A stretch of DNA of 64,000 bases, from positions 69,139 through 133,138 of IMG/VR virus record IMGVR_UViG_3300025528_000005. One strand, given 5' to 3'. Below, in pieces: positions 1 through 64,000 of the stretch. The notes under the pieces were generated by a model. The model ran no database searches and was not told the origin of the DNA. It saw only the letters and a program-made list of their open reading frames with translations. The first letter of the stretch is position 1. Each line of letters begins with the position of its first letter. The stretch is from a virus. The translations under genes were made by a program, and so were the position numbers.

Positions 1-251
1 GGATTCTGCCTCAGAAATCGACGCAGCTTCTCGACAGGATCCTGAATTTCTGAAGGACGAGGCTTCGGAACCAGGACCCACTGTCCGTCCTTCCAGCAAG
101 GCCATTGATCATCTGGCCAGGTTTCCGGTGGCGCTTCCAGAACCGCTCCTGCTGGGATCAGGAACACGCCATGCTCCAGAGGAGACTCGTCAGCCTCCGT
201 TACTCCGGCAAACATTCCATCACGATCGGTCTGGTACGCGGTCTTCCCCAT
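1..251 (-). CDS. Tail fibre assembly chaperone (partial, runs off the window)
   Basis: Read manually: ATG at 251 gives MGKTAYQTDRDGMFAGVTEADESPLEHGVFLIPAGAVLEAPP..., matching the Tfa-like 'ADESPLExGVxLIP' pattern. Directly downstream of the tail fibre gene. Confidence 0.75.
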   Translation of the reverse strand, partial: MGKTAYQTDRDGMFAGVTEADESPLEHGVFLIPAGAVLEAPPETWPDDQWPCWKDGQWVLVPKPRPSEIQDPVEKLRRFLRQN

Positions 252-254
252 TCC

Positions 255-1070
255 CTAGTATTTGATACAAGCCAAGAGGGCCACGTTTCGAGGCCGAGCT
301 TCCGCTCCACCGCTGGCGTTGATCGTCAGGCCGTGCGTGTGGGCTGCGACGGAGTTTGTCGCGCTGTTCGGCGTTGAGATGAAATATCCATACGAGTCGC
401 TGAGCGATCCTCGGAAAAAGTTCGCGGTGCCCGAAGTCGTCTGAGTCAGAATCAGCCTCGAATAAACATGGCTATGCGCCCCGCCTTCCGTCGTCGATCC
501 AGTATGGTTGTGCGACAGGTTCTGACTTTCCTGTATGCTTCCGAGCTGACGACCGGTATCCAACCCTCTGCCATCATCCCAGCCACGGATAAACTCACCG
601 CGCAAGTCGGGGAGGTTGAAGGTCGTAGACCCGTCTCCGTCCCCAAACATTGTCCCGATCCTTTCGAACAGCCGTGAGTAAGCTACGCGACTAACTGCCG
701 CCCCATTGGCCTTCAGCCAACCTTCCGGAGCTGTTTGGGACGGAAAGTATGCAATCATCCCAGCTGGAGTGATGCGCTCGAGGTCATACGTTGTCAGCGC
801 ATCGCTAATCGGCATCATCAATCGGGAAACGATGACGACGGTAGCCCCCTCGATTGCTGGCTCAGTCAGAACGATCTTCTGTCCATCGGTGCCAGTGAAT
901 GACACCCGTGGATCCAGGTGAATCCCATTATAGTAAACATCGACATGGCCGATGGTATACTCTGCGGGAAACTCCGTTTGTCCAGCCTCTGCCGTGTAGG
1001 GATAGCGCCGTTCCAGCACCATCTGCGTGGCAGGTGGGACTCCGAAGTATCTACGGTCAAATCCAGCCAT
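255..1070 (-). CDS. Tail fibre protein with phage tail collar domain
   Basis: Collar motif PAGMIAYF..APEGWLKANGAAVSR..Y..LF..IGT.FG.GDGSTTFNLPDLRGEFIRGWD.GRG.D.GR, and C-terminal RPRNVALLACIKY. Confidence 0.9.
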   Translation of the reverse strand: MAGFDRRYFGVPPATQMVLERRYPYTAEAGQTEFPAEYTIGHVDVYYNGIHLDPRVSFTGTDGQKIVLTEPAIEGATVVIVSRLMMPISDALTTYDLERITPAGMIAYFPSQTAPEGWLKANGAAVSRVAYSRLFERIGTMFGDGDGSTTFNLPDLRGEFIRGWDDGRGLDTGRQLGSIQESQNLSHNHTGSTTEGGAHSHVYSRLILTQTTSGTANFFRGSLSDSYGYFISTPNSATNSVAAHTHGLTINASGGAEARPRNVALLACIKY

Positions 1071-1079
1071 CAGAGCTCC

Positions 1080-1412
1080 TTACGAAAGGATCAGGACTTC
1101 GACACTGCACGAAACAGCATCGTTCTGATCGGCCGTCACATAGAGAGATTCTCCTGGAAGCAGCACCATCTTCGGACACATGGACGAGCTACCGAATGGA
1201 ATAGGCACCTGGTACAGCTTCTCGGTGTAATTGCCGCTACTGTCGACTGATTCCAGTGTGATCCAGTGGGTGCCGCGGGACGCATCGTCGATATTTGCAA
1301 AGGTGCCAGAGAACACGACAACAGTCGTGCCTACTCCGACAGGGCCGTACAGAAGAGTCCGGCTCGTACCAGCTGTAATCGAAGGAGGGGAGTGGTTGAA
1401 TTGTGTTGCCAT
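1080..1412 (-). CDS. Hypothetical virion/tail protein
   Basis: 110 aa, beta-rich, tightly packed in the tail operon. Confidence 0.6.
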   Translation of the reverse strand: MATQFNHSPPSITAGTSRTLLYGPVGVGTTVVVFSGTFANIDDASRGTHWITLESVDSSGNYTEKLYQVPIPFGSSSMCPKMVLLPGESLYVTADQNDAVSCSVEVLILS

Positions 1413-1415
1413 TGA

Positions 1416-2186
1416 TTAATCGCTTAGGAGAATTGCGTAAATAAGCCCTTCGTCTGCTCTTACTTGAAGCTCAGAAATCAGAGACGCCGTGCTTCGATAC
1501 ACTTCAAAAGAGTCGCCAGACGCTGGAGCGACAGGAAGAGGTGTCTGCCATGAAATCCCTTCTGAATCAGAATTAGTTACGGCACGTGCCAAACCTCTGT
1601 TGCTACCGCTTGTGAATTGAATGATGTACTTTCCAGCGAAAGGCATGCTAACCGACCCGTCGGCACCCGAGAGCATTACCTTGGTCGTCGTGCTGTCTTC
1701 TTCGGCTATCGCCTCCAGAATAGGCATTGTGTAATTGGCGAAACGCCAGGTGTTTTCATCTTTCCTGAACACGACAATCGGATTGCCAGCATCGTCGGTT
1801 GAAGCACAGAGATAGCTGTTGCCGTCCGATTCAGAAGGTGGAAGCAGCTGGTCGACGGAGGTAATGTTGTCCAGCCGGTCCTGGTAGCGAACAAACTGAG
1901 CCAGTGTATCCCGGGTAACTCGGCACTCAATCTCCGTACCAGGGAGGAAGTTCTTCGGCGTCGTTCCTTCTTGGCCTCGAACGCAGTTCAGAAACGTATC
2001 TCCAACAACGTCGAAGACGAAGATCACTTCGATGTCTACGCCGTTGTCGATCGTGACGCGGAAGTACTCGTTCGGGCCTGGCTTCGGAAACGACGCGGCC
2101 GACACCACTTGGATGCTCGTATCCGACGGTCCGAGACTCGTCGCCAGCGTGGTAATAGCGTTGTTGGCGTAAAGTTGTTTAAGCAT
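1416..2186 (-). CDS. Tail/baseplate structural protein
   Basis: 256 aa; the N-terminus (ANNA.TTL..SL...DT.I.V...F.....YF.VT...EV........V.RGQEGT) resembles phage tail-fibre attachment modules. Confidence 0.65.
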   Translation of the reverse strand: MLKQLYANNAITTLATSLGPSDTSIQVVSAASFPKPGPNEYFRVTIDNGVDIEVIFVFDVVGDTFLNCVRGQEGTTPKNFLPGTEIECRVTRDTLAQFVRYQDRLDNITSVDQLLPPSESDGNSYLCASTDDAGNPIVVFRKDENTWRFANYTMPILEAIAEEDSTTTKVMLSGADGSVSMPFAGKYIIQFTSGSNRGLARAVTNSDSEGISWQTPLPVAPASGDSFEVYRSTASLISELQVRADEGLIYAILLSD

Positions 2187-2197
2187 GTATCTAGAGT

Positions 2198-2572
2198 TTA
2201 GACGGTTACGATTTGCGTGGTGCTGGACGCGGTTTGCAAGGCCAGGCTAAGCATCTTGGCCGTCCTAATCATGTTGTTAATGACGATTTGCGGCGTCTCC
2301 GTAGGTCTGCTTGCAGCGTCGATGATTATTTTAGCCTGACTGTGTCTCACAAACCGGTTGCCGAACTTTGGGATCGGCTGCCCCTCCCAGATCCGCAAGC
2401 GCAGAAGCTCATCCTTTCCACACACGCCGACATAGGACCCGAGCTGATCGGTCCCGGTGTTTTCGTACATGAAGATCTCTGCGGGCAGAAAGCTTCCGGG
2501 CAGAACCTCTGCTGTAATGACCCAGTGGTCGTCGTTGAGCTGTGTGGTGATTTGGAGCGAGGACTCGGTCAT
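2198..2572 (-). CDS. Hypothetical virion protein
   Basis: 124 aa ORF, co-oriented in the structural operon. Confidence 0.55.
   Translation of the reverse strand: MTESSLQITTQLNDDHWVITAEVLPGSFLPAEIFMYENTGTDQLGSYVGVCGKDELLRLRIWEGQPIPKFGNRFVRHSQAKIIIDAASRPTETPQIVINNMIRTAKMLSLALQTASSTTQIVTV
2327..2333 (-). promoter_or_regulatory. Late promoter motif TAAAATA
   Basis: About 140 nt upstream of the 1416..2186 gene, inside a CDS. Confidence 0.4.
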
Positions 2573-2675
2573 TGTGGTAAATTACCAGGAAAGTAATGAA
2601 GTATGTCGTTTTATAAGAAAGGCGTCCCTCCCAGACCTAGAAAATCCAAGAGGGCGCCACATTAAGCTTCACCAA

Positions 2676-3152
2676 TCAAGCCATTTCTATAGTCCAGGCG
2701 AAGTGAATTGCGAATTCCGCCGTCTTAGGAATGGCCGGAAATGTTTTGATGTTAAACATCAACCCTGACACTTTAAAGAGACCCGCCTCGTTAATGAGCT
2801 CGCCGTTTGCCGTACCTTGATCAAGGTCGGCAATGAACGTCACGGCAGGCATGGAATTGTCGACATGATAAGACGTATCAACGCTCACAAGTGGGGCGTA
2901 AAGATTGGTCATATTCTGAGCTACGGGTTTCGGAAACTGACCTGCAGGGTCAATTGTCCCTCCTGTTCCAACCCACAGCTTGTTGATTGGATCTGACACC
3001 TGATTTGGAAGATAGAGGCCGGCCAGAAGCACCTGCTTTGACGGAAGAGTGATGACGTTCTCCTCTTCCCAATGCAGCTTCCGAGTGCCGTCCGGAAATA
3101 GCAATTCGACTTTCAGAGTTCCTGCCAGAGGCAGCTTGTTCTTGATTTTCAT
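2676..3152 (-). CDS. Baseplate/tail-fibre-proximal structural protein
   Basis: The pattern EENVIT...GTGG...INEAGLF...FNIKTFPAIPKT resembles phage baseplate/tail-fibre N-terminal modules. Confidence 0.6.
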   Translation of the reverse strand: MKIKNKLPLAGTLKVELLFPDGTRKLHWEEENVITLPSKQVLLAGLYLPNQVSDPINKLWVGTGGTIDPAGQFPKPVAQNMTNLYAPLVSVDTSYHVDNSMPAVTFIADLDQGTANGELINEAGLFKVSGLMFNIKTFPAIPKTAEFAIHFAWTIEMA

Positions 3153-3158
3153 GTAAGG

Positions 3159-5384
3159 TTAATGGGACTCTATCGCATGAACCCTCTTCACTCCGGATCG
3201 ATTGATCACGATGTCGGGTTCGTTGTACTTGTCTCGATAAACTTGAAGCAATCTCGGCGTTGCCACGCTATTCGCGGCATTAATTCCGCCTTCGTTAATC
3301 GCCGTGTCCACATTATTATAGTCCAACCTCCCTCTACTCCTAAGAGCGTAGAACGAAGTTCCGTTCAGACCTCCATCTCGAGTCAGCGGACGATCGTAGG
3401 TGATCAACAAAGGATCGGATTCGCTCACCGGGAAGTAGGATGGAGCATCAACTTCAAAATTAGACGTGACCCAATAGACGCCGATCGCTCGGTGAGTGAT
3501 GCGAATCCCAAGCAGATAATCCCTATCTCGAATGTCATCGACCGTCGGGGCGTAAGTCTCCCAGCCCTTCTCTGGGATTTCGGCTCCGAGATAGAATACG
3601 TCAGGACCTCGGAAGAACAGAGTGTCGAAGTGCTCCCTGAGGATGTCAACCGCAGTGGAGCTACGCTCTTCGTTGATCCCAATGGCGTTGATCGCCTTAG
3701 TTCCAGTGTTGGCTCCGAACAGAGGGAACGACCACAGCTGAGGCGAAGGCGGCGGTTTGTTGACAGCAAGGGACTTATCGATGATGTCCTGCTCGGTCGT
3801 GATGTACAAAGGGATCAGACGGAAGCCGGCCGGAGCCCCCCAGCGCCTTGACGCCATATTGACCGTCAGGCCGTCAATTACGTCAGGATCAACCTGCTTC
3901 TTGTGGAAGCCAATCTGAGAACGTTTGGCCCTCCAGGTTTCCGAGCCTCGAGCAAGAATGGCTCTCATCCAGGCTTCTTCCTGCTCCGTGTTGCCGCGAT
4001 ATTGAGCAACCCAGTTCGTAAAGCCTGTCACTTTCATCCCGTTCGATGACAGGGACTCCGGATCTCCATTGACATAAGGATCTGTTCCGCAGAGCTTGGC
4101 AACGTAGTAGGGAACGTTGAAGCGAATGAATTGCGGGCAGCTTCGATAGGCCGGATCTACGTCGTTGCCTCGATAGAACTGAGCGATTGGCAGACCGATG
4201 TTCTCGCAACGGATAGGATCCACTCTGGTCGTGAACGCTGTTTCAATCAGCGTCAGCGTTTCCGTCAACCGATCGATGGTCCAGATATATATAGGCTGCG
4301 TATAAGTGGGCTTGGCCCGACGAATGATGTCGGACAGCTCTTGATAGGTCTGGATGTTCTGGAAGTTCGAGACGTTGACGTTGACGAGGAACGTGTGCTT
4401 CTTCAAGTAGTTCCTCATCAGATAGTCGAAGTGACTACCTGGAGAGGCGTAGCGGTCCTTCTGACCTTCTGGCAGCGTCGGAATGATCGACGGTGGAATC
4501 TGTAGATTGATCCACCATTCTCCATCGCTCTGATAGTCCTTGATCTCTACCCATTTAGCCAACTCATCTCCGACACGAATCGTGTCCCCGATTGAAACCG
4601 AAGGTGGGAGGCCATACGGGATCACATACTGATTCTGATCGGTGATGACGATGAACTGGTTAGTGTCCAGATAGTTTCGAATATCGATGACAGTTTCCGT
4701 CGACCTGGCCAGAGGGATTCCAAGCGTAAGGTTCAACCCCTTACGCATCACATCCAGGGTCGGGCCCTGGGTGTAGACGTAGAATAGGCCGTACACGAAG
4801 CTGTGAAATGCTTCAGTGGAGTTCTCTGGTTGAACACCGATCAGCTGGCCGTAGTAGGTCGACAGAAGGCGCTCATCGATCTCGGCATCGACGAACCACA
4901 GGGCATATTGCCTTACTCCACCCGGTAGGCTTCGCTGAGAGAAAGCGTACTCTTCGATCGGCCGAGCAAAGGTGATGGTCGTCCTTCCGTCTCGAGTTGT
5001 TTCCAAACCGAAGTCGACGTCCGACTCCAGCGTGGTCGTCGGCAGGAACGGCCTATTGGCAATGAACTTCGCTTCCAGGATGGTCTCAGACAGAGAGTAG
5101 GTGTTAGGCCTGTCCCTGACGGCGCTTGTCGAGTTCACCAGAACAAGTTTGATACTGGAACCGACCGTCAAGCCGATTTTCTCCAGGCTCAGCGTCGAAC
5201 AAAGCTGAAGGAACTGGCTGTAGATTTCCGACGCGCCCTGAGCCTCTGCCTCGAGCAGCAGATTGACCGTCGCCGTATCCTGGAACATGACCGTGAAGAA
5301 GTCAGACAGACCGTACAGGTAGGTCATGTTGACATCGTTCTGGCCAATAGGTAGTCCGGTATCGGTGAAGTTCGAACGGCTCAT
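3159..5384 (-). CDS. Baseplate wedge subunit
   Basis: 741 aa, directly downstream of the J-like wedge gene; GPTL..MRKGLNLTLGIP segment. Confidence 0.55.
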   Translation of the reverse strand: MSRSNFTDTGLPIGQNDVNMTYLYGLSDFFTVMFQDTATVNLLLEAEAQGASEIYSQFLQLCSTLSLEKIGLTVGSSIKLVLVNSTSAVRDRPNTYSLSETILEAKFIANRPFLPTTTLESDVDFGLETTRDGRTTITFARPIEEYAFSQRSLPGGVRQYALWFVDAEIDERLLSTYYGQLIGVQPENSTEAFHSFVYGLFYVYTQGPTLDVMRKGLNLTLGIPLARSTETVIDIRNYLDTNQFIVITDQNQYVIPYGLPPSVSIGDTIRVGDELAKWVEIKDYQSDGEWWINLQIPPSIIPTLPEGQKDRYASPGSHFDYLMRNYLKKHTFLVNVNVSNFQNIQTYQELSDIIRRAKPTYTQPIYIWTIDRLTETLTLIETAFTTRVDPIRCENIGLPIAQFYRGNDVDPAYRSCPQFIRFNVPYYVAKLCGTDPYVNGDPESLSSNGMKVTGFTNWVAQYRGNTEQEEAWMRAILARGSETWRAKRSQIGFHKKQVDPDVIDGLTVNMASRRWGAPAGFRLIPLYITTEQDIIDKSLAVNKPPPSPQLWSFPLFGANTGTKAINAIGINEERSSTAVDILREHFDTLFFRGPDVFYLGAEIPEKGWETYAPTVDDIRDRDYLLGIRITHRAIGVYWVTSNFEVDAPSYFPVSESDPLLITYDRPLTRDGGLNGTSFYALRSRGRLDYNNVDTAINEGGINAANSVATPRLLQVYRDKYNEPDIVINRSGVKRVHAIESH

Positions 5385-5387
5385 AGC

Positions 5388-7787
5388 TTAGATTACCGCG
5401 GAGGAAGTCGTGACGTTGCCCAACAGGAACACGTTGGTCCTGTCGTTGGGATCGAGATAATCGACGATCGTCCCGGTTTGGGGTTCGCCGAGATCCCGAG
5501 TGTATTTCGTATAGGTTACGTCCGGTGGAGTTCGGATACCGGTGATGCCGCCTCTCTCAAGAGCGGCGACGAAATCCGACATCAAGAACGGTGCGCCGGG
5601 CTCCAGGGAAGATAGATATTCCTGGGCTATTTGCTGAACAACACCAGCGCTCGGTCCGATACCGCCGTAACCGACGACCTCGATATCCAGCATGTGGAAG
5701 TTGAAGCCTCGAGCCAGAAGATCCGCACACAGGACGCGATTGAGTTCGTTCTCGAGGTAAGCCTGAATGCTGTCGATATAAGCGAAGTAGGAGATCTCGA
5801 AGCTCGCCGTCTTGTTAGCGTAATTCAACCCAAAGCTGATTCGGTAGGTTTGTCTGGCGCTAAACCCATAGTCATACCAAGGGATGACCGAGCGACAGGT
5901 TAGGGTTCCAGTGGCATCTTCCTCTATCTCTTCCGGAACTATGTAGGTGAATTGGTTGCCGTTGAGAACCTCTGAGATGAGCCAGCGACCATTGTAGGCC
6001 TCCGGAGTTGCTCCAGAAATGGTCACGTAACGGTTCGGTATCTGACCGTGATTAGGCAAAGTGACGGTCACCGTCGTGCCTTCGCAGGTTAGACTGAGAA
6101 TGCTCTGCGACTGCTCATAGGGGTTGGTGACTTCATACTTGATATCATGAGTGATAATCGCCTCACCTGTGGTTTCCGCCTCTGTCCAAAGAGTCGGGAC
6201 GGAGATCGTAAAGGAGCTTGGGAAGGCGACGCTCACAGGGAAGGTTCCGATAATGCGGGGATTGGTCATCCGCATATCGGTACCGCTGCCGGCCTCTGGG
6301 ATGTTCGCCGGGACTGTATAGGTCAACGTGTCCTCGTCGACGACAGTCACGACGTACTCCCCATTATAGGTAATAGGAGCAACCCCGGTGATCATGACCG
6401 GCGTTCCAGATTCAAGGCCGTGACCTTCGGAAGTGACGGTAACCGTGACGCCAGAGCAGGAAATCGCCGAAATTGGCAGCGACTGCTCCAGGCCGGAAAG
6501 CTGCACTTCGTCACCGACCGTCAGGCCGTGAGCATTCGCAGCAACGACGATGGTTGAATCTTCCGGGTGGACTTCCACCGAGGAATACTCGACAGTTGCC
6601 TGGAAGGGGATCGTATCCTCTTCCGAGCCTCCGCTAATCTCGCTTCGTCTCAGTGCATACACCGGTCCGGTGAGCTCAGCCACTCCGGATTCGTCCGTAG
6701 TTAGCTGAACGATCGACGTGGCCAGCGTGTGGTCGCAGTAGACGTCCACCATGCCACCATTGTGGATCAGCACGGGAGCCGTTACGGACTGGACCGTCGG
6801 CAGCGCCGTAACCACTCCTCCGATCGCCGGAAGCTCGTAAGTGAACGTGTTGGCGTCTAGGACAGTGATTCGATACGTGCCGTTGTAGGTCGGCGGCGAG
6901 GCATCGCTGATCAAAACCCTCTGACCGGTAAACCAGCCGTGATTTGGAAGATTAGCGGTCGCCAGGGTTCCTTCAGCCGACAAGTAGGTGAGAAGCCTGG
7001 GTTCTTCAGGATCAAAGACGGCTTTGACCTGGTCTCGGATCATCTCTGGATCGCCGTACCCGATCGGCACGACATGCTCCAGATAGTTGAACTGTTCTCG
7101 GAGGTTGGAGTCGATCGACGGGTTGTTTATCAGGTTGCGCGTCGAGATAGCGGTCTCGGCACGGGAGATGAATTGCTCGTTCGTCTCTCCAGCGATCGAC
7201 GCCTCGGTCAGATAGTTGATCTCGGCCCTAAGGAAATAGGGGTCGAAATTTGAGAAATACAGCAAGCTCCCTGAGCTCAGATTATACGACGGACCCTGTT
7301 GCTCGGCTTGCAGATCGATGTCGATGTACCACTCGTTGACAGAGGCATCGTAGCTCATTGCACTAGCCGGGATAGTCATCGACTGCTGAGGATAGAATCT
7401 CAGCGTGTTGTCCGTCGAGAAGAAGACGTTCGAAGAGATCGTAACGTTCTTCTGCCTGGCAAAGTACAGCCTGGCATTTATGACGGCGAAGGTTCCGAGA
7501 TTGCGTCTCAGGAACCAGTTAGACAGAATATCGTCGACCACCTCCTGAGGAGTGTCGTTGTTCACCCCTCGGAGCGTATTCTGTGAAAAGTAATAGTTCA
7601 GCCCCTTGTTGATCAGGGCTAAAAGAAATGCGCTCGGCCGTAGTACGAGATCCCGAAGCCCCGTCCCTTGACGGAAATCCATATCTGGGAACTGGGCCTC
7701 GAGTATCTTAAGAGCCAGCAGTTCAGCCTGGACAATCTCCTGCTGTGTGGGTTGAATACCGGGTAGAGTCGTGTATAGGCTTGCCAT
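5388..7787 (-). CDS. Baseplate wedge protein (gpJ/gp6-like) with three inserted beta-repeat modules
   Basis: N-terminal DFRQGTGLRDL, A..GET.E.F..R pattern typical of baseplate J proteins; three repeats of HG...G..V.ISxAxPxxYNGxYxV...FTY. Confidence 0.7.
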   Translation of the reverse strand: MASLYTTLPGIQPTQQEIVQAELLALKILEAQFPDMDFRQGTGLRDLVLRPSAFLLALINKGLNYYFSQNTLRGVNNDTPQEVVDDILSNWFLRRNLGTFAVINARLYFARQKNVTISSNVFFSTDNTLRFYPQQSMTIPASAMSYDASVNEWYIDIDLQAEQQGPSYNLSSGSLLYFSNFDPYFLRAEINYLTEASIAGETNEQFISRAETAISTRNLINNPSIDSNLREQFNYLEHVVPIGYGDPEMIRDQVKAVFDPEEPRLLTYLSAEGTLATANLPNHGWFTGQRVLISDASPPTYNGTYRITVLDANTFTYELPAIGGVVTALPTVQSVTAPVLIHNGGMVDVYCDHTLATSIVQLTTDESGVAELTGPVYALRRSEISGGSEEDTIPFQATVEYSSVEVHPEDSTIVVAANAHGLTVGDEVQLSGLEQSLPISAISCSGVTVTVTSEGHGLESGTPVMITGVAPITYNGEYVVTVVDEDTLTYTVPANIPEAGSGTDMRMTNPRIIGTFPVSVAFPSSFTISVPTLWTEAETTGEAIITHDIKYEVTNPYEQSQSILSLTCEGTTVTVTLPNHGQIPNRYVTISGATPEAYNGRWLISEVLNGNQFTYIVPEEIEEDATGTLTCRSVIPWYDYGFSARQTYRISFGLNYANKTASFEISYFAYIDSIQAYLENELNRVLCADLLARGFNFHMLDIEVVGYGGIGPSAGVVQQIAQEYLSSLEPGAPFLMSDFVAALERGGITGIRTPPDVTYTKYTRDLGEPQTGTIVDYLDPNDRTNVFLLGNVTTSSAVI

Positions 7788-7836
7788 GAGGGTAATTCGT
7801 TTGCTTACCCTCTAGTTTAAACTCTTATCCGCGGTT

Positions 7837-8352
7837 CTATTGGTCGCTTAATTTTAGGTCGAGCTCTGGGAACGGCACGGCAATCGAAGCCGTGACGCCG
7901 GCATTCGTCGTCATGCTGAGATAGAGAACGATAGACTCCGTCCCTACGTCGAGGCCGAGGACATCCATTGACGCAAGCTGGCTGGCTGGATCCGTGTTGG
8001 CAACGTTCAAGATGGCCCGAGTCTGAGCCGCCGCATCGTTCACCTGGGTAATGATCTCAGAGTAGAGCAACGTGTCGTTCATGATCTTGTTGGCATGAAC
8101 GGTGTAGCTAGAGAAATGCGTACCTAGATCCGGGTATATGACGTCGCTCCCCTTGCTGGTAAACAGGATCTTGAGGAACAACTGGGCTACCTTCTGGACG
8201 CCAGTGACCTTTCGAGGCTCATTGCTAATATCGAAAAGCAGTTGGCTTTCCGGGAATCCATCCGGGAAGCTGATCATCAGCAAATCATAGGTTCCGCCTT
8301 GAGCCAGGTTCGCCGTCGTTCCGATACGGCTGTTGAAATTCATAATCGCCAT
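7837..8352 (-). CDS. Baseplate wedge protein, gp25-like
   Basis: V.GVQKVAQ.FLK.L.T.KGSD..YP..GT pattern; position just before the J-like gene. Confidence 0.6.
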   Translation of the reverse strand: MAIMNFNSRIGTTANLAQGGTYDLLMISFPDGFPESQLLFDISNEPRKVTGVQKVAQLFLKILFTSKGSDVIYPDLGTHFSSYTVHANKIMNDTLLYSEIITQVNDAAAQTRAILNVANTDPASQLASMDVLGLDVGTESIVLYLSMTTNAGVTASIAVPFPELDLKLSDQ

Positions 8353-8747
8353 TATGCCGTCGCTCCAGGTACGTAATTTCCTCTCAGCATATTGACATAG
8401 AAGAGCTTCATAGCGTCGTAGTAGGCGGCCTCATTACCGGTCTCGCTCTGACCGTCGTCGTAGTACTGGATCTTACCCTTGGATCGGAGCCCGAACTCCC
8501 GCTGAACCGCCACCAGGTGGTGCACCACTTCGACTGCGGCTGCTCCTGGGTAACTGGCGTTCCCCGTCTGACCGCTCAGGGCAAATCGATGCAACTCGGT
8601 ATAGTCGATCTGAGGCAGGTAATCGGCCAATTCCGGACAGCTTCCGGATCCATTCAGATACTCCGCAAGCTCGGAGAAAAACCTGGCCAGCACGCCGTAT
8701 CCGGTGTGAGCCTGTCCGATTGCGGAGTTGGGGTCTAGGTCAGCCAT
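8352..8747 (-). CDS. Hypothetical protein
   Basis: 131 aa, overlapping start/stop junctions with both neighbours. Confidence 0.55.
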   Translation of the reverse strand: MADLDPNSAIGQAHTGYGVLARFFSELAEYLNGSGSCPELADYLPQIDYTELHRFALSGQTGNASYPGAAAVEVVHHLVAVQREFGLRSKGKIQYYDDGQSETGNEAAYYDAMKLFYVNMLRGNYVPGATA

Positions 8748-9447
8748 TCAATCCCATTTCTTGCTGAAGCTTTTTGATTTTCTGTGTCAGCTTAGATTTT
8801 AGGTAGTTCAATCGGTTGATGTTGACCCCCAGGCGATTGGCCAGTTCCGTCGAGGATAGAACCTTCGTGTTTTCGAGAATGAACTTTTCGTCTGGCGTTA
8901 GCTGAGCCATGAGGTGCTGCATCAGAATGGCGTTGTCGTTGAAGTGCGTAAACTCCGCCGGTCTGGCCGAAGCGGATTCGACCAAGTCGGCATAAAGAGA
9001 GTTCTTGAACTTGACGACATGAGGCTTGCTCCAACCGAGTTTCTCGGCAAGCTCAGATTCGGTCGGTTCCCGGTTAAGTTGATCGGTCAGGTCCTGAACC
9101 GCCCGGTTGTACTCATGGAACTTAAGCTGCATGTTTTCCGGGAGCCGGACGGCGTTCTGAAACCGATAATTTAAACGACGGGTTTTTGCTAGCCAGGTAT
9201 ACAGATGGGTTGATAGTGACGCCCCTTTGTTAGGATCGTATGTTTGTATAGCTTTTATCGCCCATTTCTTCGCCTCGGCCGATAATGCCGCTGTTGGAAG
9301 AGATCCTGATTGATTACGCACCTCATTATAAATCAATGGGCTTAGCTGATCGATAAGATCCGCCAGGGCTTTTTTACTACCCGTTGTTTTCCACTTGTGA
9401 TAAAGCTCTTCGTCTTTGCTACTAAACGCGTTGCTCATATATATCAA
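8740..9447 (-). CDS. Phage RNA polymerase sigma-70-family factor (likely late sigma)
   Basis: Region 2 (AIQTYDPNKGASLSTHLYTW), region 3 (LNREPTESELAEKLG) and region 4 HTH (STELANRLGVNINRL). Confidence 0.85.
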   Translation of the reverse strand: MIYMSNAFSSKDEELYHKWKTTGSKKALADLIDQLSPLIYNEVRNQSGSLPTAALSAEAKKWAIKAIQTYDPNKGASLSTHLYTWLAKTRRLNYRFQNAVRLPENMQLKFHEYNRAVQDLTDQLNREPTESELAEKLGWSKPHVVKFKNSLYADLVESASARPAEFTHFNDNAILMQHLMAQLTPDEKFILENTKVLSSTELANRLGVNINRLNYLKSKLTQKIKKLQQEMGLNG

Positions 9448-9468
9448 ATCCGTCCAAATTTCGTTCGT

Positions 9469-9690
9469 TTACTTGTAAATCGAGTAGTAGCTGTAAACGC
9501 TATTCGTGTAGCCAATCAGGAATGCCTGCAGTTTGGCTGAGAACTTTTGATACACGAAGCAGTCGGCAGCCTTAGAAGTCGGTGATATGAGATCGGACGC
9601 CAGCAGAGCTTCAGGAATGACCGATGCTCGAGGCATTCCCCCGATCGGAGGCAGGGAGGGGTCGAGGGTTACGGTAGCGTTATTTGCCAT
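9469..9690 (-). CDS. Small hypothetical protein
   Basis: 73 aa, 2 nt after the hub gene stop. Confidence 0.45.
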   Translation of the reverse strand: MANNATVTLDPSLPPIGGMPRASVIPEALLASDLISPTSKAADCFVYQKFSAKLQAFLIGYTNSVYSYYSIYK

Positions 9691-9692
9691 GT

Positions 9693-12600
9693 TTACTCTT
9701 CAGTATCGTCACTTCTTCCTCTTTCCGACCAAGTTGACTTCACGAATTCCGCCGGATCTTCGTAATCCAGGAAGAGGCTGGCCCCTGGCTCCAAGAGGAG
9801 ATCTGCCGTCAGCAACGGGTTCTGGTAGAACATACCAGTCGCGTTGTAGTTCTGCGGCACCATGTCAATAAATTTTATACCGAACTTGTCTTCTATGGCT
9901 CGCTTGCCTTCGATCGGTCGACAAACTAGGCGCAGGTTTCCGACAGAGGTATTGAAGTCGTTGGCGTCTCCTCCGTAACCTCCATGGTCGGTTAGCTTCA
10001 TCACAGGAACGGGATTGCTTGCACCGAGCGTCCAAACTCCTGCATTACGAGCGATTGGAATAGGTTGCCCGAGCGAGAAGTCGTAGATTTCGTCGGGAGA
10101 TGCCGCTCCAACGCCTAAGACGCTTCGATAGAATTCGTCAGCCGTTGCCTTGGCTACGGGATTACCGATCAGACCGGACCGAACGGCTATGGCCTGGCTG
10201 ACGTCTCCGAACTCGGAGGTATCCGAAACCGGAGGCTCGTCGGTTACTTCAGTGGTCCCGCCTCCCTCCGTCTGTCCAAGATTCTCATTTCTCCAGGTCA
10301 CGTTCAGCATCTTCAGCGTAGTTTGTAGCCACGGGTGAAGATGATGGAGATAGTAGTTCGACATCTCGGTATAGGTCGTCGCTGCGACGATTCCTATCGT
10401 TGTGCCGATAGACCGAGAGGAGATGGTGTGCGTTACCGAGGAGCACAAGCCGTGAAAGCTTGGCTGGTTCGGAGAGTCGTTAATGATATCCATCGGATAT
10501 CCAGGGATGATGTAAGGGTTGAAGATTCCGTCGATTACCCCGCTTCGCGCCTGCGCCACCTGTTTAGTAAACTCGTAGTCAACCGTTGAGAACAACAGCC
10601 TTTCCGACGGGTGAATCATCGACTTCTGGCTGTATGGGTTTAGAACATCCTTGCTCTCGTCCCGCTCACCCTTGAGGACGAGGCCGTCGTCTTGGATGAT
10701 CTTGTAGCCGTATCGGTCAACCCAGGCAGCATACAGATTGAGCAGGTCGATGTACTCAGGGCTACTCTTATCCATCCACGCTTCTTGAGTGACTTCTCCG
10801 TCCTCTTTTGCATCTTTGATCATAAGAGCCAGCCAATATGGCATCATGATCTTTCGATGAAGAACTCCCCTGCCCTGTTCATACTTCCCAGGAATGTTCC
10901 CCGAAGGGCCGGTCGTGTTTTTCAAGTTGACATCTACAGGCGTTTCTCGAGCCTGGCGTGCGTTGGCAATGCCAATACCTACGGCAATGGCTTCCCGGAT
11001 CGAGTGGGGCCCGCGGTAGTTGGTGCCCATGAAATTCGGATCGGTAGGAAGATTGTCATGGAAGGCCGTGATACGTGTCGGGACGATGTCCTCCATCTGG
11101 TCGATGTTGATCGAGTGATACATCTTCGGCAGAAGGACGTTGCAGAGAGGACTAAAGTAAAACGGCATCTGCGGCTTCACGATCGTTTCGACCGCCGCCA
11201 TCTCAATGTTCGCACTTGAAAGCGGATCGTCCGGATTGACGGTCACAGTCGGATCGGCTGGAACGTGTGCCGGGCTGGCCAGGGTTATCATCTCATACTC
11301 AACTGACAGGTAGAAATCCTGGAAGAGCTGGGCAAACGTCGCCATTTCCCCTGAGAAGTTCAGCTGATTGGCAATGGACTGCAGAGCTAGGGTCGTGCTG
11401 ATGGCAGTGATGCTAGGAAGCCTGAACGACGGAGGGACCATGGCAACCGTCTCATCCGTATTGGGAGAAGTTTCATTCTCTGGACAGAACGGCTCCTTGG
11501 AGTCCTGGATGATCTTCTCGAGATAGTAGTGCCCAGATAACCGGTCGAAGAAGCCTATTCCCTCCTCAATCAAAGGCAGGTAGATCTTCTCCATTATGGT
11601 GTTGATGCCGGGGTTTCGGTAACAGGTTTTCTTCAGCTGGTTCCAGAAGTTCATCACCGCCGCAGGCATGCCGATGAGTCGCTTCTCGACGCTCCTCCAG
11701 CGCTGATCAATCTTGGTTACGTCCGCTTTGTCGATATCTGGATTGTCAGGAGATAGAAGATCCTTTGGATCTGTCTGCATCCCGGTCACTCCCTTGAGAG
11801 CATCCAAGAGGCTCTGCCTGGAGTTGAGCGAGACCGGCTGGCTCACGGCCAAATTCGGATTCGGATCCCCGCCGCCGAGCAATGCGTTTCGAACGTAATC
11901 AGACCATTCCAAGGTGACCTGATTAAGCAAGGCGTTCTTGTGAACGCAGCGAAAGCTAATTGTAGCCATACCCTGTTGACGGGACTTGGCGTAGTTGCAA
12001 GCCACGATGTGGCCCCAGAACAGCAGCCTATCGCCACCCAGGTTTTTGTCAGTGAAGAAGATGTGAACCTTGGGTTGATAGTATCGAGCGATATCCATGA
12101 GGCTGGCCTGAGGAGGCACCTGAATGGATGCGGTCGGCAGGTCTCCCATAGTTTGGGAAATCGATATCGCCTCGAACGGGACCTGAACTCCCTCGATGTA
12201 GAGCTTGATGTCCTGGTAAACGACATCAGTTGTATTGATCCCTTCTGGAACTGGATCTTCGACACCGGCCCAAACGCCTTTTCCGGTAAACATGGCGTTG
12301 GTCTCGTCAGGAGTAGGATTGACGCCGTCCCCGGATTGCGCCTCGGCATTCTGCGCTTGAATGTCAGTGGCTAAGGTGTTGTTGATTTCGACGATTTGTT
12401 CGGACAGAGAGGAGCTGGCAGCCCTATAAGAGGACTCTGATATCGTATCCGCAGCTTGGCGAGCCTGAGGGATATAGTTGTTACCGATTTCTGTTGCGGC
12501 TTCGGCAATCGAAGGGCCAAATGACTGAAGGCGAGTCGAAAAATTGCTAACCCCGCTCGCAATTGCCTCACCGGCAGCGTTCTGAATGTTCTCCAGTGAA

Positions 12601-12920
12601 TCCCCGGCACTCGTTTTCTGAGCAAAGACCTCTTCCATGTGGGAAGAAGCCTTTCTTGCGGCGTCTAGAACCGCTCCTCTCTGAGAAGGAGGCGTATTGG
12701 CCAGAGCATAGTCCCTCATCCTATCAATAGGAGCCGTCAAAGACGAAGAGGCTCCAGTGGCGGCAGACGCATTGCGTGCCGCTTCAGTAGCTCTTCTCTG
12801 AATCTGCGGGATCGAAGTTCCTGTCTTGGCTAAAGTTGTGCTTGTGATGTTTGCCAAGGATCGGTTCGAAGCCATGGCAGAATACACAGACCTCGAAACG
12901 ATGGACTCATGAAGTGACAT
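9693..12920 (-). CDS. Baseplate hub protein (gp27/gp44-like) with low-complexity N-terminal extension
   Basis: 1075 aa; LYIEGVQVPF.AISISQ...LPTASI and PYIIPGYP...GL...VTH.IS patterns fit tail hub proteins. Confidence 0.6.
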   Translation of the reverse strand: MSLHESIVSRSVYSAMASNRSLANITSTTLAKTGTSIPQIQRRATEAARNASAATGASSSLTAPIDRMRDYALANTPPSQRGAVLDAARKASSHMEEVFAQKTSAGDSLENIQNAAGEAIASGVSNFSTRLQSFGPSIAEAATEIGNNYIPQARQAADTISESSYRAASSSLSEQIVEINNTLATDIQAQNAEAQSGDGVNPTPDETNAMFTGKGVWAGVEDPVPEGINTTDVVYQDIKLYIEGVQVPFEAISISQTMGDLPTASIQVPPQASLMDIARYYQPKVHIFFTDKNLGGDRLLFWGHIVACNYAKSRQQGMATISFRCVHKNALLNQVTLEWSDYVRNALLGGGDPNPNLAVSQPVSLNSRQSLLDALKGVTGMQTDPKDLLSPDNPDIDKADVTKIDQRWRSVEKRLIGMPAAVMNFWNQLKKTCYRNPGINTIMEKIYLPLIEEGIGFFDRLSGHYYLEKIIQDSKEPFCPENETSPNTDETVAMVPPSFRLPSITAISTTLALQSIANQLNFSGEMATFAQLFQDFYLSVEYEMITLASPAHVPADPTVTVNPDDPLSSANIEMAAVETIVKPQMPFYFSPLCNVLLPKMYHSINIDQMEDIVPTRITAFHDNLPTDPNFMGTNYRGPHSIREAIAVGIGIANARQARETPVDVNLKNTTGPSGNIPGKYEQGRGVLHRKIMMPYWLALMIKDAKEDGEVTQEAWMDKSSPEYIDLLNLYAAWVDRYGYKIIQDDGLVLKGERDESKDVLNPYSQKSMIHPSERLLFSTVDYEFTKQVAQARSGVIDGIFNPYIIPGYPMDIINDSPNQPSFHGLCSSVTHTISSRSIGTTIGIVAATTYTEMSNYYLHHLHPWLQTTLKMLNVTWRNENLGQTEGGGTTEVTDEPPVSDTSEFGDVSQAIAVRSGLIGNPVAKATADEFYRSVLGVGAASPDEIYDFSLGQPIPIARNAGVWTLGASNPVPVMKLTDHGGYGGDANDFNTSVGNLRLVCRPIEGKRAIEDKFGIKFIDMVPQNYNATGMFYQNPLLTADLLLEPGASLFLDYEDPAEFVKSTWSERGRSDDTEE

Positions 12921-13767
12921 TGGCGAAGACGGAATTAAGAGCTAGCATGTACAAGGCACGTTCGAGAGGATGCTTGATCTGAGGCATGTACTCTCGGTAG
13001 TGCTGAGGAATTTGTTCTAACGTGTTCGTATACGATATTAGCAGGTCTAGCCTGTTCTGAGGCACGAGAGATGTCAGAAGCTCCGAACGGACGGGGAGCT
13101 TGGGTGCCGGCAGAGGCTTTATTCCAAGCAGGGAACCTGAATAGGTTTTTGCTAACCACACTAGGAACGGGGACCGGTTTAAGGCCGTGTACTTGACTGT
13201 GATGTTATGTCCTACGGTCAAAGGTTCGGCCAAAGTTAGCGTCTTGCCGGATACGGAATAGGACGACTCCGGCAGCAGAACTCCTTGGATGTAGACATAG
13301 AGGAACTGATACTCCGACTCGTCGAGCTCTAAGGGGAAGTTCGCTTGTCCGACTGCGCCGGAAAACACCGTCGTGGTAATCTCGTATTCCGGATTGATCG
13401 TCACCCGTGTCCCGACTTCAGGTATGGGGTGTCTCGGCCGAGATGCAGCAAAACACTTCTGGCAGATTCCGCCTGGAGCCACGCAAGTGTCGAGCGATCG
13501 AGTTGCGACACGGTAGATACCTTGGAAGAGCAGCTGCTCGATCCGAGCCTTGCTGATCACCTCACCTGTGGCGAGCTCTGTCTCTCCTTCAAGTTCGTAA
13601 TTGACGGCCTGAATCTTACCCAGAGTGGTTCCGCAGTCAGCTTGAGTCACAGCCACGTTAGGGTTGAAGATCATCGTCGCAAAATTGGCGATATCCGGAT
13701 TGTTATCCGGGATGAACTCGAAGATGTTTTCGAACAAAATCAGAGCCGAGTAGCTGCGCATCGTCAT
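12907..13767 (-). CDS. Virion structural protein with Cys cluster
   Basis: 286 aa; C..GGICQKC motif and a YVYIQGVL...SYSVSG beta module. Confidence 0.55.
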   Translation of the reverse strand: MTMRSYSALILFENIFEFIPDNNPDIANFATMIFNPNVAVTQADCGTTLGKIQAVNYELEGETELATGEVISKARIEQLLFQGIYRVATRSLDTCVAPGGICQKCFAASRPRHPIPEVGTRVTINPEYEITTTVFSGAVGQANFPLELDESEYQFLYVYIQGVLLPESSYSVSGKTLTLAEPLTVGHNITVKYTALNRSPFLVWLAKTYSGSLLGIKPLPAPKLPVRSELLTSLVPQNRLDLLISYTNTLEQIPQHYREYMPQIKHPLERALYMLALNSVFANVTS

Positions 13768-15287
13768 AAGAACGCTCCGGATTCAGGAGTCGGAGTCGGG
13801 CCCGATCCAAGCAGCGCTGCCTTCGGCACAGAACGTCCTACACTGCGAGACAGCGTCGGGATGCCAAGATCCTGCAGCCACCTCGTGTTCGGAGAGATGA
13901 CTCCGAGCTTCATAAGGCCGCGCAGTGACATCTCCAGCGACATGGGTTGAGTCGGGATAGATCCTTTCGAATTCAGAAGCGATCCGAGGATGATCCGGAG
14001 ATTGGGCTCACCGAGAGATCCGATTCCGAGATCCAATAGACTCCACGGATTTCGGGCAGCCGCATTGACCATGTTGACGATGCCAATCGCCTGATTCGTC
14101 ACGTTGACGACATCTCGAATGATGTCGGCCACTGGGGACGTCAAGGCATTGAACACCTCAGAAACTGCGCCTCGGACGTTCTGGATAAGCTTCGTTAGCG
14201 AAGACAGCACTCCGTAGATCGGGGAGAACAACGCAGCTCTAATGCCTGCCAGGTTCGCACTGACGCTGTTGAACACGTCGGAAACATTCGACGAGACCGT
14301 TCTGATTGCGCTGCTAGCAGCATCGATACCTCGACTGATGGCGCTTGACGTCGGGTTTGAAGACCGGCTGGCACTCGTTCCTCCGGACAGTCCCCCTCCG
14401 AGATTGGCCATACTTCCGGCTATGTCGCTAATCGTAGAAGCCGGATTCTTGACGACGTCCAGTACGGCCGCGGCCTGGGCCTTTATGCTGTTGATGCCCT
14501 GCTGGCTCAGGAATGAATCCGCGCTGGAAAAGTCAATTAGGCTAGCCGCATTCGACAGAGGTGCGCCAGGCACAACCACTGGCTTCGGGATGATCTGCTT
14601 AGCAAGAAACTGAAACTCGAAGCTGATCAGAGTGTCGTTGCTCGAGTCCTGAGACCAGGACATGTGGGGGATCGTTCCGATGACATCCATATTCGGAAGA
14701 ACGATCTGCAGCAGCTCATAGTTCTGCGCCAGCTGGGTGCCGCGCATGACCTGGCCGTACATCGTCATCCACTTGACGAACCACTCGTTGTCAACAGAGT
14801 CGATCAGTATTCCGGCCATCGTGAATACGATCGGTTGCCGGCCGAAATAGTAGACGACCTCCCCGTCGCCGAACGTCTCGACAATCTGCAGCTTTTCATC
14901 CAGAGAGCAGCGGACCTGAGTTAGGAGAAAATCCGCATAGCCTCCATGCTTTCCGCCGTTAATGGCCTGGTCGAGAGGATTTCCTGCGCCAGTCAGAATC
15001 GGCGGGGTTTCGATTCCCTCTCCGTGACCATGGCGTTGGCTTGAAGCTGCCGGATTCGACGTCAAAAGTCGGATGTAGGCTCTGGTGCCTCGGTCTCCTC
15101 CGAGCTCCTGGTTTTGGAACGCACCGCGACTGCGCATCGTGAAAAGGCGTTCCGTCTGCGGTATCGTGCCGTTGGCGTTCGGAGTAGCCGTACCAGGCTG
15201 TTGCCCTCCAGCAGAGACCAGCGGAGCTATATTGGTTGGAGGAGGCAGCGGGACTGGGAATGCCTGGGCGGCCGTTGCATTAATCAT
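13764..15287 (-). CDS. Tail tube initiator / baseplate-associated structural protein
   Basis: 507 aa after the tape measure gene; EKLQIVETFGD...YYFGR.P..F...G.L.D pattern. Confidence 0.5.
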   Translation of the reverse strand: MINATAAQAFPVPLPPPTNIAPLVSAGGQQPGTATPNANGTIPQTERLFTMRSRGAFQNQELGGDRGTRAYIRLLTSNPAASSQRHGHGEGIETPPILTGAGNPLDQAINGGKHGGYADFLLTQVRCSLDEKLQIVETFGDGEVVYYFGRQPIVFTMAGILIDSVDNEWFVKWMTMYGQVMRGTQLAQNYELLQIVLPNMDVIGTIPHMSWSQDSSNDTLISFEFQFLAKQIIPKPVVVPGAPLSNAASLIDFSSADSFLSQQGINSIKAQAAAVLDVVKNPASTISDIAGSMANLGGGLSGGTSASRSSNPTSSAISRGIDAASSAIRTVSSNVSDVFNSVSANLAGIRAALFSPIYGVLSSLTKLIQNVRGAVSEVFNALTSPVADIIRDVVNVTNQAIGIVNMVNAAARNPWSLLDLGIGSLGEPNLRIILGSLLNSKGSIPTQPMSLEMSLRGLMKLGVISPNTRWLQDLGIPTLSRSVGRSVPKAALLGSGPTPTPESGAFL

Positions 15288-15519
15288 TCGTTTCGTCCCT
15301 CACTTCAAAATCGATTAGTTGCAAAAGAAGCTGTTCCTTCATGACCTGAAGCTGTCCGCTAAGGCCTCCTAGTTGAGGAGGGACATAAGACAACCCTTGT
15401 CTTTGAGCCCGAAGACCGTCAGTTACCCCTCTTACCTGTTGAAGATAGATCTGATACGGCGTCATCTCGACGAGCCGAGGGGTGATGTTCGTCGTGTTTC
15501 TTGCGTTCCTAGTAGCCAT
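15280..15519 (-). CDS. Hypothetical protein
   Basis: 79 aa, coupled to the tape measure stop codon. Confidence 0.5.
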   Translation of the reverse strand: MATRNARNTTNITPRLVEMTPYQIYLQQVRGVTDGLRAQRQGLSYVPPQLGGLSGQLQVMKEQLLLQLIDFEVRDETND

Positions 15520-18500
15520 TATTGCGGTCCACGTGCTCCAGAGACTTTGGCCGTGTCAGGGCCTCCTAGCCAAGGCGGAGCCACTCTGCTTGGAAGAGGG
15601 GGATAGCTTCCTCCTGAACCGATCCTGCGTTCGGCCCCAGGCATGCGATCCACAGCCGCGTCAAACTTGGACACGGCATCTTCAAATTTCTTCGTCGTTT
15701 GCCTCTGATCGAGCGAGTTGATAGTGCTCAACGCGGAGGTGAAGTCCACTTGTCCTGATTTTACGAGCTCCAGGAGTTTGCGCCGCTGTTCCCCGGTTTC
15801 GATCATTGGCGCGATGATCTCCATGACCTTGCTAGTTTCCAGATCCTCCGGAACCTTCAGCGGATCGTCTAGGAGTCGTCCGCCACCAAGGCCTGCTACA
15901 TACTGAAGACCGATGCGATGCATCGCCTCTTCATCTCCTGCTTTCAAGGCCTTCTGGAATTCTCGACGAAGCTTGGAATCGGTGATCAACCTTCCCTTGC
16001 TCGACTTAAGAGATTCCATGCTGATTCCGAGATCGAACGCATCGTTAGAAATGCCGATCGTCCCTTGCTCAGCTGCTCGGCGGATCAGAGCGTTGATTGC
16101 ATCTATGGCGTCAGCTCCGGTCTTGTCTCCTATAACCTTCTTCAAGGCCGCATAACGGGGATCTTCCAGGATCTGGTCGATCGTCCCAAAACTAAGCTCT
16201 CCGGATTGCTTCAGGTTATAAGCCGCGCCTACGGCAGACATGGTGTCGAGCAATCCGAGATTTTCGGATCCCACAGTTTGCTGGAACGCCCTAAGGACCC
16301 TGGACTTAGCCGTCATAGGTTCTGTTTCGGTCAGGACAAATCGAGATGCCCTTCCGGTCTCTTCCATGAACGTTCTATAGGCAGACGTGTCGTCGGTGTT
16401 CAGAACTCGAGCACCAGCTTCACCGAAGTAGTCTCTGTTATTGCCAATAACCCTGGTCAAAGCTCTCCTTCTCTCTTCCGGAGTCGTGGCTCGGAGGAAT
16501 GCTCGGGCATCGGCGTCGCCTTGTCTTGCCAGCTCATTGATCTTTTCAACGACGGAGGTTGTTGTGCTCGACAGTCCGTCGAAGAGTCCGGTCCTAATAA
16601 GACGGAGAGGCTCATTCGTTCTCGGCTCAGTATCGAAGAGAGTCGACACGTCGGAGACTCGTAAGCCTTTGCCGATCGTTCCTCCGAACTGAAGGGAGTC
16701 AACGACTTCCTGTACGGTGTCCGCCAGAGATCCGGACAGTTGAGTGACCGGGAAAACAAGGTTCTCAGCTATGCCTTCTGTCAGGTTACGGCCAAACCGC
16801 ATAAGGGAATGGACAGTACGTCCAATCCGACCACCGTAAGCGAAGTTCTGAGAAATGGCTTGCCGCATCTGTTCCGCAGAGAACTTGTCCGCTCCTCGGA
16901 GCCGTTGAGCAAGTGTCGTCGGGTCGGCCATAGTTGCTTGACTCATGATGATACCCATAGCCTCATCAGGGCTTAGGCCCATCATATGAGTCAGAATTGG
17001 CACAAGGGTTTCAGCATCAAACTTGCCGTTCGCATTCCTAGCGATAGGCAATTGACTCAGGATCGATACGGCCTGATTGATGATTGCCGACGGGCCTTGT
17101 TCACTTAATTGTCTACCGGCCATCTGAGAGCCGAACAGCGACATCTGACCCATGACTCGGAACGGATCCATAGCCACGCTGTGGCCGAACTGCCGAATCG
17201 TATCGGTGAAGCTCTGATTGAAACCTGGAATGGCTCCGCCTGCGGCTCCACCAATGTACTGGTTGTAGAGACCCATCAAGTTGTACGGTGTCTGAGCCGC
17301 CCTCACCATGGCAGACATGGTCGATTGAGTGGCCCCTTCGAGGCCTCCCATGCGGGCCAGCTGAGCTGGTGACAGAAGGCCAACGCGTTGTGCTGCGGCA
17401 AAGCCAGAGTAAACATTAGCTGCGGCCATTTGGCCCAGGTACGGCGTCATACCTGCAGCCTGGAACATATACTGGCCTTGGGCCCCAACCGTGTTCATCA
17501 GTCGCTGAATGGAAACCCCTGCCTGAGATGCCAGATTTCCCAGACCCCGATAGGCCGCAGCCGCGTTGCTGAATTGACCTCCTGTAACTGAGGCACCAGC
17601 CAGGTTGAGCTTCGACAGCTCTTCGATGGCGTTCTTGATATCCGGATCCTTGGAGATCGCCATGATGAGCTTGATCTGCTCGGCGACATCCTTGACCCGT
17701 TGTGTAATCTGCCTCGCCTTGACGTTGTCCATGAGGCCAGCTCGGGCCGACATATCCGCAATGGCTGCGTAGTCAGACGTCGAAAAGGCCATGTCCTGGA
17801 TACCGGCCCGGGTAATTTCCGACGCCATCTCATACGATTCCCGGAATCCAAGACCGCCCCCGGTTACCGGATTACCTGCGGCATCGACAAAGCTTGCGCC
17901 GGCGAAATTGCGGCGAAGATCCCTAGCCTGCATTCGAGTGTTGATGTAGGGATTCCAAAGGGCCTTCTGGCCTCCCCATAGAGCTCCTTGGGCAGCTGCA
18001 ATAGGAAGCAGAAATCCGCCAGCCACGCTTCCGACAACACCGGCTGCAGCGCCCATACCGGCCGCCGCCGCGCCTCTCAATCCGATTGCAGAGGCTAATC
18101 CTCGGCCGAAACCTGAACCGACAGCTCTACCCAAACCAGAGGCAATGCCTCCTCCGGTGAAGTAACCCCCGAAGGTTCTAGGCCCCAGCAAGCGAAAGGC
18201 ACCGCCAAAGGCCAGGGCAGGAGCCAAGATCCGTTGGCCGGCCCAAGCCAGAGAGTCGAACGGTCGGGCAGAAATACCTTCGATAGACGGCTGCTGCTCG
18301 TCGATCGGATTCCCCCAAATTGGCTCTTCGACAAACGGATTGAAAAGCCTGTTCACGCCTCCGAAGAACCCGACGCGACCGTACTGATTGTACGGCTGTG
18401 TTCCTGAGTATCGAGGGCGATAAGGGGCCTCATAGCTAGGAGTCAGAAGGCTAGGATCCATGCCCCAGCCTGGATTCATATAAGCCGGATTCATCGGGCT

Positions 18501-18572
18501 CGAGAACGAGCCTTGAAGACCAGGTGACCGGAAAATGTCAGGAGGACCGAAAGACGGAAAATATGGCAGCAT
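15519..18572 (-). CDS. Tape measure protein
   Basis: 1017 aa, Gly/Ala-rich hydrophobic segments then long helical region; lies between the tail chaperones and baseplate genes. Confidence 0.75.
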   Translation of the reverse strand: MLPYFPSFGPPDIFRSPGLQGSFSSPMNPAYMNPGWGMDPSLLTPSYEAPYRPRYSGTQPYNQYGRVGFFGGVNRLFNPFVEEPIWGNPIDEQQPSIEGISARPFDSLAWAGQRILAPALAFGGAFRLLGPRTFGGYFTGGGIASGLGRAVGSGFGRGLASAIGLRGAAAAGMGAAAGVVGSVAGGFLLPIAAAQGALWGGQKALWNPYINTRMQARDLRRNFAGASFVDAAGNPVTGGGLGFRESYEMASEITRAGIQDMAFSTSDYAAIADMSARAGLMDNVKARQITQRVKDVAEQIKLIMAISKDPDIKNAIEELSKLNLAGASVTGGQFSNAAAAYRGLGNLASQAGVSIQRLMNTVGAQGQYMFQAAGMTPYLGQMAAANVYSGFAAAQRVGLLSPAQLARMGGLEGATQSTMSAMVRAAQTPYNLMGLYNQYIGGAAGGAIPGFNQSFTDTIRQFGHSVAMDPFRVMGQMSLFGSQMAGRQLSEQGPSAIINQAVSILSQLPIARNANGKFDAETLVPILTHMMGLSPDEAMGIIMSQATMADPTTLAQRLRGADKFSAEQMRQAISQNFAYGGRIGRTVHSLMRFGRNLTEGIAENLVFPVTQLSGSLADTVQEVVDSLQFGGTIGKGLRVSDVSTLFDTEPRTNEPLRLIRTGLFDGLSSTTTSVVEKINELARQGDADARAFLRATTPEERRRALTRVIGNNRDYFGEAGARVLNTDDTSAYRTFMEETGRASRFVLTETEPMTAKSRVLRAFQQTVGSENLGLLDTMSAVGAAYNLKQSGELSFGTIDQILEDPRYAALKKVIGDKTGADAIDAINALIRRAAEQGTIGISNDAFDLGISMESLKSSKGRLITDSKLRREFQKALKAGDEEAMHRIGLQYVAGLGGGRLLDDPLKVPEDLETSKVMEIIAPMIETGEQRRKLLELVKSGQVDFTSALSTINSLDQRQTTKKFEDAVSKFDAAVDRMPGAERRIGSGGSYPPLPSRVAPPWLGGPDTAKVSGARGPQ

Positions 18573-18577
18573 ACGGG

Positions 18578-18584
18578 TATTTTA
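18578..18584 (-). promoter_or_regulatory. Late promoter motif TAAAATA
   Basis: Immediately upstream of the tape measure ATG. Confidence 0.55.
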
Positions 18585-18617
18585 GGACGATGCCAGCTCA
18601 GTTTCAGAGGATTGGAT

Positions 18618-18627
18618 TGGTATAAGA
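18618..18627 (+). promoter_or_regulatory. Plus-strand island promoter (TGGTATAAGA)
   Basis: Same motif precedes seven plus-strand units; resembles an extended -10 element. Confidence 0.7.
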
Positions 18628-18661
18628 ATTAAGAAGTAAAACACTCTCTGGAGGAGTTCGT

Positions 18662-19009
18662 ATGGCTAAATTCAAACTTTACCTATACTTCGTTTCTAGG
18701 GCCGATTGGGTGGGCAACATCATGAAAGAAGGCCTGAAGCCGACTTCAATTCATGGAAGCGATGAAAAAGGGATACTGCTCTTCTTCAATCCTGCCGATG
18801 CAAAGCAGCATGGCATTCACGAGCTAGGCGAAGACGCACACGTTCTTCAGGTCAACTGCACTGGCTTGAAGCCGACCGCATTCCAAGACTTCTACGAGCT
18901 TCGTGAGAAAGCTACGAATCCCGTGCTTGGTCAGCACATCTTTTTCACAGAACCGATCGATCCGGTTCGCATCAAGGATCTGTCCGTCATTCAGGAGGAA
19001 GCTTTATGA
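18662..19009 (+). CDS. Small protein with possible degenerate ADP-ribosyltransferase/KptA-like fold
   Basis: RBS GGAGGAG. LY[F]VS....NIMKEGLKP...GILLF resembles the LYH.T....I...GL.P ART signature, but the His is replaced. Confidence 0.5.
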   Translation: MAKFKLYLYFVSRADWVGNIMKEGLKPTSIHGSDEKGILLFFNPADAKQHGIHELGEDAHVLQVNCTGLKPTAFQDFYELREKATNPVLGQHIFFTEPIDPVRIKDLSVIQEEAL

Positions 19010-19095
19010 ATTCCCTGTCGGAAATCCCCACTCTGTTCCTTCCTCTCTACGTCATCGCCGCCTTGGCGATTGCGTATTTGACTGACCACGAATGA
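19006..19095 (+). CDS. 29 aa single-TM peptide (not in the ORF track)
   Basis: AGGAGG RBS and ATGA overlap with the upstream stop; MNSLSEIPTLFLPLYVIAALAIAYLTDHE. Confidence 0.55.
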   Translation: MNSLSEIPTLFLPLYVIAALAIAYLTDHE

Positions 19096-19128
19096 TCTTG
19101 TCACAAACAGCAGTAGGACCTATGATCA

Positions 19129-19335
19129 ATGCCGAAAATGTCGTCGGAGGTCTTTGTCGCCTTCCGTAGCATCGGAGTCGAAGAGGCCCAGGCTCAAGCA
19201 GCCGCGGAAGCTCTGAACAGATCGGATGAGATCGTGGACACGCTAAAAACAGACATGCTCGCTTTGAAGTGGATGGTCGGGACGAACGTCGCCTTGACCC
19301 TGATACTTCTTGGGAAACTCCTTCTGCTTCCATAA
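19129..19335 (+). CDS. DUF1640/CCDC90-like coiled-coil plus C-terminal TM protein
   Basis: AFRSIGVEEAQAQAAAEAL...LKTDMLALKWMVGTNVALTL pattern. Confidence 0.65.
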   Translation: MPKMSSEVFVAFRSIGVEEAQAQAAAEALNRSDEIVDTLKTDMLALKWMVGTNVALTLILLGKLLLLP

Positions 19336-19341
19336 CAGCAG

Positions 19342-19371
19342 AAAGGGCCGCCTTATGGGCAGCCCTTTTTT
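19342..19371. terminator. Intrinsic terminator, probably bidirectional
   Basis: AAAGGGCCGCC-TTAT-GGGCAGCCCTTTTT between convergent genes. Confidence 0.7.
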
Positions 19372-19376
19372 CGCTT

Positions 19377-19757
19377 CTACGGTTTTTGTAGAAGTTTGTC
19401 GACTCCGGAAACGTGTAGTTTCCCCATCTTGTCCTTGAACAGCTTGAGCTCCGAGTTTTTGACGACGTTCTGATAGTACTCCAACATCTCCATCTCTTTC
19501 GCGGTTTGCTCAGGCAGTTCGACGTTCAGCAGCAGAGATAGTGTCTGAGTCCAGATGGTCTTGATGGCCTTGGCCCAGTCTCTGCGCCTGTTCGGATCCT
19601 CGATGCTCGGATTGGTCAGCGTCAGCAGCATGACCATCTCCAATTTTTTAGCCTCGAGTTGAGCCTCTTTGATGAGGTACTCCCTGTAAACCCGATCTTG
19701 AATGGTGCCGAGCTTCGGAAGTTTGACCCCCGAGAGATGCAACTTCATCCGCTGCAT
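19377..19757 (-). CDS. Tail assembly chaperone, C-terminal (gpT-like) part
   Basis: In the -1 frame relative to 19772..20347, and open through the slippery site. Confidence 0.7.
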   Translation of the reverse strand: MQRMKLHLSGVKLPKLGTIQDRVYREYLIKEAQLEAKKLEMVMLLTLTNPSIEDPNRRRDWAKAIKTIWTQTLSLLLNVELPEQTAKEMEMLEYYQNVVKNSELKLFKDKMGKLHVSGVDKLLQKP

Positions 19758-19771
19758 CGCCCAGGGGTGTT

Positions 19772-20347
19772 TTAAAAATTTTCCTCACCGTCCTGGCACG
19801 CGGCGTAGACCTTGGCGTCGAAGTCGTTCAAAGCCGTCAGGAGAGCTCCGATCACTGGGCCCGGCAGGCGTTTGACGAACTTAGCTCGATCTTCAACAGA
19901 CAGAGATCTCAGATCCTTGCCTTGGAACATAGCCAAGCCATACTGAAGGTTCAGGACCGCCCTTTTTTCCGTCAAGGTAGAGACCAAGTTAGCCTTAGTG
20001 GCGTCAACCACCGCGGAAATTTGCTCGATCTCCTCTGCTGTGCGGGTACGGAACCGAACGCGCAGTTTACCACGAACCGTGACGTCTTCCGAATACTCTC
20101 CGGAGAAAATGATCTCATCGAAGATACGGGCAAGCTCGTCCGGATCATACTTAGGCGTCTTTTCACCCTCAGCCTCTTCGTTCTCATTCTTTTCGGCCGC
20201 AACCTTTTCGTCTTCATCTTGTGACGCCACAAGGGTGGGGTCGAGCTGAGCCGCGGGCTTTGCAGTTGGCTTACTCACTGCCCCTAGTGCGCCGGCACCC
20301 TTACGGGGCTTAACTTCCACCGGGTCGGTGAACTCAAAATCTGACAT
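19772..20347 (-). CDS. Tail assembly chaperone (gpG-like)
   Basis: 191 aa upstream of the tape measure gene; ends GAA AAT TTT TAA. Confidence 0.7.
   Translation of the reverse strand: MSDFEFTDPVEVKPRKGAGALGAVSKPTAKPAAQLDPTLVASQDEDEKVAAEKNENEEAEGEKTPKYDPDELARIFDEIIFSGEYSEDVTVRGKLRVRFRTRTAEEIEQISAVVDATKANLVSTLTEKRAVLNLQYGLAMFQGKDLRSLSVEDRAKFVKRLPGPVIGALLTALNDFDAKVYAACQDGEENF
19775..19781 (-). promoter_or_regulatory. -1 programmed ribosomal frameshift slippery heptamer A AAU UUU
   Basis: X XXY YYZ heptamer immediately before the stop; the -1 frame reads ...KFLKHPWAMQRMKL into the next ORF. Confidence 0.8.
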
Positions 20348-20377
20348 GTCGTATTCCTTTCTGAAATCAGAGTTTAA

Positions 20378-21994
20378 TCAAAATTCAAAGGCGGATGCGT
20401 CATCTGCCGCTGCCGCCTCATCTACGTAGATGAATTTACCGCATTGTATCATGTACGCGACGTTGGCGAAAACAATACTGTGCAGCCAATCATCACAAGT
20501 TCCTTCGTCTTTTCTGTAAACACGTCTACCGGACAGGGTTATTTCTTCCGTTACCGACAGAGCGTCTTTCCAGAAATCAGCCATGATTTCCCAGCATGGC
20601 GTTTCGAACTTTGAGATGCCCATCTTCGACTTGATGATCATCGTATCCATGTTCTGAGTCCGGTCAGCCGAGAAGAATCCGCCCGCCTTGTCAAAGCGCA
20701 AGGCATGCTTAGCGGCTACGTATTGAACCAGGTGAGCTCGGTCGGCACCTAGGTCACGTTGGAAGATCTGGCCTTGGAGCACACCAACGCCTCGATCAGA
20801 TCCCAGCATAGAACATTTATACTGGCGAAAGAGGTACTTCGCCCTTTCAACCTGTTCGAGAATGTCGATTCCATCCAATCGCTCAGCGTAGAGCAAGTAG
20901 CACTTACCCAGCGAATCATATCCAAGCACAGAGAAGACCGTATACGAATCCGTCGAGCCGCTCACTGACCAGTCGCAACCGAGGAACGTGCATATGATGT
21001 TCCGATCGTCCATCGGGAAACCTTTGTCGAATTCCCGGCGGCTTGGGTTGCAACAGGCCATCGCCTCTTTGAGAGAGAGGATTCGACCTGAGAGGCCGCT
21101 AGGAACCCCGAAAACCTCGTTAGCGAGCTTGGTCTGATTGTAGGTCTTGACCTTGGTTTGAATGTCTTTCCATTGCTTCGGCCTGGATCGGGCGGGGATG
21201 ATGACCTGAGGCAGGTGAAAGCCTAGGTGATCCTTCTCAGATGGCCGTCCCGCCATCCAGGTGCCGTTCTTGACGTTGAGAAGCTTACCACAGTAGACAC
21301 ACCCAGGGCCTTCTGGATTGTCCGTCATTTTCAAGCACGCTTCGAACGTGTTGGGGATTGTGTAGCGGTTGCAATGCTCGCACTTAATCACCCACTCGCT
21401 CATGTTCGAGCGTTCGAATTTGATCGTAAGCGTGTTGTTGGACGTCTTGGCCGTGCCTGTGTTGCGGATGAAGCCGTAATCGGATGCCGACAAGGTTTCT
21501 GCAAGAATGGGTCCGGCTTCAAGGCTCTGATCCTGGATCTCGTCGTTAAAAAGAGCGTCCGCCGAAATACCACGAATCCGGTCGGCGTCCTGTTCCGTGT
21601 CCGCATAGCCAAGGAAGATTCGGCTACCGTTGTTCAGCGACTTCTCGAAGATGTTTTTTCTCGAGGAGGAGTCGATGAAGTGCTTCTTGACGATAGGGGA
21701 GTTCAGAAACGGGTCTAGATACTGGGTTGAGAAGCGGGATGTTTGCTGCGCAAGAGGGCTGATGAACAGCGTCGAAAAGAACGATCGAATTATGCTGTTC
21801 GACGTGATGTTCCCGCCGAGGGACACGGACTTCCCAATCTGCCGCCCAGCCATAAGCGTCATCTCGGGTGGCGAGATGTCATAGATCAGCTCGAAAGGTT
21901 TGTACTCCTCTAAGTCGAGAGGCTTTCCTTTGAGTTGAAGGATAGCTTTTGCGAGCTGGGAGGGTTTAAGTTTAAGGATTCGTTCAACAGCCAT
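20378..21994 (-). CDS. Terminase large subunit
   Basis: Walker A-like AGRQIGKS, Walker B FNDEIQD, Zn ribbon CEHC/CVYC, nuclease acidic residues (GCDW...DDWLHS). Start taken at MAVERIL; the ORF track extends it to 22036. Confidence 0.9.
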   Translation of the reverse strand: MAVERILKLKPSQLAKAILQLKGKPLDLEEYKPFELIYDISPPEMTLMAGRQIGKSVSLGGNITSNSIIRSFFSTLFISPLAQQTSRFSTQYLDPFLNSPIVKKHFIDSSSRKNIFEKSLNNGSRIFLGYADTEQDADRIRGISADALFNDEIQDQSLEAGPILAETLSASDYGFIRNTGTAKTSNNTLTIKFERSNMSEWVIKCEHCNRYTIPNTFEACLKMTDNPEGPGCVYCGKLLNVKNGTWMAGRPSEKDHLGFHLPQVIIPARSRPKQWKDIQTKVKTYNQTKLANEVFGVPSGLSGRILSLKEAMACCNPSRREFDKGFPMDDRNIICTFLGCDWSVSGSTDSYTVFSVLGYDSLGKCYLLYAERLDGIDILEQVERAKYLFRQYKCSMLGSDRGVGVLQGQIFQRDLGADRAHLVQYVAAKHALRFDKAGGFFSADRTQNMDTMIIKSKMGISKFETPCWEIMADFWKDALSVTEEITLSGRRVYRKDEGTCDDWLHSIVFANVAYMIQCGKFIYVDEAAAADDASAFEF

Positions 21995-22092
21995 GTATTT
22001 ACGATTTGATACCCGTATTATAGCCTTTTGCCTCAAATCCCCAATTTCACACTGTTTTAAGCTCCTTCAATTCAATTCAGAAGCCCTCCTGT

Positions 22093-22102
22093 TGGTATAA
22101 GA
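22093..22102 (+). promoter_or_regulatory. Plus-strand island promoter (TGGTATAAGA)
   Basis: Recurrent motif about 75 nt upstream of the 22175 gene. Confidence 0.7.
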
Positions 22103-22174
22103 ACTACGAAGACATTCACGTCTTCTTCGCCGAACCTATCGGCAACTCCCTTAACTGCGAGGAGTAAGCTGGCA

Positions 22175-22927
22175 ATGCGAGCCGTAATATCGGCAATCTA
22201 TCCTGTGCTCATCCAGCCATTCATCAGCACCGAGGAGGTCCGTTATTACATCAACGGATTCTATGTCCACAGTGATCCAAACGAAGGTCTTCGGATCGTC
22301 GCCACCGACGGTCACCGATTGGGTGTCTTCCACGACCGCGAAGGTTTGTGGGAAGGCCCGACGAACGCCGGGATGATCGTCAAGCTAAGCAAGCCTGCGC
22401 TCGACATTCTGAAGGACAAGAAGTCCAGGACGCCGCTTAAGAAGTGGCTGGTTGTTGAGGGCGACATCAAGGCTAACTCCGCGACGATCATCGAGGGGGA
22501 TGATCCTCTGGACAACCCGAGGCTTGTGGCAACATTCCACGACGTCCTCATAGATGGAACCTACCCCGATTACACCAAGGTTGTTCCTTCCATCACGAAG
22601 CGGGACTTCAAACCGGCCAGCTACAACCCGAAGTATCTCGCCGACTTCTCTCGGGTCCTGCCGAAGATGGGGGCCCGGTGCATCCGCCTTGTCTCGGAAG
22701 ACGAGGCTGGCCCATCGCTCGTTCTGACGAGCCGAGATGACTTCTTCGGTGTCCTGATGCCTATGCGGCCGGGATGGGAAGAGTCCAACTATTATCCGGA
22801 CTTCTGGACCCGCAAGCCTTCTCACAAGGGGATGAAGCTGGTCAGAGGTGGAAAGAAGAAGTCGGCTGCCTTGGAGGAGGTCGAAACCAAAGTGGCGGAA
22901 ACCAACTCTCAACCGGACGCTGCCTAG
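22175..22927 (+). CDS. DNA polymerase III beta (sliding clamp)-like protein, shortened
   Basis: E.RYYING.....LRIVATDGHRL and LIDGTYPDY..VVP are hallmark DnaN motifs; only about 200 aa are clamp-like. Confidence 0.75.
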   Translation: MRAVISAIYPVLIQPFISTEEVRYYINGFYVHSDPNEGLRIVATDGHRLGVFHDREGLWEGPTNAGMIVKLSKPALDILKDKKSRTPLKKWLVVEGDIKANSATIIEGDDPLDNPRLVATFHDVLIDGTYPDYTKVVPSITKRDFKPASYNPKYLADFSRVLPKMGARCIRLVSEDEAGPSLVLTSRDDFFGVLMPMRPGWEESNYYPDFWTRKPSHKGMKLVRGGKKKSAALEEVETKVAETNSQPDAA

Positions 22928-23017
22928 TCTGCGACCGTCTTGTGGCCGCCGGCGTCAGGAAGATGCTGGCGGTCTTCAACTTACCCGTTTGTTAATAACT
23001 CTCTGAAGGAGTGCATC

Positions 23018-23158
23018 ATGAAGCTGAACTGGAACAAAGTCGTCTTCGTCGCTGTGAGCGCGTTTGCAGCGATCGGGTTTGTCGCATCCGTCGTAGCAAA
23101 TCAGGAGCCTCTCCCTGCTCCGGAACGCATCCAAATCCTGTACGTCCCAGCCGAGTAA
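23018..23158 (+). CDS. Small membrane/secreted peptide
   Basis: AAGGAG RBS; MKLNWNKVVFVAVSAFAAIGFVASVVA hydrophobic segment. Confidence 0.6.
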   Translation: MKLNWNKVVFVAVSAFAAIGFVASVVANQEPLPAPERIQILYVPAE

Positions 23159-23168
23159 GGAGTCTGAG

Positions 23169-23642
23169 ATGTTCTCAAAGCTTGCGAAAGCCGTAACGTG
23201 CCTTGCTGTCCTTTTGGTATACGCGGCTCTGCTCTCCCCGGCTTATGCCCAGCAAGTCAACGTCGTACACGTCCACCCGAGCGGGTGGGTTGACTACGTG
23301 TACTTTGATCGAGGGAGGGGTCGGTACCTGTACTCAGCCTTTGACTCAAACTCGATCTACGAGAGGCATGGCCTGACCTTCGTGAATGTCAGGCAGTACT
23401 ATCGTACCGAGATAATCACGAAGGCCAACGAGGATTACGCAGACGACGTTGTAGACTTCGACCCTGCATACGATCACATCTACGCTCTTGACTGTGTGAA
23501 CGGTCGATATCTGACTGTTCGCACGGAAGAGTTCTATCAAAGTGGCAACAGCCGAGTGTTCGACTTCACCGGACTCCGTCAACCCTGGATACGGATACAC
23601 AGGTATGATGACTTCTGGTTTCTAGCAACCAAAGTCTGCTAA
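23169..23642 (+). CDS. Secreted/periplasmic hypothetical protein
   Basis: AAGGAG RBS; signal peptide ending in AYA|QQ. Confidence 0.65.
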   Translation: MFSKLAKAVTCLAVLLVYAALLSPAYAQQVNVVHVHPSGWVDYVYFDRGRGRYLYSAFDSNSIYERHGLTFVNVRQYYRTEIITKANEDYADDVVDFDPAYDHIYALDCVNGRYLTVRTEEFYQSGNSRVFDFTGLRQPWIRIHRYDDFWFLATKVC

Positions 23643-23692
23643 GTAGTCACTTGGGCCCTTTTCAGGGCCCTTTTCTTTTGGAGACCAGTAAC

Positions 23693-24157
23693 GTGAAGCT
23701 GTCTAACGGTTACACCGTCAACACAATTCCTGACTTCTCGAACATCCCTTCTGAGCAAAAAGAGCGTTGCCGGCAGTGGATTGATGCTTTGCGTTCAGGA
23801 GAGTATCGTCAACAAACTGGCGCTCTGAAGGTTCCTGAAGGTTTTTGTTGCCTTGGAGTAGCCTGTGACGTAGCTCGTAAGAATGGGTTCGGAAAATGGA
23901 GGGAGTTCAAAAAGGTCTCCGTGTACGCTGATGAAACCGGAGAATCTAATGTCGTCCTAACTAAGGGAGTGCAAGACTTTTTCGGTATTCTTGGTCCGGA
24001 CGGTTTCCGGATAACCCTCTCACCTCCTGGACTAGAAGACTTCAGAACGTGGAGGCTCGTAGATCTTAACGATGGAAAGATAGCATCTTTCACTGAGATC
24101 TCCGACATCATCGAAATCGCTATCAACGGTGGCCTTAACGTAGCTTCGGTTTCTTAA
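23693..24157 (+). CDS. Conserved phage hypothetical protein
   Basis: W..ALRSG.Y.Q..G.L....FCCLGVACD motif; GTG start after a GGAG RBS. Confidence 0.7.
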   Translation: MKLSNGYTVNTIPDFSNIPSEQKERCRQWIDALRSGEYRQQTGALKVPEGFCCLGVACDVARKNGFGKWREFKKVSVYADETGESNVVLTKGVQDFFGILGPDGFRITLSPPGLEDFRTWRLVDLNDGKIASFTEISDIIEIAINGGLNVASVS

Positions 24158-24215
24158 ACCTCTGTGCCTCGAGAGGCCTTTTCCTGCATCTTCAGAAAGA
24201 AAGGAACGATGATCC

Positions 24216-24893
24216 ATGCAGATCATTGCTCAGCAATCGATTCCCAAAATCGAAGACTCCGCCGCCAGGGTCACGGTCATTCTTCGTCGACATGAAAACG
24301 GTACCTACTGCACTCAGATCCGCAATGATGATACCGGAAACTTCTTTTCCGGTCATTACGACCTATCCCTGCCAGAAGCCTGGGCGGATTTCGGCGAACG
24401 GATCTCGGACATCTGGCCTCGGCTCGACGGTCGATACGTCCCCGAGCTCCCTCCTCTCATCAAACCTAAAGAGATCACGCTGATCCGTGCAACCGGGCCG
24501 TTACGAGGAGCGTCGGTCAATGTCGACGAACCGATTATCGTCAGAACCTACGATGAGGCCGATCGGGTGATCCGTAGGATCGCCGAGACGGCTCCGTTGG
24601 AGGGAGAAGGGTACGACAAGGTCGACATCGTCGTGGCGTTCGAGGACGGCCATGTCTTCCATGGCCGTTACGATGCGGTTCGAGAGGATCGGTCTCGGTC
24701 GGAAATGCTCCAGCAGCACATACGTGAGCACGCCCAGTTTCTGGCGGGGCTCTACAGGCCGTCCTGGGTCAACAAAAACAAGGACGGCGAGGAGATCTAT
24801 CTCCAGGCCATGGCCAGGTATGAGAAGGACGGCACGGCCCAAGCAGCCCGAGAGTTTCTCGCCAAGTACGACGTCGGTCAACGGACGGGTTGA
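24216..24893 (+). CDS. Polyvalent-protein-associated domain protein (LPD25-like C-terminus)
   Basis: GYDKVDIVVAFEDGHVFHGRYD resembles LPD25; the N-terminal FFSGHY...EA..DF..R module recurs in mobile-element proteins. Confidence 0.5.
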   Translation: MQIIAQQSIPKIEDSAARVTVILRRHENGTYCTQIRNDDTGNFFSGHYDLSLPEAWADFGERISDIWPRLDGRYVPELPPLIKPKEITLIRATGPLRGASVNVDEPIIVRTYDEADRVIRRIAETAPLEGEGYDKVDIVVAFEDGHVFHGRYDAVREDRSRSEMLQQHIREHAQFLAGLYRPSWVNKNKDGEEIYLQAMARYEKDGTAQAAREFLAKYDVGQRTG

Positions 24894-25618
24894 CAATGTC
24901 TACCGGGTCCGCAAGAGAGCAGCAAAGCACCATAGACGATAGCAACGCTAAGCTGCTCTCTCTCATATCGGAGATGGGGGTTCCGGCTCCCGTCGTCTCC
25001 GCGCTGCTCGAGATGGGTGGTCATCAAATGAACCTGGACGATGCCAGGTTTCTAAGAGGGCCGATCCTCTATCACAAGGGTCCGAGCAACTGGGGAAAGA
25101 CCATCCCGAAATGGATGTTCGACCAGGTGCGGGCAGAGCGTACCGAGATTGCTCTTGGTAAGCTCCGTATGCCGGTCGGGCCCACCGAAATTGCCGTGGT
25201 CATGTACCCCGCGGCCATGGAGGCACCCCTTCACTACCTCTCGACCCAGCTCTACCTGTGGGCCTCCACACATGCGGCGGCCCGCTACTATAGGAAGCCG
25301 GTCGAGGAGTACTGGAAAATGCTCAATCAAGAACCGATTCCTGACAGGGAGGTTCTCGAACCCAAAGGCCTTCTCTATCAACATTACAAGGAACTGGCCT
25401 CCGAGATCCGTCGTAAGGTCATCAATGCACAAGTCAGGAGGGAGAGACACCAGAAGAGCATGGAAAGAAGGAATGTGGTCCGCCACAGAAAGCCCTCTCG
25501 AACCTCAGAAATCCCTATCGAGGTCAGTGAACCGAAACCACCTGGGCGGAGGTCTAGCAACCATGACGTTCAGCCTAGCCTCTTCTCGTGGCTGCTAAAA
25601 GGAATCGTTGGCGAATGA
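24890..25618 (+). CDS. Hypothetical protein
   Basis: 242 aa, overlapping junction with the upstream gene. Confidence 0.6.
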   Translation: MTMSTGSAREQQSTIDDSNAKLLSLISEMGVPAPVVSALLEMGGHQMNLDDARFLRGPILYHKGPSNWGKTIPKWMFDQVRAERTEIALGKLRMPVGPTEIAVVMYPAAMEAPLHYLSTQLYLWASTHAAARYYRKPVEEYWKMLNQEPIPDREVLEPKGLLYQHYKELASEIRRKVINAQVRRERHQKSMERRNVVRHRKPSRTSEIPIEVSEPKPPGRRSSNHDVQPSLFSWLLKGIVGE

Positions 25619-25644
25619 GCAACCCAGTAACGAAGGATTAACCA

Positions 25645-26028
25645 ATGTCTGCTTACATAGTCGAGAACGGCACTATTCAAAGAGCTCTTTACGCTCTCCA
25701 ATCTCTTCGAAGGCCGTTTTATGGCAAGGATCTCACAAAGGACGAAGACCTTGCCGAACTCGGTCAAGAGCTGTACCGGCTCAACACCAAAGCGGTGAAC
25801 GCCCGCTATCGCAGTAGACGACGGGTTCCGAAGTACGTGCACGAACCCGTCGATCCAACAACGTCGGTCATGCAGCTCTACAAATCCCTTTGCTGCCTCA
25901 TCTACCAATGCTCGGAAGACAAGGCCGACAGAACCTTCCTATACAAGGAACTGTTGCGAGCAAGGGCCGACCTGGCCGTTCGACTGCTATCCGAGACGCA
26001 GGAATATCGCGCCTGTGGCTGGTTATAA
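25645..26028 (+). CDS. Conserved phage/plasmid hypothetical protein
   Basis: MSAYIV...LN..AVNARY...KSL.CL.YQCSE pattern. Confidence 0.7.
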   Translation: MSAYIVENGTIQRALYALQSLRRPFYGKDLTKDEDLAELGQELYRLNTKAVNARYRSRRRVPKYVHEPVDPTTSVMQLYKSLCCLIYQCSEDKADRTFLYKELLRARADLAVRLLSETQEYRACGWL

Positions 26029-26110
26029 GCGTGCAATCAAACTAGGCCTTGTTACAAGGCCTTTTTTAGACGACGGCTATATTTTGTCACTTCAACAAAT
26101 TGCAAATCCT

Positions 26111-26120
26111 TGGTATAAGA
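26111..26120 (+). promoter_or_regulatory. Promoter of the Ubl cassette (TGGTATAAGA)
   Basis: Recurrent motif. Confidence 0.7.
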
Positions 26121-26197
26121 GTTGCGGACAAAGGATAGTTATAGCCGGCTATTCAGTCCTCTCTCTTTAGCCTTTTTACTAGAGGTATTGTTTTAAT

Positions 26198-26404
26198 ATG
26201 TCCAACGTTACTACGACCAAGTTCATCGTCACCTCGACCGACACCGAATACAGCATCCCTGGGAACTGGACTGCCCAGCAGATCAAGGATAACTATGCAT
26301 CCCAGGTTCCCGGTATCACCAACATGGTGGCTGAAGAAACCTACGAGGATGGCGGTGCGACCCGTCTGATCGTTTTCAAGCCGCGCACTGGCAACAAGGG
26401 CTGA
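26198..26404 (+). CDS. Ubiquitin-like protein (PRTRC protein C-like)
   Basis: 68 aa with beta-grasp-like pattern and C-terminal FKPRTGNKG; heads an E2/JAB/E1 cluster. Confidence 0.8.
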   Translation: MSNVTTTKFIVTSTDTEYSIPGNWTAQQIKDNYASQVPGITNMVAEETYEDGGATRLIVFKPRTGNKG

Positions 26405-26432
26405 TAGCTCCGAGCTACGGGCTTGAATCGTG

Positions 26433-26463
26433 AAATAGGGCGCCCTTCGGGGCGTCCTATTTT
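26433..26463 (+). terminator. Strong hairpin terminator after the Ubl gene
   Basis: AAATAGGGCGCCC-TTCG-GGGCGTCCTATTT with a UUCG loop. Confidence 0.75.
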
Positions 26464-26532
26464 GTTCGGCTTTTTTTAGTCACAGGTAGGAGCGGATTAC
26501 AAAAAGCCGAACCTCGTATTCAAGGAATCATA

Positions 26533-27453
26533 ATGCGAACAGCACTTATACCTCATGTAACGACAGGGCCACGGGCCCGAGCCATCAGGATACGGAGCGA
26601 ATGTAGTCGACGCATTCAACAGTATTGCCGAGACAGAGTTATCGAACTGAAGCTTGCCACTAAGCAGTTTTCATACGACTTCGACTTCACCTCTGGCGGC
26701 ACACCGACACGACGCTCTCTGGTACGCTTCAAGACTCTGCTTTCCCGGGCCATCGAAAAACAGCTTCCCTATGTGGAATACACTCAGAAGCCGTTTTTCG
26801 AAATACTGGGCCGATCAACTTTCTCAATCACTCTGTTATCCCGGCCAGTCCGATACTCCGGAAGCTACTATGGGTTTTCCAGGCTGGATATTACTTCTAA
26901 AAGACTGCTTTGCGAAGATAGTCGCTTTGGTAAAACCGTTGAACGTTACGTTCAATATCTCAGGTACATATGTTTGAAGCACGCCGTACCGATTTCGATC
27001 CATTCCTCTGGACATTCTCATCTCTCTGTAGAATCCAGGGCCAGATATTATGAGATTCTCAGTTCAAACTATGACGCATTAAAAACAGAGTCTCCGGAGG
27101 TACAGTACGAGGTCAAAATCATGGCTCAAATCGTGTACTGGAGTCATCTTCCGTACAACGACCTGGTTCGGGCTAATCACCCCCGTCTACTGTCGCTGGA
27201 TGAGTTCATCGCAAACCGGCTCGAGCACGAGCCGGCCAGTACGGTGTTCTCACAATCTGAGTGGCATTCGAAAAATATCGCAGATGAACCCCTCCTGAGT
27301 TCGAAGGATTTTCTAGAAGGATATAGTCGTTACTGGGTTCCAGAGAAGGTATTCTACTACCTCCCTCAGATCATATCCACTCTTCGAACTTTAACCCGTA
27401 AGACCAGCTATGTTTCTTCAGCTTTTAGCATCGGAGCTCCTGAAGGCTCCTGA
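26533..27453 (+). CDS. Hypothetical protein in the Ubl cassette
   Basis: 306 aa, aromatic-rich, no recognised motif. Confidence 0.6.
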   Translation: MRTALIPHVTTGPRARAIRIRSECSRRIQQYCRDRVIELKLATKQFSYDFDFTSGGTPTRRSLVRFKTLLSRAIEKQLPYVEYTQKPFFEILGRSTFSITLLSRPVRYSGSYYGFSRLDITSKRLLCEDSRFGKTVERYVQYLRYICLKHAVPISIHSSGHSHLSVESRARYYEILSSNYDALKTESPEVQYEVKIMAQIVYWSHLPYNDLVRANHPRLLSLDEFIANRLEHEPASTVFSQSEWHSKNIADEPLLSSKDFLEGYSRYWVPEKVFYYLPQIISTLRTLTRKTSYVSSAFSIGAPEGS

Positions 27454-27667
27454 CCTCAATTCCGACCTAGTTGATGGAGAAGCTGTAGTCTCTCGCATTC
27501 CTAGGATTCAAACTCTCGAAGATTTGGAGGTGCTTGGAAAGTACCGGCGCAGGACCTATAACAGCGAGGATTTGCGAGCGATAAACTTGCATCTCATGGA
27601 ATCGGAGTTCTTTAAAGCCAAGCACTTTCAAGGTGATGCGCTCAATTTCGAAGAGGATTTTGTATGA
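27410..27667 (+). CDS. Small hypothetical protein in the Ubl cassette
   Basis: 85 aa, overlapping both neighbours. Confidence 0.5.
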   Translation: MFLQLLASELLKAPDLNSDLVDGEAVVSRIPRIQTLEDLEVLGKYRRRTYNSEDLRAINLHLMESEFFKAKHFQGDALNFEEDFV

Positions 27668-28398
27668 GCGATATGGAAGCGATTGAAACATCGCCAATGG
27701 CGGAGGAGCCTAAGGTTGAAGTCCTGCTTCAGGATGTTCAAATCTTTACTGATCACGTCAAAGTTATTCTAAATGGCGGTGTAGAAAAGGCCATATCTTT
27801 GAATGATTTTCGGAATATCCTCAATTCCGTCATTGGTATTCACGAAGACCAAAAATTGGAAGGATTTAATCTTCCGTCCAATGTGTTCTATTTTGCCAAG
27901 TCGGGAAACGAGATTCAGCTAAGTTGCTACTATCAAGCCCGAAAGGCAGTTATCCAGTACTACGACAAAAAGATGCCCATTGTCATGCCGAACGTGATAA
28001 TCAGCCACGTTCTCGAAAGGACAGGGGAGAAGATCTGGCGAGTGCGATCATCGAAGTACTTTTGCACGGATTTCAGTGTCTCTCGATTGCCTCGGGACTT
28101 CATCAATCGACTTGATCATAGTAATCACATCTTCCTGCTACCTATGTCGAATACATATGACAATGGGAATATGTGTTATGGCGGAAATCAAATGATCAGT
28201 CGGTTCTCGGAGAACAATCTGCGTGGACTGGATTGGTACTACCAGTATATGTTCGAATCCCCTTTCAATGACGACCTTGGCGTCTATGCGATAAGAAGAT
28301 CCATGCCTCCAAAAGAGTGGTATGCACTTCTCTCGGAGCTGGCTAAAGAGGACAAGCCTTTTCCTTACGAGAAGCTCACGGGATACTCCCCGGCATAA
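27664..28398 (+). CDS. Prokaryotic E2-family enzyme (Prok-E2_D / PRTRC protein B-like)
   Basis: LLPMSNTYDNGNMCYG with candidate catalytic Cys, followed by FESPFNDD. Confidence 0.7.
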   Translation: MSDMEAIETSPMAEEPKVEVLLQDVQIFTDHVKVILNGGVEKAISLNDFRNILNSVIGIHEDQKLEGFNLPSNVFYFAKSGNEIQLSCYYQARKAVIQYYDKKMPIVMPNVIISHVLERTGEKIWRVRSSKYFCTDFSVSRLPRDFINRLDHSNHIFLLPMSNTYDNGNMCYGGNQMISRFSENNLRGLDWYYQYMFESPFNDDLGVYAIRRSMPPKEWYALLSELAKEDKPFPYEKLTGYSPA

Positions 28399-28426
28399 TA
28401 TTCAATCTATTCATTAAGGAGTTAAC

Positions 28427-29707
28427 ATGCGTGTACTAGCGCCTCATATGAGCTGCGTTGTAAACATGCCGCTCAGCGATGACGAGCCAAACGAGCTCGA
28501 ACAGGCCATCGCCGATGGCTATACTGAAATCTATGTAATTACCGCGGACGGCATCATCAAGCACCACAAGCTGCGCGGCGAGAATCGTTACATCCGAGTC
28601 AAGGTCAACAGTATCCCTGGCTTTGAAGCTCCTAAGCTTCCTCAAGCTATCAACTTCTTGCCGGCCGGCAAAATCCCCAAGGAGTTGTTCGATCAGATTC
28701 TCGCCTTCTTCTATGGTGTTATGAAGAAGAATGGCGACAAAGCTCTAGAGGCGATGGCATGGATCTGCTACAGCCAAGAGCGGGGTTATCACATTATCAT
28801 CCCTGATCAGCAGATCTCAGCAGCGTCGGTTCGTTACGACTGGTCTTCTGTTCCGGCCGGGACGTCGATCATCGTCGACATCCATTCTCACAACAACATG
28901 AACGCCTTCTTCTCAGGCACCGACAACAATGACGATCGGGCGAATATCTCGTTCTCTGGCGTGGTTGGTAAGATGAACCAAACGGTTCCCGAAACCGTAT
29001 GGCGTTTCAATTACCAGGATCGCAAGTTCGAGGCCAAATTCGAAGACATCTTCGATGTGGCACCGGTTGAAGTCCCGGACGAGTGGCTCGATAAGGTGGA
29101 TGTGTCGACTCCTCGTATCACTTATGTAGGAGGTGGAAAGTGGCCGTCCTCCACGTTGGACAAGAAAGGCCGGGCCGATCACCTGAAGCCATATCAGTTC
29201 CGCAAGAAAGAGGATCTCGAGAAAGATCTCATCAATGGCAACCGAGCAGGGCCTCAACTACAGGCTCGCAATAGGGCTTTGATGGCAACAGGTCATCTCG
29301 ATTTCGACTCTGACTTTTGGGGCATGGGAGACGAAGCCGGTATGTTGGCCAACGGCTACGTTGCCGGGGGTAAGAACCTGGGAAAAGCCGTGGGCGAGGA
29401 GGACGGAAGCAACGAGGTCGCTGACCCCTTCTCGCCTAACTTCAACGATGACGAGGCTGATCTCGACCTCTCCTTTCACCCTCGCTACGATGAGCTTGTG
29501 TGCAATCAAGGCAAGGGGGTGGCCGAAGCGTACTGCGTAATCGACCACTACATGTCGGAACTCGCCGGTCAAGATGAGCTCCTACAGGGGCTGATCTCGG
29601 ACATGTTCGATCTAAGTTCGGACTCTGCCCAGATCCGGATCTTCCGCCAGCTCTATCAGCACCTGTCTCCGTCGGCTCAAGAAAGCCTCGCTTCCAAAGG
29701 CTTCTAG
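28427..29707 (+). CDS. JAB/MPN+ metalloprotease (PRTRC protein A-like) with acidic C-terminal extension
   Basis: EAMAWI...DIHSHNNMNAFFSGTDNNDD, giving the E...HxH...S..D JAMM motif. Confidence 0.85.
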   Translation: MRVLAPHMSCVVNMPLSDDEPNELEQAIADGYTEIYVITADGIIKHHKLRGENRYIRVKVNSIPGFEAPKLPQAINFLPAGKIPKELFDQILAFFYGVMKKNGDKALEAMAWICYSQERGYHIIIPDQQISAASVRYDWSSVPAGTSIIVDIHSHNNMNAFFSGTDNNDDRANISFSGVVGKMNQTVPETVWRFNYQDRKFEAKFEDIFDVAPVEVPDEWLDKVDVSTPRITYVGGGKWPSSTLDKKGRADHLKPYQFRKKEDLEKDLINGNRAGPQLQARNRALMATGHLDFDSDFWGMGDEAGMLANGYVAGGKNLGKAVGEEDGSNEVADPFSPNFNDDEADLDLSFHPRYDELVCNQGKGVAEAYCVIDHYMSELAGQDELLQGLISDMFDLSSDSAQIRIFRQLYQHLSPSAQESLASKGF

Positions 29708-29712
29708 CTACT

Positions 29713-29743
29713 AAAGCCTCTGAATGACTCAGAGGCTTTTTTT
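29713..29743 (+). terminator. Intrinsic terminator
   Basis: AAAGCCTCTGA-ATGAC-TCAGAGGCTTTTTTT. Confidence 0.8.
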
Positions 29744-29769
29744 AGCCAGTCAAGCTAAGGCCTTGTTTT

Positions 29770-29779
29770 CGGTATAAGA
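29770..29779 (+). promoter_or_regulatory. Promoter of the E1 gene (CGGTATAAGA)
   Basis: Variant of the recurrent motif. Confidence 0.65.
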
Positions 29780-29818
29780 ACAATGTACAGGCCTGTACAT
29801 TTTCCTTAAGGAGTTTTC

Positions 29819-30919
29819 ATGTTCCGCTTTACACCTCGCACCATTCCTTCGAAGATCTTCGTTATCGGCTGCGGAGGTACGGGATCTCGTCTTGTCCCGC
29901 TTCTGACTCAGTTCATCGCTTCGATCAGCAAAGACAAGAACCCTCGAGGCTGGCTGGATGATCCGACGATCTTTCTCATCGACGATGACGTAGTCGAACA
30001 GAAGAACCTGCAACGTCAGAATTTCGTCATGGCTGACGTCGGCAAGCACAAGGCTTCGGTTCTGGCTCAACGATATGGGCGTGCTTATGGGGTCAATGTA
30101 GTCCCTGTTCTGAAGCGTGTCGTTGGCCTAAATTCTGGGGAGCTGTTCAAGGACGTAACAGGAGATCCGTCGTTCTACAATTCCCTCGTTATTATGTGTG
30201 TAGATACGGCTGATGCTAGACGGGCGATCATCAACATGGTCGACTACAACAGCTCGTCTAAAGATCTTGGCCAAGGAGCCTTCTTTATCGATGCTGGAAA
30301 CGAAGATAACTTCGGGCAAGTCCGCTTCTTCAATCACTCTGCCTGCATTCCTGGAAAAGGCTTGATGGACAGCAAGGATATACCGAAGATGTCTCCTATA
30401 GTCCTTGATCTTCCTGCCATTCCGATAGATATTGATTATTACGAAAATCTCACCGACATGCCTGGTCAAGGAAGTTGCGCGGATCTAGACCAGACTCTGG
30501 CGATCAATGCCATCATGGCGGCGGAGATCATGGGTATCGTGCAAAATTACTATTACTGCAAGCCGATGACCTACTATCAGGTCTCCCTCAGTCTGGATGG
30601 GGCCCGGTCTACGACCTACCTCACGGCCAATGAACTTCTTCGAATTAATAAAACTCAGGCGGTTTCCAGGTATGGAAAGCTTTCTCTATATAACATGTCA
30701 CTGCTGAACGTCGGTAAGTATCTAGAGAGATTCAAGACTGAGACGGAAAAAGCGTTGGCAAAGATGAACGCCACAGTGGTTGCCGAAGAGGCTATTGAAG
30801 ATGTTTCTAAAAAGACCACTGAACCGGCAAAGAGTCGGAGTCGTGAGGCAGAAGTCATAGAGGCGACCTCGATGGAATCTCTACCTTCTGAGGGAGAGAC
30901 TCTTGAGGCTCCTTTCTGA
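29819..30919 (+). CDS. ThiF/E1-like activating enzyme
   Basis: IGCGGTG, IDDDVVE.KNL.RQNF, CVD...R, IDAGN, and candidate active-site Cys in GSCAD. Confidence 0.9.
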   Translation: MFRFTPRTIPSKIFVIGCGGTGSRLVPLLTQFIASISKDKNPRGWLDDPTIFLIDDDVVEQKNLQRQNFVMADVGKHKASVLAQRYGRAYGVNVVPVLKRVVGLNSGELFKDVTGDPSFYNSLVIMCVDTADARRAIINMVDYNSSSKDLGQGAFFIDAGNEDNFGQVRFFNHSACIPGKGLMDSKDIPKMSPIVLDLPAIPIDIDYYENLTDMPGQGSCADLDQTLAINAIMAAEIMGIVQNYYYCKPMTYYQVSLSLDGARSTTYLTANELLRINKTQAVSRYGKLSLYNMSLLNVGKYLERFKTETEKALAKMNATVVAEEAIEDVSKKTTEPAKSRSREAEVIEATSMESLPSEGETLEAPF

Positions 30920-30928
30920 CGGCTAAAT

Positions 30929-30957
30929 AAAAGCCCGGTTCATAGCCGGGCTTTTTT
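30929..30957. terminator. Bidirectional intrinsic terminator
   Basis: AAAAGCCCGG-TTCATAG-CCGGGCTTTTTT. Confidence 0.8.
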
Positions 30958-30976
30958 AGCTTCGCAGGGGATAGGC

Positions 30977-31396
30977 CTAAGTCGTCCGTTCTCGGCTTGC
31001 TTCAGTGAGATTGTCAACGACCGCGAAGGAAGCGAGTTCGGTCCCGTCCTGTCGAAGCATGATCAACGTACCCTCTGCCTTGTTCCATTGCCAGCTGCCC
31101 AAGGCCTCGTCTTCGAGATTCCGAAGGTAGGTATAGATGGACGTTGAGACCACCTCGACCTGAGCCTGGATAGCTCCGTAAGCGTAGAGGGTGTAGGTTC
31201 CCGTCGATTGAGGCGTAAAGGTGAAGTTATAGAGTCCGTGGATTCCGACGTCTGTCACGGTGACCTCTGTCGTGGTGACAACGGCTCCATCCCTGAGTAA
31301 CACCAAGTCTGCCGGACCCTGTTCTCCGGTTTCTCCGGTCGGACTGAGGAGGGTCAGAACGACGGGAGTGTTTGCTTCTACTGTTCGATGAATCAT
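30977..31396 (-). CDS. Hypothetical virion protein (Ig-like)
   Basis: GLYNFTFTP...GTYTLY beta-sandwich pattern; last gene of a late operon. Confidence 0.55.
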   Translation of the reverse strand: MIHRTVEANTPVVLTLLSPTGETGEQGPADLVLLRDGAVVTTTEVTVTDVGIHGLYNFTFTPQSTGTYTLYAYGAIQAQVEVVSTSIYTYLRNLEDEALGSWQWNKAEGTLIMLRQDGTELASFAVVDNLTEASRERTT

Positions 31397-31938
31397 AGGC
31401 TTTCCATGTGCTCGATATAGGTCTTGATTGCCTTCTTCTTAGCCTCGGTATCTGCAGGCGTCTGACCATGTTCGAGCATGGCCTCTGGGACAAAATCGAA
31501 AGGTTCGATCGGTTTCGAATATCCTTCTTGCCGAAGAAGGTAGGCGATTGCTGCAGTGAATGACAGCGGGAAGGTCACTGGTAGATCGTTTGCCTGCCTG
31601 ATCTTCTTCACTTCGGATATGGCAAAGGCCAACTCGAGACTCGTCGGCATAGGTACCGTCTCAAAATCAGCGACGTGATTGTTGATGACCTCAGTAGCAT
31701 GTAGCATGAAAGTGACGTCATCGAAGAACAGGTCAGGCTCTTGCTCGAGAATCTTAAGGACAGTAAGTTTCTCGAGAAGCAGGTCATCCATGATCAAGCC
31801 TAGCTCAATGCTTAGCGTTTCCGGCTCCCAGTCTACCCAGACGCCTTTGCCGAAGAGACGGTCCAGGTTGGCCTTGATATGGGAGATTGGTGCCTGCCCC
31901 ATCGAGGCTTCGGCTTGTTTTAGAAGCAGTTCAGACAT
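31393..31938 (-). CDS. Hypothetical virion protein
   Basis: 181 aa, with an N-terminal LLKQAEA motif. Confidence 0.6.
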   Translation of the reverse strand: MSELLLKQAEASMGQAPISHIKANLDRLFGKGVWVDWEPETLSIELGLIMDDLLLEKLTVLKILEQEPDLFFDDVTFMLHATEVINNHVADFETVPMPTSLELAFAISEVKKIRQANDLPVTFPLSFTAAIAYLLRQEGYSKPIEPFDFVPEAMLEHGQTPADTEAKKKAIKTYIEHMESL

Positions 31939-31952
31939 AGGCGTGCTACTGA

Positions 31953-32393
31953 TTATTCCTCATCGGGATTATCACCGCCAAATAGACGGCCATGGCGAGT
32001 CCGATCGTATCTCCCCGCTCGGCGATGGATATGATCGGCGATACGTTGATCCTTGCCGATACGCCTGTCTTGGTCCTTGTTGTAGCTGTGACCTATGTAA
32101 ACACCTCCCAGCGCCCCAGCGCCTCCACCGATGCCCGTAGCCATAGCGGTACGCTTAACTTTCTGGAGAAAAGGGTTTTTACGACTGGCGACTAAACCTA
32201 CGCCAAGGCCTACGGCTGCTCCTAAGGTGCCAAGCGCCTTAATCGCAGGTCTCGTATTACGCCTATTTTCTTCGTTATAGATACGCTTACGTGCTTCGTC
32301 AGTGGCCGCAAATTCGCCGGTTTCATCATGATAATGAACACCTGGCTCCAGCTCACGCCAGGCGGCTATTTTCTCAAGGTATCTGTTCATCAT
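31953..32393 (-). CDS. Tagged putative internal head protein
   Basis: Starts MMNRYLEKIAA; two Gly/Ala hydrophobic segments. Confidence 0.65.
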   Translation of the reverse strand: MMNRYLEKIAAWRELEPGVHYHDETGEFAATDEARKRIYNEENRRNTRPAIKALGTLGAAVGLGVGLVASRKNPFLQKVKRTAMATGIGGGAGALGGVYIGHSYNKDQDRRIGKDQRIADHIHRRAGRYDRTRHGRLFGGDNPDEE

Positions 32394-32396
32394 GAT

Positions 32397-32708
32397 TTAG
32401 CGATAGAAGATGTTCGGTTTATCACCGACCTTTTTCTTGAAGGTCTCGTTCACGGCAGGATGGCCACTGTTCGGTTGAGCGTGCAGCTTGTTCGCCGTTC
32501 GGACTAGTTTATCATGATCATGGAGCGCACGTTCTCCCCGGGGAAGACTTGATGGCGCACTGACGACACGGCCCTGGTGGTTGAGGAGAACTCCCTTGGT
32601 CCGTTGCAGCCGGTTGGCCGCGGCCATGCCCAGCTGCGCCAAGCGGCTGCCAATGTTTTCAGGGCTGCGGATTAGCGCAGAGGCTTTCTCGAGGTATTTG
32701 TTGGTCAT
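32397..32708 (-). CDS. Tagged putative internal head protein
   Basis: Starts MTNKYLEKASA; basic. Confidence 0.6.
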   Translation of the reverse strand: MTNKYLEKASALIRSPENIGSRLAQLGMAAANRLQRTKGVLLNHQGRVVSAPSSLPRGERALHDHDKLVRTANKLHAQPNSGHPAVNETFKKKVGDKPNIFYR

Positions 32709-32718
32709 AAGTTAAATA

Positions 32719-32952
32719 TTAAATCATCCTCTTAGACTTAAGAAGTCTCTTCTCAACATGTTTATTCAGAAGATTTCGCATAGATCTTTCATAGTACGAA
32801 CTTAGTGTAGACCCTAATCCCGGCCGTAGTTTTTCACCCTGGGTATATAGGACTCTCGCATCATGGGATATAGCTTTATCTACTAACCGTTCCAGAAGGT
32901 TATATTGGTCCCGGTAGGAGTCGGCGATCTTGATCAGATACCTGTTGGTCAT
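32719..32952 (-). CDS. Tagged putative internal head protein
   Basis: Starts MTNRYLIKIAD. Confidence 0.55.
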   Translation of the reverse strand: MTNRYLIKIADSYRDQYNLLERLVDKAISHDARVLYTQGEKLRPGLGSTLSSYYERSMRNLLNKHVEKRLLKSKRMI

Positions 32953-32956
32953 AACC

Positions 32957-33847
32957 TTAGACGTTCTGGATCAGATCGCAGATCAAACGCTGCAAATCAA
33001 GAGGTAGGGTTTCGAGAACCTGCTTAGCGTTCATGGGGCCGGCGTCGATTTCCTTGGCGACGTCTTCCCCGATGTACTGAGCAATTCGGTCGCGTCCGAC
33101 ACGGAGAATGCTTTCGTAAGGAACTTCCTTGCCGCAAAGCTTGACGTTCAGACTGGTGACAACCGCCGCCTCCTTAGTGAGGATCGCTTCACGATAGAAG
33201 TCGAAACCCTTGGCATGCAGGCCGGCCTCCTTGTCCATCTGAGTGACCGTCGAGCAGATATCCTGGATGGTCTCTGACTTCATCGTCAAGGTATCGAGGC
33301 GATTCAGAGCGCTAGCAATCTTGACGAAGTCAGGATTCTTGGTGGCTTGAAAACGGGCTGCCAAAGCCTTTACAGCCGCTTCCTTACTCAAGAACCCATG
33401 TCCGGAATAGCGAAGAACGTTCTCGGACGGTTCAACACCGACGGCTTGGGCTTCCTTATAGAGCTCGGCGGCTCGATCAGCCAGGCGTTGAGGATCGGGA
33501 AAGCCGGTACCTTCGCCGTCAAAGGCAGCTTGTTTAGTCAGGTACTCTGCCTTGAGATCTCGGCCGGCATTGGCTTTGCGTTCGTTCGCCGCTTTCACCA
33601 GCTTGTCTGAGAGGTCGGAAACGACATCCTCGACGCCGTAGAGCCGAACGGCCTTAGCCACTTTCTCGATCGAGAAAACGTCAACAGGCTTGTATTCAAC
33701 AGCCTCGTGGTACTTCAGCTGCAAAGCCGTAGCGATGCAAGAATCTCGGTTGCTGAGAGGCATCTCTTGATCGACGTGAGCCTCCTTCACCAACGGCAGT
33801 GCTTCTGGAACGAGCGTAAGGATTTCCTTAAGAGTATATGCGAGCAT
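32957..33847 (-). CDS. Hypothetical head protein rich in K-x-A motifs
   Basis: VKEAH, TKQAA, YKEAQ, SKEAA, DKEAG and TKEAA repeats. Confidence 0.65.
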   Translation of the reverse strand: MLAYTLKEILTLVPEALPLVKEAHVDQEMPLSNRDSCIATALQLKYHEAVEYKPVDVFSIEKVAKAVRLYGVEDVVSDLSDKLVKAANERKANAGRDLKAEYLTKQAAFDGEGTGFPDPQRLADRAAELYKEAQAVGVEPSENVLRYSGHGFLSKEAAVKALAARFQATKNPDFVKIASALNRLDTLTMKSETIQDICSTVTQMDKEAGLHAKGFDFYREAILTKEAAVVTSLNVKLCGKEVPYESILRVGRDRIAQYIGEDVAKEIDAGPMNAKQVLETLPLDLQRLICDLIQNV

Positions 33848-33858
33848 CTTGATTCCGG

Positions 33859-34479
33859 TTAATTGCTTTGTCCTGTCATCTTGCGTCCGGCAGCGGTGTT
33901 GAATCGAACAGTCTCTTGCATGGCCGTATCCGCAGCAATCGTTTCGCTCTTCTGAGCAATGCGGTCTAGGAACTTGTTAAAAGCCGAGCTATTCTCGGCA
34001 CGTAGGGAATTCTGCAGGTTGCGCTTGGCGAGCGTATGTAAGGCAGCTTCGTCGCTTGGATTCTGAGCAACTGAGAGGAGTTTATCTCGAAGCTCTTTCT
34101 TTTCAGCCTGAGCGTTCAGACGGCGCAAAGCAGACATGCTGAGTGCTGAAACCGCGCCAGCGGTGGCTCCGAGAGCAATCGCTGCGGGAGTCGGTCGACC
34201 TCCAGAGAACAGCTTGGCCGTCGTCTTCGACGCCGTGGCGCCCGTGATGCCTCCGAGGATGCCATGCCAAAGCATGCTCTTTCCCATGCCTCGAAGCTCG
34301 TGTCGACTGAAGCCTGGATGAATGCCGTCGTGAATGGCCTGTGCGTGTCGCTTGATCATATCGATCTTCGACTGCAAAGACAGGCTGTTGAAAATAGGGT
34401 CGTCGAGAATCTGGTGAAGGTCGATTCCTTCGTTGCGATAGAAGTTCAGCAGACTCAGGACAATTTGTTCGTCGTTCAT
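33859..34479 (-). CDS. Hypothetical virion protein with hydrophobic hairpin
   Basis: 206 aa; two Gly/Ala segments; internal NKFLDRIA. Confidence 0.6.
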   Translation of the reverse strand: MNDEQIVLSLLNFYRNEGIDLHQILDDPIFNSLSLQSKIDMIKRHAQAIHDGIHPGFSRHELRGMGKSMLWHGILGGITGATASKTTAKLFSGGRPTPAAIALGATAGAVSALSMSALRRLNAQAEKKELRDKLLSVAQNPSDEAALHTLAKRNLQNSLRAENSSAFNKFLDRIAQKSETIAADTAMQETVRFNTAAGRKMTGQSN

Positions 34480-34501
34480 TAGGTGCGGTTCCTGACCTTG
34501 C

Positions 34502-34508
34502 TATTTTA
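34502..34508 (-). promoter_or_regulatory. Late promoter motif TAAAATA
   Basis: Upstream of the 34479-30977 operon. Confidence 0.6.
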
Positions 34509-35132
34509 ACAGAAAGCTTGCGTCTTCCTGCGGCGAACCGCCTCAAGAACCTTGAGAGGATCGTGAGTCAGTCCTCCGGTAAGCATGGGGTTGATGGAGA
34601 ATTTAGTCTTGACCAATCCGGGGAGAGTGTCGGGTTCCGGAAGGTATCGGCTTTCGATGAAGGCAAAATCCCAGCACCCTCTGACGGCAAAACAGCAAAT
34701 GGCTAGGATATCGAACTCGCCTTTGACCAGGTTAGTGGAGGTGACCTCACCTAGACCATTGACCTTGACCACGCGACGGTCGGTGTTCTTGACAAGGACC
34801 GTACCTTGCCAGGTCCCATTCATCGTGTCCTCCTTGATGGAGCTGGTGGCAACCGATTTCACTTCCATCGTTATCGGGCAACCTCGATAAAGGATCTTGA
34901 GATCACCTCTTTCAACATCTCGGTCGGGGATCTTAACCACCTCTTCAACTCCATCCAGGCCAATCAGCCTCCTGCGCAGCATCATCTCCGCCAGATATCC
35001 CTGCATGTACCCACGCAGAGACGGATTCTCATCCATGAGAGTTTCGATGTCGGACGTAGAAACGCCGGCTAAGATCGACGTTCCAGAGACTGTGTTGGGA
35101 GTGTGGTTGAATTCCTCGAAGCTACTGTCCAT
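34506..35132 (-). CDS. PD-(D/E)xK restriction-endonuclease-like protein
   Basis: G..AE...IPD.D..RGDL......MEVKS catalytic pattern. Confidence 0.6.
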   Translation of the reverse strand: MDSSFEEFNHTPNTVSGTSILAGVSTSDIETLMDENPSLRGYMQGYLAEMMLRRRLIGLDGVEEVVKIPDRDVERGDLKILYRGCPITMEVKSVATSSIKEDTMNGTWQGTVLVKNTDRRVVKVNGLGEVTSTNLVKGEFDILAICCFAVRGCWDFAFIESRYLPEPDTLPGLVKTKFSINPMLTGGLTHDPLKVLEAVRRRKTQAFC

Positions 35133-35378
35133 GCGTTGTTAAAGAGGAAATCGATTCTAAGGCCGTTTTTAGGCCCGTAGAGCGATTTTTATGCCAAGGT
35201 GGCTATCTCGGTATATCTCAGGTCCTTTAAACGCTCCTGAGCTCGATTTGAGGCCTTTCTGACAGCTTGTAGGTCTCCAGGGATTCCGATTGAATATTTG
35301 ACAAGTACGGGAGACGGAGGTTAGCGGTCAAAACGGGCTGTAAAGCCGCGCCAGCCTTGGCGCTTCTACGATTGGTCC

Positions 35379-35385
35379 TATTTTA
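35379..35385 (-). promoter_or_regulatory. Late promoter motif TAAAATA
   Basis: Upstream of the nuclease gene, at the origin edge. Confidence 0.45.
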
Positions 35386-35419
35386 AGGCCTGGTTTACGC
35401 CACGGTCGAGGTGCCGCGA

Positions 35420-35965
35420 GGGCAGGTTCTGTCCAAGTCTGTCCAAAAACGGCAGGACAGGGAGCTTTGCGTTTTTCCTTATAAATCAAGCACTTTCAGA
35501 TTTCGCGTCCAATTTGTCCAATTCTCTCAGAAAAATTGGACACACGAAAACCCTTGTGGATAAAGGGAAAGATAGTGATTTGTCCAAAAATTTGGAATTT
35601 TTAGGGAAACATACATATCACTTTACTTTTGACCCTTAGAACTTGTGAAATCATTCTCCTCTATATATATAAATATAAATATTTTTTAAAACCTCAAATA
35701 TAATAATATATAAAGAGGGCCGTATTTTTTGAATTCTAGTGAGTTGAGCTCATAACAAACCTGATATATGTTTTCCTGAAAAAGGCAAATTTTTGGACAA
35801 ACTGGGACTTTTCCCTTTATTCATGCGGGGTTTCGTGTGTCCAATTTTTCTGAGGGAATTGGACAGCCAGGACAGAACCTGCATTAAGTCCTTGATTTTC
35901 AAGAAGTTTTTGAAATTTAAACTTGGACAGCTTTTTGGACAGTCCAGGACAAACCTGGACAGTCG
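35420..35965. repeat. Probable replication origin: inverted arms with TGTCC/GGACA iterons around an AT-rich core
   Basis: About 14 iteron copies; an imperfect inverted repeat of about 80 bp (35515-35592 vs about 35787-35865); a perfect 13 bp IR at 35422-35434/35870-35882; A/T core at about 35661-35715. Confidence 0.75.
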
Positions 35966-35997
35966 AGGCTTCCAACCTTCTTTCTTCGTAGGTAACC

Positions 35998-36438
35998 ATG
36001 CTAGAAGACCCCTTCATTGGAACCAAAATAGAACTTCTAACTGTTCTAAGCCGAGACTCAGAGCGGTCCTCTGGAACGGCTCTCTACTACCATTGCCGGT
36101 GCATTTGCGGAAACACGAAGTCCTTTCTTAAGCAGCGGTTAACCTCTGGCAGGGTTTACTCCTGCGGGTGTTCCAAGCCGGCACAGAAAAGACGAGTCTT
36201 TGAGCCTGGCTTAAAGCTCGGCCTCTGGACCTTGCTCGAGAAGGATTCCGACAGGTCGAACAAGTCTGTTGTTTACTGGAGGTGCCAGTGCGACTGCGGG
36301 ACCGTCAGATCTGTCTCCTCCCCTAGCCTGAGTGCCGGCCTGTCCCAGTCCTGTGGTTGTCTTCGAAAGTCCGGGAACCGGAAGGTAACCTCGCGGCTCG
36401 GCCGACCTCGAAGCCGCAGTACCGAGAGTCAAGAATAA
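35998..36438 (+). CDS. Cys-rich tandem-repeat protein (DNA-binding module of HNH/AP2 homing endonucleases, no nuclease domain)
   Basis: Two copies of L(T/W)(V/T)L...(Y/W).C.C.CG.....L..G.(S/V).SCGC. Confidence 0.7.
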   Translation: MLEDPFIGTKIELLTVLSRDSERSSGTALYYHCRCICGNTKSFLKQRLTSGRVYSCGCSKPAQKRRVFEPGLKLGLWTLLEKDSDRSNKSVVYWRCQCDCGTVRSVSSPSLSAGLSQSCGCLRKSGNRKVTSRLGRPRSRSTESQE

Positions 36439-36447
36439 TGAACTTTC

Positions 36448-36457
36448 TGGTATAAGA
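36448..36457 (+). promoter_or_regulatory. Promoter of the RT unit (TGGTATAAGA)
   Basis: Recurrent motif. Confidence 0.7.
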
Positions 36458-36459
36458 GG

Positions 36460-36550
36460 ATTGCAGCGAGGCCTTCGCTGTAAAGGTGCTCCCCTGTCGT
36501 GAAACAGTGTAGTATTCGCCGCAAGGCAAAATGTGTTGTATCATAGGGGA
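36460..36550 (+). ncRNA. Candidate RT-associated structured RNA, 5' part
   Basis: Hairpin TGCAGCGAG-GCC-TTCGCTGTA, GCC-GCAA-GGC GNRA hairpin, and segments complementary to 38241-38300. Confidence 0.45.
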
Positions 36551-36559
36551 ATAGCTTAC

Positions 36560-36688
36560 ATGCATCGTTTGATCGCTATTCTTCGTCTCACCCAAAAGGT
36601 TCTGACGTTGGCTGCACGGATCGTTGCCGTGGCGCTAGTCGTCGTGAGCCAATATGTTGGGCTAGACGAATCTAAAGCTACTGCTTAA
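36560..36688 (+). CDS. 42 aa hydrophobic peptide (not in the ORF track)
   Basis: AGGGGA RBS; MHRLIAILRLTQKVLTLAARIVAVALVVVSQYVGLDESKATA. Confidence 0.45.
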   Translation: MHRLIAILRLTQKVLTLAARIVAVALVVVSQYVGLDESKATA

Positions 36689-36756
36689 TCGCTCTTTTTT
36701 CGTTTAGCTCTGTTAGCAACCGCGGTTAGTAACTGACCGCTTCATCGAGGTTCAAG

Positions 36757-37377
36757 ATGGAAAGTCTGACAACCTCGGCAAGGAATGTGCCGAAGATGTC
36801 TACTCCAACTCTGGAGGTTCGAAGGAACTACTACGTCATTCCGGATGGTCAAAGATACCACTACTTCCCTATCACGGTATCTGACGACCGTGAACGACCG
36901 TTTATAAGGTTCTCTAAGGCTCCTCCCGTCCTTATGGAGGGTATCGCCATCATAGGAGAACCCAGGTCCCGGAGAGCGCCTCGTCTGTATCACGTCCCTT
37001 TGCAGGACCTGATGCGTGGCCTCATTCGTAAATCCAGAGAGATCAAACCTGCTAATCGAGTAGCGACCAATGGAAGTACAGGAAACCCAACAGACCACAA
37101 CTCCTCAGACGGTTCAGACCAGGCGACAACTTCGACTGGCGGAGAATGTGCCGATAGAACCGTTCAACGTGTCGACCAACAGCGAGCTGGCGACCTTATT
37201 GAAATGGAAGTCTGCGAAGCTGCTGACCTTGCTTGGACGGAACAAATCGACGCACTACTCCACCATCTATCTGAAAAAGAAGGGGAAGAGTGGGAAATTG
37301 CGGATCCTGCACAATCCAGACAGGTTGATGAGAGCAGTGCAATACAGGATCTTGAAAGAGATTCTGGAGAAAGTTGA
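36757..37377 (+). CDS. Hypothetical protein overlapping the RT 5' end (or structured RNA)
   Basis: GAGG RBS and a plausible first 100 aa; the last 308 nt overlap the RT in another frame. Confidence 0.4.
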   Translation: MESLTTSARNVPKMSTPTLEVRRNYYVIPDGQRYHYFPITVSDDRERPFIRFSKAPPVLMEGIAIIGEPRSRRAPRLYHVPLQDLMRGLIRKSREIKPANRVATNGSTGNPTDHNSSDGSDQATTSTGGECADRTVQRVDQQRAGDLIEMEVCEAADLAWTEQIDALLHHLSEKEGEEWEIADPAQSRQVDESSAIQDLERDSGES

Positions 37378-38206
37378 AGTACCTGGATACATCCATGCTT
37401 TTGAGAGGGGCAGGAGTATCCCGACCATGGCTCGAGCTCATGTTGGCAAAGGCCTGGTCATTAGCATTGACCTAAAGGATTTCTTCACCTCTATCAAGCA
37501 GTACCATTTGTTTCAGATTTTCAAGCACCTGGGTTTTGGAGATGCACCGGCTCGGACCCTCTCCGAGCTCTGCACCTATCAAGCCTTCGTCCCGCAAGGC
37601 GGGTTGACCAGCCCCAAGCTGAGCAACATCGTCACGGCGCTGACGTTCGGACCGATTCTCAAGGAGTATTGTGACCGGAACGGCTATACGATCACAATCT
37701 ACGCGGATGACGTTACGATCTCGGCGAACGAAGATCTGATCGGCAAATACGGGATTGGTGCTGTTGAAGAAATCCTCCAATTTGTATCAGACACGGTCTC
37801 CTCCTTCGGCTTCCGAGTGAACCGCAGGAAGACCAAACTGATGCGCCCTTTCCAACGACAGTATGTATGCGGCGTCGTTGTGAACCGCACGATCAATCTG
37901 CAAAAAACTGAGCGTCGCAAACTCAGAGCCATGGTGTACAACGTGAAGCGTCACGGTGTCGAAGCAGAGGCCGCACGCAGCGGTCTCACGCCGAGCGCGT
38001 TCATCAGTCGACTCATGGGGCGATTGAACTGGTTCAGCCAGCTGAATCCCGAAGCTGGTGCTCGCTTGTTGTCAAAGCTTAGAGAAGTCGTTGAGGAGCA
38101 AGGCCAACCCAACGCCAGAGCTGGAGAAGTAGAAGCGATTGTGTCTTCAGACAGCTCAAGCACCGCACCAGGTGCCTCGACCGCATCCGATGCGCCCTGG
38201 AGCTAG
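37070..38206 (+). CDS. Retron-type reverse transcriptase
   Basis: K.R.L.NP, HAFERGRSI..MARAH (NAxxH-like), DLKDFFTSI, PQGGLTSPKLSN, YADD, and VCGVVVN (VTG-like); no maturase or endonuclease domain. Confidence 0.92.
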   Translation: MEVQETQQTTTPQTVQTRRQLRLAENVPIEPFNVSTNSELATLLKWKSAKLLTLLGRNKSTHYSTIYLKKKGKSGKLRILHNPDRLMRAVQYRILKEILEKVEVPGYIHAFERGRSIPTMARAHVGKGLVISIDLKDFFTSIKQYHLFQIFKHLGFGDAPARTLSELCTYQAFVPQGGLTSPKLSNIVTALTFGPILKEYCDRNGYTITIYADDVTISANEDLIGKYGIGAVEEILQFVSDTVSSFGFRVNRRKTKLMRPFQRQYVCGVVVNRTINLQKTERRKLRAMVYNVKRHGVEAEAARSGLTPSAFISRLMGRLNWFSQLNPEAGARLLSKLREVVEEQGQPNARAGEVEAIVSSDSSSTAPGASTASDAPWS

Positions 38207-38400
38207 TTTTCTAAGGTCTTTCTAGGCAAAAAGACCCGGTCTGTTTCACGAACGCACCAATTCCTGCAACTGCAGTATCCTTCGTTAAAGGGGGAGAGCA
38301 TTATGGGTTACACAATCCCGGGCCCGCAGCCGGCCCGCTCACAGGCTGCACCAAGTTCAATGTCTCAGTGTTAGCATCATAGACGAAGATCAGCGATATT
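38207..38400 (+). ncRNA. Candidate RT-associated structured RNA, 3' part
   Basis: GGTCTTT/AAAGACC and GCAGCC/GGCTGC hairpins; CTGTTTCACGA is complementary to 36497-36507. Confidence 0.45.
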
Positions 38401-38428
38401 GCTCCGGGGAAACCCGGAGCCTCTTTTT
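38401..38428 (+). terminator. Terminator of the RT unit
   Basis: GCTCCGGG-GAAA-CCCGGAGC-CTCTTTTT. Confidence 0.8.
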
Positions 38429-39533
38429 AGCCTAGATGAACTCCAGCTTCGTCTACAATGACGAAGTGACCGGATTTTCTCATCTCCACCGAGCCACTCT
38501 CTATTGTAAATGTGCCTCCATCAAACTCTGATTGGATGCCGCTTGAATTCATGATGGTTGTAGCGCCATCTTCGTGCTCTAAAAGAATCTTCTCTCCGTC
38601 AATCGTGACGATTTGGCGATCATCGAAGTTCGCCTGAATCATTGATTCGTTGATCGTAATGGTATTCCGATCTCCGAAGCTAAAGGTAAGCTGAGCTCCG
38701 GTCGCCTTCATCCGGGTGAACGTCCCTCCGGCTTTGATCCAGACTTCCTCATTCCCATTGAGCTCGACCGTTCGGCGCATAATCTCTTCGCCGCCGTCCG
38801 TGATCTGCTCCTTGAAGATCACTGAATTCGTCCCCGGAGCTGATCCTGCGTTTTGATGATCTGTTTTTATAGCTTCGGCTAAGGCCGTATCTCCGTAGTA
38901 GAGGTGATACTGATAGTCCTCAACCTTGCTGCTGGCAAAGCTATTCGTGTACCCCGTATATCGGTAGATCCGACCACGAAGGTTCTTGATCACGTCAGAC
39001 GATACGTCGGTGAAGTGCTCCCAGTTTCGAGACACAACCCTAACCAGGTCGTCCAACTTCGACAGGAAAATCTCTGAGAGCCTCGAGCTTCGCAGTAGAA
39101 CGGATCCGGCTCGAAGAAGGGCTACCATGCCTCCACCTATCGATGACAGGACACGATCACCGACCACCATGTCTCTAGGCTTGTTCTGGTCACTGGATAT
39201 GTTGGTGCCGCCTGGATTGTAGTTTCCAGTATCGATAAGCGTCTGTCCGGTATCGATTGAAATCGGGAAGGCATCGTGGGCTGCCTGAATTCGACCTAGG
39301 TAACCAGTGATCACCGGGTAGCCCAAGGTGTAGTCAAGCTTCACTCGATCCCCTAGCATTGGGGTTACCCTATCCCCTGCCCTGCTCGCCCCTCCCGAGA
39401 GCTGCTCCCACTGAACCCCATCCAGGTTCTGTCCTGAGAGAGTCTGGACTTTACAAACACGTCGATTGGGATCGACTTGTAATACGGTTCCTTCGTCGAA
39501 GTCCGAGTTAGGTTTTACTGGGTTCTTGAACAT
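38427..39533 (-). CDS. Baseplate central spike (gp5/gpV-like OB fold plus beta-helix)
   Basis: G.V..VDP.RR.CKV...P..GDRV.L....GYP OB pattern; C-terminal ITINES/VTIDGE/TTIMNS/FTIESG beta repeats. Confidence 0.75.
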   Translation of the reverse strand: MFKNPVKPNSDFDEGTVLQVDPNRRVCKVQTLSGQNLDGVQWEQLSGGASRAGDRVTPMLGDRVKLDYTLGYPVITGYLGRIQAAHDAFPISIDTGQTLIDTGNYNPGGTNISSDQNKPRDMVVGDRVLSSIGGGMVALLRAGSVLLRSSRLSEIFLSKLDDLVRVVSRNWEHFTDVSSDVIKNLRGRIYRYTGYTNSFASSKVEDYQYHLYYGDTALAEAIKTDHQNAGSAPGTNSVIFKEQITDGGEEIMRRTVELNGNEEVWIKAGGTFTRMKATGAQLTFSFGDRNTITINESMIQANFDDRQIVTIDGEKILLEHEDGATTIMNSSGIQSEFDGGTFTIESGSVEMRKSGHFVIVDEAGVHLG

Positions 39534-39546
39534 GCGGGCCGAGTAA

Positions 39547-39555
39547 TGGTATAAG
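39547..39555 (+). promoter_or_regulatory. Plus-strand island promoter (TGGTATAAG)
   Basis: Recurrent motif, divergent from the spike gene. Confidence 0.6.
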
Positions 39556-39618
39556 TAAGGTAGGAACGGAGTTTGCCGCTCCGCGTAATCATTTTAACAA
39601 TACCTTCTCCTTCAAATC

Positions 39619-40401
39619 ATGAAAATCCAGATCAAGTCGGATCTCCATAAGGAGACCCGTCCACAGGCCTATCGTGCCCAGGATGGGAATAGTAAATCCA
39701 TTATGCACCCGGATGCTGACATACTCATTCTTGCCGGGGATATTACCGACTACGCCAATCGTTTTGCCCTATATCACGAGCTCACGCGCTTCGATCGCCC
39801 AATCCTTTACGTTCCCGGCAATCACGAGTACTACCGGGCCGATCACGTCCGATTCGTGCTCCCGGAGCTCAAGGCTCTCTACAAGGGTACCAACGTCACC
39901 GTCCTCGATCGGGACTTCGTGAACATCCGAGGTGTTGCCTTCATCGGGGCGACGCTCTGGACCAATCTCACGGATCCGCTGAAGGCCGAGTCGGCCAGGA
40001 ATTCCTTGAACGACTTCCGTGTGCCTGGTCTTGATCCTGGCTGGTATACGATGCAGCACATCGAGGCGGTCAAGTTCCTCAAGCAAGCTTTGGAGTTGCA
40101 CTCGCATCTGAAGCGAGTCGTGATCACTCATCATGCGCCGAGCCACCTCTCGATCCATCCGCGATACGTCAACAACCAGCTGAACTGCTGCTTCGTTTCA
40201 AACCAGTCGGACCTGATGCTCGATTATGAGCCGCAGCTCTGGGTTCATGGACATACCCACGACCCTTTCGATTACAACATCGGTAAGACCCGTGTGATCT
40301 GTAATCCGAAGGGTTATCCCGGTGAAAAGGCACAGACACGCCTCTCTGATCCGGAGCCGCCTACCCTTATCTACAACGAGGACCTCATCGTCGAAATCTG
40401 A
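39619..40401 (+). CDS. Calcineurin-like metallophosphoesterase
   Basis: SDLH, LAGD, PGNHEYY, THHAP and HGHTH motifs. Confidence 0.92.
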   Translation: MKIQIKSDLHKETRPQAYRAQDGNSKSIMHPDADILILAGDITDYANRFALYHELTRFDRPILYVPGNHEYYRADHVRFVLPELKALYKGTNVTVLDRDFVNIRGVAFIGATLWTNLTDPLKAESARNSLNDFRVPGLDPGWYTMQHIEAVKFLKQALELHSHLKRVVITHHAPSHLSIHPRYVNNQLNCCFVSNQSDLMLDYEPQLWVHGHTHDPFDYNIGKTRVICNPKGYPGEKAQTRLSDPEPPTLIYNEDLIVEI

Positions 40402-40533
40402 AACCGCAGAGAGGAGGATGGCCTTAGGAATGGAGTGGAGTATCAGACACCGAGCCTTCCGCAGTCAGTGGCAAGGCTAATTCTAGTGCGACCACAATTT
40501 TAGAGAGGGAGTCCGCCACAGAAAGGAGGAGTA

Positions 40534-40977
40534 ATGTCTCGCCCACCATCCTTCCAGCAAGTCGCCCGACTCGCCGTGGAAGGAGTCGATAGCATTCTCG
40601 CGGAGTCAGAACGACGTTTCGGACCAGTTCCAAGGAAGCTCACCCGGTTCGAGATAAACGACCTCCACGAGATTCGAACTCTGCTCACAGAGTTTCTAGC
40701 TGGCGTTTATTCCCGGCCGCAACCAACCCCACCGCAACAACCACAACAACAACCATATGAGGATAGATATGACGCAAGACTTAGAGATGAGAGAGAACCT
40801 GCGCAGGCACGTTATCATCAGCGCGGACAGAATGGTCGAGGAGGCGATCGAGAAGTTTGGGCCTATGAAGCTCGAGATGTCCCTCCAAGACGAGATCCAC
40901 TTTCACATCGCCCTTATTCTGCTGAACCGAGTGATGCTGCGTCGCTACGGCTTCGTTCCTTCCCTTCTGAGAGATAG
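40534..40977 (+). CDS. Hypothetical protein
   Basis: GGAGGAG RBS; helical N-terminus; the low-complexity tail overlaps the next ORF. Confidence 0.5.
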   Translation: MSRPPSFQQVARLAVEGVDSILAESERRFGPVPRKLTRFEINDLHEIRTLLTEFLAGVYSRPQPTPPQQPQQQPYEDRYDARLRDEREPAQARYHQRGQNGRGGDREVWAYEARDVPPRRDPLSHRPYSAEPSDAASLRLRSFPSER

Positions 40978-40984
40978 CCTATGA
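40769..40984 (+). CDS. Small hypothetical protein
   Basis: GAGG RBS; its stop overlaps the macrodomain start. Confidence 0.5.
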   Translation: MTQDLEMRENLRRHVIISADRMVEEAIEKFGPMKLEMSLQDEIHFHIALILLNRVMLRRYGFVPSLLRDSL

Positions 40985-41484
40985 TCCAAGAACACGTCGG
41001 AGATCTCCTACGGGTGCCGAATGGCATCATCGTCCATGGCTGCAATGCGAAAGGCGTCATGGGCAGCGGCGTGGCTAAGCAGATCCGAGCGACCTGGCCA
41101 GGCTGCTATGCCGTCTACCGCAAGGAGTATGAACGCGCCGGCCTGAAGGTCGGAGACGTCATCTTCTACAAAGTCCATGACCATCTTCTTATCGCCAATG
41201 CCATCACTCAGGAGACCTTCGGTCGGAATCCGAACGTCGTCTATGTCGATTACGATGGTGTCCGTTCGTGCTTTGAAAAAATCGCAGTGATGGCTCGCTG
41301 GAAGGAACTTCCGGTCCACTTTCCGCTTATAGGATGTGGCCTGGCAAACGGGAGTTGGGACGTCGTCTCGCAGATCATCGACTATGTCGTCCCGGATCCC
41401 ATTGAGAAGCATCTTTGGGTCCCATCGGAACCTCCGCCAGCCGCAGCTTCTGCGAAGCTTCAACTTGAACAAACCGCTGCTTGA
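40981..41484 (+). CDS. Macrodomain (ADP-ribose binding/hydrolase) protein
   Basis: GDLL...IIVHGCNAKGVMGSGVAKQI and FPLIGCGLANGSW. Confidence 0.9.
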   Translation: MIQEHVGDLLRVPNGIIVHGCNAKGVMGSGVAKQIRATWPGCYAVYRKEYERAGLKVGDVIFYKVHDHLLIANAITQETFGRNPNVVYVDYDGVRSCFEKIAVMARWKELPVHFPLIGCGLANGSWDVVSQIIDYVVPDPIEKHLWVPSEPPPAAASAKLQLEQTAA

Positions 41485-41573
41485 TGAGGAAGGTTATGAA
41501 AGTTGTCGACTTCATCGTGGGGCCAGTCCTCATCCTCTTGGATGAAGCTAAGTGGACCTAAACGTTAACTGAA

Positions 41574-41605
41574 AGAAGCCCCGGTGTAACGCCGGGGTTT
41601 CTCCT
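41574..41605 (+). terminator. Intrinsic terminator
   Basis: GAAGCCCCGG-TGTAACG-CCGGGGTTTCTCCTTT. Confidence 0.6.
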
Positions 41606-41619
41606 TTGAAAGGAGAGAT

Positions 41620-42003
41620 ATGAAAGCCAAAGCCTACAAGGTTAAGTGCCACTGCAGCAACGAATATGCCGAGTGTCCATCCGTTGCAACGTTTGAGGTC
41701 GACGAGAAGTTGGCCAAGGAGATCGGTCGGCTGGCTCAGCTTGTCAAGGATAATGACCTGCATACGGTCGAAAAATACTGCTACCGAGCCACCTGGCACT
41801 GGATTGATCCGGACGATTTCGAAGGACTGGAAGAGGCAGATGAAAAAGAGGATCGCAACACGATGCGATCGGAATGCGACATTCTCTGCATCTCTAATGA
41901 CGAATTTTGGTTCCGGTGCTACCAGAAGCATCATGATGACCTGATCACCACGGAAGGCCAAAGCATCATCGATCTCTTAAAGCACTTCGAAATCCCCGGT
42001 TAG
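41620..42003 (+). CDS. Acidic hypothetical protein
   Basis: AAGGAG RBS; 127 aa. Confidence 0.65.
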   Translation: MKAKAYKVKCHCSNEYAECPSVATFEVDEKLAKEIGRLAQLVKDNDLHTVEKYCYRATWHWIDPDDFEGLEEADEKEDRNTMRSECDILCISNDEFWFRCYQKHHDDLITTEGQSIIDLLKHFEIPG

Positions 42004-42075
42004 AACCGGACCCTCTGCCTCGACGGAGGCACAACCATCCTGTAGATTCACATCGAAAGAAAGGATATTGTCTCT

Positions 42076-42690
42076 ATGTCTGTCAGCATGGGGATGAAGA
42101 TGCTCGACCACCCTGAACGCTGGACGCTGGAAGAGTTTCTGACCTGGGAAGGGAAGCAGCCAGAGCGGTACGAGCTGGTCGACGGGCAACCTCGTATGAT
42201 GGCCGGAGGAACCCTGGCCCACAGCGTCATACAGAGCAACATCACTACCATCTTGAACCTCGGACTCCGTGATAATCCGTGCCGGCCCCATGGCGATAAC
42301 CTGCGAATTCCCATTCCTAAGACGGGAAACGTCCGAATGCCTGACGCAGCGATAGACTGCGGTTCGTTCGATCAGAAATCGAGGACGGCCATCGAACCGG
42401 CAGTCGTCGTCGAGGTTCTGTCGAATTCCAACCGCTGGCAGGACGTGCTTCAGCTTCTCGAGGACTACGACAGCGTCCCGTCCATTCAATGCTACATCAT
42501 GATCGAGCAGGACAAGTGCTGGGTTAGGGTCTATGAGCGAAACGAATCAAGCCGACTCACACCCACGGCTACTTATATGTCACTAGAGGATCGGTTCGTC
42601 ATCCCTACGTTCAACATCGAGGTTAAGCTTAGCGAGCTGTACGACCGGATCACTTTCGAAACCAGGGAGACGGAAGAGGCACAGGAGTAG
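42076..42690 (+). CDS. Uma2/DUF820-family PD-(D/E)xK protein
   Basis: RYELVDG...MAGGT..HS, PDAA..C, VVVEVLS.S, and Y..VPS...Y..I.QD. Confidence 0.9.
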   Translation: MSVSMGMKMLDHPERWTLEEFLTWEGKQPERYELVDGQPRMMAGGTLAHSVIQSNITTILNLGLRDNPCRPHGDNLRIPIPKTGNVRMPDAAIDCGSFDQKSRTAIEPAVVVEVLSNSNRWQDVLQLLEDYDSVPSIQCYIMIEQDKCWVRVYERNESSRLTPTATYMSLEDRFVIPTFNIEVKLSELYDRITFETRETEEAQE

Positions 42691-42715
42691 TTCGGATACT
42701 GGTCTCCAGGGGGAA

Positions 42716-42744
42716 TAAAAAAACCCCGGCGCAATGCCGGGGTC
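42716..42744 (-). terminator. Terminator after the tail tube gene
   Basis: CCCCGGC-GCAAT-GCCGGGG with an A-run on the + strand (U-tail on the - strand). Confidence 0.7.
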
Positions 42745-42818
42745 GCCCTCCGTCAGAAAGGAGCAAACGAACGGAGGGTCTTGAGCGTGGTTCTGACGCC
42801 TTTTTTTAGTCTTTATAA

Positions 42819-43490
42819 TCAGGCGAATGAGACCGGAACCGGGCGATCGAACTGAATCATGATGTTCTCGACAATGACCGGAGCCTGGCTGGCAATCTGG
42901 AAGGAGTAGTTCTGGAACATTGCATATTCCAGATACACCGCACTCAGCACCTTGCCGTAGCCATCGCCCCCACCACGAGTCTTGAACAGCATCAGCAGTC
43001 CGAAAGGTACGGCAAAATACTCCGAATCCAGATTCATCATGATTTCAGGGTTCGGGCTTTCCGCACCGGGACTTCCATAACCTGCGACGTTCTGAATGGG
43101 CCGATAGGCCACCTTGCTCAGAGCATGCAGAATGTTGGATTGGTCCGCCAGCATCTTGCTCAAAGAGAGAGCGTGCTGTGTCTTACCACGGGTGAAGAAG
43201 GATCGGTTCGAGCCGATCTCATAGAGACGCTGCAGGCCAGAGTCAGCCTGGAAGGAGATACCGTCGACCAGGCCTATAGGCGTAAGAATCGAAGCGTCAC
43301 CGCTCAGACCCGTAAAGCGTGCCGGGCCTGCGTAGAGAATTGTGCTGTCAGGAGTAGCTGAGAACTGGCTAAATCGCTCGTAGCCGTCTTCGTTCAAACG
43401 GTCTACGTAATCGCCTTTCCAGTCCCAGGATGTGCTGAAGTTCGAATCCCGAGCAGTGGGTAGAACGTCATTTTCCGGCGTAGCGGCCAT
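42819..43490 (-). CDS. Tail tube protein
   Basis: Follows the sheath gene; RLYEIGSNRSFF and Y.F.IAS...VI.EN..IQF patterns. Confidence 0.75.
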   Translation of the reverse strand: MAATPENDVLPTARDSNFSTSWDWKGDYVDRLNEDGYERFSQFSATPDSTILYAGPARFTGLSGDASILTPIGLVDGISFQADSGLQRLYEIGSNRSFFTRGKTQHALSLSKMLADQSNILHALSKVAYRPIQNVAGYGSPGAESPNPEIMMNLDSEYFAVPFGLLMLFKTRGGGDGYGKVLSAVYLEYAMFQNYSFQIASQAPVIVENIMIQFDRPVPVSFA

Positions 43491-43558
43491 GTATATTCCT
43501 TAAATAATGAGTCGGCCGCAGGGGCGGCCATAGACAGATAGGCAAAGTCTTCGATCTG

Positions 43559-43565
43559 TATTTTA
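43559..43565 (-). promoter_or_regulatory. Late promoter motif TAAAATA
   Basis: Upstream of the tail tube gene. Confidence 0.65.
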
Positions 43566-43641
43566 GTCAGATATTCCGAGACTAAAGAAAAACCGCTACG
43601 GCTAAGCGTAGCGGCTTCAAGACTATCCGAGCTTATTGTTA

Positions 43642-46278
43642 TTAGACGGTCAGGAAGATGTTCACGTAGTTCATCGGAACACCAATCTCTGCCCTTAGCT
43701 CGCAGTCCACGTTGTCTCGGTTGTCGGGATTCTGCTCGAGCCTCAGGATCTGTAGAGACAGCAGAGGAGGACCGATCTTCGGCAGCTTCTGACCCATCAG
43801 CAGAGAACCGCCGGCAGTGATCGTCTGACGCAGGGTATTCAGGCTGTCCGGAGTGATGTTCCAAGTTCCGATGAAACCCTGCAGGATCTGCACGAAGTAG
43901 TAGCTCAAGAAGTCGATGTTCTTGACCTGCTGAATTTCGCGGTACTGCAGCACGCTCATATCCGTGGTCAGTTCGTGACGGACATACGGCGTCGAGGTCT
44001 GGGTCTGCTGCACGAACAGGAAGGTTCCCGCCTCAGCCATCGTATCCATCTGAGCCCGGGTGAAGTAGAAGTTCGAGTGGCTCAGCGTCGAGATACCGGC
44101 GACCGAGATGTTGGTGAAACCTTGTTGGACCGGGAAGCCTGCGATCATACCGGCAACCGTGCACGACAGGTAGTAGCCCGGCAGATTCTTCACGGTACCG
44201 TTGATGTTGATACCGCAGATATCCGGCATCACATTGACGATACGACGAGAGCGATAGGTCAAGCTCTGGGCTGCCACAGCCTGGGCCTGTTGGGCCTTGG
44301 TCAGAGACCGGGTGATGTAATAGTTCACGCCAGTCGCGGTACCGAGAGCCTGGATAGCGATTTGCTGGTTGTTCAGGACTTGCAACACCTGAGCCGTACC
44401 GACAGGATCTGGGCTACCGATACCAGCTGTGATGTGAACGATGTCTCCCGGTGTCACGCCATCGCTGATGAAGGTGGCGTTCGAAGCCGTCAGGACATAG
44501 TTGCCGGCGATCTGAGTGATCGTGTTGTTGCCACCGTTCGAGTTAACCAGAGTCTCCGAGTATGGACCAACATTGTTGCTGGTCGGCAGGGCGTGGTTGA
44601 CGATAGCCATGCGCCAGGATGCCATCTCAGGCGTCGACATCTGTTCGACATGGGTCTTGAACAAGGCAAGGATGGCCGGATCCTGGGTAAGCGGAACCAG
44701 AGCATAAAGCTCGGCACCTTCAGCCATATCCAGAGCATCTTGATAGCCGAGCAGATCGTTGCTCGAGACGGCGATGGCGCAAACTTGTGTGGTCGTGTTG
44801 GCCATGGCCAATTGCACGCCAAGCGCCAGCGGGTTCTCGTCAGTCGGATCTCCGAGCGTACCCACGATGTCATCCGGGTTGGCGATCTCCAGCACCGTGC
44901 CGGACAGATCCTTACGCAGAGCCTTGTAGGCGATGTTCACCGCCCCGCTGATCACGGTACCGTAGGCAACGCGAGGCTGCGGGTTGATGACGATCTGACC
45001 AGTAGTACCGGTGGCCGAAGTGTCGTAGTTCTGATAGGCACCGATCATTTCCGGCAGCCGCTGGTTATTGTAGAGCTTCCGAGTCCGCACGATCATGGAA
45101 GCGACGCGCGTAATCTTAGCGGAGCTCACGGCCGTGACGATCGGATTGCTCAGTCCGGTGAACTCGAGGTTGCCGGCGTCAACTGTTCCGATGGTCGTGT
45201 AGAGATCGCTACCCCCGGCACCAGCACCTTCGATGATGATCTGATCCCCGTCAGAGAAACCGTCGACGGAATCCACCGTGATGTCGGTAGCATTTGCAGC
45301 AGCCGGAGCAGCGAGCGTGGTCGTGGCGCTGAGATCCGACGGCAGCATGTCGGCGATGTTCAAGGTTTGGATTTCTTCGGTCAGATCAATGACACTCACG
45401 ACGCTCGAGGTGAAGATCACAGTGTCACCGCTGGTGCTCTCATATTGGATTTCGAGCTCGTCACCAGGCTCGACACGCAGCGTCGAGGTGTTCGGATTGA
45501 TATTCGAGATCTCAAGCTTGGTGATCGTCGCCGACGCGTTGGAAGTACCGGCATCGGTCTCCAGAGAGACCGTGGTTCCAGTGATGTTGGTAATCGTAGT
45601 GATAAGATCTGCTCCGGCAACACCGGCACCGGTTACTCGCACCGGATCCCCAACGGTGAACTGGTAAGCGTTAGTGACGTTGAGCAGTTCATCCGAACCG
45701 GCAGTCGCCTCAGCTGGACTCTGAGCCGCAGCCATGGTCAGCTGGCTAAGGCCGCTGGCGCCGGTGAATTGCGTAGCCAGGGTTTCGATCCGGGCATCGT
45801 TCAAGTAGACCTGGATCGAATCCACCTCCACTTCCTGACCTGGCTTCTGACCAGGGAGGATAAAGGTGTTCTGAACCTGGTTATTGGCGATGAAGCCGGT
45901 CTTGGTGACAGTCGCCTCAGAAACGTCGGTACTGGCCGCCGTGTCCAGGGTCACCTGATATCCGGACACTTCCACAACCTTGGCAGTCAGAGTTGCTCCG
46001 GACGCAGCGGCTCCGGAAACCAGGACAGTATCGCCGACCGCAAACGGAGATTGCTCCTCGAGAGTGAGGATTGCAGAACCGGCGGTCATGCTACCGACGG
46101 CCGACACGGGGGACAGGGCCGTGGTTTCAATCAGGGAAGAGGTGGAACCAGCAACGTAGGCCAGAACATTGTAGCAGGGGCCGATGATGCAGGCGTTAAG
46201 GTTGGGAGTGACGTTCGCCACGCCACCAGCTTGTGCTAATTGCTGATAGACGAGAACGCTGGGTAAGACGTAAGCCAA
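43642..46278 (-). CDS. Tail sheath protein
   Basis: YVLPSVLVYQ N-terminus; conserved C-terminus (GYY...VAG......QQGFTN, G..LF.Q, VRH.LTTD....RE). Confidence 0.88.
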   Translation of the reverse strand: MAYVLPSVLVYQQLAQAGGVANVTPNLNACIIGPCYNVLAYVAGSTSSLIETTALSPVSAVGSMTAGSAILTLEEQSPFAVGDTVLVSGAAASGATLTAKVVEVSGYQVTLDTAASTDVSEATVTKTGFIANNQVQNTFILPGQKPGQEVEVDSIQVYLNDARIETLATQFTGASGLSQLTMAAAQSPAEATAGSDELLNVTNAYQFTVGDPVRVTGAGVAGADLITTITNITGTTVSLETDAGTSNASATITKLEISNINPNTSTLRVEPGDELEIQYESTSGDTVIFTSSVVSVIDLTEEIQTLNIADMLPSDLSATTTLAAPAAANATDITVDSVDGFSDGDQIIIEGAGAGGSDLYTTIGTVDAGNLEFTGLSNPIVTAVSSAKITRVASMIVRTRKLYNNQRLPEMIGAYQNYDTSATGTTGQIVINPQPRVAYGTVISGAVNIAYKALRKDLSGTVLEIANPDDIVGTLGDPTDENPLALGVQLAMANTTTQVCAIAVSSNDLLGYQDALDMAEGAELYALVPLTQDPAILALFKTHVEQMSTPEMASWRMAIVNHALPTSNNVGPYSETLVNSNGGNNTITQIAGNYVLTASNATFISDGVTPGDIVHITAGIGSPDPVGTAQVLQVLNNQQIAIQALGTATGVNYYITRSLTKAQQAQAVAAQSLTYRSRRIVNVMPDICGININGTVKNLPGYYLSCTVAGMIAGFPVQQGFTNISVAGISTLSHSNFYFTRAQMDTMAEAGTFLFVQQTQTSTPYVRHELTTDMSVLQYREIQQVKNIDFLSYYFVQILQGFIGTWNITPDSLNTLRQTITAGGSLLMGQKLPKIGPPLLSLQILRLEQNPDNRDNVDCELRAEIGVPMNYVNIFLTV

Positions 46279-46366
46279 TTTTTACTCCAAATATGGGTAG
46301 ATAAATGTCGTTCGGCCCAGACTTGGTCAGTCTCTGACCGGAAATTTCTTTCGCGTTGTATGCTTG

Positions 46367-46373
46367 TATTTTA
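46367..46373 (-). promoter_or_regulatory. Late promoter motif TAAAATA
   Basis: Upstream of the sheath gene. Confidence 0.65.
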
Positions 46374-46400
46374 GCTCGGAGTTCCGGCTTCTGACCTAGA

Positions 46401-46994
46401 TCATGTCTTAGAATCGTGAAGCGACATATTGATAGCCTTGAGGAGAACTCCATCATTTCGGACTTTCCACTGCTCTTCTTTGATGTAGGGGAACTGGATC
46501 TGCACCTGGAACTTTTCGTCGTTTTCCGCCTTGCTTAACAGCTGGCAATCGCTGATCTGCATTGGCAACCCGAATTCCTTGAATCCTTGGCTGTCGCACA
46601 GCATGGGCCGAGTCCAAGCAATGAAATGAGAGACCATATCCGTAAGGAGTTCGCAGACACCGAGTTGGCGAGCTTCGATCAAAATCTGTGCCGTACCACT
46701 ATAGAGAATCATATTGATCCGGCTGTCGATGCCTCTGGTTTCTGAGTACGGCTTCCCCGTTGCCATGTTGTCGCTAACCCCAGTCTTGTCCATGCGATAG
46801 GTACCGCGACTGACAAGTATGCGAGGGCGCTCCTCAAGAGGGATCTTGTGGAGGTTATTGATATCCTCAATCTCGACACTACGTTTTTTAGGATCCTCGT
46901 CCCAGACGACCTTGTTCCTCTCTCCGTAGACCGAGAAGTAGTAACGCAGCGGGACCAGAATCAGAGTTGGGATGGTGAGCGGACTGAATTGCAT
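46401..46994 (-). CDS. Tail terminator/neck protein
   Basis: Position between the neck and sheath genes; 197 aa. Confidence 0.55.
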   Translation of the reverse strand: MQFSPLTIPTLILVPLRYYFSVYGERNKVVWDEDPKKRSVEIEDINNLHKIPLEERPRILVSRGTYRMDKTGVSDNMATGKPYSETRGIDSRINMILYSGTAQILIEARQLGVCELLTDMVSHFIAWTRPMLCDSQGFKEFGLPMQISDCQLLSKAENDEKFQVQIQFPYIKEEQWKVRNDGVLLKAINMSLHDSKT

Positions 46995-47869
46995 TAGACA
47001 GTGTACTGATCGGGAAATTCAGGAAGATTTCTCTTCACAAGCTGATACTCGACGTCCCCTCGGCTCAACTGAGTCAGCACCATCATCTGCCGAACCTGGT
47101 TGCCTTGAAGCTCTGTCGGAGTGAGGCGGTCGACCTTGTAGATGTTCCAATCTCCGGTCCGAACGATTATGTCATCCGGCCGAATGTCTGGCATAGATAT
47201 CGTCCAGGCACCGATTTGATTCGGTTCGTAGTTGCCGAAGTAGGTTTTGACCAACGGCTTAGAAGAGGCATCGTACTGGATGTAGAGTGGGGCCGGGTTG
47301 AAGTAGCCACCTTCGAAGCTCGTGCCTAAGCAGTTCGGACAATGGTCGTCCATTGTCTTTTCGAGCTCGTGGTTCCAGCAGGAACGACACCTCTCCCCGT
47401 AGGTTTTGCGACGAAACAGATACGATTTGATGCCAGCGAAACGACTGAGCAGCCAATACTCTCGACGCTGAATCTCGATACTGCGCAGCTCCACCCACCG
47501 ACGCTGCCCGACCTTCCAGGTAGTCGGATCAGATCGCAATGTCGTGTTGTTGCGGTCTAGCAAAATGGCTTCGACCACGTAATAGCCGTGCGTGTTCTTA
47601 GAGTACTCCTGTGTCGTCGGGTCTATCAGGTAGGTGCCGTCGATAGGCGTTGTATTCAGCTTCTCGAAATGCCCATCTTCAACCGGGCTGAAGTAGACGT
47701 TGAAGAGGCACGGACCGAACGAAGCCGGTACTGACCATTCGACGGCTATCTGTCTATACCAGCTCGGATAGACCTTCACCTGGATGCGCTCGTTACGCTT
47801 TTGCGTTGTGAGAGCCGGCTTTGCAGTGAGGATCCAGAATCCGAGAGAAGGAGAAACACTGAAGGACAT
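46994..47869 (-). CDS. Head closure/neck protein with Zn-ribbon insertion
   Basis: RRKTYGERCRSCW...CPNCLGTSFEGGY and P.IRPDDIIVR. Confidence 0.6.
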   Translation of the reverse strand: MSFSVSPSLGFWILTAKPALTTQKRNERIQVKVYPSWYRQIAVEWSVPASFGPCLFNVYFSPVEDGHFEKLNTTPIDGTYLIDPTTQEYSKNTHGYYVVEAILLDRNNTTLRSDPTTWKVGQRRWVELRSIEIQRREYWLLSRFAGIKSYLFRRKTYGERCRSCWNHELEKTMDDHCPNCLGTSFEGGYFNPAPLYIQYDASSKPLVKTYFGNYEPNQIGAWTISMPDIRPDDIIVRTGDWNIYKVDRLTPTELQGNQVRQMMVLTQLSRGDVEYQLVKRNLPEFPDQYTV

Positions 47870-47890
47870 GAACGGTAAAACGTTGTATTT

Positions 47891-48334
47891 TTACCACAGC
47901 GGGAAATTGGAATAATCGGAGCCTACAGAACCAAAACCCGATTCCATGTTCAAATTGGCCTTTAGACGGACCGCGGATTCTTTAAATTCCTGCCCAAACT
48001 TCGAGGCCAGATTCGAATAAAGTTCGGCTCGTTCTTCGATCGGGACCTGGAGGCCACCGTCGGCGTATGCCATGGTATTTCTGGCCAGCAGCAACGACTT
48101 ACCGTCCATCATCTTCCAGATCGTTCCCATGAGAAGAACGGCCTTGGAAGGGAATGTTGCCAGATTGTAGCGTGTCAGCGGAGCGATGGCGTTGAACTCC
48201 TCCGCCGCCAGGTCCATGCAGAGCTGGATATAGGTGTCGGTGAACTCCTCCCCGTCGATCAAATAGTTGTTCGGAGCGTAGTCACTGACGTACTCTCGAA
48301 CCTCCAGAACAGTTAGAACCTGGGGCGTAGCCAT
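47891..48334 (-). CDS. Head-tail adaptor protein
   Basis: 147 aa helical protein at the start of the neck cluster; LLARN...YADGG. Confidence 0.55.
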   Translation of the reverse strand: MATPQVLTVLEVREYVSDYAPNNYLIDGEEFTDTYIQLCMDLAAEEFNAIAPLTRYNLATFPSKAVLLMGTIWKMMDGKSLLLARNTMAYADGGLQVPIEERAELYSNLASKFGQEFKESAVRLKANLNMESGFGSVGSDYSNFPLW

Positions 48335-48346
48335 ACGTGCTCCCGA

Positions 48347-48826
48347 TTACTCAGCAGCCTTCGAGGCCTTGCGACCACGCTTAGGAGCGGCTTCGGTCTT
48401 GGCTTCAACCGGCTCAGAGACTTCGTCGACGACGGCCTCTGCCTCTTCAGAGGTCTCCGGCTGCCGCCCGACAGCTTCAGACGTCGCCACCGCTTCCCTC
48501 TCAGCCTTCTCCTGAGCTTCCCTGGCCTTCTCTGCCCTATATTCTTCTGACGTCATGCCGCGATAGGGATTCACGGTTTCAATGACCTTGACGCCCCCGA
48601 CCGGTTCTTTAATTTCCGGCTTCTTGTCGGTAATCTCGATCCAATCTCGTTCAAGGGCGTATGCAAAGTCGGGGTGGTCTACGTCTTCCGCGCGAATTGC
48701 CTTGAATCCACCTCGATTGATAATCAAGAAGCCCTGTTTAAACTGAAGGTTCGTGTCGGTCTTGTTGACGACGTAAAGTTGCTTGTTCATAAGTTTGGTC
48801 CTTTCTAAATTAACGATCGTACCCAT
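48347..48826 (-). CDS. Hypothetical virion protein
   Basis: Acidic tail ending KRGRKASKAAE. Confidence 0.6.
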   Translation of the reverse strand: MGTIVNLERTKLMNKQLYVVNKTDTNLQFKQGFLIINRGGFKAIRAEDVDHPDFAYALERDWIEITDKKPEIKEPVGGVKVIETVNPYRGMTSEEYRAEKAREAQEKAEREAVATSEAVGRQPETSEEAEAVVDEVSEPVEAKTEAAPKRGRKASKAAE

Positions 48827-49133
48827 CAGGATTCCGGTACATGGAGTCGATCTTTTTAAGAATCTGATTGTCTTTGTGTTGATGATACTTATGAAGACCG
48901 AGAAATCCGGCGGTTCCGAGAGCTCCGCCTACAACACCGGTCTTGGCTCTCGTTTGAAACGATCGGCCTGCTTCGACTCGGGCCCGGCGCTCCGCTCGCT
49001 GCGGCGTAATACCCTTCTTGGCAGCGTGTGAGAGAATGTCAGACTTGACCTTCCACTCTCTGGCAGAATGACCGGAGAGACGGTCAAGAAATTTCACTAC
49101 CTTCGAGATATAGCGGTTCGCTTTGCCGGCCAT
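48810..49133 (-). CDS. Tagged-family basic protein with TM segment
   Basis: Likely start MAGKANRYISKVV (degenerate tag), downstream of a TAAAATA motif; GVVGGALGTAGFLGL. Confidence 0.55.
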   Translation of the reverse strand: MAGKANRYISKVVKFLDRLSGHSAREWKVKSDILSHAAKKGITPQRAERRARVEAGRSFQTRAKTGVVGGALGTAGFLGLHKYHQHKDNQILKKIDSMYRNPDGYDR

Positions 49134-49161
49134 GTTGAGGGGAAATCCTTGGATACCCTCA

Positions 49162-49168
49162 TATTTTA
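49162..49168 (-). promoter_or_regulatory. Late promoter motif TAAAATA
   Basis: Upstream of the neck operon. Confidence 0.6.
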
Positions 49169-49213
49169 ACGTCATCGGCTAAACTGCGCCACTTAGAGAA
49201 CGACAGTGCCTTT

Positions 49214-49222
49214 TGGTATAAG
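49214..49222 (+). promoter_or_regulatory. Plus-strand promoter (TGGTATAAG)
   Basis: Recurrent motif. Confidence 0.6.
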
Positions 49223-49504
49223 GATGATGGCAGGGAAGGACGGTACCCATACGCCGCAAACAACCGAGGTATCGCACCTGTCGTTTGGAGGATATCTTGA
49301 CAACGACCGCTAACTGTTCAACGCAGGTCAACCAACGCCGCTACACCCTAACCTTCCATGTTTGTAAACCGGTCTAGGGCTCAGGTCCCCTCTGGGGCCT
49401 GGGCTTTATTTAGCTTCGATAGTCCGGATTGCTTCTGCGCAGGCTTGACGACGCTCATGACCTTACTTAAAATTCGTAATGTCCAGTTAACTACAGATAG
49501 GAAT

Positions 49505-51004
49505 ATGACATCACCGGGCTCTAACAAGCGTCGTAAGTGGACGCCTGAAAGCTTTGTAGAGTTTTGCATTAGCAAATACGGAGATAAGTACGACTATTCG
49601 AACACGGCCTTTCTAACCGTCAATAAAAGGATTTCAGTCCGCTGCCGAATCCACGATTGCGTCTTTACTCCATTTGCTCACGACCACTTACGGGGCCGAG
49701 GCGGATGCCCCAGGTGCAAAGCCGATGCAACGGGAGAAAGAATACGAGCTCTTCGAGGGATTACCAGGGAGTCTTTCTTAGAAAGGGCTCGAAAGGTACA
49801 CGGGGACAAGTATGACTATTCACGGGCAGTGATCGGTCGATCGGTAGACAAGATTGAAGTTATCTGTCCGATACATCAAATCTCCTTCTTCCCGACGATT
49901 GCAAACCATTTGAACAACGGTACGGGATGTCCGGAGTGCGGAAGGGAAGCTATTGGCAAAAAACACGCTTTGTCCCCAAAGGAATTCATCGCCAGAGCAA
50001 AGGAAGTCCATGGTGATAAATACGACTATTCCCTTGTTTCGTTTGATAGACTGCACGACAAGGTAAGGATCATATGTAGCAAACACGGTGAGTTTACCCA
50101 GCTTGCGTATGACCACCTAGGAGGTCATGGATGCGAGAAATGTGGAGGTCTTTCATCGGAACCCGTTCAGGAAATTCTGACTATCCTTGAGTCTTACGGG
50201 CTCGAAGCCTTACCTGAGATAGCTCTTCCTAATGGATCAAAACTGGATATCTACATCCCCTCTCTTCGAATTGCCATAGAATATAACGGTTTAAGATGGC
50301 ACACCGAAGAGTTTAGGCCTGACAGAAAGTACCATCTTAAAAAGACCCTCGAAGCTAACCAATACGGTATTCATCTTATCCATATCTGGGAGGACGACTG
50401 GGTTTTCGGAAAGGAAAAGACGATCTCCTGGCTTAAGTCTCAACTAGGGCTTTCTGATAGAAAGTTCAACGCGAGAGACTTGGAAGTTCGTCTAGCTTCC
50501 ATGAAAGAAATAGGGGCGTTCGTAGACAAGCATCATATGCAGGGTAAGCCTTCTGCGTGCGAACTGTGTTACGGGTTGTACACTAAAGAAGGAATGCTGG
50601 TTGCAGCCATGATGTTTTCATCCAAGAACTGCCCTCCGGGAGAGATCTGTCTCGAAAGATTTTGTTCAGACGGACATGTTCGAGGCGGATTTAGTAAGCT
50701 CCTGTCTGCGTTCAAGAGAGAGCACGGATCTCGTTTCGAGAAAATAGTCAGTTTCTCCGATCGGTCGTGGAGCACTGGAAAGGTATACCATTCTACCGGA
50801 TTCACCTTGGTAGGTCACGGAGAACCCAGATATTGGTGGGTAAGAGGCCAAAGAAGGTACGATCGTAGAGCCTTCCAAAGGAAGGAACTTCCAAAACGCT
50901 TAGAGACGTTTGACGAAACGTTATCAGAAGCAGAAAACTGTCGTCGTAACGGCTATAGAAAGCTTTACGATTGCGGTGTGACTAAGTGGGAGTTGAAACT
51001 CTAG
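49505..51004 (+). mobile_element. Free-standing homing-endonuclease-like gene (DUF723-type repeats, PD-(D/E)xK nuclease, GNAT/Mom-like C-terminus)
   Basis: Three K.HGDKYDYS...I.C..H..F.......G.GCP.C repeats; LDIYIP...IAIEYNG..WH; C-terminal HH.QG...GLY...F...ERFC...GGFSKLL...SFSD. Confidence 0.8.
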
Positions 51005-51009
51005 AAATG

Positions 51010-51036
51010 AAAAAGCCCGGATTATCCGGGCTTTTT
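51010..51036. terminator. Bidirectional intrinsic terminator
   Basis: AAAAAGCCCGG-ATTAT-CCGGGCTTTTT. Confidence 0.85.
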
Positions 51037-51055
51037 CTTTACCTCGTAGAGGCGG

Positions 51056-51949
51056 TTAGAAGTTCAGGACAACGACTCCGTTGACGTTGCCGATACCTAC
51101 GCCGACCGCTTCGTAGGAGGTGAACTCGATGATGTCCTGTTCGACCTTCAGGAACACGGTGGCATCCTGGAGGGCGTAGAACTGACCGAGGTATTCCTGC
51201 GGAGCAAAGACGAGGCACTGGGTATCCGGCAGAATGTCGTGCTTGTTGGTCACGATCACCTTGTAGCCGAAGAAGGTGTCCAGCGTACCCTGACCGCGGA
51301 ACAGATCCGAGGCAGCAGGCGAACCGATTTCAGTGGAGGGGAAGGCCAGCAGATCAGCGTACATCGACTGCGTCATCAGCAGGCAGCCGACAGGCAACTG
51401 GTGACGGAGCATGTTCTTGATGCCTGCCACCAGATTAGCCTTCGTGAAACCGCCAGAAATGTTGAACACATTGTTGTTGTCGGTGGCCATCTGGATGACG
51501 TTGTCATAGAAGTTTCTGTCTTCCTGCTTCTGCATGTCCTTGACGCTGTTTTCCTGCAGCACGGTACGGATGTCCGTGCGGTAGGTAGCCAGCTCGAACT
51601 TGCTCTTCTTGAACGAAGCAGAAGAGATCTTCTGGAAGGTCACCGGATAGCGGGCTGTTTTCCAGTAACGGATCTCAGCGCGGCCCAGGAACGGCAGGTT
51701 GGCAGCAATCGAATCCGGTTCCTTTTCGACGATGATCGTCGGCTCTTCCGTCACCTGACGGTCGAGTTCGGCAGCCGTGACACTAATCGGGTTCAGAACC
51801 TTGCGGGTGAAGCCGTCTTCACGGAGCTTTTGGCGCACAAAGGCCGAGATGGCAACGCCGGCTTCCTTAGTCAGACCTTGATCGATCTTGTCCAGGAAGG
51901 ACTGGTTCAGAAACTGAACGTTGATAGTTTCGAGGTTGTATCCGCTCAT
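51056..51949 (-). CDS. Major capsid protein
   Basis: 297 aa after the scaffold and decoration genes; HK97-like organisation; strong terminator follows. Confidence 0.8.
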   Translation of the reverse strand: MSGYNLETINVQFLNQSFLDKIDQGLTKEAGVAISAFVRQKLREDGFTRKVLNPISVTAAELDRQVTEEPTIIVEKEPDSIAANLPFLGRAEIRYWKTARYPVTFQKISSASFKKSKFELATYRTDIRTVLQENSVKDMQKQEDRNFYDNVIQMATDNNNVFNISGGFTKANLVAGIKNMLRHQLPVGCLLMTQSMYADLLAFPSTEIGSPAASDLFRGQGTLDTFFGYKVIVTNKHDILPDTQCLVFAPQEYLGQFYALQDATVFLKVEQDIIEFTSYEAVGVGIGNVNGVVVLNF

Positions 51950-51967
51950 TTTTATTCTTCCCCCTTA

Positions 51968-52402
51968 TTAAACCTTGAGCACGACCAAGTGAGCGGTCTG
52001 GGGGTTGGGGCCCGATACAGCCGCAACGACGTCGAGAACATACGCATTGATCGGCTCGGAGCCATCGGTCGCGGCGGCAGTCAGCACACCGTTCTTGACA
52101 GTCAGAGCCTGGCCGGGCGTGTAGCTCCCTGCCTCGTAGTTCGAAACCTTGGCGATGAAGTTGTCCCAGAGGACCACCGCTTGACCGGCGTTTGCGGCAG
52201 AACCGCTGTCGCCGTTACCGACAACCACGAGGCCGGTCAGAGCCACGGGGCTCGCACCGACCTTCTCGACGGTGTTGTCAGTCGATTTGGTGACCCAGTC
52301 ACCGTTGACGAGGGTTTCCCCTGCCTTGATAGGCTCGGATCGATCGAGCGAGCCGTCATACGGCCAGCCGCGGATGATCTCCGCCACACGTTCCATCAAC
52401 AT
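51968..52402 (-). CDS. Head decoration/cement protein
   Basis: 144 aa directly upstream of the capsid gene; GDWV...Y.PG..LTV..G.L pattern. Confidence 0.65.
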   Translation of the reverse strand: MLMERVAEIIRGWPYDGSLDRSEPIKAGETLVNGDWVTKSTDNTVEKVGASPVALTGLVVVGNGDSGSAANAGQAVVLWDNFIAKVSNYEAGSYTPGQALTVKNGVLTAAATDGSEPINAYVLDVVAAVSGPNPQTAHLVVLKV

Positions 52403-52493
52403 ATTTTTATTCCTTTAAGCAAATATGCTTTTGTTATTACTGTGACCAAGTCACCTAATTGACTTGGTCCTAGAATTGCGCTACTGCTAAACC

Positions 52494-52500
52494 TATTTTA
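52494..52500 (-). promoter_or_regulatory. Late promoter motif TAAAATA
   Basis: Upstream of the decoration and capsid genes. Confidence 0.65.
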
Positions 52501-52541
52501 ATGCAGAAAAACGGCTCCGATTATTTCGGAGCAAAAACCGA

Positions 52542-52844
52542 TTATTTCTTCTTCTGAAAGCGATTGCGAATTGCAGCTTCCGCGGCGCCGAGAGAACCGA
52601 GAACGGCTGCGCCCTTGCCGGCCGCTTTAAGCGTCCGTGCACTGAAGGGTTTCATGTTCGGAAACTTCTTCAGATCAGGGGACCCTGGACGTTTTGCCCA
52701 GTCGACAAGATCTTCTTTGAACTGATTGGAGATAGACCACGTACCGGCAACGTTTGCTCCCAGCAGTCCACCTGCGATAGCCGAATTGCGGACGCTGTAT
52801 TTCTTTTCCTTGTCGGCGGCGATTTTCTCTAAGTACTTGTTCAC
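52542..52844 (-). CDS. Tagged putative internal head protein
   Basis: Starts (GTG) MNKYLEKIAA; two Gly/Ala hydrophobic segments. Confidence 0.65.
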   Translation of the reverse strand: MNKYLEKIAADKEKKYSVRNSAIAGGLLGANVAGTWSISNQFKEDLVDWAKRPGSPDLKKFPNMKPFSARTLKAAGKGAAVLGSLGAAEAAIRNRFQKKK

Positions 52845-52852
52845 GGAGATTG

Positions 52853-53170
52853 TTATTGGGAAGACGAGCTTTTCGATTTCATGGCGGCGTTCAAAGCCGA
52901 GAGACCACCGACGACGCCGGCATAGCCGAGAGAGCTGCGCCCCACGGCTCGTCTCTTGAAAGCTCGATCAAGGATGGGAGAAACTTGGCGACCCAGGGCA
53001 CCGGAGCGGTTCAATCGCTGAACCATGCTCTTGTGATTCTGCAGGCCGATCGCTGCACCTAATGCACCGCCGACCGCGCTGGCAGGGATCGCCTTCTTTG
53101 CAACGTCGGAGACTTTGTTGTTCTCGCCCTTGTCATGCCGGGCGAGTTTCTCGAGGTACTTGTTCGTCAC
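52853..53170 (-). CDS. Tagged putative internal head protein
   Basis: Likely GTG start giving MTNKYLEKLAR; two Gly/Ala segments. Confidence 0.65.
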   Translation of the reverse strand: MTNKYLEKLARHDKGENNKVSDVAKKAIPASAVGGALGAAIGLQNHKSMVQRLNRSGALGRQVSPILDRAFKRRAVGRSSLGYAGVVGGLSALNAAMKSKSSSSQ

Positions 53171-53175
53171 GATGA

Positions 53176-53781
53176 CTAGCTGAGGATGAACTCCAACAAA
53201 GGATCCGTCTGAGGACGGGCTACCCCGGCGGGAGCCCCAAGGCTCCACGGTTCATCCGCAACGGATGCAACCTTAGTCAGCACTTCTGGATTAAGACGCT
53301 TCAGCTCAGCCAGGTCCTCGTTGGTAAAAGCACCGACCGAAGCCAGCTTGCTCAAAGACTCCGGCAGCTCCGGTTCTTCTTCTTTCGCTGCAGACGCCTC
53401 GGTTACAGCTTTTTCCAGATCTTCGTAGAGCTTGGCATTCTCGGTCTCGAGCTCGGCAACACGTCCTTCGAGAGCTTCGATGTACGTTGCTGCCTTCTCT
53501 AGGAGATCGGCCGTCGGATTGGTCTCCGGTTCGAGAGTGATGTTGGTGAGCTCACGAACGTTGATGTTCGCAGCCTTGACTAACTTCACCGCCTCTTCCA
53601 TGTCGATGCCCTTGTCCGTCAGCGCAGACAGGGCCTCTTTTTCCATAAGAGTCTGGAGAACTTCGAAGCGAGCGTCTTCTTCAGACAGCCCAGCTTCCTT
53701 CAACATCTCGATTGCGACGCTCTCTGGAGTCAGGCGAAGTTCCGCGGCCTGTTCGCGGAGAGTTTGTGCGACGTTACTCAT
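53176..53781 (-). CDS. Scaffold-like coiled-coil head protein
   Basis: Acidic helical protein with EKEAL, EKAA and KLAS motifs. Confidence 0.6.
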   Translation of the reverse strand: MSNVAQTLREQAAELRLTPESVAIEMLKEAGLSEEDARFEVLQTLMEKEALSALTDKGIDMEEAVKLVKAANINVRELTNITLEPETNPTADLLEKAATYIEALEGRVAELETENAKLYEDLEKAVTEASAAKEEEPELPESLSKLASVGAFTNEDLAELKRLNPEVLTKVASVADEPWSLGAPAGVARPQTDPLLEFILS

Positions 53782-53805
53782 TTCGTTGTTAATCCTTGCC
53801 CGTCA

Positions 53806-54270
53806 TTAGGTACGGGCATGTTCAATTGCCTTGTTAATTTTAACTGCGGCGTAATCTGTAGCGAGGTTCGCTCCTCCTATTAGGCCGATATATTTGGCCT
53901 TCCCAAGAGGACCGGAAAAATTCATTCGTGGCTTAACGAAGCGATCGAGCGCAGCTGAGGCCCCGACTCCAGTTCCGACGAGAACGCCGGTTTGAGCTAT
54001 CTCTTTCTTTCGTTCGGGGCTCAGGAATTCCGCACGTTTTTCCCTGCGACCGCTATAAAGCTTTTTCGCCCCGTAGGCTGCACTACCTACGATCGAGGCT
54101 GGCACTACAACGCGGCGGAGAAATTTGTTGGCCCGATTTTGAGAGGGATTGATAAGCTTGGCCTTGTTAGCTCGATGTTCGAGATCCGGATCCGAGTGAA
54201 TTCGCACAACGTTTCCTTCCGGATCAACGTCGATAATAGCCGCAAGCTTTAGAAGATATTTATTGCTCAT
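53806..54270 (-). CDS. Tagged putative internal head protein
   Basis: Starts MSNKYLLKLAA; internal EKRAE; three hydrophobic segments. Confidence 0.65.
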   Translation of the reverse strand: MSNKYLLKLAAIIDVDPEGNVVRIHSDPDLEHRANKAKLINPSQNRANKFLRRVVVPASIVGSAAYGAKKLYSGRREKRAEFLSPERKKEIAQTGVLVGTGVGASAALDRFVKPRMNFSGPLGKAKYIGLIGGANLATDYAAVKINKAIEHART

Positions 54271-54354
54271 TGTCGGGCTTAACCCTTGTTGATCAAGGGA
54301 TTGTTCTTATAAGCGAAAACTCCCCTCACGTCGTCGCAAGGGGAGTCTCTGTAC

Positions 54355-55509
54355 TTACTCTCCGTAGATCTCGGCGGCCTTAGCGTTCACCAGCTCGACA
54401 GCCTTGTCAAAATCCACGCCGGACGCAACCAGAGCGTCAAGGGCAGCCTTCTTTTCCTGACCACGGCGGGCAGCCATCGCAGCTCCTCCGGCCACGGCAC
54501 CCGCGGCGCCAGCACCGATGCCGATCTTAGCCGCGCGGCTCAGACCCTTCTTGGCGGGAGCCATCAGCGCACGGCCGGCAGCGGGGACCAGAGCGTTCGC
54601 CTTCTTCACCATCTCAACGGCCTGGTCGAAGTCCACGCCTCGATCGAGCAGAGCACCCAAGGCAGCCTGCTTGATCTGCACGCTTTCCTCACGCTCGATC
54701 TCTTCGGCAGCAGCCTTGACCATTTCGACAGCAGACTCGAAGTCATAACCATCGTTAACCAGAGCGATAACGGCAGCAGCCTTTTCCTGCTCGTCGGTCG
54801 GAACTTGATTAGGCACAGCCTGGTCTTCAACCCCGCCTTCTGCCGCAGTGATCGGAGCAGCCTTAGCTTCCACGCCTTGGCCGTGAGGGGTAGCACCTTG
54901 AGCGACTGCGTCGGCGATGATGCCTTCCAGAATCTGGTTGATCGTTCCTTCGTTCTTGATGCCATCGCCAGTCGGCATAGGCTTGATCTTGGCGTCGTCT
55001 TCAGCAACGACTTGCGCCGAATTGACGATGTTCTTCTGGGGCACAGACCCAGGGGCCACACCGTCATGCAGGTTGACGTCGCCGGCTTCAGCCAGCTTTT
55101 CCAGGAGGGCGTCAGCCAGAGCCTTACCGGCCTCAGCAGCTTCTTTCTTCATTTCAGGTTCCTTGTCAGTGGTGTTAGTAGTAAGTTTGAGGGCGGCAAC
55201 CTTGCTCATCACCTCTTGCGCCAGGGCAGCACCTTGAAGACGTGCTTCCTTGCAATGCTCCTTCTCCTTGTCGTTGACCTTCTTAGCGTCTTCGACGTCT
55301 TTTTCAGCGGCCTCTATGGCCGCCTTCGCCTTGGAGATGTTCTCCTTGGCGCTTTCGTGTTCTTTGTCCTCTTCCTTCTCCAGAGCCTTAGCCTCTTCGG
55401 TCATTTCCGCTTCCTTATTCAGGCCTGCGGTTTTCTCGAGATCCGAGAGAAGTTCATCCAAAGTCATAGTCATCATTAGTCCTTTTAAGGTGGCCTCCAT
55501 GTGCTGCAA
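54355..55509 (-). CDS. Capsid scaffolding protein
   Basis: Ala/Glu/Lys-rich; three repeats of EK.AA..AL...G.DF..AVE(M/L)V; many K-x-A motifs. Confidence 0.7.
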   Translation of the reverse strand: MQHMEATLKGLMMTMTLDELLSDLEKTAGLNKEAEMTEEAKALEKEEDKEHESAKENISKAKAAIEAAEKDVEDAKKVNDKEKEHCKEARLQGAALAQEVMSKVAALKLTTNTTDKEPEMKKEAAEAGKALADALLEKLAEAGDVNLHDGVAPGSVPQKNIVNSAQVVAEDDAKIKPMPTGDGIKNEGTINQILEGIIADAVAQGATPHGQGVEAKAAPITAAEGGVEDQAVPNQVPTDEQEKAAAVIALVNDGYDFESAVEMVKAAAEEIEREESVQIKQAALGALLDRGVDFDQAVEMVKKANALVPAAGRALMAPAKKGLSRAAKIGIGAGAAGAVAGGAAMAARRGQEKKAALDALVASGVDFDKAVELVNAKAAEIYGE

Positions 55510-55538
55510 TAGAGACCTCTTGAAATTTTTGTTTCGAA

Positions 55539-57038
55539 TTAACAGCGCTTCTTAATCAGCCGCACCATTGCGCTTTCGGCGAGGCGGTACGTTGATCGAT
55601 AATCATCGGCGCGTTTTTCGACTAAACCTATTTTAATCTCTCCAGCTTGGTGAGAAGCCTGATTTCTCCTCATCTTCTGCTCAATCATCTGTGTGATGTA
55701 CCATTTTGCAGCCAACGCCGCCCCTCCGATAATCATCAGAGTCTTTACGATCCCAGGAAGTCCTCCTGGTGTTTGTGATTGAGGCAATAGATTCTGCTGG
55801 CGGAATCGCTCGTAAGGAGTCATCTCAACGTGTGGGCCATTACCGACAAAACCTACGTTGGTTCCAGGTATGTAAGTCGATCCGTTCACATGAACGAAAG
55901 CTCGATCAGTGACATACTCTGGGAGCAATGACGCTTGTTTCACGGAAGGCATCAAAGCCGAGATGATAGCAGGATTGGGCCCCTGCGGTTCTCCAAAGTC
56001 CTTCTCAGCCATAGGAAGCCCTTCGATTCCGACTTCCTTGATGTAGCCAGCCACCAAGTCTCCAATCCCTTCTCCTTGCTTGCCCATCGTCTTTCGAGCG
56101 ATAAGCTCCGACAGCCAGCTAATCGAAGGGCTGATTCCTAGATGAGCCAGGGATTCGAGCACGGGTTTGAGCTCGTAGTTTCGAAGAATGTCGAGCGCCC
56201 TCTCGTCCGGGTCCGAAACCTTGTCAAGCACCGCATCGAGATTTGGATCGGCGTCGATCACCACACCGTCCGTGACCTCTTTGATGAACTCACTGAGCTT
56301 TTTGAGCGTAGCTGTCTTTTCGGTCAGACCTTCAACTTCAGCGAGTTCGGCGGAACCTATGACACGTCCTTCGTCAGAAGCGACTTTCTGCAAAACGGAG
56401 CTGGTAACGTCGGCCGGCCGAATTACGATGGAAATATCGAAAAATTTAAGCGGGGCAACGTTCAAGGCCATGACCTTGCGTCCGTCAGGATAAATGCGCC
56501 CTAGCTCTTCGGAGAGGTGTTCGCAGTACTCCTGTCGGGAATGAGCCCGGTTACCGCATATGCTGCAAACGTCGTAAGGCGTGCGGCACGCCATAGACGT
56601 AGCAGGGTAGTCTCCTCGCTCAATGCGTTCGATGACGTCTCGGCCTTTGTCTTTGTCGATCCAAGCAATGAGCTCGACCCGGTGCATGCGATCGTTGTAG
56701 ATGGCGAAGACCACCTGGCCGATCGCCTTGGCAGGATCCTTGTTGATGTGATTGCGGAAGACGTGCGCCGGCGACGTTTCGAACGTCTTGTAGTAATCCA
56801 GGAGCGTGTTCTCTGGGAAATAGTCCTGGTTCCGATTGGCGCCGAAATACTCCCCTGCCCCCATCGCCAGGATGTGGAGGTAGACCTTGTTGGGCTCCGG
56901 GTGAATGCGAGAGATGTATTCGACGATCTTGCTGTCCGCCGCGGCCTTGATGAGGCCGGAGCGGTCGGTACCATCGATGATCCGGATAGCAGGTTCGTTC
57001 TCGGCGAAGTAGGGATCCGACTTGATAAGCTTAAGCAT
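55539..57038 (-). CDS. Putative prohead maturation protease
   Basis: Position before the scaffold gene; H(VFRN)H, ATSMAC and F.DIS.V..PAD patterns; CSICG Zn knuckle. Confidence 0.55.
   Translation of the reverse strand: MLKLIKSDPYFAENEPAIRIIDGTDRSGLIKAAADSKIVEYISRIHPEPNKVYLHILAMGAGEYFGANRNQDYFPENTLLDYYKTFETSPAHVFRNHINKDPAKAIGQVVFAIYNDRMHRVELIAWIDKDKGRDVIERIERGDYPATSMACRTPYDVCSICGNRAHSRQEYCEHLSEELGRIYPDGRKVMALNVAPLKFFDISIVIRPADVTSSVLQKVASDEGRVIGSAELAEVEGLTEKTATLKKLSEFIKEVTDGVVIDADPNLDAVLDKVSDPDERALDILRNYELKPVLESLAHLGISPSISWLSELIARKTMGKQGEGIGDLVAGYIKEVGIEGLPMAEKDFGEPQGPNPAIISALMPSVKQASLLPEYVTDRAFVHVNGSTYIPGTNVGFVGNGPHVEMTPYERFRQQNLLPQSQTPGGLPGIVKTLMIIGGAALAAKWYITQMIEQKMRRNQASHQAGEIKIGLVEKRADDYRSTYRLAESAMVRLIKKRC
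55629..55635 (-). promoter_or_regulatory. Late promoter motif TAAAATA
   Basis: Upstream of the scaffold gene, inside the protease 3' end. Confidence 0.55.
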
Positions 57039-58341
57039 TATTCTTGCGTGAGTGATTGAACAGGGCTGCTCCGGCTGCGGCCATACCCAGGCCGCCTACC
57101 GCCCTACCGAGCCCTTTCGCAAACCGGCCCTTGTTGTGAGCGATGTACTCACCGATCTCCCGGGCCGAGTTGCGTCGGTAGTTCTTCGATCCTTTGATGT
57201 ACTCCGTGCCGATCCCGTGCTCGCCCCGCTGGACGTGAACGTTCGTCTGGAAGTTCTTGTAGATCATATTCTTCTGCGCCTTCTGCACGCTCTTAGGCTG
57301 GATTTTGTAGAAGAGGTTGCCCTCCATCTTCCGGAACATCGTCTTGACCTCGGGGTTCGTCACGCCTCGATATTCCTGACGCCAGGTCGGCAAATTGATT
57401 TTTGCGACGTACTTGTTCTGACCGGTCAGATGGCGCTTCATCGCCTTTCCGAGCGCCTTCCTCTGCTCCCGGATCAGGTCGGCCTGGTTCTTGACCTTCC
57501 CGGCAGAGATGGCTTCCTGCTGCGCGGCGTAGTTCTGGGCGTGAAACTTCCGCTTCTCCGCGAACACCAGATTCTTGTTCTTCTCGCCGAGACCAACGAC
57601 TCCGGAGACACCCTTATCGGAACGGTTGGGCTTCAAGCCCTGCCTCTTGATGTTGGCGATGTTCTCCGCGGTCGAGCCGTGGTAGAGTGTTTCACGGCCG
57701 GTCAGATGGCCGCGATCGAACTGATTCTTCGTGATCTTGAGACCGGAGTAGACGCCGGCCGCCCCCGCCGCCTCGCCATAATAGGCCTTCTCATCCTCAG
57801 CCCGTTTCTCCTGGCCTTGAGCCTTCAGTTCTCGATGGATGCCTCGAAGCGCAGCAAGGGCCTTTCGGTCCAGCTCTGCTTGCAGCGCGGCACGATCTCG
57901 GTTGTCCTTATTGGTTTTGTAATTGGCCGCGCTGACGCCTAGGCCCGTCGCGCTGATTCCGAGAGAGGCCTTTGCGGAAAACGGAGTCTCCTTCCACGTC
58001 TTGGCCAGATGCTTTCCAACACCGGCCAAGCTTGCCGCTTTATCGAGAAACGGATTTGCGTCCGCCAAGGCCTTGCGTTTGAGATGCTGATAGCTGAGCT
58101 CGAGCGCCTTGCCGGCCGCCGCACCTTTGGCAGCACCGACTATGGTGTTCCTTACTCCTCTCAAGCCGAGACGAAAATTTCCCTCGTCTCCCTGACGAGT
58201 TGTGCTCAGCGCACCGTCCAATGCCCCGCCTGCTCCAAAGGCCGTGGTCATAGGATTCCGCCGACCGGCATTGACCGCTTCTCGGGCCATTCGGCCGTAC
58301 TGTCGCAGATCAGCTACCTTCTCAAGGTATTTGTTAGACAT
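57031..58341 (-). CDS. Tagged putative internal head protein with ADP-ribosyltransferase-like domain
   Basis: Starts MSNKYLEKVAD; TLYHGSTAENIANIKRQGLKP...LVFA....A.NYA. Confidence 0.7.
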   Translation of the reverse strand: MSNKYLEKVADLRQYGRMAREAVNAGRRNPMTTAFGAGGALDGALSTTRQGDEGNFRLGLRGVRNTIVGAAKGAAAGKALELSYQHLKRKALADANPFLDKAASLAGVGKHLAKTWKETPFSAKASLGISATGLGVSAANYKTNKDNRDRAALQAELDRKALAALRGIHRELKAQGQEKRAEDEKAYYGEAAGAAGVYSGLKITKNQFDRGHLTGRETLYHGSTAENIANIKRQGLKPNRSDKGVSGVVGLGEKNKNLVFAEKRKFHAQNYAAQQEAISAGKVKNQADLIREQRKALGKAMKRHLTGQNKYVAKINLPTWRQEYRGVTNPEVKTMFRKMEGNLFYKIQPKSVQKAQKNMIYKNFQTNVHVQRGEHGIGTEYIKGSKNYRRNSAREIGEYIAHNKGRFAKGLGRAVGGLGMAAAGAALFNHSRKNNA

Positions 58342-59098
58342 AGGCTTTAGGAGAAAACGAAGACGCCGACGAAGTTTGAGCGTAGCGGGATTCGAGTTCC
58401 GTCAGGGTCCTGATCGTCTGAGGGTCGATACCTTCACCGTGAACAGCGTTGGCCAGAATCGATGATAGCAGATTGGCATCAGTGGCGACGTGAGGAGCGA
58501 ACTTGAAGATCGTCTCAGCGTAGTTCATGACCTTCTCTTGCTTGGCCTGACGCAAGATCGGGTTCATCGAGATGGCTCGACGCAGTGCTTCGACAAACTG
58601 GTTATGCATCTTGCTGTTCGCAATGCTCTTGGCAGCCGTAGCCAAACCAGAAACGCCGAGACCCAGGGTGACACCAGCCAAACCCTTTCCAATTCCCTTG
58701 GTGAACTCACCAGCCAGATCGGATACATTGAAACCGAAGGCTGCGCTCTTGGTTAGCAGCTCTTCGTAAAACCCTTCGAGAAATTCAAGCGCCTTCTCCT
58801 CGTCGCCGGCGCACTTTTCCAAAGCCAGCTGTTTGATCTTTTCAAGCATTCCTGTTCCTTTAAAATCTGCCGACTTCGTCTGAAAATCGGCTTTTACCTT
58901 CTGTATTGCAGTTTCGTGAGAGACCGGACGAAGCTTTCCCGTCGTTCCCTTCACGCTGATCCTATTTGTTGTATTCGGCATATTTGGTTTTGCCGCCGAA
59001 ATTGCACCGCCTCCGATGCCAAACCCGAGGCCACTTCGAGGATAAGTTCTGGGGCTGCCTAGAAACCCTCGCACCTTTTGAGCAGAGATCGTCGGCAT
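58334..59098 (-). CDS. Hypothetical head protein
   Basis: LTKSAA motif and TM-like segment; the real start may be MLEKIKQ at 58849. Confidence 0.6.
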   Translation of the reverse strand: MPTISAQKVRGFLGSPRTYPRSGLGFGIGGGAISAAKPNMPNTTNRISVKGTTGKLRPVSHETAIQKVKADFQTKSADFKGTGMLEKIKQLALEKCAGDEEKALEFLEGFYEELLTKSAAFGFNVSDLAGEFTKGIGKGLAGVTLGLGVSGLATAAKSIANSKMHNQFVEALRRAISMNPILRQAKQEKVMNYAETIFKFAPHVATDANLLSSILANAVHGEGIDPQTIRTLTELESRYAQTSSASSFSPKAYV

Positions 59099-59101
59099 CG
59101 C

Positions 59102-59920
59102 TTATTTTTTCTCCGTCTTTCTCGGCGACCACTTGTCCATGACCTTCTTACCGACATAGGCCGCTGCGACCGGCGCGGCGGCGGCCAGGCCATAGCTCGC
59201 CATGTTTTTCGACACGACCTTCTTCAGGAACTGGTTCGCCGCCTTTCCGCCCTTGTGCGCCTTGATGCCTTTGTAGGCGTGATAGTTCGCTGCACCTTCT
59301 TCCCGGAGAACAAGGGCACCTGGAATGGCTGCTACGGCAGGGGCGTAGTCTCTGGTTTTCTCGTTGGACAGAGCTCCGACGGTTGCCAGTTCAAACACAC
59401 CGTGCGATCGAGGATGTCGGCCGATCATCGTACCGACACGCTTTAGCTTGGCATGGGTCTGGAGATCTTTGGCGTGTCCCAGCTCGTGCATGATGATGTC
59501 TTTGTTGACGGTCTTTCTCGAGCCGAGACCTGGCTTTTTCACTCCGGCTATGAATCCTCGGCCCCCGGAGGGATTGTAGATATATCCCGGCGCACCACGA
59601 ACGTTGGAGTGTGAAACAGTGTTGGCCGAACGGGGGTCCAGCTTTTCCCTGCGTTTCATATGCTCTCGGGTGTTGAACGTGACGTTCTTGTGCAGATTGT
59701 TGTCTCGCATGAACTTCTTGATCGTACCGTGATCCGACACGCCCGTATCATTGATAGTGGCCCTAATTTTACGGCTAGTGTAATTCGATAGGAGTGCAAC
59801 CGGAACCTTTCCGACACCTCCTGCTATGAGCGCACCGTACGCCTTTCCAAACTCCGTGCCGGGGTTCTTACGCTTAGGCTCTTCCCCCTTCTCCGCGATT
59901 TTCTCCAGGTACTTGTTCAT
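59102..59920 (-). CDS. Tagged putative internal head protein with zincin (HExxH) metalloprotease motif
   Basis: Starts MNKYLEKIAE; IIMHELGHA...LREEGAANY. Confidence 0.7.
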   Translation of the reverse strand: MNKYLEKIAEKGEEPKRKNPGTEFGKAYGALIAGGVGKVPVALLSNYTSRKIRATINDTGVSDHGTIKKFMRDNNLHKNVTFNTREHMKRREKLDPRSANTVSHSNVRGAPGYIYNPSGGRGFIAGVKKPGLGSRKTVNKDIIMHELGHAKDLQTHAKLKRVGTMIGRHPRSHGVFELATVGALSNEKTRDYAPAVAAIPGALVLREEGAANYHAYKGIKAHKGGKAANQFLKKVVSKNMASYGLAAAAPVAAAYVGKKVMDKWSPRKTEKK

Positions 59921-59932
59921 GCGTACCTGCTC

Positions 59933-61072
59933 CTAGTCGCGCTGAAGCGCAGACCACACGTCGTTTGAACGACCGGTCTTAGCGTCCCGACCTGGGTCGT
60001 ACATGGCAGCATCCATGGCAACCGAACCGGCTCCATAGAGAGCCGTACCGAGTCCTAGACCCTTAGCCGCAGTGAATGTCTTCGGGGTAAAAGGCTTGCC
60101 AGTCACTTTGGATTTCACAGAGCCAGCCATGTTCTGAACCTTGGTGACGCCGGGTCCGAAGGTGTTGTGAATCGAGCGGCCGGCCATGCGGGCGGGAACT
60201 TTAGCTACGGCCTTGAAGGGAGCAACCATTGCCTTCCCAAGAATCTTCCCTGCTCCGCTGGCAAGAGAGCCGATAAACGCTTCCTTGGTCAGTTCCTGTG
60301 ACACTTCCTCGGCTCTCTTCTGAAGCGCCGATCGTCTCGCAGCCTCGGCAACAATGCGCTTGGCTTCTTTGAACAGCCCGGCGAGAGCGTTGACGTCCTT
60401 AAGTTCGGCTTCCTTGAAGAGTGCATGGCCACCGAAGTCACGATGAGGCTTCAACTCGCCCGTCACGAGGACGGACAGCTGGGCGTACTCCTCTCCGTCT
60501 ACGACCGAAGCGAGCTTGTCCATGCCCTTCTCGTCGTCGGCCACAACCTTGGCCAGTTTGACGAGACGATCGTTGATTACGAGTTTCTGGGCTTCGAGAT
60601 CTTCCAGGGCCTGGCGGTTCATGGCCGCTTCCTTGATGAAGTACGCCATCTTCTCCTGTTCTTCCCGGAGACGCTTTTCTTCGTCGACAATCTCCTTCTC
60701 GACCCCAGTAAGAACCTGGTTGGTGTAAGGATCTGCATCAGCGGTGGCAGCAGGACGCATGGCCGTTGTCACGGTCTGCTCCTCGTGCCAGCCAGCCTGC
60801 TTTTCGACATCATCCGGGACCGTCACCAGGCGCATGACTTCGGCGTACTTAGCCAGAGGAAATTCAACGGTGCGATCGTCGGACATGCTGAGCACCTTCA
60901 GATAGGCAATCGTATTAGTCGCTTCGACCGCTCGCTTGATCTGATCGGAGTTGAGCTGCGCCGCGGCGGCTTGCTTAGCCAATCCGAGGCTGAGTGGGAT
61001 TTTGTTGTTCAGGAACTGCTCTACGACAGTGACGGAAATGTCACGAAGCTGTTCCGAGGTGATCTGGGTCAT
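59933..61072 (-). CDS. Hypothetical head/core protein
   Basis: 379 aa; LN..QIKR.VE..NT pattern; VEKQAG, IKEAA, FKEA and TKEAF motifs. Confidence 0.65.
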   Translation of the reverse strand: MTQITSEQLRDISVTVVEQFLNNKIPLSLGLAKQAAAAQLNSDQIKRAVEATNTIAYLKVLSMSDDRTVEFPLAKYAEVMRLVTVPDDVEKQAGWHEEQTVTTAMRPAATADADPYTNQVLTGVEKEIVDEEKRLREEQEKMAYFIKEAAMNRQALEDLEAQKLVINDRLVKLAKVVADDEKGMDKLASVVDGEEYAQLSVLVTGELKPHRDFGGHALFKEAELKDVNALAGLFKEAKRIVAEAARRSALQKRAEEVSQELTKEAFIGSLASGAGKILGKAMVAPFKAVAKVPARMAGRSIHNTFGPGVTKVQNMAGSVKSKVTGKPFTPKTFTAAKGLGLGTALYGAGSVAMDAAMYDPGRDAKTGRSNDVWSALQRD

Positions 61073-61106
61073 ATTTGTTCTCGATTAACGGCAGCGTTTA
61101 CTGCTC

Positions 61107-61113
61107 TATTTTA
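61107..61113 (-). promoter_or_regulatory. Late promoter motif TAAAATA
   Basis: Upstream of the 61072 gene. Confidence 0.6.
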
Positions 61114-61130
61114 GCCTCGAGCCGAGATTC

Positions 61131-61868
61131 TTACTTCTCGGCCGAGTTATCCTGGTTCAGATCGGTATATCCCTTGAACTCTGGGATTTCCGTTGTTTCA
61201 GAAGCTTCCGGAGCCTCATCCAAAAGGCTTTCTTCTTCTCGGTTCAAATCGGCATAACTACCGAATTCAGGTACGACTTCGGCCAGAGCCAATTCGATAT
61301 CTTTCTTGGCCGCGTCAGAATCCATGACCCAGACCTTGAGCAGGCGAGCGATGTCCATTGACATCTTCGACCATTTGACACCCTCTTTGCTGGACTCCGA
61401 CGAGTTCCCAGAAAACAGGCTCTCCTTGGCCTTGAAGACGGACATCGTGAAGAGCTCTTTTAAACCGTCGATCGGACTGATGTTGACGGCTTTCCCGAGA
61501 CGCCATTCAATGAAATCCAAGCCCTGGCTGAGTGCCCAGAGTTTCATCATGTGTTCATCTCGATCCTTGACATCGAGCAGTTCGAGCTTGCTGAGTTTGT
61601 CTAGATCAGCGACGTCATAAAACACCGCTGCATACATCTGGATGACGTCGGCGGGGATTTCGAGAATGTCGGAGATACGTTGAAAATCGCTGCTGGCCAG
61701 AAGACAGGCTTCTATATACCGACGCTTCAGAGCGCTCTTGTTGAGCTCCAAGGCTTTGGCATACAGAGCCTTCTCGGCACTATCGTCTGCGGACAGAATT
61801 GTGTCTACGAGAGGATCAGCGCCGAGGGTGTTATTCTTGATAAGTAAGGCCCTGGCATTAACACGCAT
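61131..61868 (-). CDS. Hypothetical protein
   Basis: 245 aa helical protein in a late operon. Confidence 0.6.
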   Translation of the reverse strand: MRVNARALLIKNNTLGADPLVDTILSADDSAEKALYAKALELNKSALKRRYIEACLLASSDFQRISDILEIPADVIQMYAAVFYDVADLDKLSKLELLDVKDRDEHMMKLWALSQGLDFIEWRLGKAVNISPIDGLKELFTMSVFKAKESLFSGNSSESSKEGVKWSKMSMDIARLLKVWVMDSDAAKKDIELALAEVVPEFGSYADLNREEESLLDEAPEASETTEIPEFKGYTDLNQDNSAEK

Positions 61869-61882
61869 TTATGTCGTTATGA

Positions 61883-63733
61883 CTATTCGGTATCGATGGT
61901 CGAGGCCGAAGCAGCCATCTCTTGCAGCTTAAGGTAGTTGTCGCCAAGCAAGCGATACACGCTCTTCATGCTAGCCAGGAATGCAAAGGTAGAGTCGGCG
62001 TCGCTGTTGCGAGACAGTTGATCGATATGAACTCGAGCCATGAACATGATACGGCCGAGCTTATCGATTGCTTCTTCGATGCTGGGCAGGTACTCCTGAA
62101 TTTGCTCGTGCATGTTCGGTACCTGCAGAAGCTCGGAGATGATCGTAGCCTCAGTGACCTGAGCGTCGCCAAGCTCCATCGACTTCTGGATGTGAGACAA
62201 GAACGCACCGTTAGGAGCGACGTCGTCGTTGTGCTCCGGCAGAATGCCGTATTGAGGAACTTCAGCCGGATTGTAGTCCGTGCTCGATGCCTGCTTGCTC
62301 AGATAGATTCGAGTGAACTTGGTGGCCTTAGCTTCCTTGACGAAGTTCTCCGCTGCGACAGGATCGATTCCCTCCCTGACAACGAGGATCTCCATCACCT
62401 TCGGCTCTTGACCGACAGGCTTTCCGTTCACCGTAAACTCGACACCGTCGTAACCGAGATTGAGCTCAGCTCCAAGGTACTGAACGGCCGCCAATTCCCG
62501 TTTGGTGACAGCGCAGTTCAGGTGATCTTCACATTCGAAGGAGATGTTGTCGCCGAGCTTCAGAACGACGCAGTTATACGGAACATACAGAGTAGCGCCT
62601 GCCCCTTCCGCAATCTTCCCGAAGTTGCGGTAGCCGAGAATTCGAGTGAAGTTTGACGTGCCGTAGTCGCTTATGGACACATCCACGCCGTAGGCATTGA
62701 GAGTGACGCGGCTGACTTTGAAGGGGCCCAGGAACGTACCATCGGCCAGCGACAGGAGGATCGTGTCTCCATTGGCGCAATCCCTCAGCAGAACCGGAGG
62801 GCGATAGTCGAACAGTCGATCAAGAACCTCCTTGCGATCGAGATCTTCGCCCTGAGCGATGAATCGTTCGCACAAGGCATAGTCACCGTTAGTGAACAGG
62901 GCGAGAGACCGATTTCCGGACGGAGCCAGCTTGTTCATCTTAGGAATGAATGCGTCTCGACTCGTCCCGTTTTCCATAACGATAGTGTAGTCCCGATCTC
63001 CGTCGAGGTTGGTGATTTCCCGGAAGAGTCCCCGAGTGTTGTAGTTCTGCATGGTTACCGCAACACGACGACCTGGCTGTTCGCCGACGACGTGGTATCC
63101 GGCATTCAAAATGTTAGAGATACCTTCCGGATCTAAGGTCGGATTGGCATCGGTCACAACCGAAATCGGGACGGCATTTGTCTCGGCCGCAAGACTTTGA
63201 GGCTGAGGTTTGAGGACGTCGAAGATGGCCTTTAGACCGAAGAGCTTATCGAGATTGTCGTAGACTGACTTCTCCGCAGCGAGCTTCTCAAACGTTGCCT
63301 TCTTGACGTAATCAGGCAGAACCGCCAGAAAGTCGATCAGACGGCTCGAGCTGGCATAGACATACTTGCCAGTGCGAGGTGGGTTGATGAGTTGATAGAC
63401 AGACGGGTTGGTAACCACGCTGTCCGGAATCTTGTTCGGTCTGCCCTGCTCGAGCTGGCTGGAAGCAATGACGAGAGCGACGGTCTTCTTCGTCAAAGGG
63501 AAGAACCTGTTCTTGGACGAGAAGAAGATGGAGTCGATCGGGTAGACGTTGTCGTTTTTCGAAACAACGGGAATGTAGAAAATGTCGCCGCCCGACCTTA
63601 GAACGAATACGCCAACCTTTGTGCCGCTATCCTCTTCGAGCTCTTCTGTCACATCTTGGAAATTGATAATTAAAGATCCGAGCTCAGGCACCGTCTGTAG
63701 CAGCTTGGCCAAGGCGATATCAGAAAACTCCAT
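61883..63733 (-). CDS. Large hypothetical virion/head protein
   Basis: 616 aa downstream of a TAAAATA motif; SKQAS and KEAK motifs. Confidence 0.65.
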   Translation of the reverse strand: MEFSDIALAKLLQTVPELGSLIINFQDVTEELEEDSGTKVGVFVLRSGGDIFYIPVVSKNDNVYPIDSIFFSSKNRFFPLTKKTVALVIASSQLEQGRPNKIPDSVVTNPSVYQLINPPRTGKYVYASSSRLIDFLAVLPDYVKKATFEKLAAEKSVYDNLDKLFGLKAIFDVLKPQPQSLAAETNAVPISVVTDANPTLDPEGISNILNAGYHVVGEQPGRRVAVTMQNYNTRGLFREITNLDGDRDYTIVMENGTSRDAFIPKMNKLAPSGNRSLALFTNGDYALCERFIAQGEDLDRKEVLDRLFDYRPPVLLRDCANGDTILLSLADGTFLGPFKVSRVTLNAYGVDVSISDYGTSNFTRILGYRNFGKIAEGAGATLYVPYNCVVLKLGDNISFECEDHLNCAVTKRELAAVQYLGAELNLGYDGVEFTVNGKPVGQEPKVMEILVVREGIDPVAAENFVKEAKATKFTRIYLSKQASSTDYNPAEVPQYGILPEHNDDVAPNGAFLSHIQKSMELGDAQVTEATIISELLQVPNMHEQIQEYLPSIEEAIDKLGRIMFMARVHIDQLSRNSDADSTFAFLASMKSVYRLLGDNYLKLQEMAASASTIDTE

Positions 63734-63767
63734 GAATTAGTCCTCAAAGTATATAGAGATATGCTGC

Positions 63768-63774
63768 TATTTTA
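63768..63774 (-). promoter_or_regulatory. Late promoter motif TAAAATA
   Basis: Upstream of the 63733 gene. Confidence 0.6.
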
Positions 63775-63803
63775 ACGTGCCGAGCCGGAAACCCTTTCCA
63801 GAC

Positions 63804-64000
63804 CTAGCAGCCAACCGTGACCTGATTGTGTCCGGAAGCAGCTGTTCTGGACGGTCCTTTAGTAGATTGAGATGGCGTCGGATTAGCCGTTGGAACATAG
63901 CCAGTAGGAGACGCCCCGTTGTTTGCTATCTCGTAGGCACGGCCGTAACAGATGCTATTAGCGTATTGCTCGGGGGTAATACCTGTTCGGACGTCCCTGG
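63804..64000 (-). CDS. 3' end of a CDS entering from the window edge
   Basis: Only frame that stays open, reading ...GITPEQYANSICYGRAYEIANNG...VTVGC* (read manually). Confidence 0.4.
   Translation of the reverse strand, partial: RDVRTGITPEQYANSICYGRAYEIANNGASPTGYVPTANPTPSQSTKGPSRTAASGHNQVTVGC

Follow-up and report, generated by a model that had tools for sequence, protein, structure and literature searches.

Organization of the operon and its surroundings

The DNA analysed here (the window) was a stretch of 64,000 nucleotides, positions 69,139 to 133,138 of the 168-kb IMG/VR virus record IMGVR_UViG_3300025528_000005. Read from its sequence, an operon in the window has the order promoter, 42-aa peptide gene, hairpin, ORF A and retron-type reverse transcriptase (RT), with the following features.

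36448..36456, + strand: extended −10 promoter TGGTATAAG, recognised by motif conservation
36560..36688, + strand: small ORF of 42 aa, amphipathic/hydrophobic and SP-like, conserved in position and character
36722..36740, + strand: leader hairpin with an 8-bp stem and a UAA triloop, directly 5' of the ORF A Shine-Dalgarno sequence
36747-36750, + strand: ORF A Shine-Dalgarno sequence, GAGG
36757..37377, + strand: ORF A, 206 aa, putative RT partner protein with 129 homologue clusters
37070..38206, + strand: retron-type RT, 378 aa, YADD at residues 211-214, Pfam RVT_1 2.8e-22
38401..38420, + strand: intrinsic terminator-like hairpin, 8-bp stem with 7 G-C pairs, then the CTCTTTTTAG T run

A sequence-only reading of this DNA had described an ORF at 36757..37377 whose last 308 nt overlap the RT in another frame, both translations being of low complexity where the overlap begins. 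Both observations were confirmed.

The RT matched phrog_2825 (2.6e-55), and its PADLOC scores were 1.4e-68 (230.1 bits) for RT_XIII, 2.7e-68 (228.5 bits) for RT_III-A and 190.3 bits for RT_VI. It was found to match 46 PADLOC families at E ≤ 0.01, and the best 25 of these 46 were all retron RT models. The nearest solved chains were all retron RTs, with the RT of Ec86 at the top (7.8e-32, residues 49-336). Judged from these matches, the protein belongs to the retron or retron-like RT lineage. No curated NCBIfam retron model reached its cut-off; retron_St85_RT, for example, scored 169.9 bits against 235. Residues 1-30 of the RT were unconserved. It was also observed that the RTs related to that of the window end in a conserved Pro-Trp after a variable acidic or low-complexity tail (38190-38206 in the window).

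In bacteria, retron-type RTs are known to act as anti-phage sensors, and they serve as genome-editing tools. In the present case, a retron-type RT was encountered as a conserved, phage-restricted gene. The source phage was of the myovirus type, as indicated by its large terminase and tail sheath genes, and its nearest cultured relatives by terminase were Salmonella phage Arash and Vibrio phages D69, D181 and D148, and none of these appeared when the RT was matched to deposited phages. In 50,697 deposited phage genomes, neither ORF A nor the locus had a match at the DNA or protein level, and the RT had distant relatives only (<32% identity). Of 185,579 species genomes, a single one carried the RT family, on a MAG contig of 2.9 kb, and the family is therefore essentially phage-borne. 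An alignment-based scan of viral contigs provided 31 viral loci with RT relatives, which are the related loci of this work; 13 of the 31 lie within ∼2 kb of a contig end.

Synteny extended beyond the operon itself. A 208-aa gene on the − strand was found upstream in 9 related loci, and a 368-aa gene convergent to the RT was found downstream in 24 (38427-39533, − strand, in the window). A metallophosphoesterase gene (39619-40401) follows the 368-aa gene, an arrangement shared by 13 of those 24 loci. The 368-aa protein had no Pfam, PHROG or PADLOC family. Judged by gene order, the operon occupies a syntenic position in a clade of large uncultured myoviruses.

A large imperfect inverted repeat was observed at 35420-35965, with arms at 35515-35616 and 35764-35865 that are 81% complementary, an A/T-only core between the arms and many TGTCC/GGACA repeats. 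By these sequence features it looks like a replication origin, and it is kept in related phages. At least five related viral contigs end within ∼200 nt of their match to it; assemblies thus tend to break at this element. One further gene lies between the origin-like region and the promoter of the RT operon.

35998-36438: HNH endonuclease gene (phrog_374, 1.9e-20)

No counterpart was found at that place in related loci, and the gene is therefore probably a mobile homing-endonuclease insertion.

The promoter of the operon was not reported by a generic sigma-70 scan, which needs a −35 box. It was identified by conservation: all 15 related loci examined have a TGGTATAA[G/C] motif ahead of the small ORF, at a distance of 73-157 nt. 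The same TGGTATAAG also precedes other genes downstream of the RT in three loci (L009, L010 and L016). On this motif comparison, TGGTATAAG is probably the phage group's own promoter consensus and not specific to the RT operon. Equivalents of the small ORF were found in 15 loci; they encode 42-46 aa, or 100-104 aa in L008 and L011, and the ORF stops within ∼35 nt of the hairpin. By analogy of position and character, this peptide may correspond to the small toxic protein that type VI retrons encode.

The trailer 3' of the RT had no DNA similarity to the related loci. In the window it carries, at 38289-38375, a strong Shine-Dalgarno-like GGGGGAGAG followed by an ORF of ∼23 codons, and a similarly placed Shine-Dalgarno sequence and short ORF starting MD/MG...I..H were seen in the RT trailers of L001, L003 and L004. 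This ORF may be another small gene, or its recurrence a coincidence. Two complementarities between leader and trailer, 36497-36507 with 38241-38251 and 36572-36588 with 38381-38397, were rejected as near chance, by our own estimate, in the 2.6-kb self-comparison.

Folding of region 36690-37069 and the leader hairpin

Region 36690-37069 had been flagged as dense in hairpins, and the sequence-only reading offered for it either an msd-like template or an RT partner protein encoded by an overlapping gene. The seven stem pairs that it named were all found in place.

36722-29/36733-40: stem 1
36775-80/36788-93: stem 2
36803-07/36812-16: stem 3
36854-59/36876-81: stem 4
36874-78/36887-91: stem 5
36922-26/36936-40: stem 6
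36964-69/37005-10: stem 7, AGGTCC/GGACCT

Because bases 36876-78 are common to both, stems 4 and 5 are mutually exclusive. The + strand of the region folded at −132.4 kcal/mol, compared with −109.2 ± 5.6 kcal/mol for 100 dinucleotide shuffles (z −4.1), and none of the 100 shuffles folded as well; the − strand had a z of −1.9. The + strand thus folds better than shuffled controls, the comparison that the sequence-only reading had proposed. As a genomic background, thirty 380-nt windows across the 64-kb window were folded on both strands (n = 60), which gave a mean z of −1.1 (sd 1.2) and a most negative value of −4.2, the flagged region scoring −4.25 by the same script. The region is therefore in the tail of the background yet not unique, and its hairpin density is special only moderately. 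When the 67-nt leader was removed, the ORF A coding part had a z of −2.1 in the window and a mean of −2.2 in 14 relatives. In the related loci, the RT body had a mean z of −2.1, compared with −2.5 for the flagged region.

From a 13-sequence alignment, RNAalifold kept a single helix, that at 36722-36740. The stems inside ORF A (five helices were counted on this alignment, stem 5 being omitted for its clash with stem 4) were 47.9% paired versus 47.1% in column shuffles, and covariation was not in excess. Stem 7 sits in a 7-codon insertion unique to the window sequence. The six stems inside ORF A are incidental features of one sequence, and no msd-like template was found in 36690-37069. For the ORF A body, the template proposal is thus not supported, its internal stems being unconserved; a conserved RNA element does exist in the form of the leader hairpin.

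The hairpin at 36722-36740 is the sole conserved RNA element among the seven stems. Its cells were 99% paired across 12 distinct sequences, compensatory changes were present in 5 of its 8 pairs, and the apical consensus UAG-UAA-CUA was nearly invariant. The covariation score was 0.667 versus 0.230 in shuffles, with none of 500 shuffles reaching 0.667, and slid controls gave 0.03-0.22. RNAalifold recovered the hairpin on three alignments. The + strand pair counts included G-U and U-G pairs, and with a covariance model the + strand outscored the − strand in nearly every locus. Each locus had a single site by this model, in every case located after the small ORF and before ORF A, and no further site was found in 306 kb. 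The hairpin ends 0-8 nt upstream of the ORF A Shine-Dalgarno sequence. No hairpin was found by the model in the distant ORF A-RT loci (L015, L017-L020, L023-L027, L030 and L033), which indicates that it is not essential to the ORF A-RT pair.

The leader upstream of it also folded stably, with a z of −3.0 from promoter to hairpin in the window and a mean of −2.5 over 14 loci, compared with −1.1 for the background. In the MFE folds of the window and of L001-L006, a block just 5' of the hairpin pairs with the 5' UTR to give a multibranch closure, somewhat like the a1/a2 closure of retrons. In the window the block, at 36713-36719, pairs with 36485-36490, and the closure encloses the small ORF; in L001-L006 the block is conserved as TCGCTTAGCTCTTTTAG. 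In a second putative stem, a local one at 36654-36666/36706-36716, a G-C pair of one sequence is replaced by A-U in the other when the window and L001 are compared, a single compensatory change. Rfam gave no match at the gathering score; at E ≤ 5 there was one match, inside the RT, which was dismissed as chance-level.

These properties raise the question of whether 36690-36745 with its hairpin, or the whole region, is the cognate retron-like template or recognition RNA of the RT, which would also be coding. In such a case the hairpin would be a recognition or priming element for the RT and the coding of ORF A secondary. A hairpin that covaries and also keeps its apical sequence suggests sequence-specific recognition by a protein, the leader is more stable than the background and closes on itself in the folds above, and type VI retrons combine a template and a small-protein ORF on one RNA (10.1101/2025.10.22.683967). 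Against it, consensus folding of the whole leader from 10 loci recovered the hairpin alone, an a1/a2-type repeat with covariation was not found, no Rfam family was matched even at E ≤ 5, the six ORF A stems were unconserved, and in the more distant half of the ORF A-RT loci the hairpin was missing. We consider a cognate RNA possible but doubtful; it is compatible with ORF A being a gene. Most likely, the hairpin would serve as a protein-recognised RNA operator or as a 3' end-stabiliser of the peptide-bearing leader RNA, a role that might be comparable to that of the structured 'hybrid RNA' of type VI retrons.

ORF A and its out-of-frame overlap with the RT

The flagged region comprises the 3' end of the structured leader and the 5' two-thirds of ORF A. 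The remaining part of ORF A continues into the RT gene in another frame, and its product was predicted to consist of three parts.

36787..37056, + strand: basic beta-barrel domain, ORF A residues 11-100 (AlphaFold2)
37057..37191, + strand: low-complexity disordered linker, ORF A residues 101-145 (pLDDT 45-54)
37192..37377, + strand: acidic helix and tail, ORF A residues 146-206, in the +2 frame of RT codons ∼41-103
37070..37377, + strand: dual-coding overlap of 308 nt, RT frame +1 relative to ORF A

An exhaustive HMMER search at E ≤ 1e-3 gave the 129 representative homologue clusters of ORF A, mostly of 155-205 aa, which aligned over residues ∼10-200 with the overlap part included. Longer forms of 374-396 aa had N-terminal extensions without a Pfam domain. 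No Pfam, PHROG, PADLOC or NCBIfam family was matched by ORF A, and a PDB profile search was empty. Judged by this homology, ORF A is a real gene and belongs to a new family that has no name; the partner family thus comprises at least 129 sequence clusters without a curated name. In L001-L027, L030 and L033, the close loci, ORF A was found beside the RT, and it was missing beside three distant RTs (28-31% identity). Outside the overlap, its dN/dS was 0.06-0.17 in seven scorable pairs, demonstrating purifying selection on this part. It had been suggested that dN/dS be set against RNA covariation to decide what the flagged region is. The reading frame proved to be conserved and under purifying selection outside the overlap, and covariation was found in the leader stem alone. 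In answer to the question, the region is a gene with one RNA hairpin, and an msd-like template is not supported.

In the AlphaFold2 model of full-length ORF A, the block means of pLDDT over residues 11-100 were 91-98, and the domain modelled alone had a mean of 87.7. Fold searches were made with the full model and with the N-domain, using Foldseek against PDB and BFVD, VIA wide, and ESM Atlas by shape and features. No convincing match to the barrel was obtained (Foldseek E > 0.7, VIA Z ≤ 5). The best matches were PilZ-like or split-barrel folds (Z ≤ 5, TM < 0.5) with no OB or SSB chain among them, although matches this weak say little against an OB-fold. Among 60 family members, the N-domain had a mean net charge of +4.9, the linker was 29-58 aa long with 62% S/T/N/G/P/Q/A, and the C-terminal part had a mean net charge of −10.1. 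The second half of the linker overlies the variable RT N-terminus. A helix was predicted by AlphaFold2 at residues 147-174, the C-terminal part carries the motif A[DN]xAWxEQ...LL...EGxE[WFY]EI, and L167, L168, W179 and E180 were each at least 90% conserved.

In essentially all close relatives, the ORF A frame continues for about 70-120 codons within the RT gene, out of frame with it. The length of the overlap was 197-368 nt in the close loci, the ORF A endpoints being variable. The ORF A frame was open across the overlap in 21 of 21 non-identical diverged phage loci. When the synonymous codons of the RT were shuffled with the RT protein and its codon usage kept, the ORF A frame remained free of stops in 0-1% of the trials for each locus, the expected number of stops being 3.7-6.3. 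In 12 of 12 loci with an x-G-K of the RT at the E[WFY]E motif of ORF A, a T was found at the RT third position, giving W in ORF A; in the loci with a differing RT sequence there, ORF A has F or Y. The identical-codon fraction of the RT rose modestly over residues 46-75, to 0.49-0.51 compared with 0.42 in the rest of the gene. The dN/dS of the ORF A frame in the overlap was at least 0.4 and not below 1 in several pairs. Such values are expected because the third positions of ORF A are second positions of the RT, and for the same reason the classical dN/dS cannot prove constraint in the overlap.

If the openness of the frame came simply from RT codon usage, the C-terminal ∼100 codons of ORF A would be unselected read-through and the N-domain alone functional. 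The dN/dS values just given and the variable endpoints would agree with this. The codon shuffles, which left the frame open in at most 1% of trials per locus, argue against it, as do the four conserved residues, the T held at the RT third position, an acidic W-containing helix encoded on separate DNA in locus L026, and the complex model described below, which puts exactly this C-terminal segment on the RT. We regard read-through as very improbable. On these comparisons, the ORF A frame is kept under selection in the overlap. In L012-L014, a long protein-like extension of ORF A lies opposite a low-complexity insert of the RT, and from this arrangement it appears that the second frame drove an insertion in the RT fingers. 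The insertion, ∼50 residues and S/T-rich, was observed after an RKK motif in L012 (3700-5281), L013 and L014.

The pair in L026 (616-1973) is unlinked. Its ORF A has 124 aa and stops 5 nt before the RT ATG; it keeps the same domain and a short acidic W-containing helix, and its RT is without the variable ∼30-residue N-terminus. This locus is useful for deciding the ancestral arrangement of the pair. Because the RT frame in the overlap is an ordinary retron RT N-terminus, the overlap part of ORF A was probably overprinted on the RT 5' end. An out-of-frame overlap of ∼100 codons that is kept across RTs down to 46% identity is rare in dsDNA phages.

Whether the two frames yield one protein was also considered, either by a programmed +1 frameshift that fuses ORF A to the RT or because a sequencing frameshift split one long RT gene. 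The frames do overlap across a low-complexity stretch, and the arrangement evidently confuses annotation: many homologous database RTs are annotated with ∼290 aa (292-aa products) starting at the internal M87, a mis-annotation that is systematic in databases and is caused by the overlap. The same frame relation in 21 independent assemblies, however, shows that the overlap is no sequencing artefact. The RT starts at an AATG of its own, invariant in the 13-sequence alignment, and purine-rich Shine-Dalgarno-like motifs were seen by eye upstream of it in most loci, which indicates that the RT and ORF A are separate products. Past the RT start, the ORF A frame has conserved motifs of its own and a defined stop, a conserved slippery site was not noticed, and in L026 a stop and a 5-nt spacer precede the RT ATG. 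A fusion or a frameshift error is thus extremely improbable.

Predicted docking on the RT and relation to known systems

Prediction of the ORF A-RT complex gave an ipSAE of 0.68 (0.69, 0.67 and 0.68 in separate runs), and the best of three controls gave 0.00. Of 80 solved complexes, 58 reached this ipSAE mark, as did 2 of 110 mismatched pairs; these counts apply only roughly, since our own alignments were used for the prediction. The runs shared at least 49% of contacts, with a partner pLDDT of at least 58. In the predicted interface, residues 152-182 of ORF A face residues 66-95, Q176-L179/P182, Y211-D214 (YADD) and C267-V269 of the RT, and RT residues 66-95 come from that same DNA, read in the other frame. 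As modelled, the ORF A helix that the overlap encodes docks in the RT catalytic cleft, with the caveat that structure predictors easily place acidic helices in nucleic-acid clefts.

The suggestion that the overlapping gene encodes an RT partner protein is supported by a conserved stop-free frame, purifying selection and a docking model with controls. The best joint explanation, which we hold to be probable, is that ORF A is a conserved RT partner, that the overlap is selected and that the hairpin is a separate RNA element. ORF A would then be a tethered partner in three parts, barrel, linker and helix. The basic N-terminal barrel, for which no recognisable nucleic-acid-binding fold was found with Foldseek, VIA or ESM Atlas, might bind nucleic acid, namely the RNA or cDNA of the RT. 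The acidic, aromatic-tipped C-terminal helix would sit in the template/primer cleft by QGxxTSP, YADD and 'CGV', and would either keep the RT inactive or pass substrate to it. If this helix regulates or loads the RT, it would be a compact natural switch for RT activity, and also a case in which overprinting has produced a ligand for the product of the other frame.

It is tempting, though we judge it unlikely, to go further and propose that this origin-adjacent phage RT works with an SSB-like chaperone, whose helix is a plug and whose barrel coats the cDNA. The docking helix would come from the second frame of the RT 5' end, one DNA encoding both faces of the interface, and the acidic helix, mimicking nucleic acid, would plug the cleft until displaced by the leader RNA with its hairpin or by a trigger. 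The RT would then serve the phage and not the bacterial host, whether by priming replication, by making decoy DNA for counter-defence or by excluding rival phages.

Acidic aromatic C-terminal tips that dock on polymerases are known from SSB-type proteins such as E. coli SSB and T7 gp2.5. By analogy, ORF A resembles them in its basic beta-rich domain, disordered linker and acidic aromatic tail; it differs in that no OB-fold or SSB match was obtained by sequence or fold, and in that the docking part includes a helix of ∼28 residues. In phage overprinted pairs such as the overlapping genes of phiX174 and Rz/Rz1 of lambda, a second protein is encoded in the other frame and the products cooperate. 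The present pair differs from these, since the older frame is the N-terminus of an RT and the overprinted segment is predicted to bind the product of the other frame, RT residues 66-95 included.

Among solved structures, the closest relative of the RT is that of retron Ec86 (Eco1; PDB 7v9x/8qbk), with the QGxxTSP, YADD and xxG motifs, which are characteristic of retron RTs, in common. In Ec86, by contrast, an msr-msd lies upstream and the effector genes are separate; no partner ORF overlaps the RT, whose N-terminal coding region is single-coding. In type XIII retrons, the RT is linked to a winged-helix/SWIM Zn-finger protein, usually with an ARM/HEAT-repeat protein (PMC7736814). No SWIM or ARM match was found among the operon neighbours searched (the 42-aa ORF, ORF A, the 368-aa protein and the metallophosphoesterase).

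The closest parallel in layout is found in type VI retrons (Vpa2, Eco12 and Sen3; RTs of Mestre clade 3), which have the order RNA-SP-HTH-RT (PMC7736814; 10.1101/2025.10.22.683967; 10.64898/2026.04.27.721009). In Retron-Vpa2 the RT, the HTH partner and the hybrid RNA form a complex, and in Retron-Sen3 a short conserved stem-loop with compensatory changes matters (10.1101/2025.10.22.683967; 10.64898/2026.04.27.721009; PMC7736814). Like these systems, the phage operon has a structured leader with a putative SP-like ORF, a putative partner gene upstream of and overlapping the RT, and the RT itself. Unlike them, its partner is not a Cro/C1 HTH protein (Pfam was empty) and is modelled as a beta-barrel followed by a linker and a single long helix; the two genes overlap by ∼70-120 codons and not by a few bases; and the RT fits RT_XIII (230 bits) and RT_III-A (228) better than RT_VI (190). 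An msr-msd arm was not found at the phage locus by Rfam or leader consensus folding, and the setting is a syntenic phage gene set by an origin-like region and not a bacterial defence island. Because of the non-HTH partner, the RT scores, the failure to find an msr-msd and the phage core setting, the operon is classed, on its sequence features, as of the retron-RT-plus-partner kind and outside type VI.
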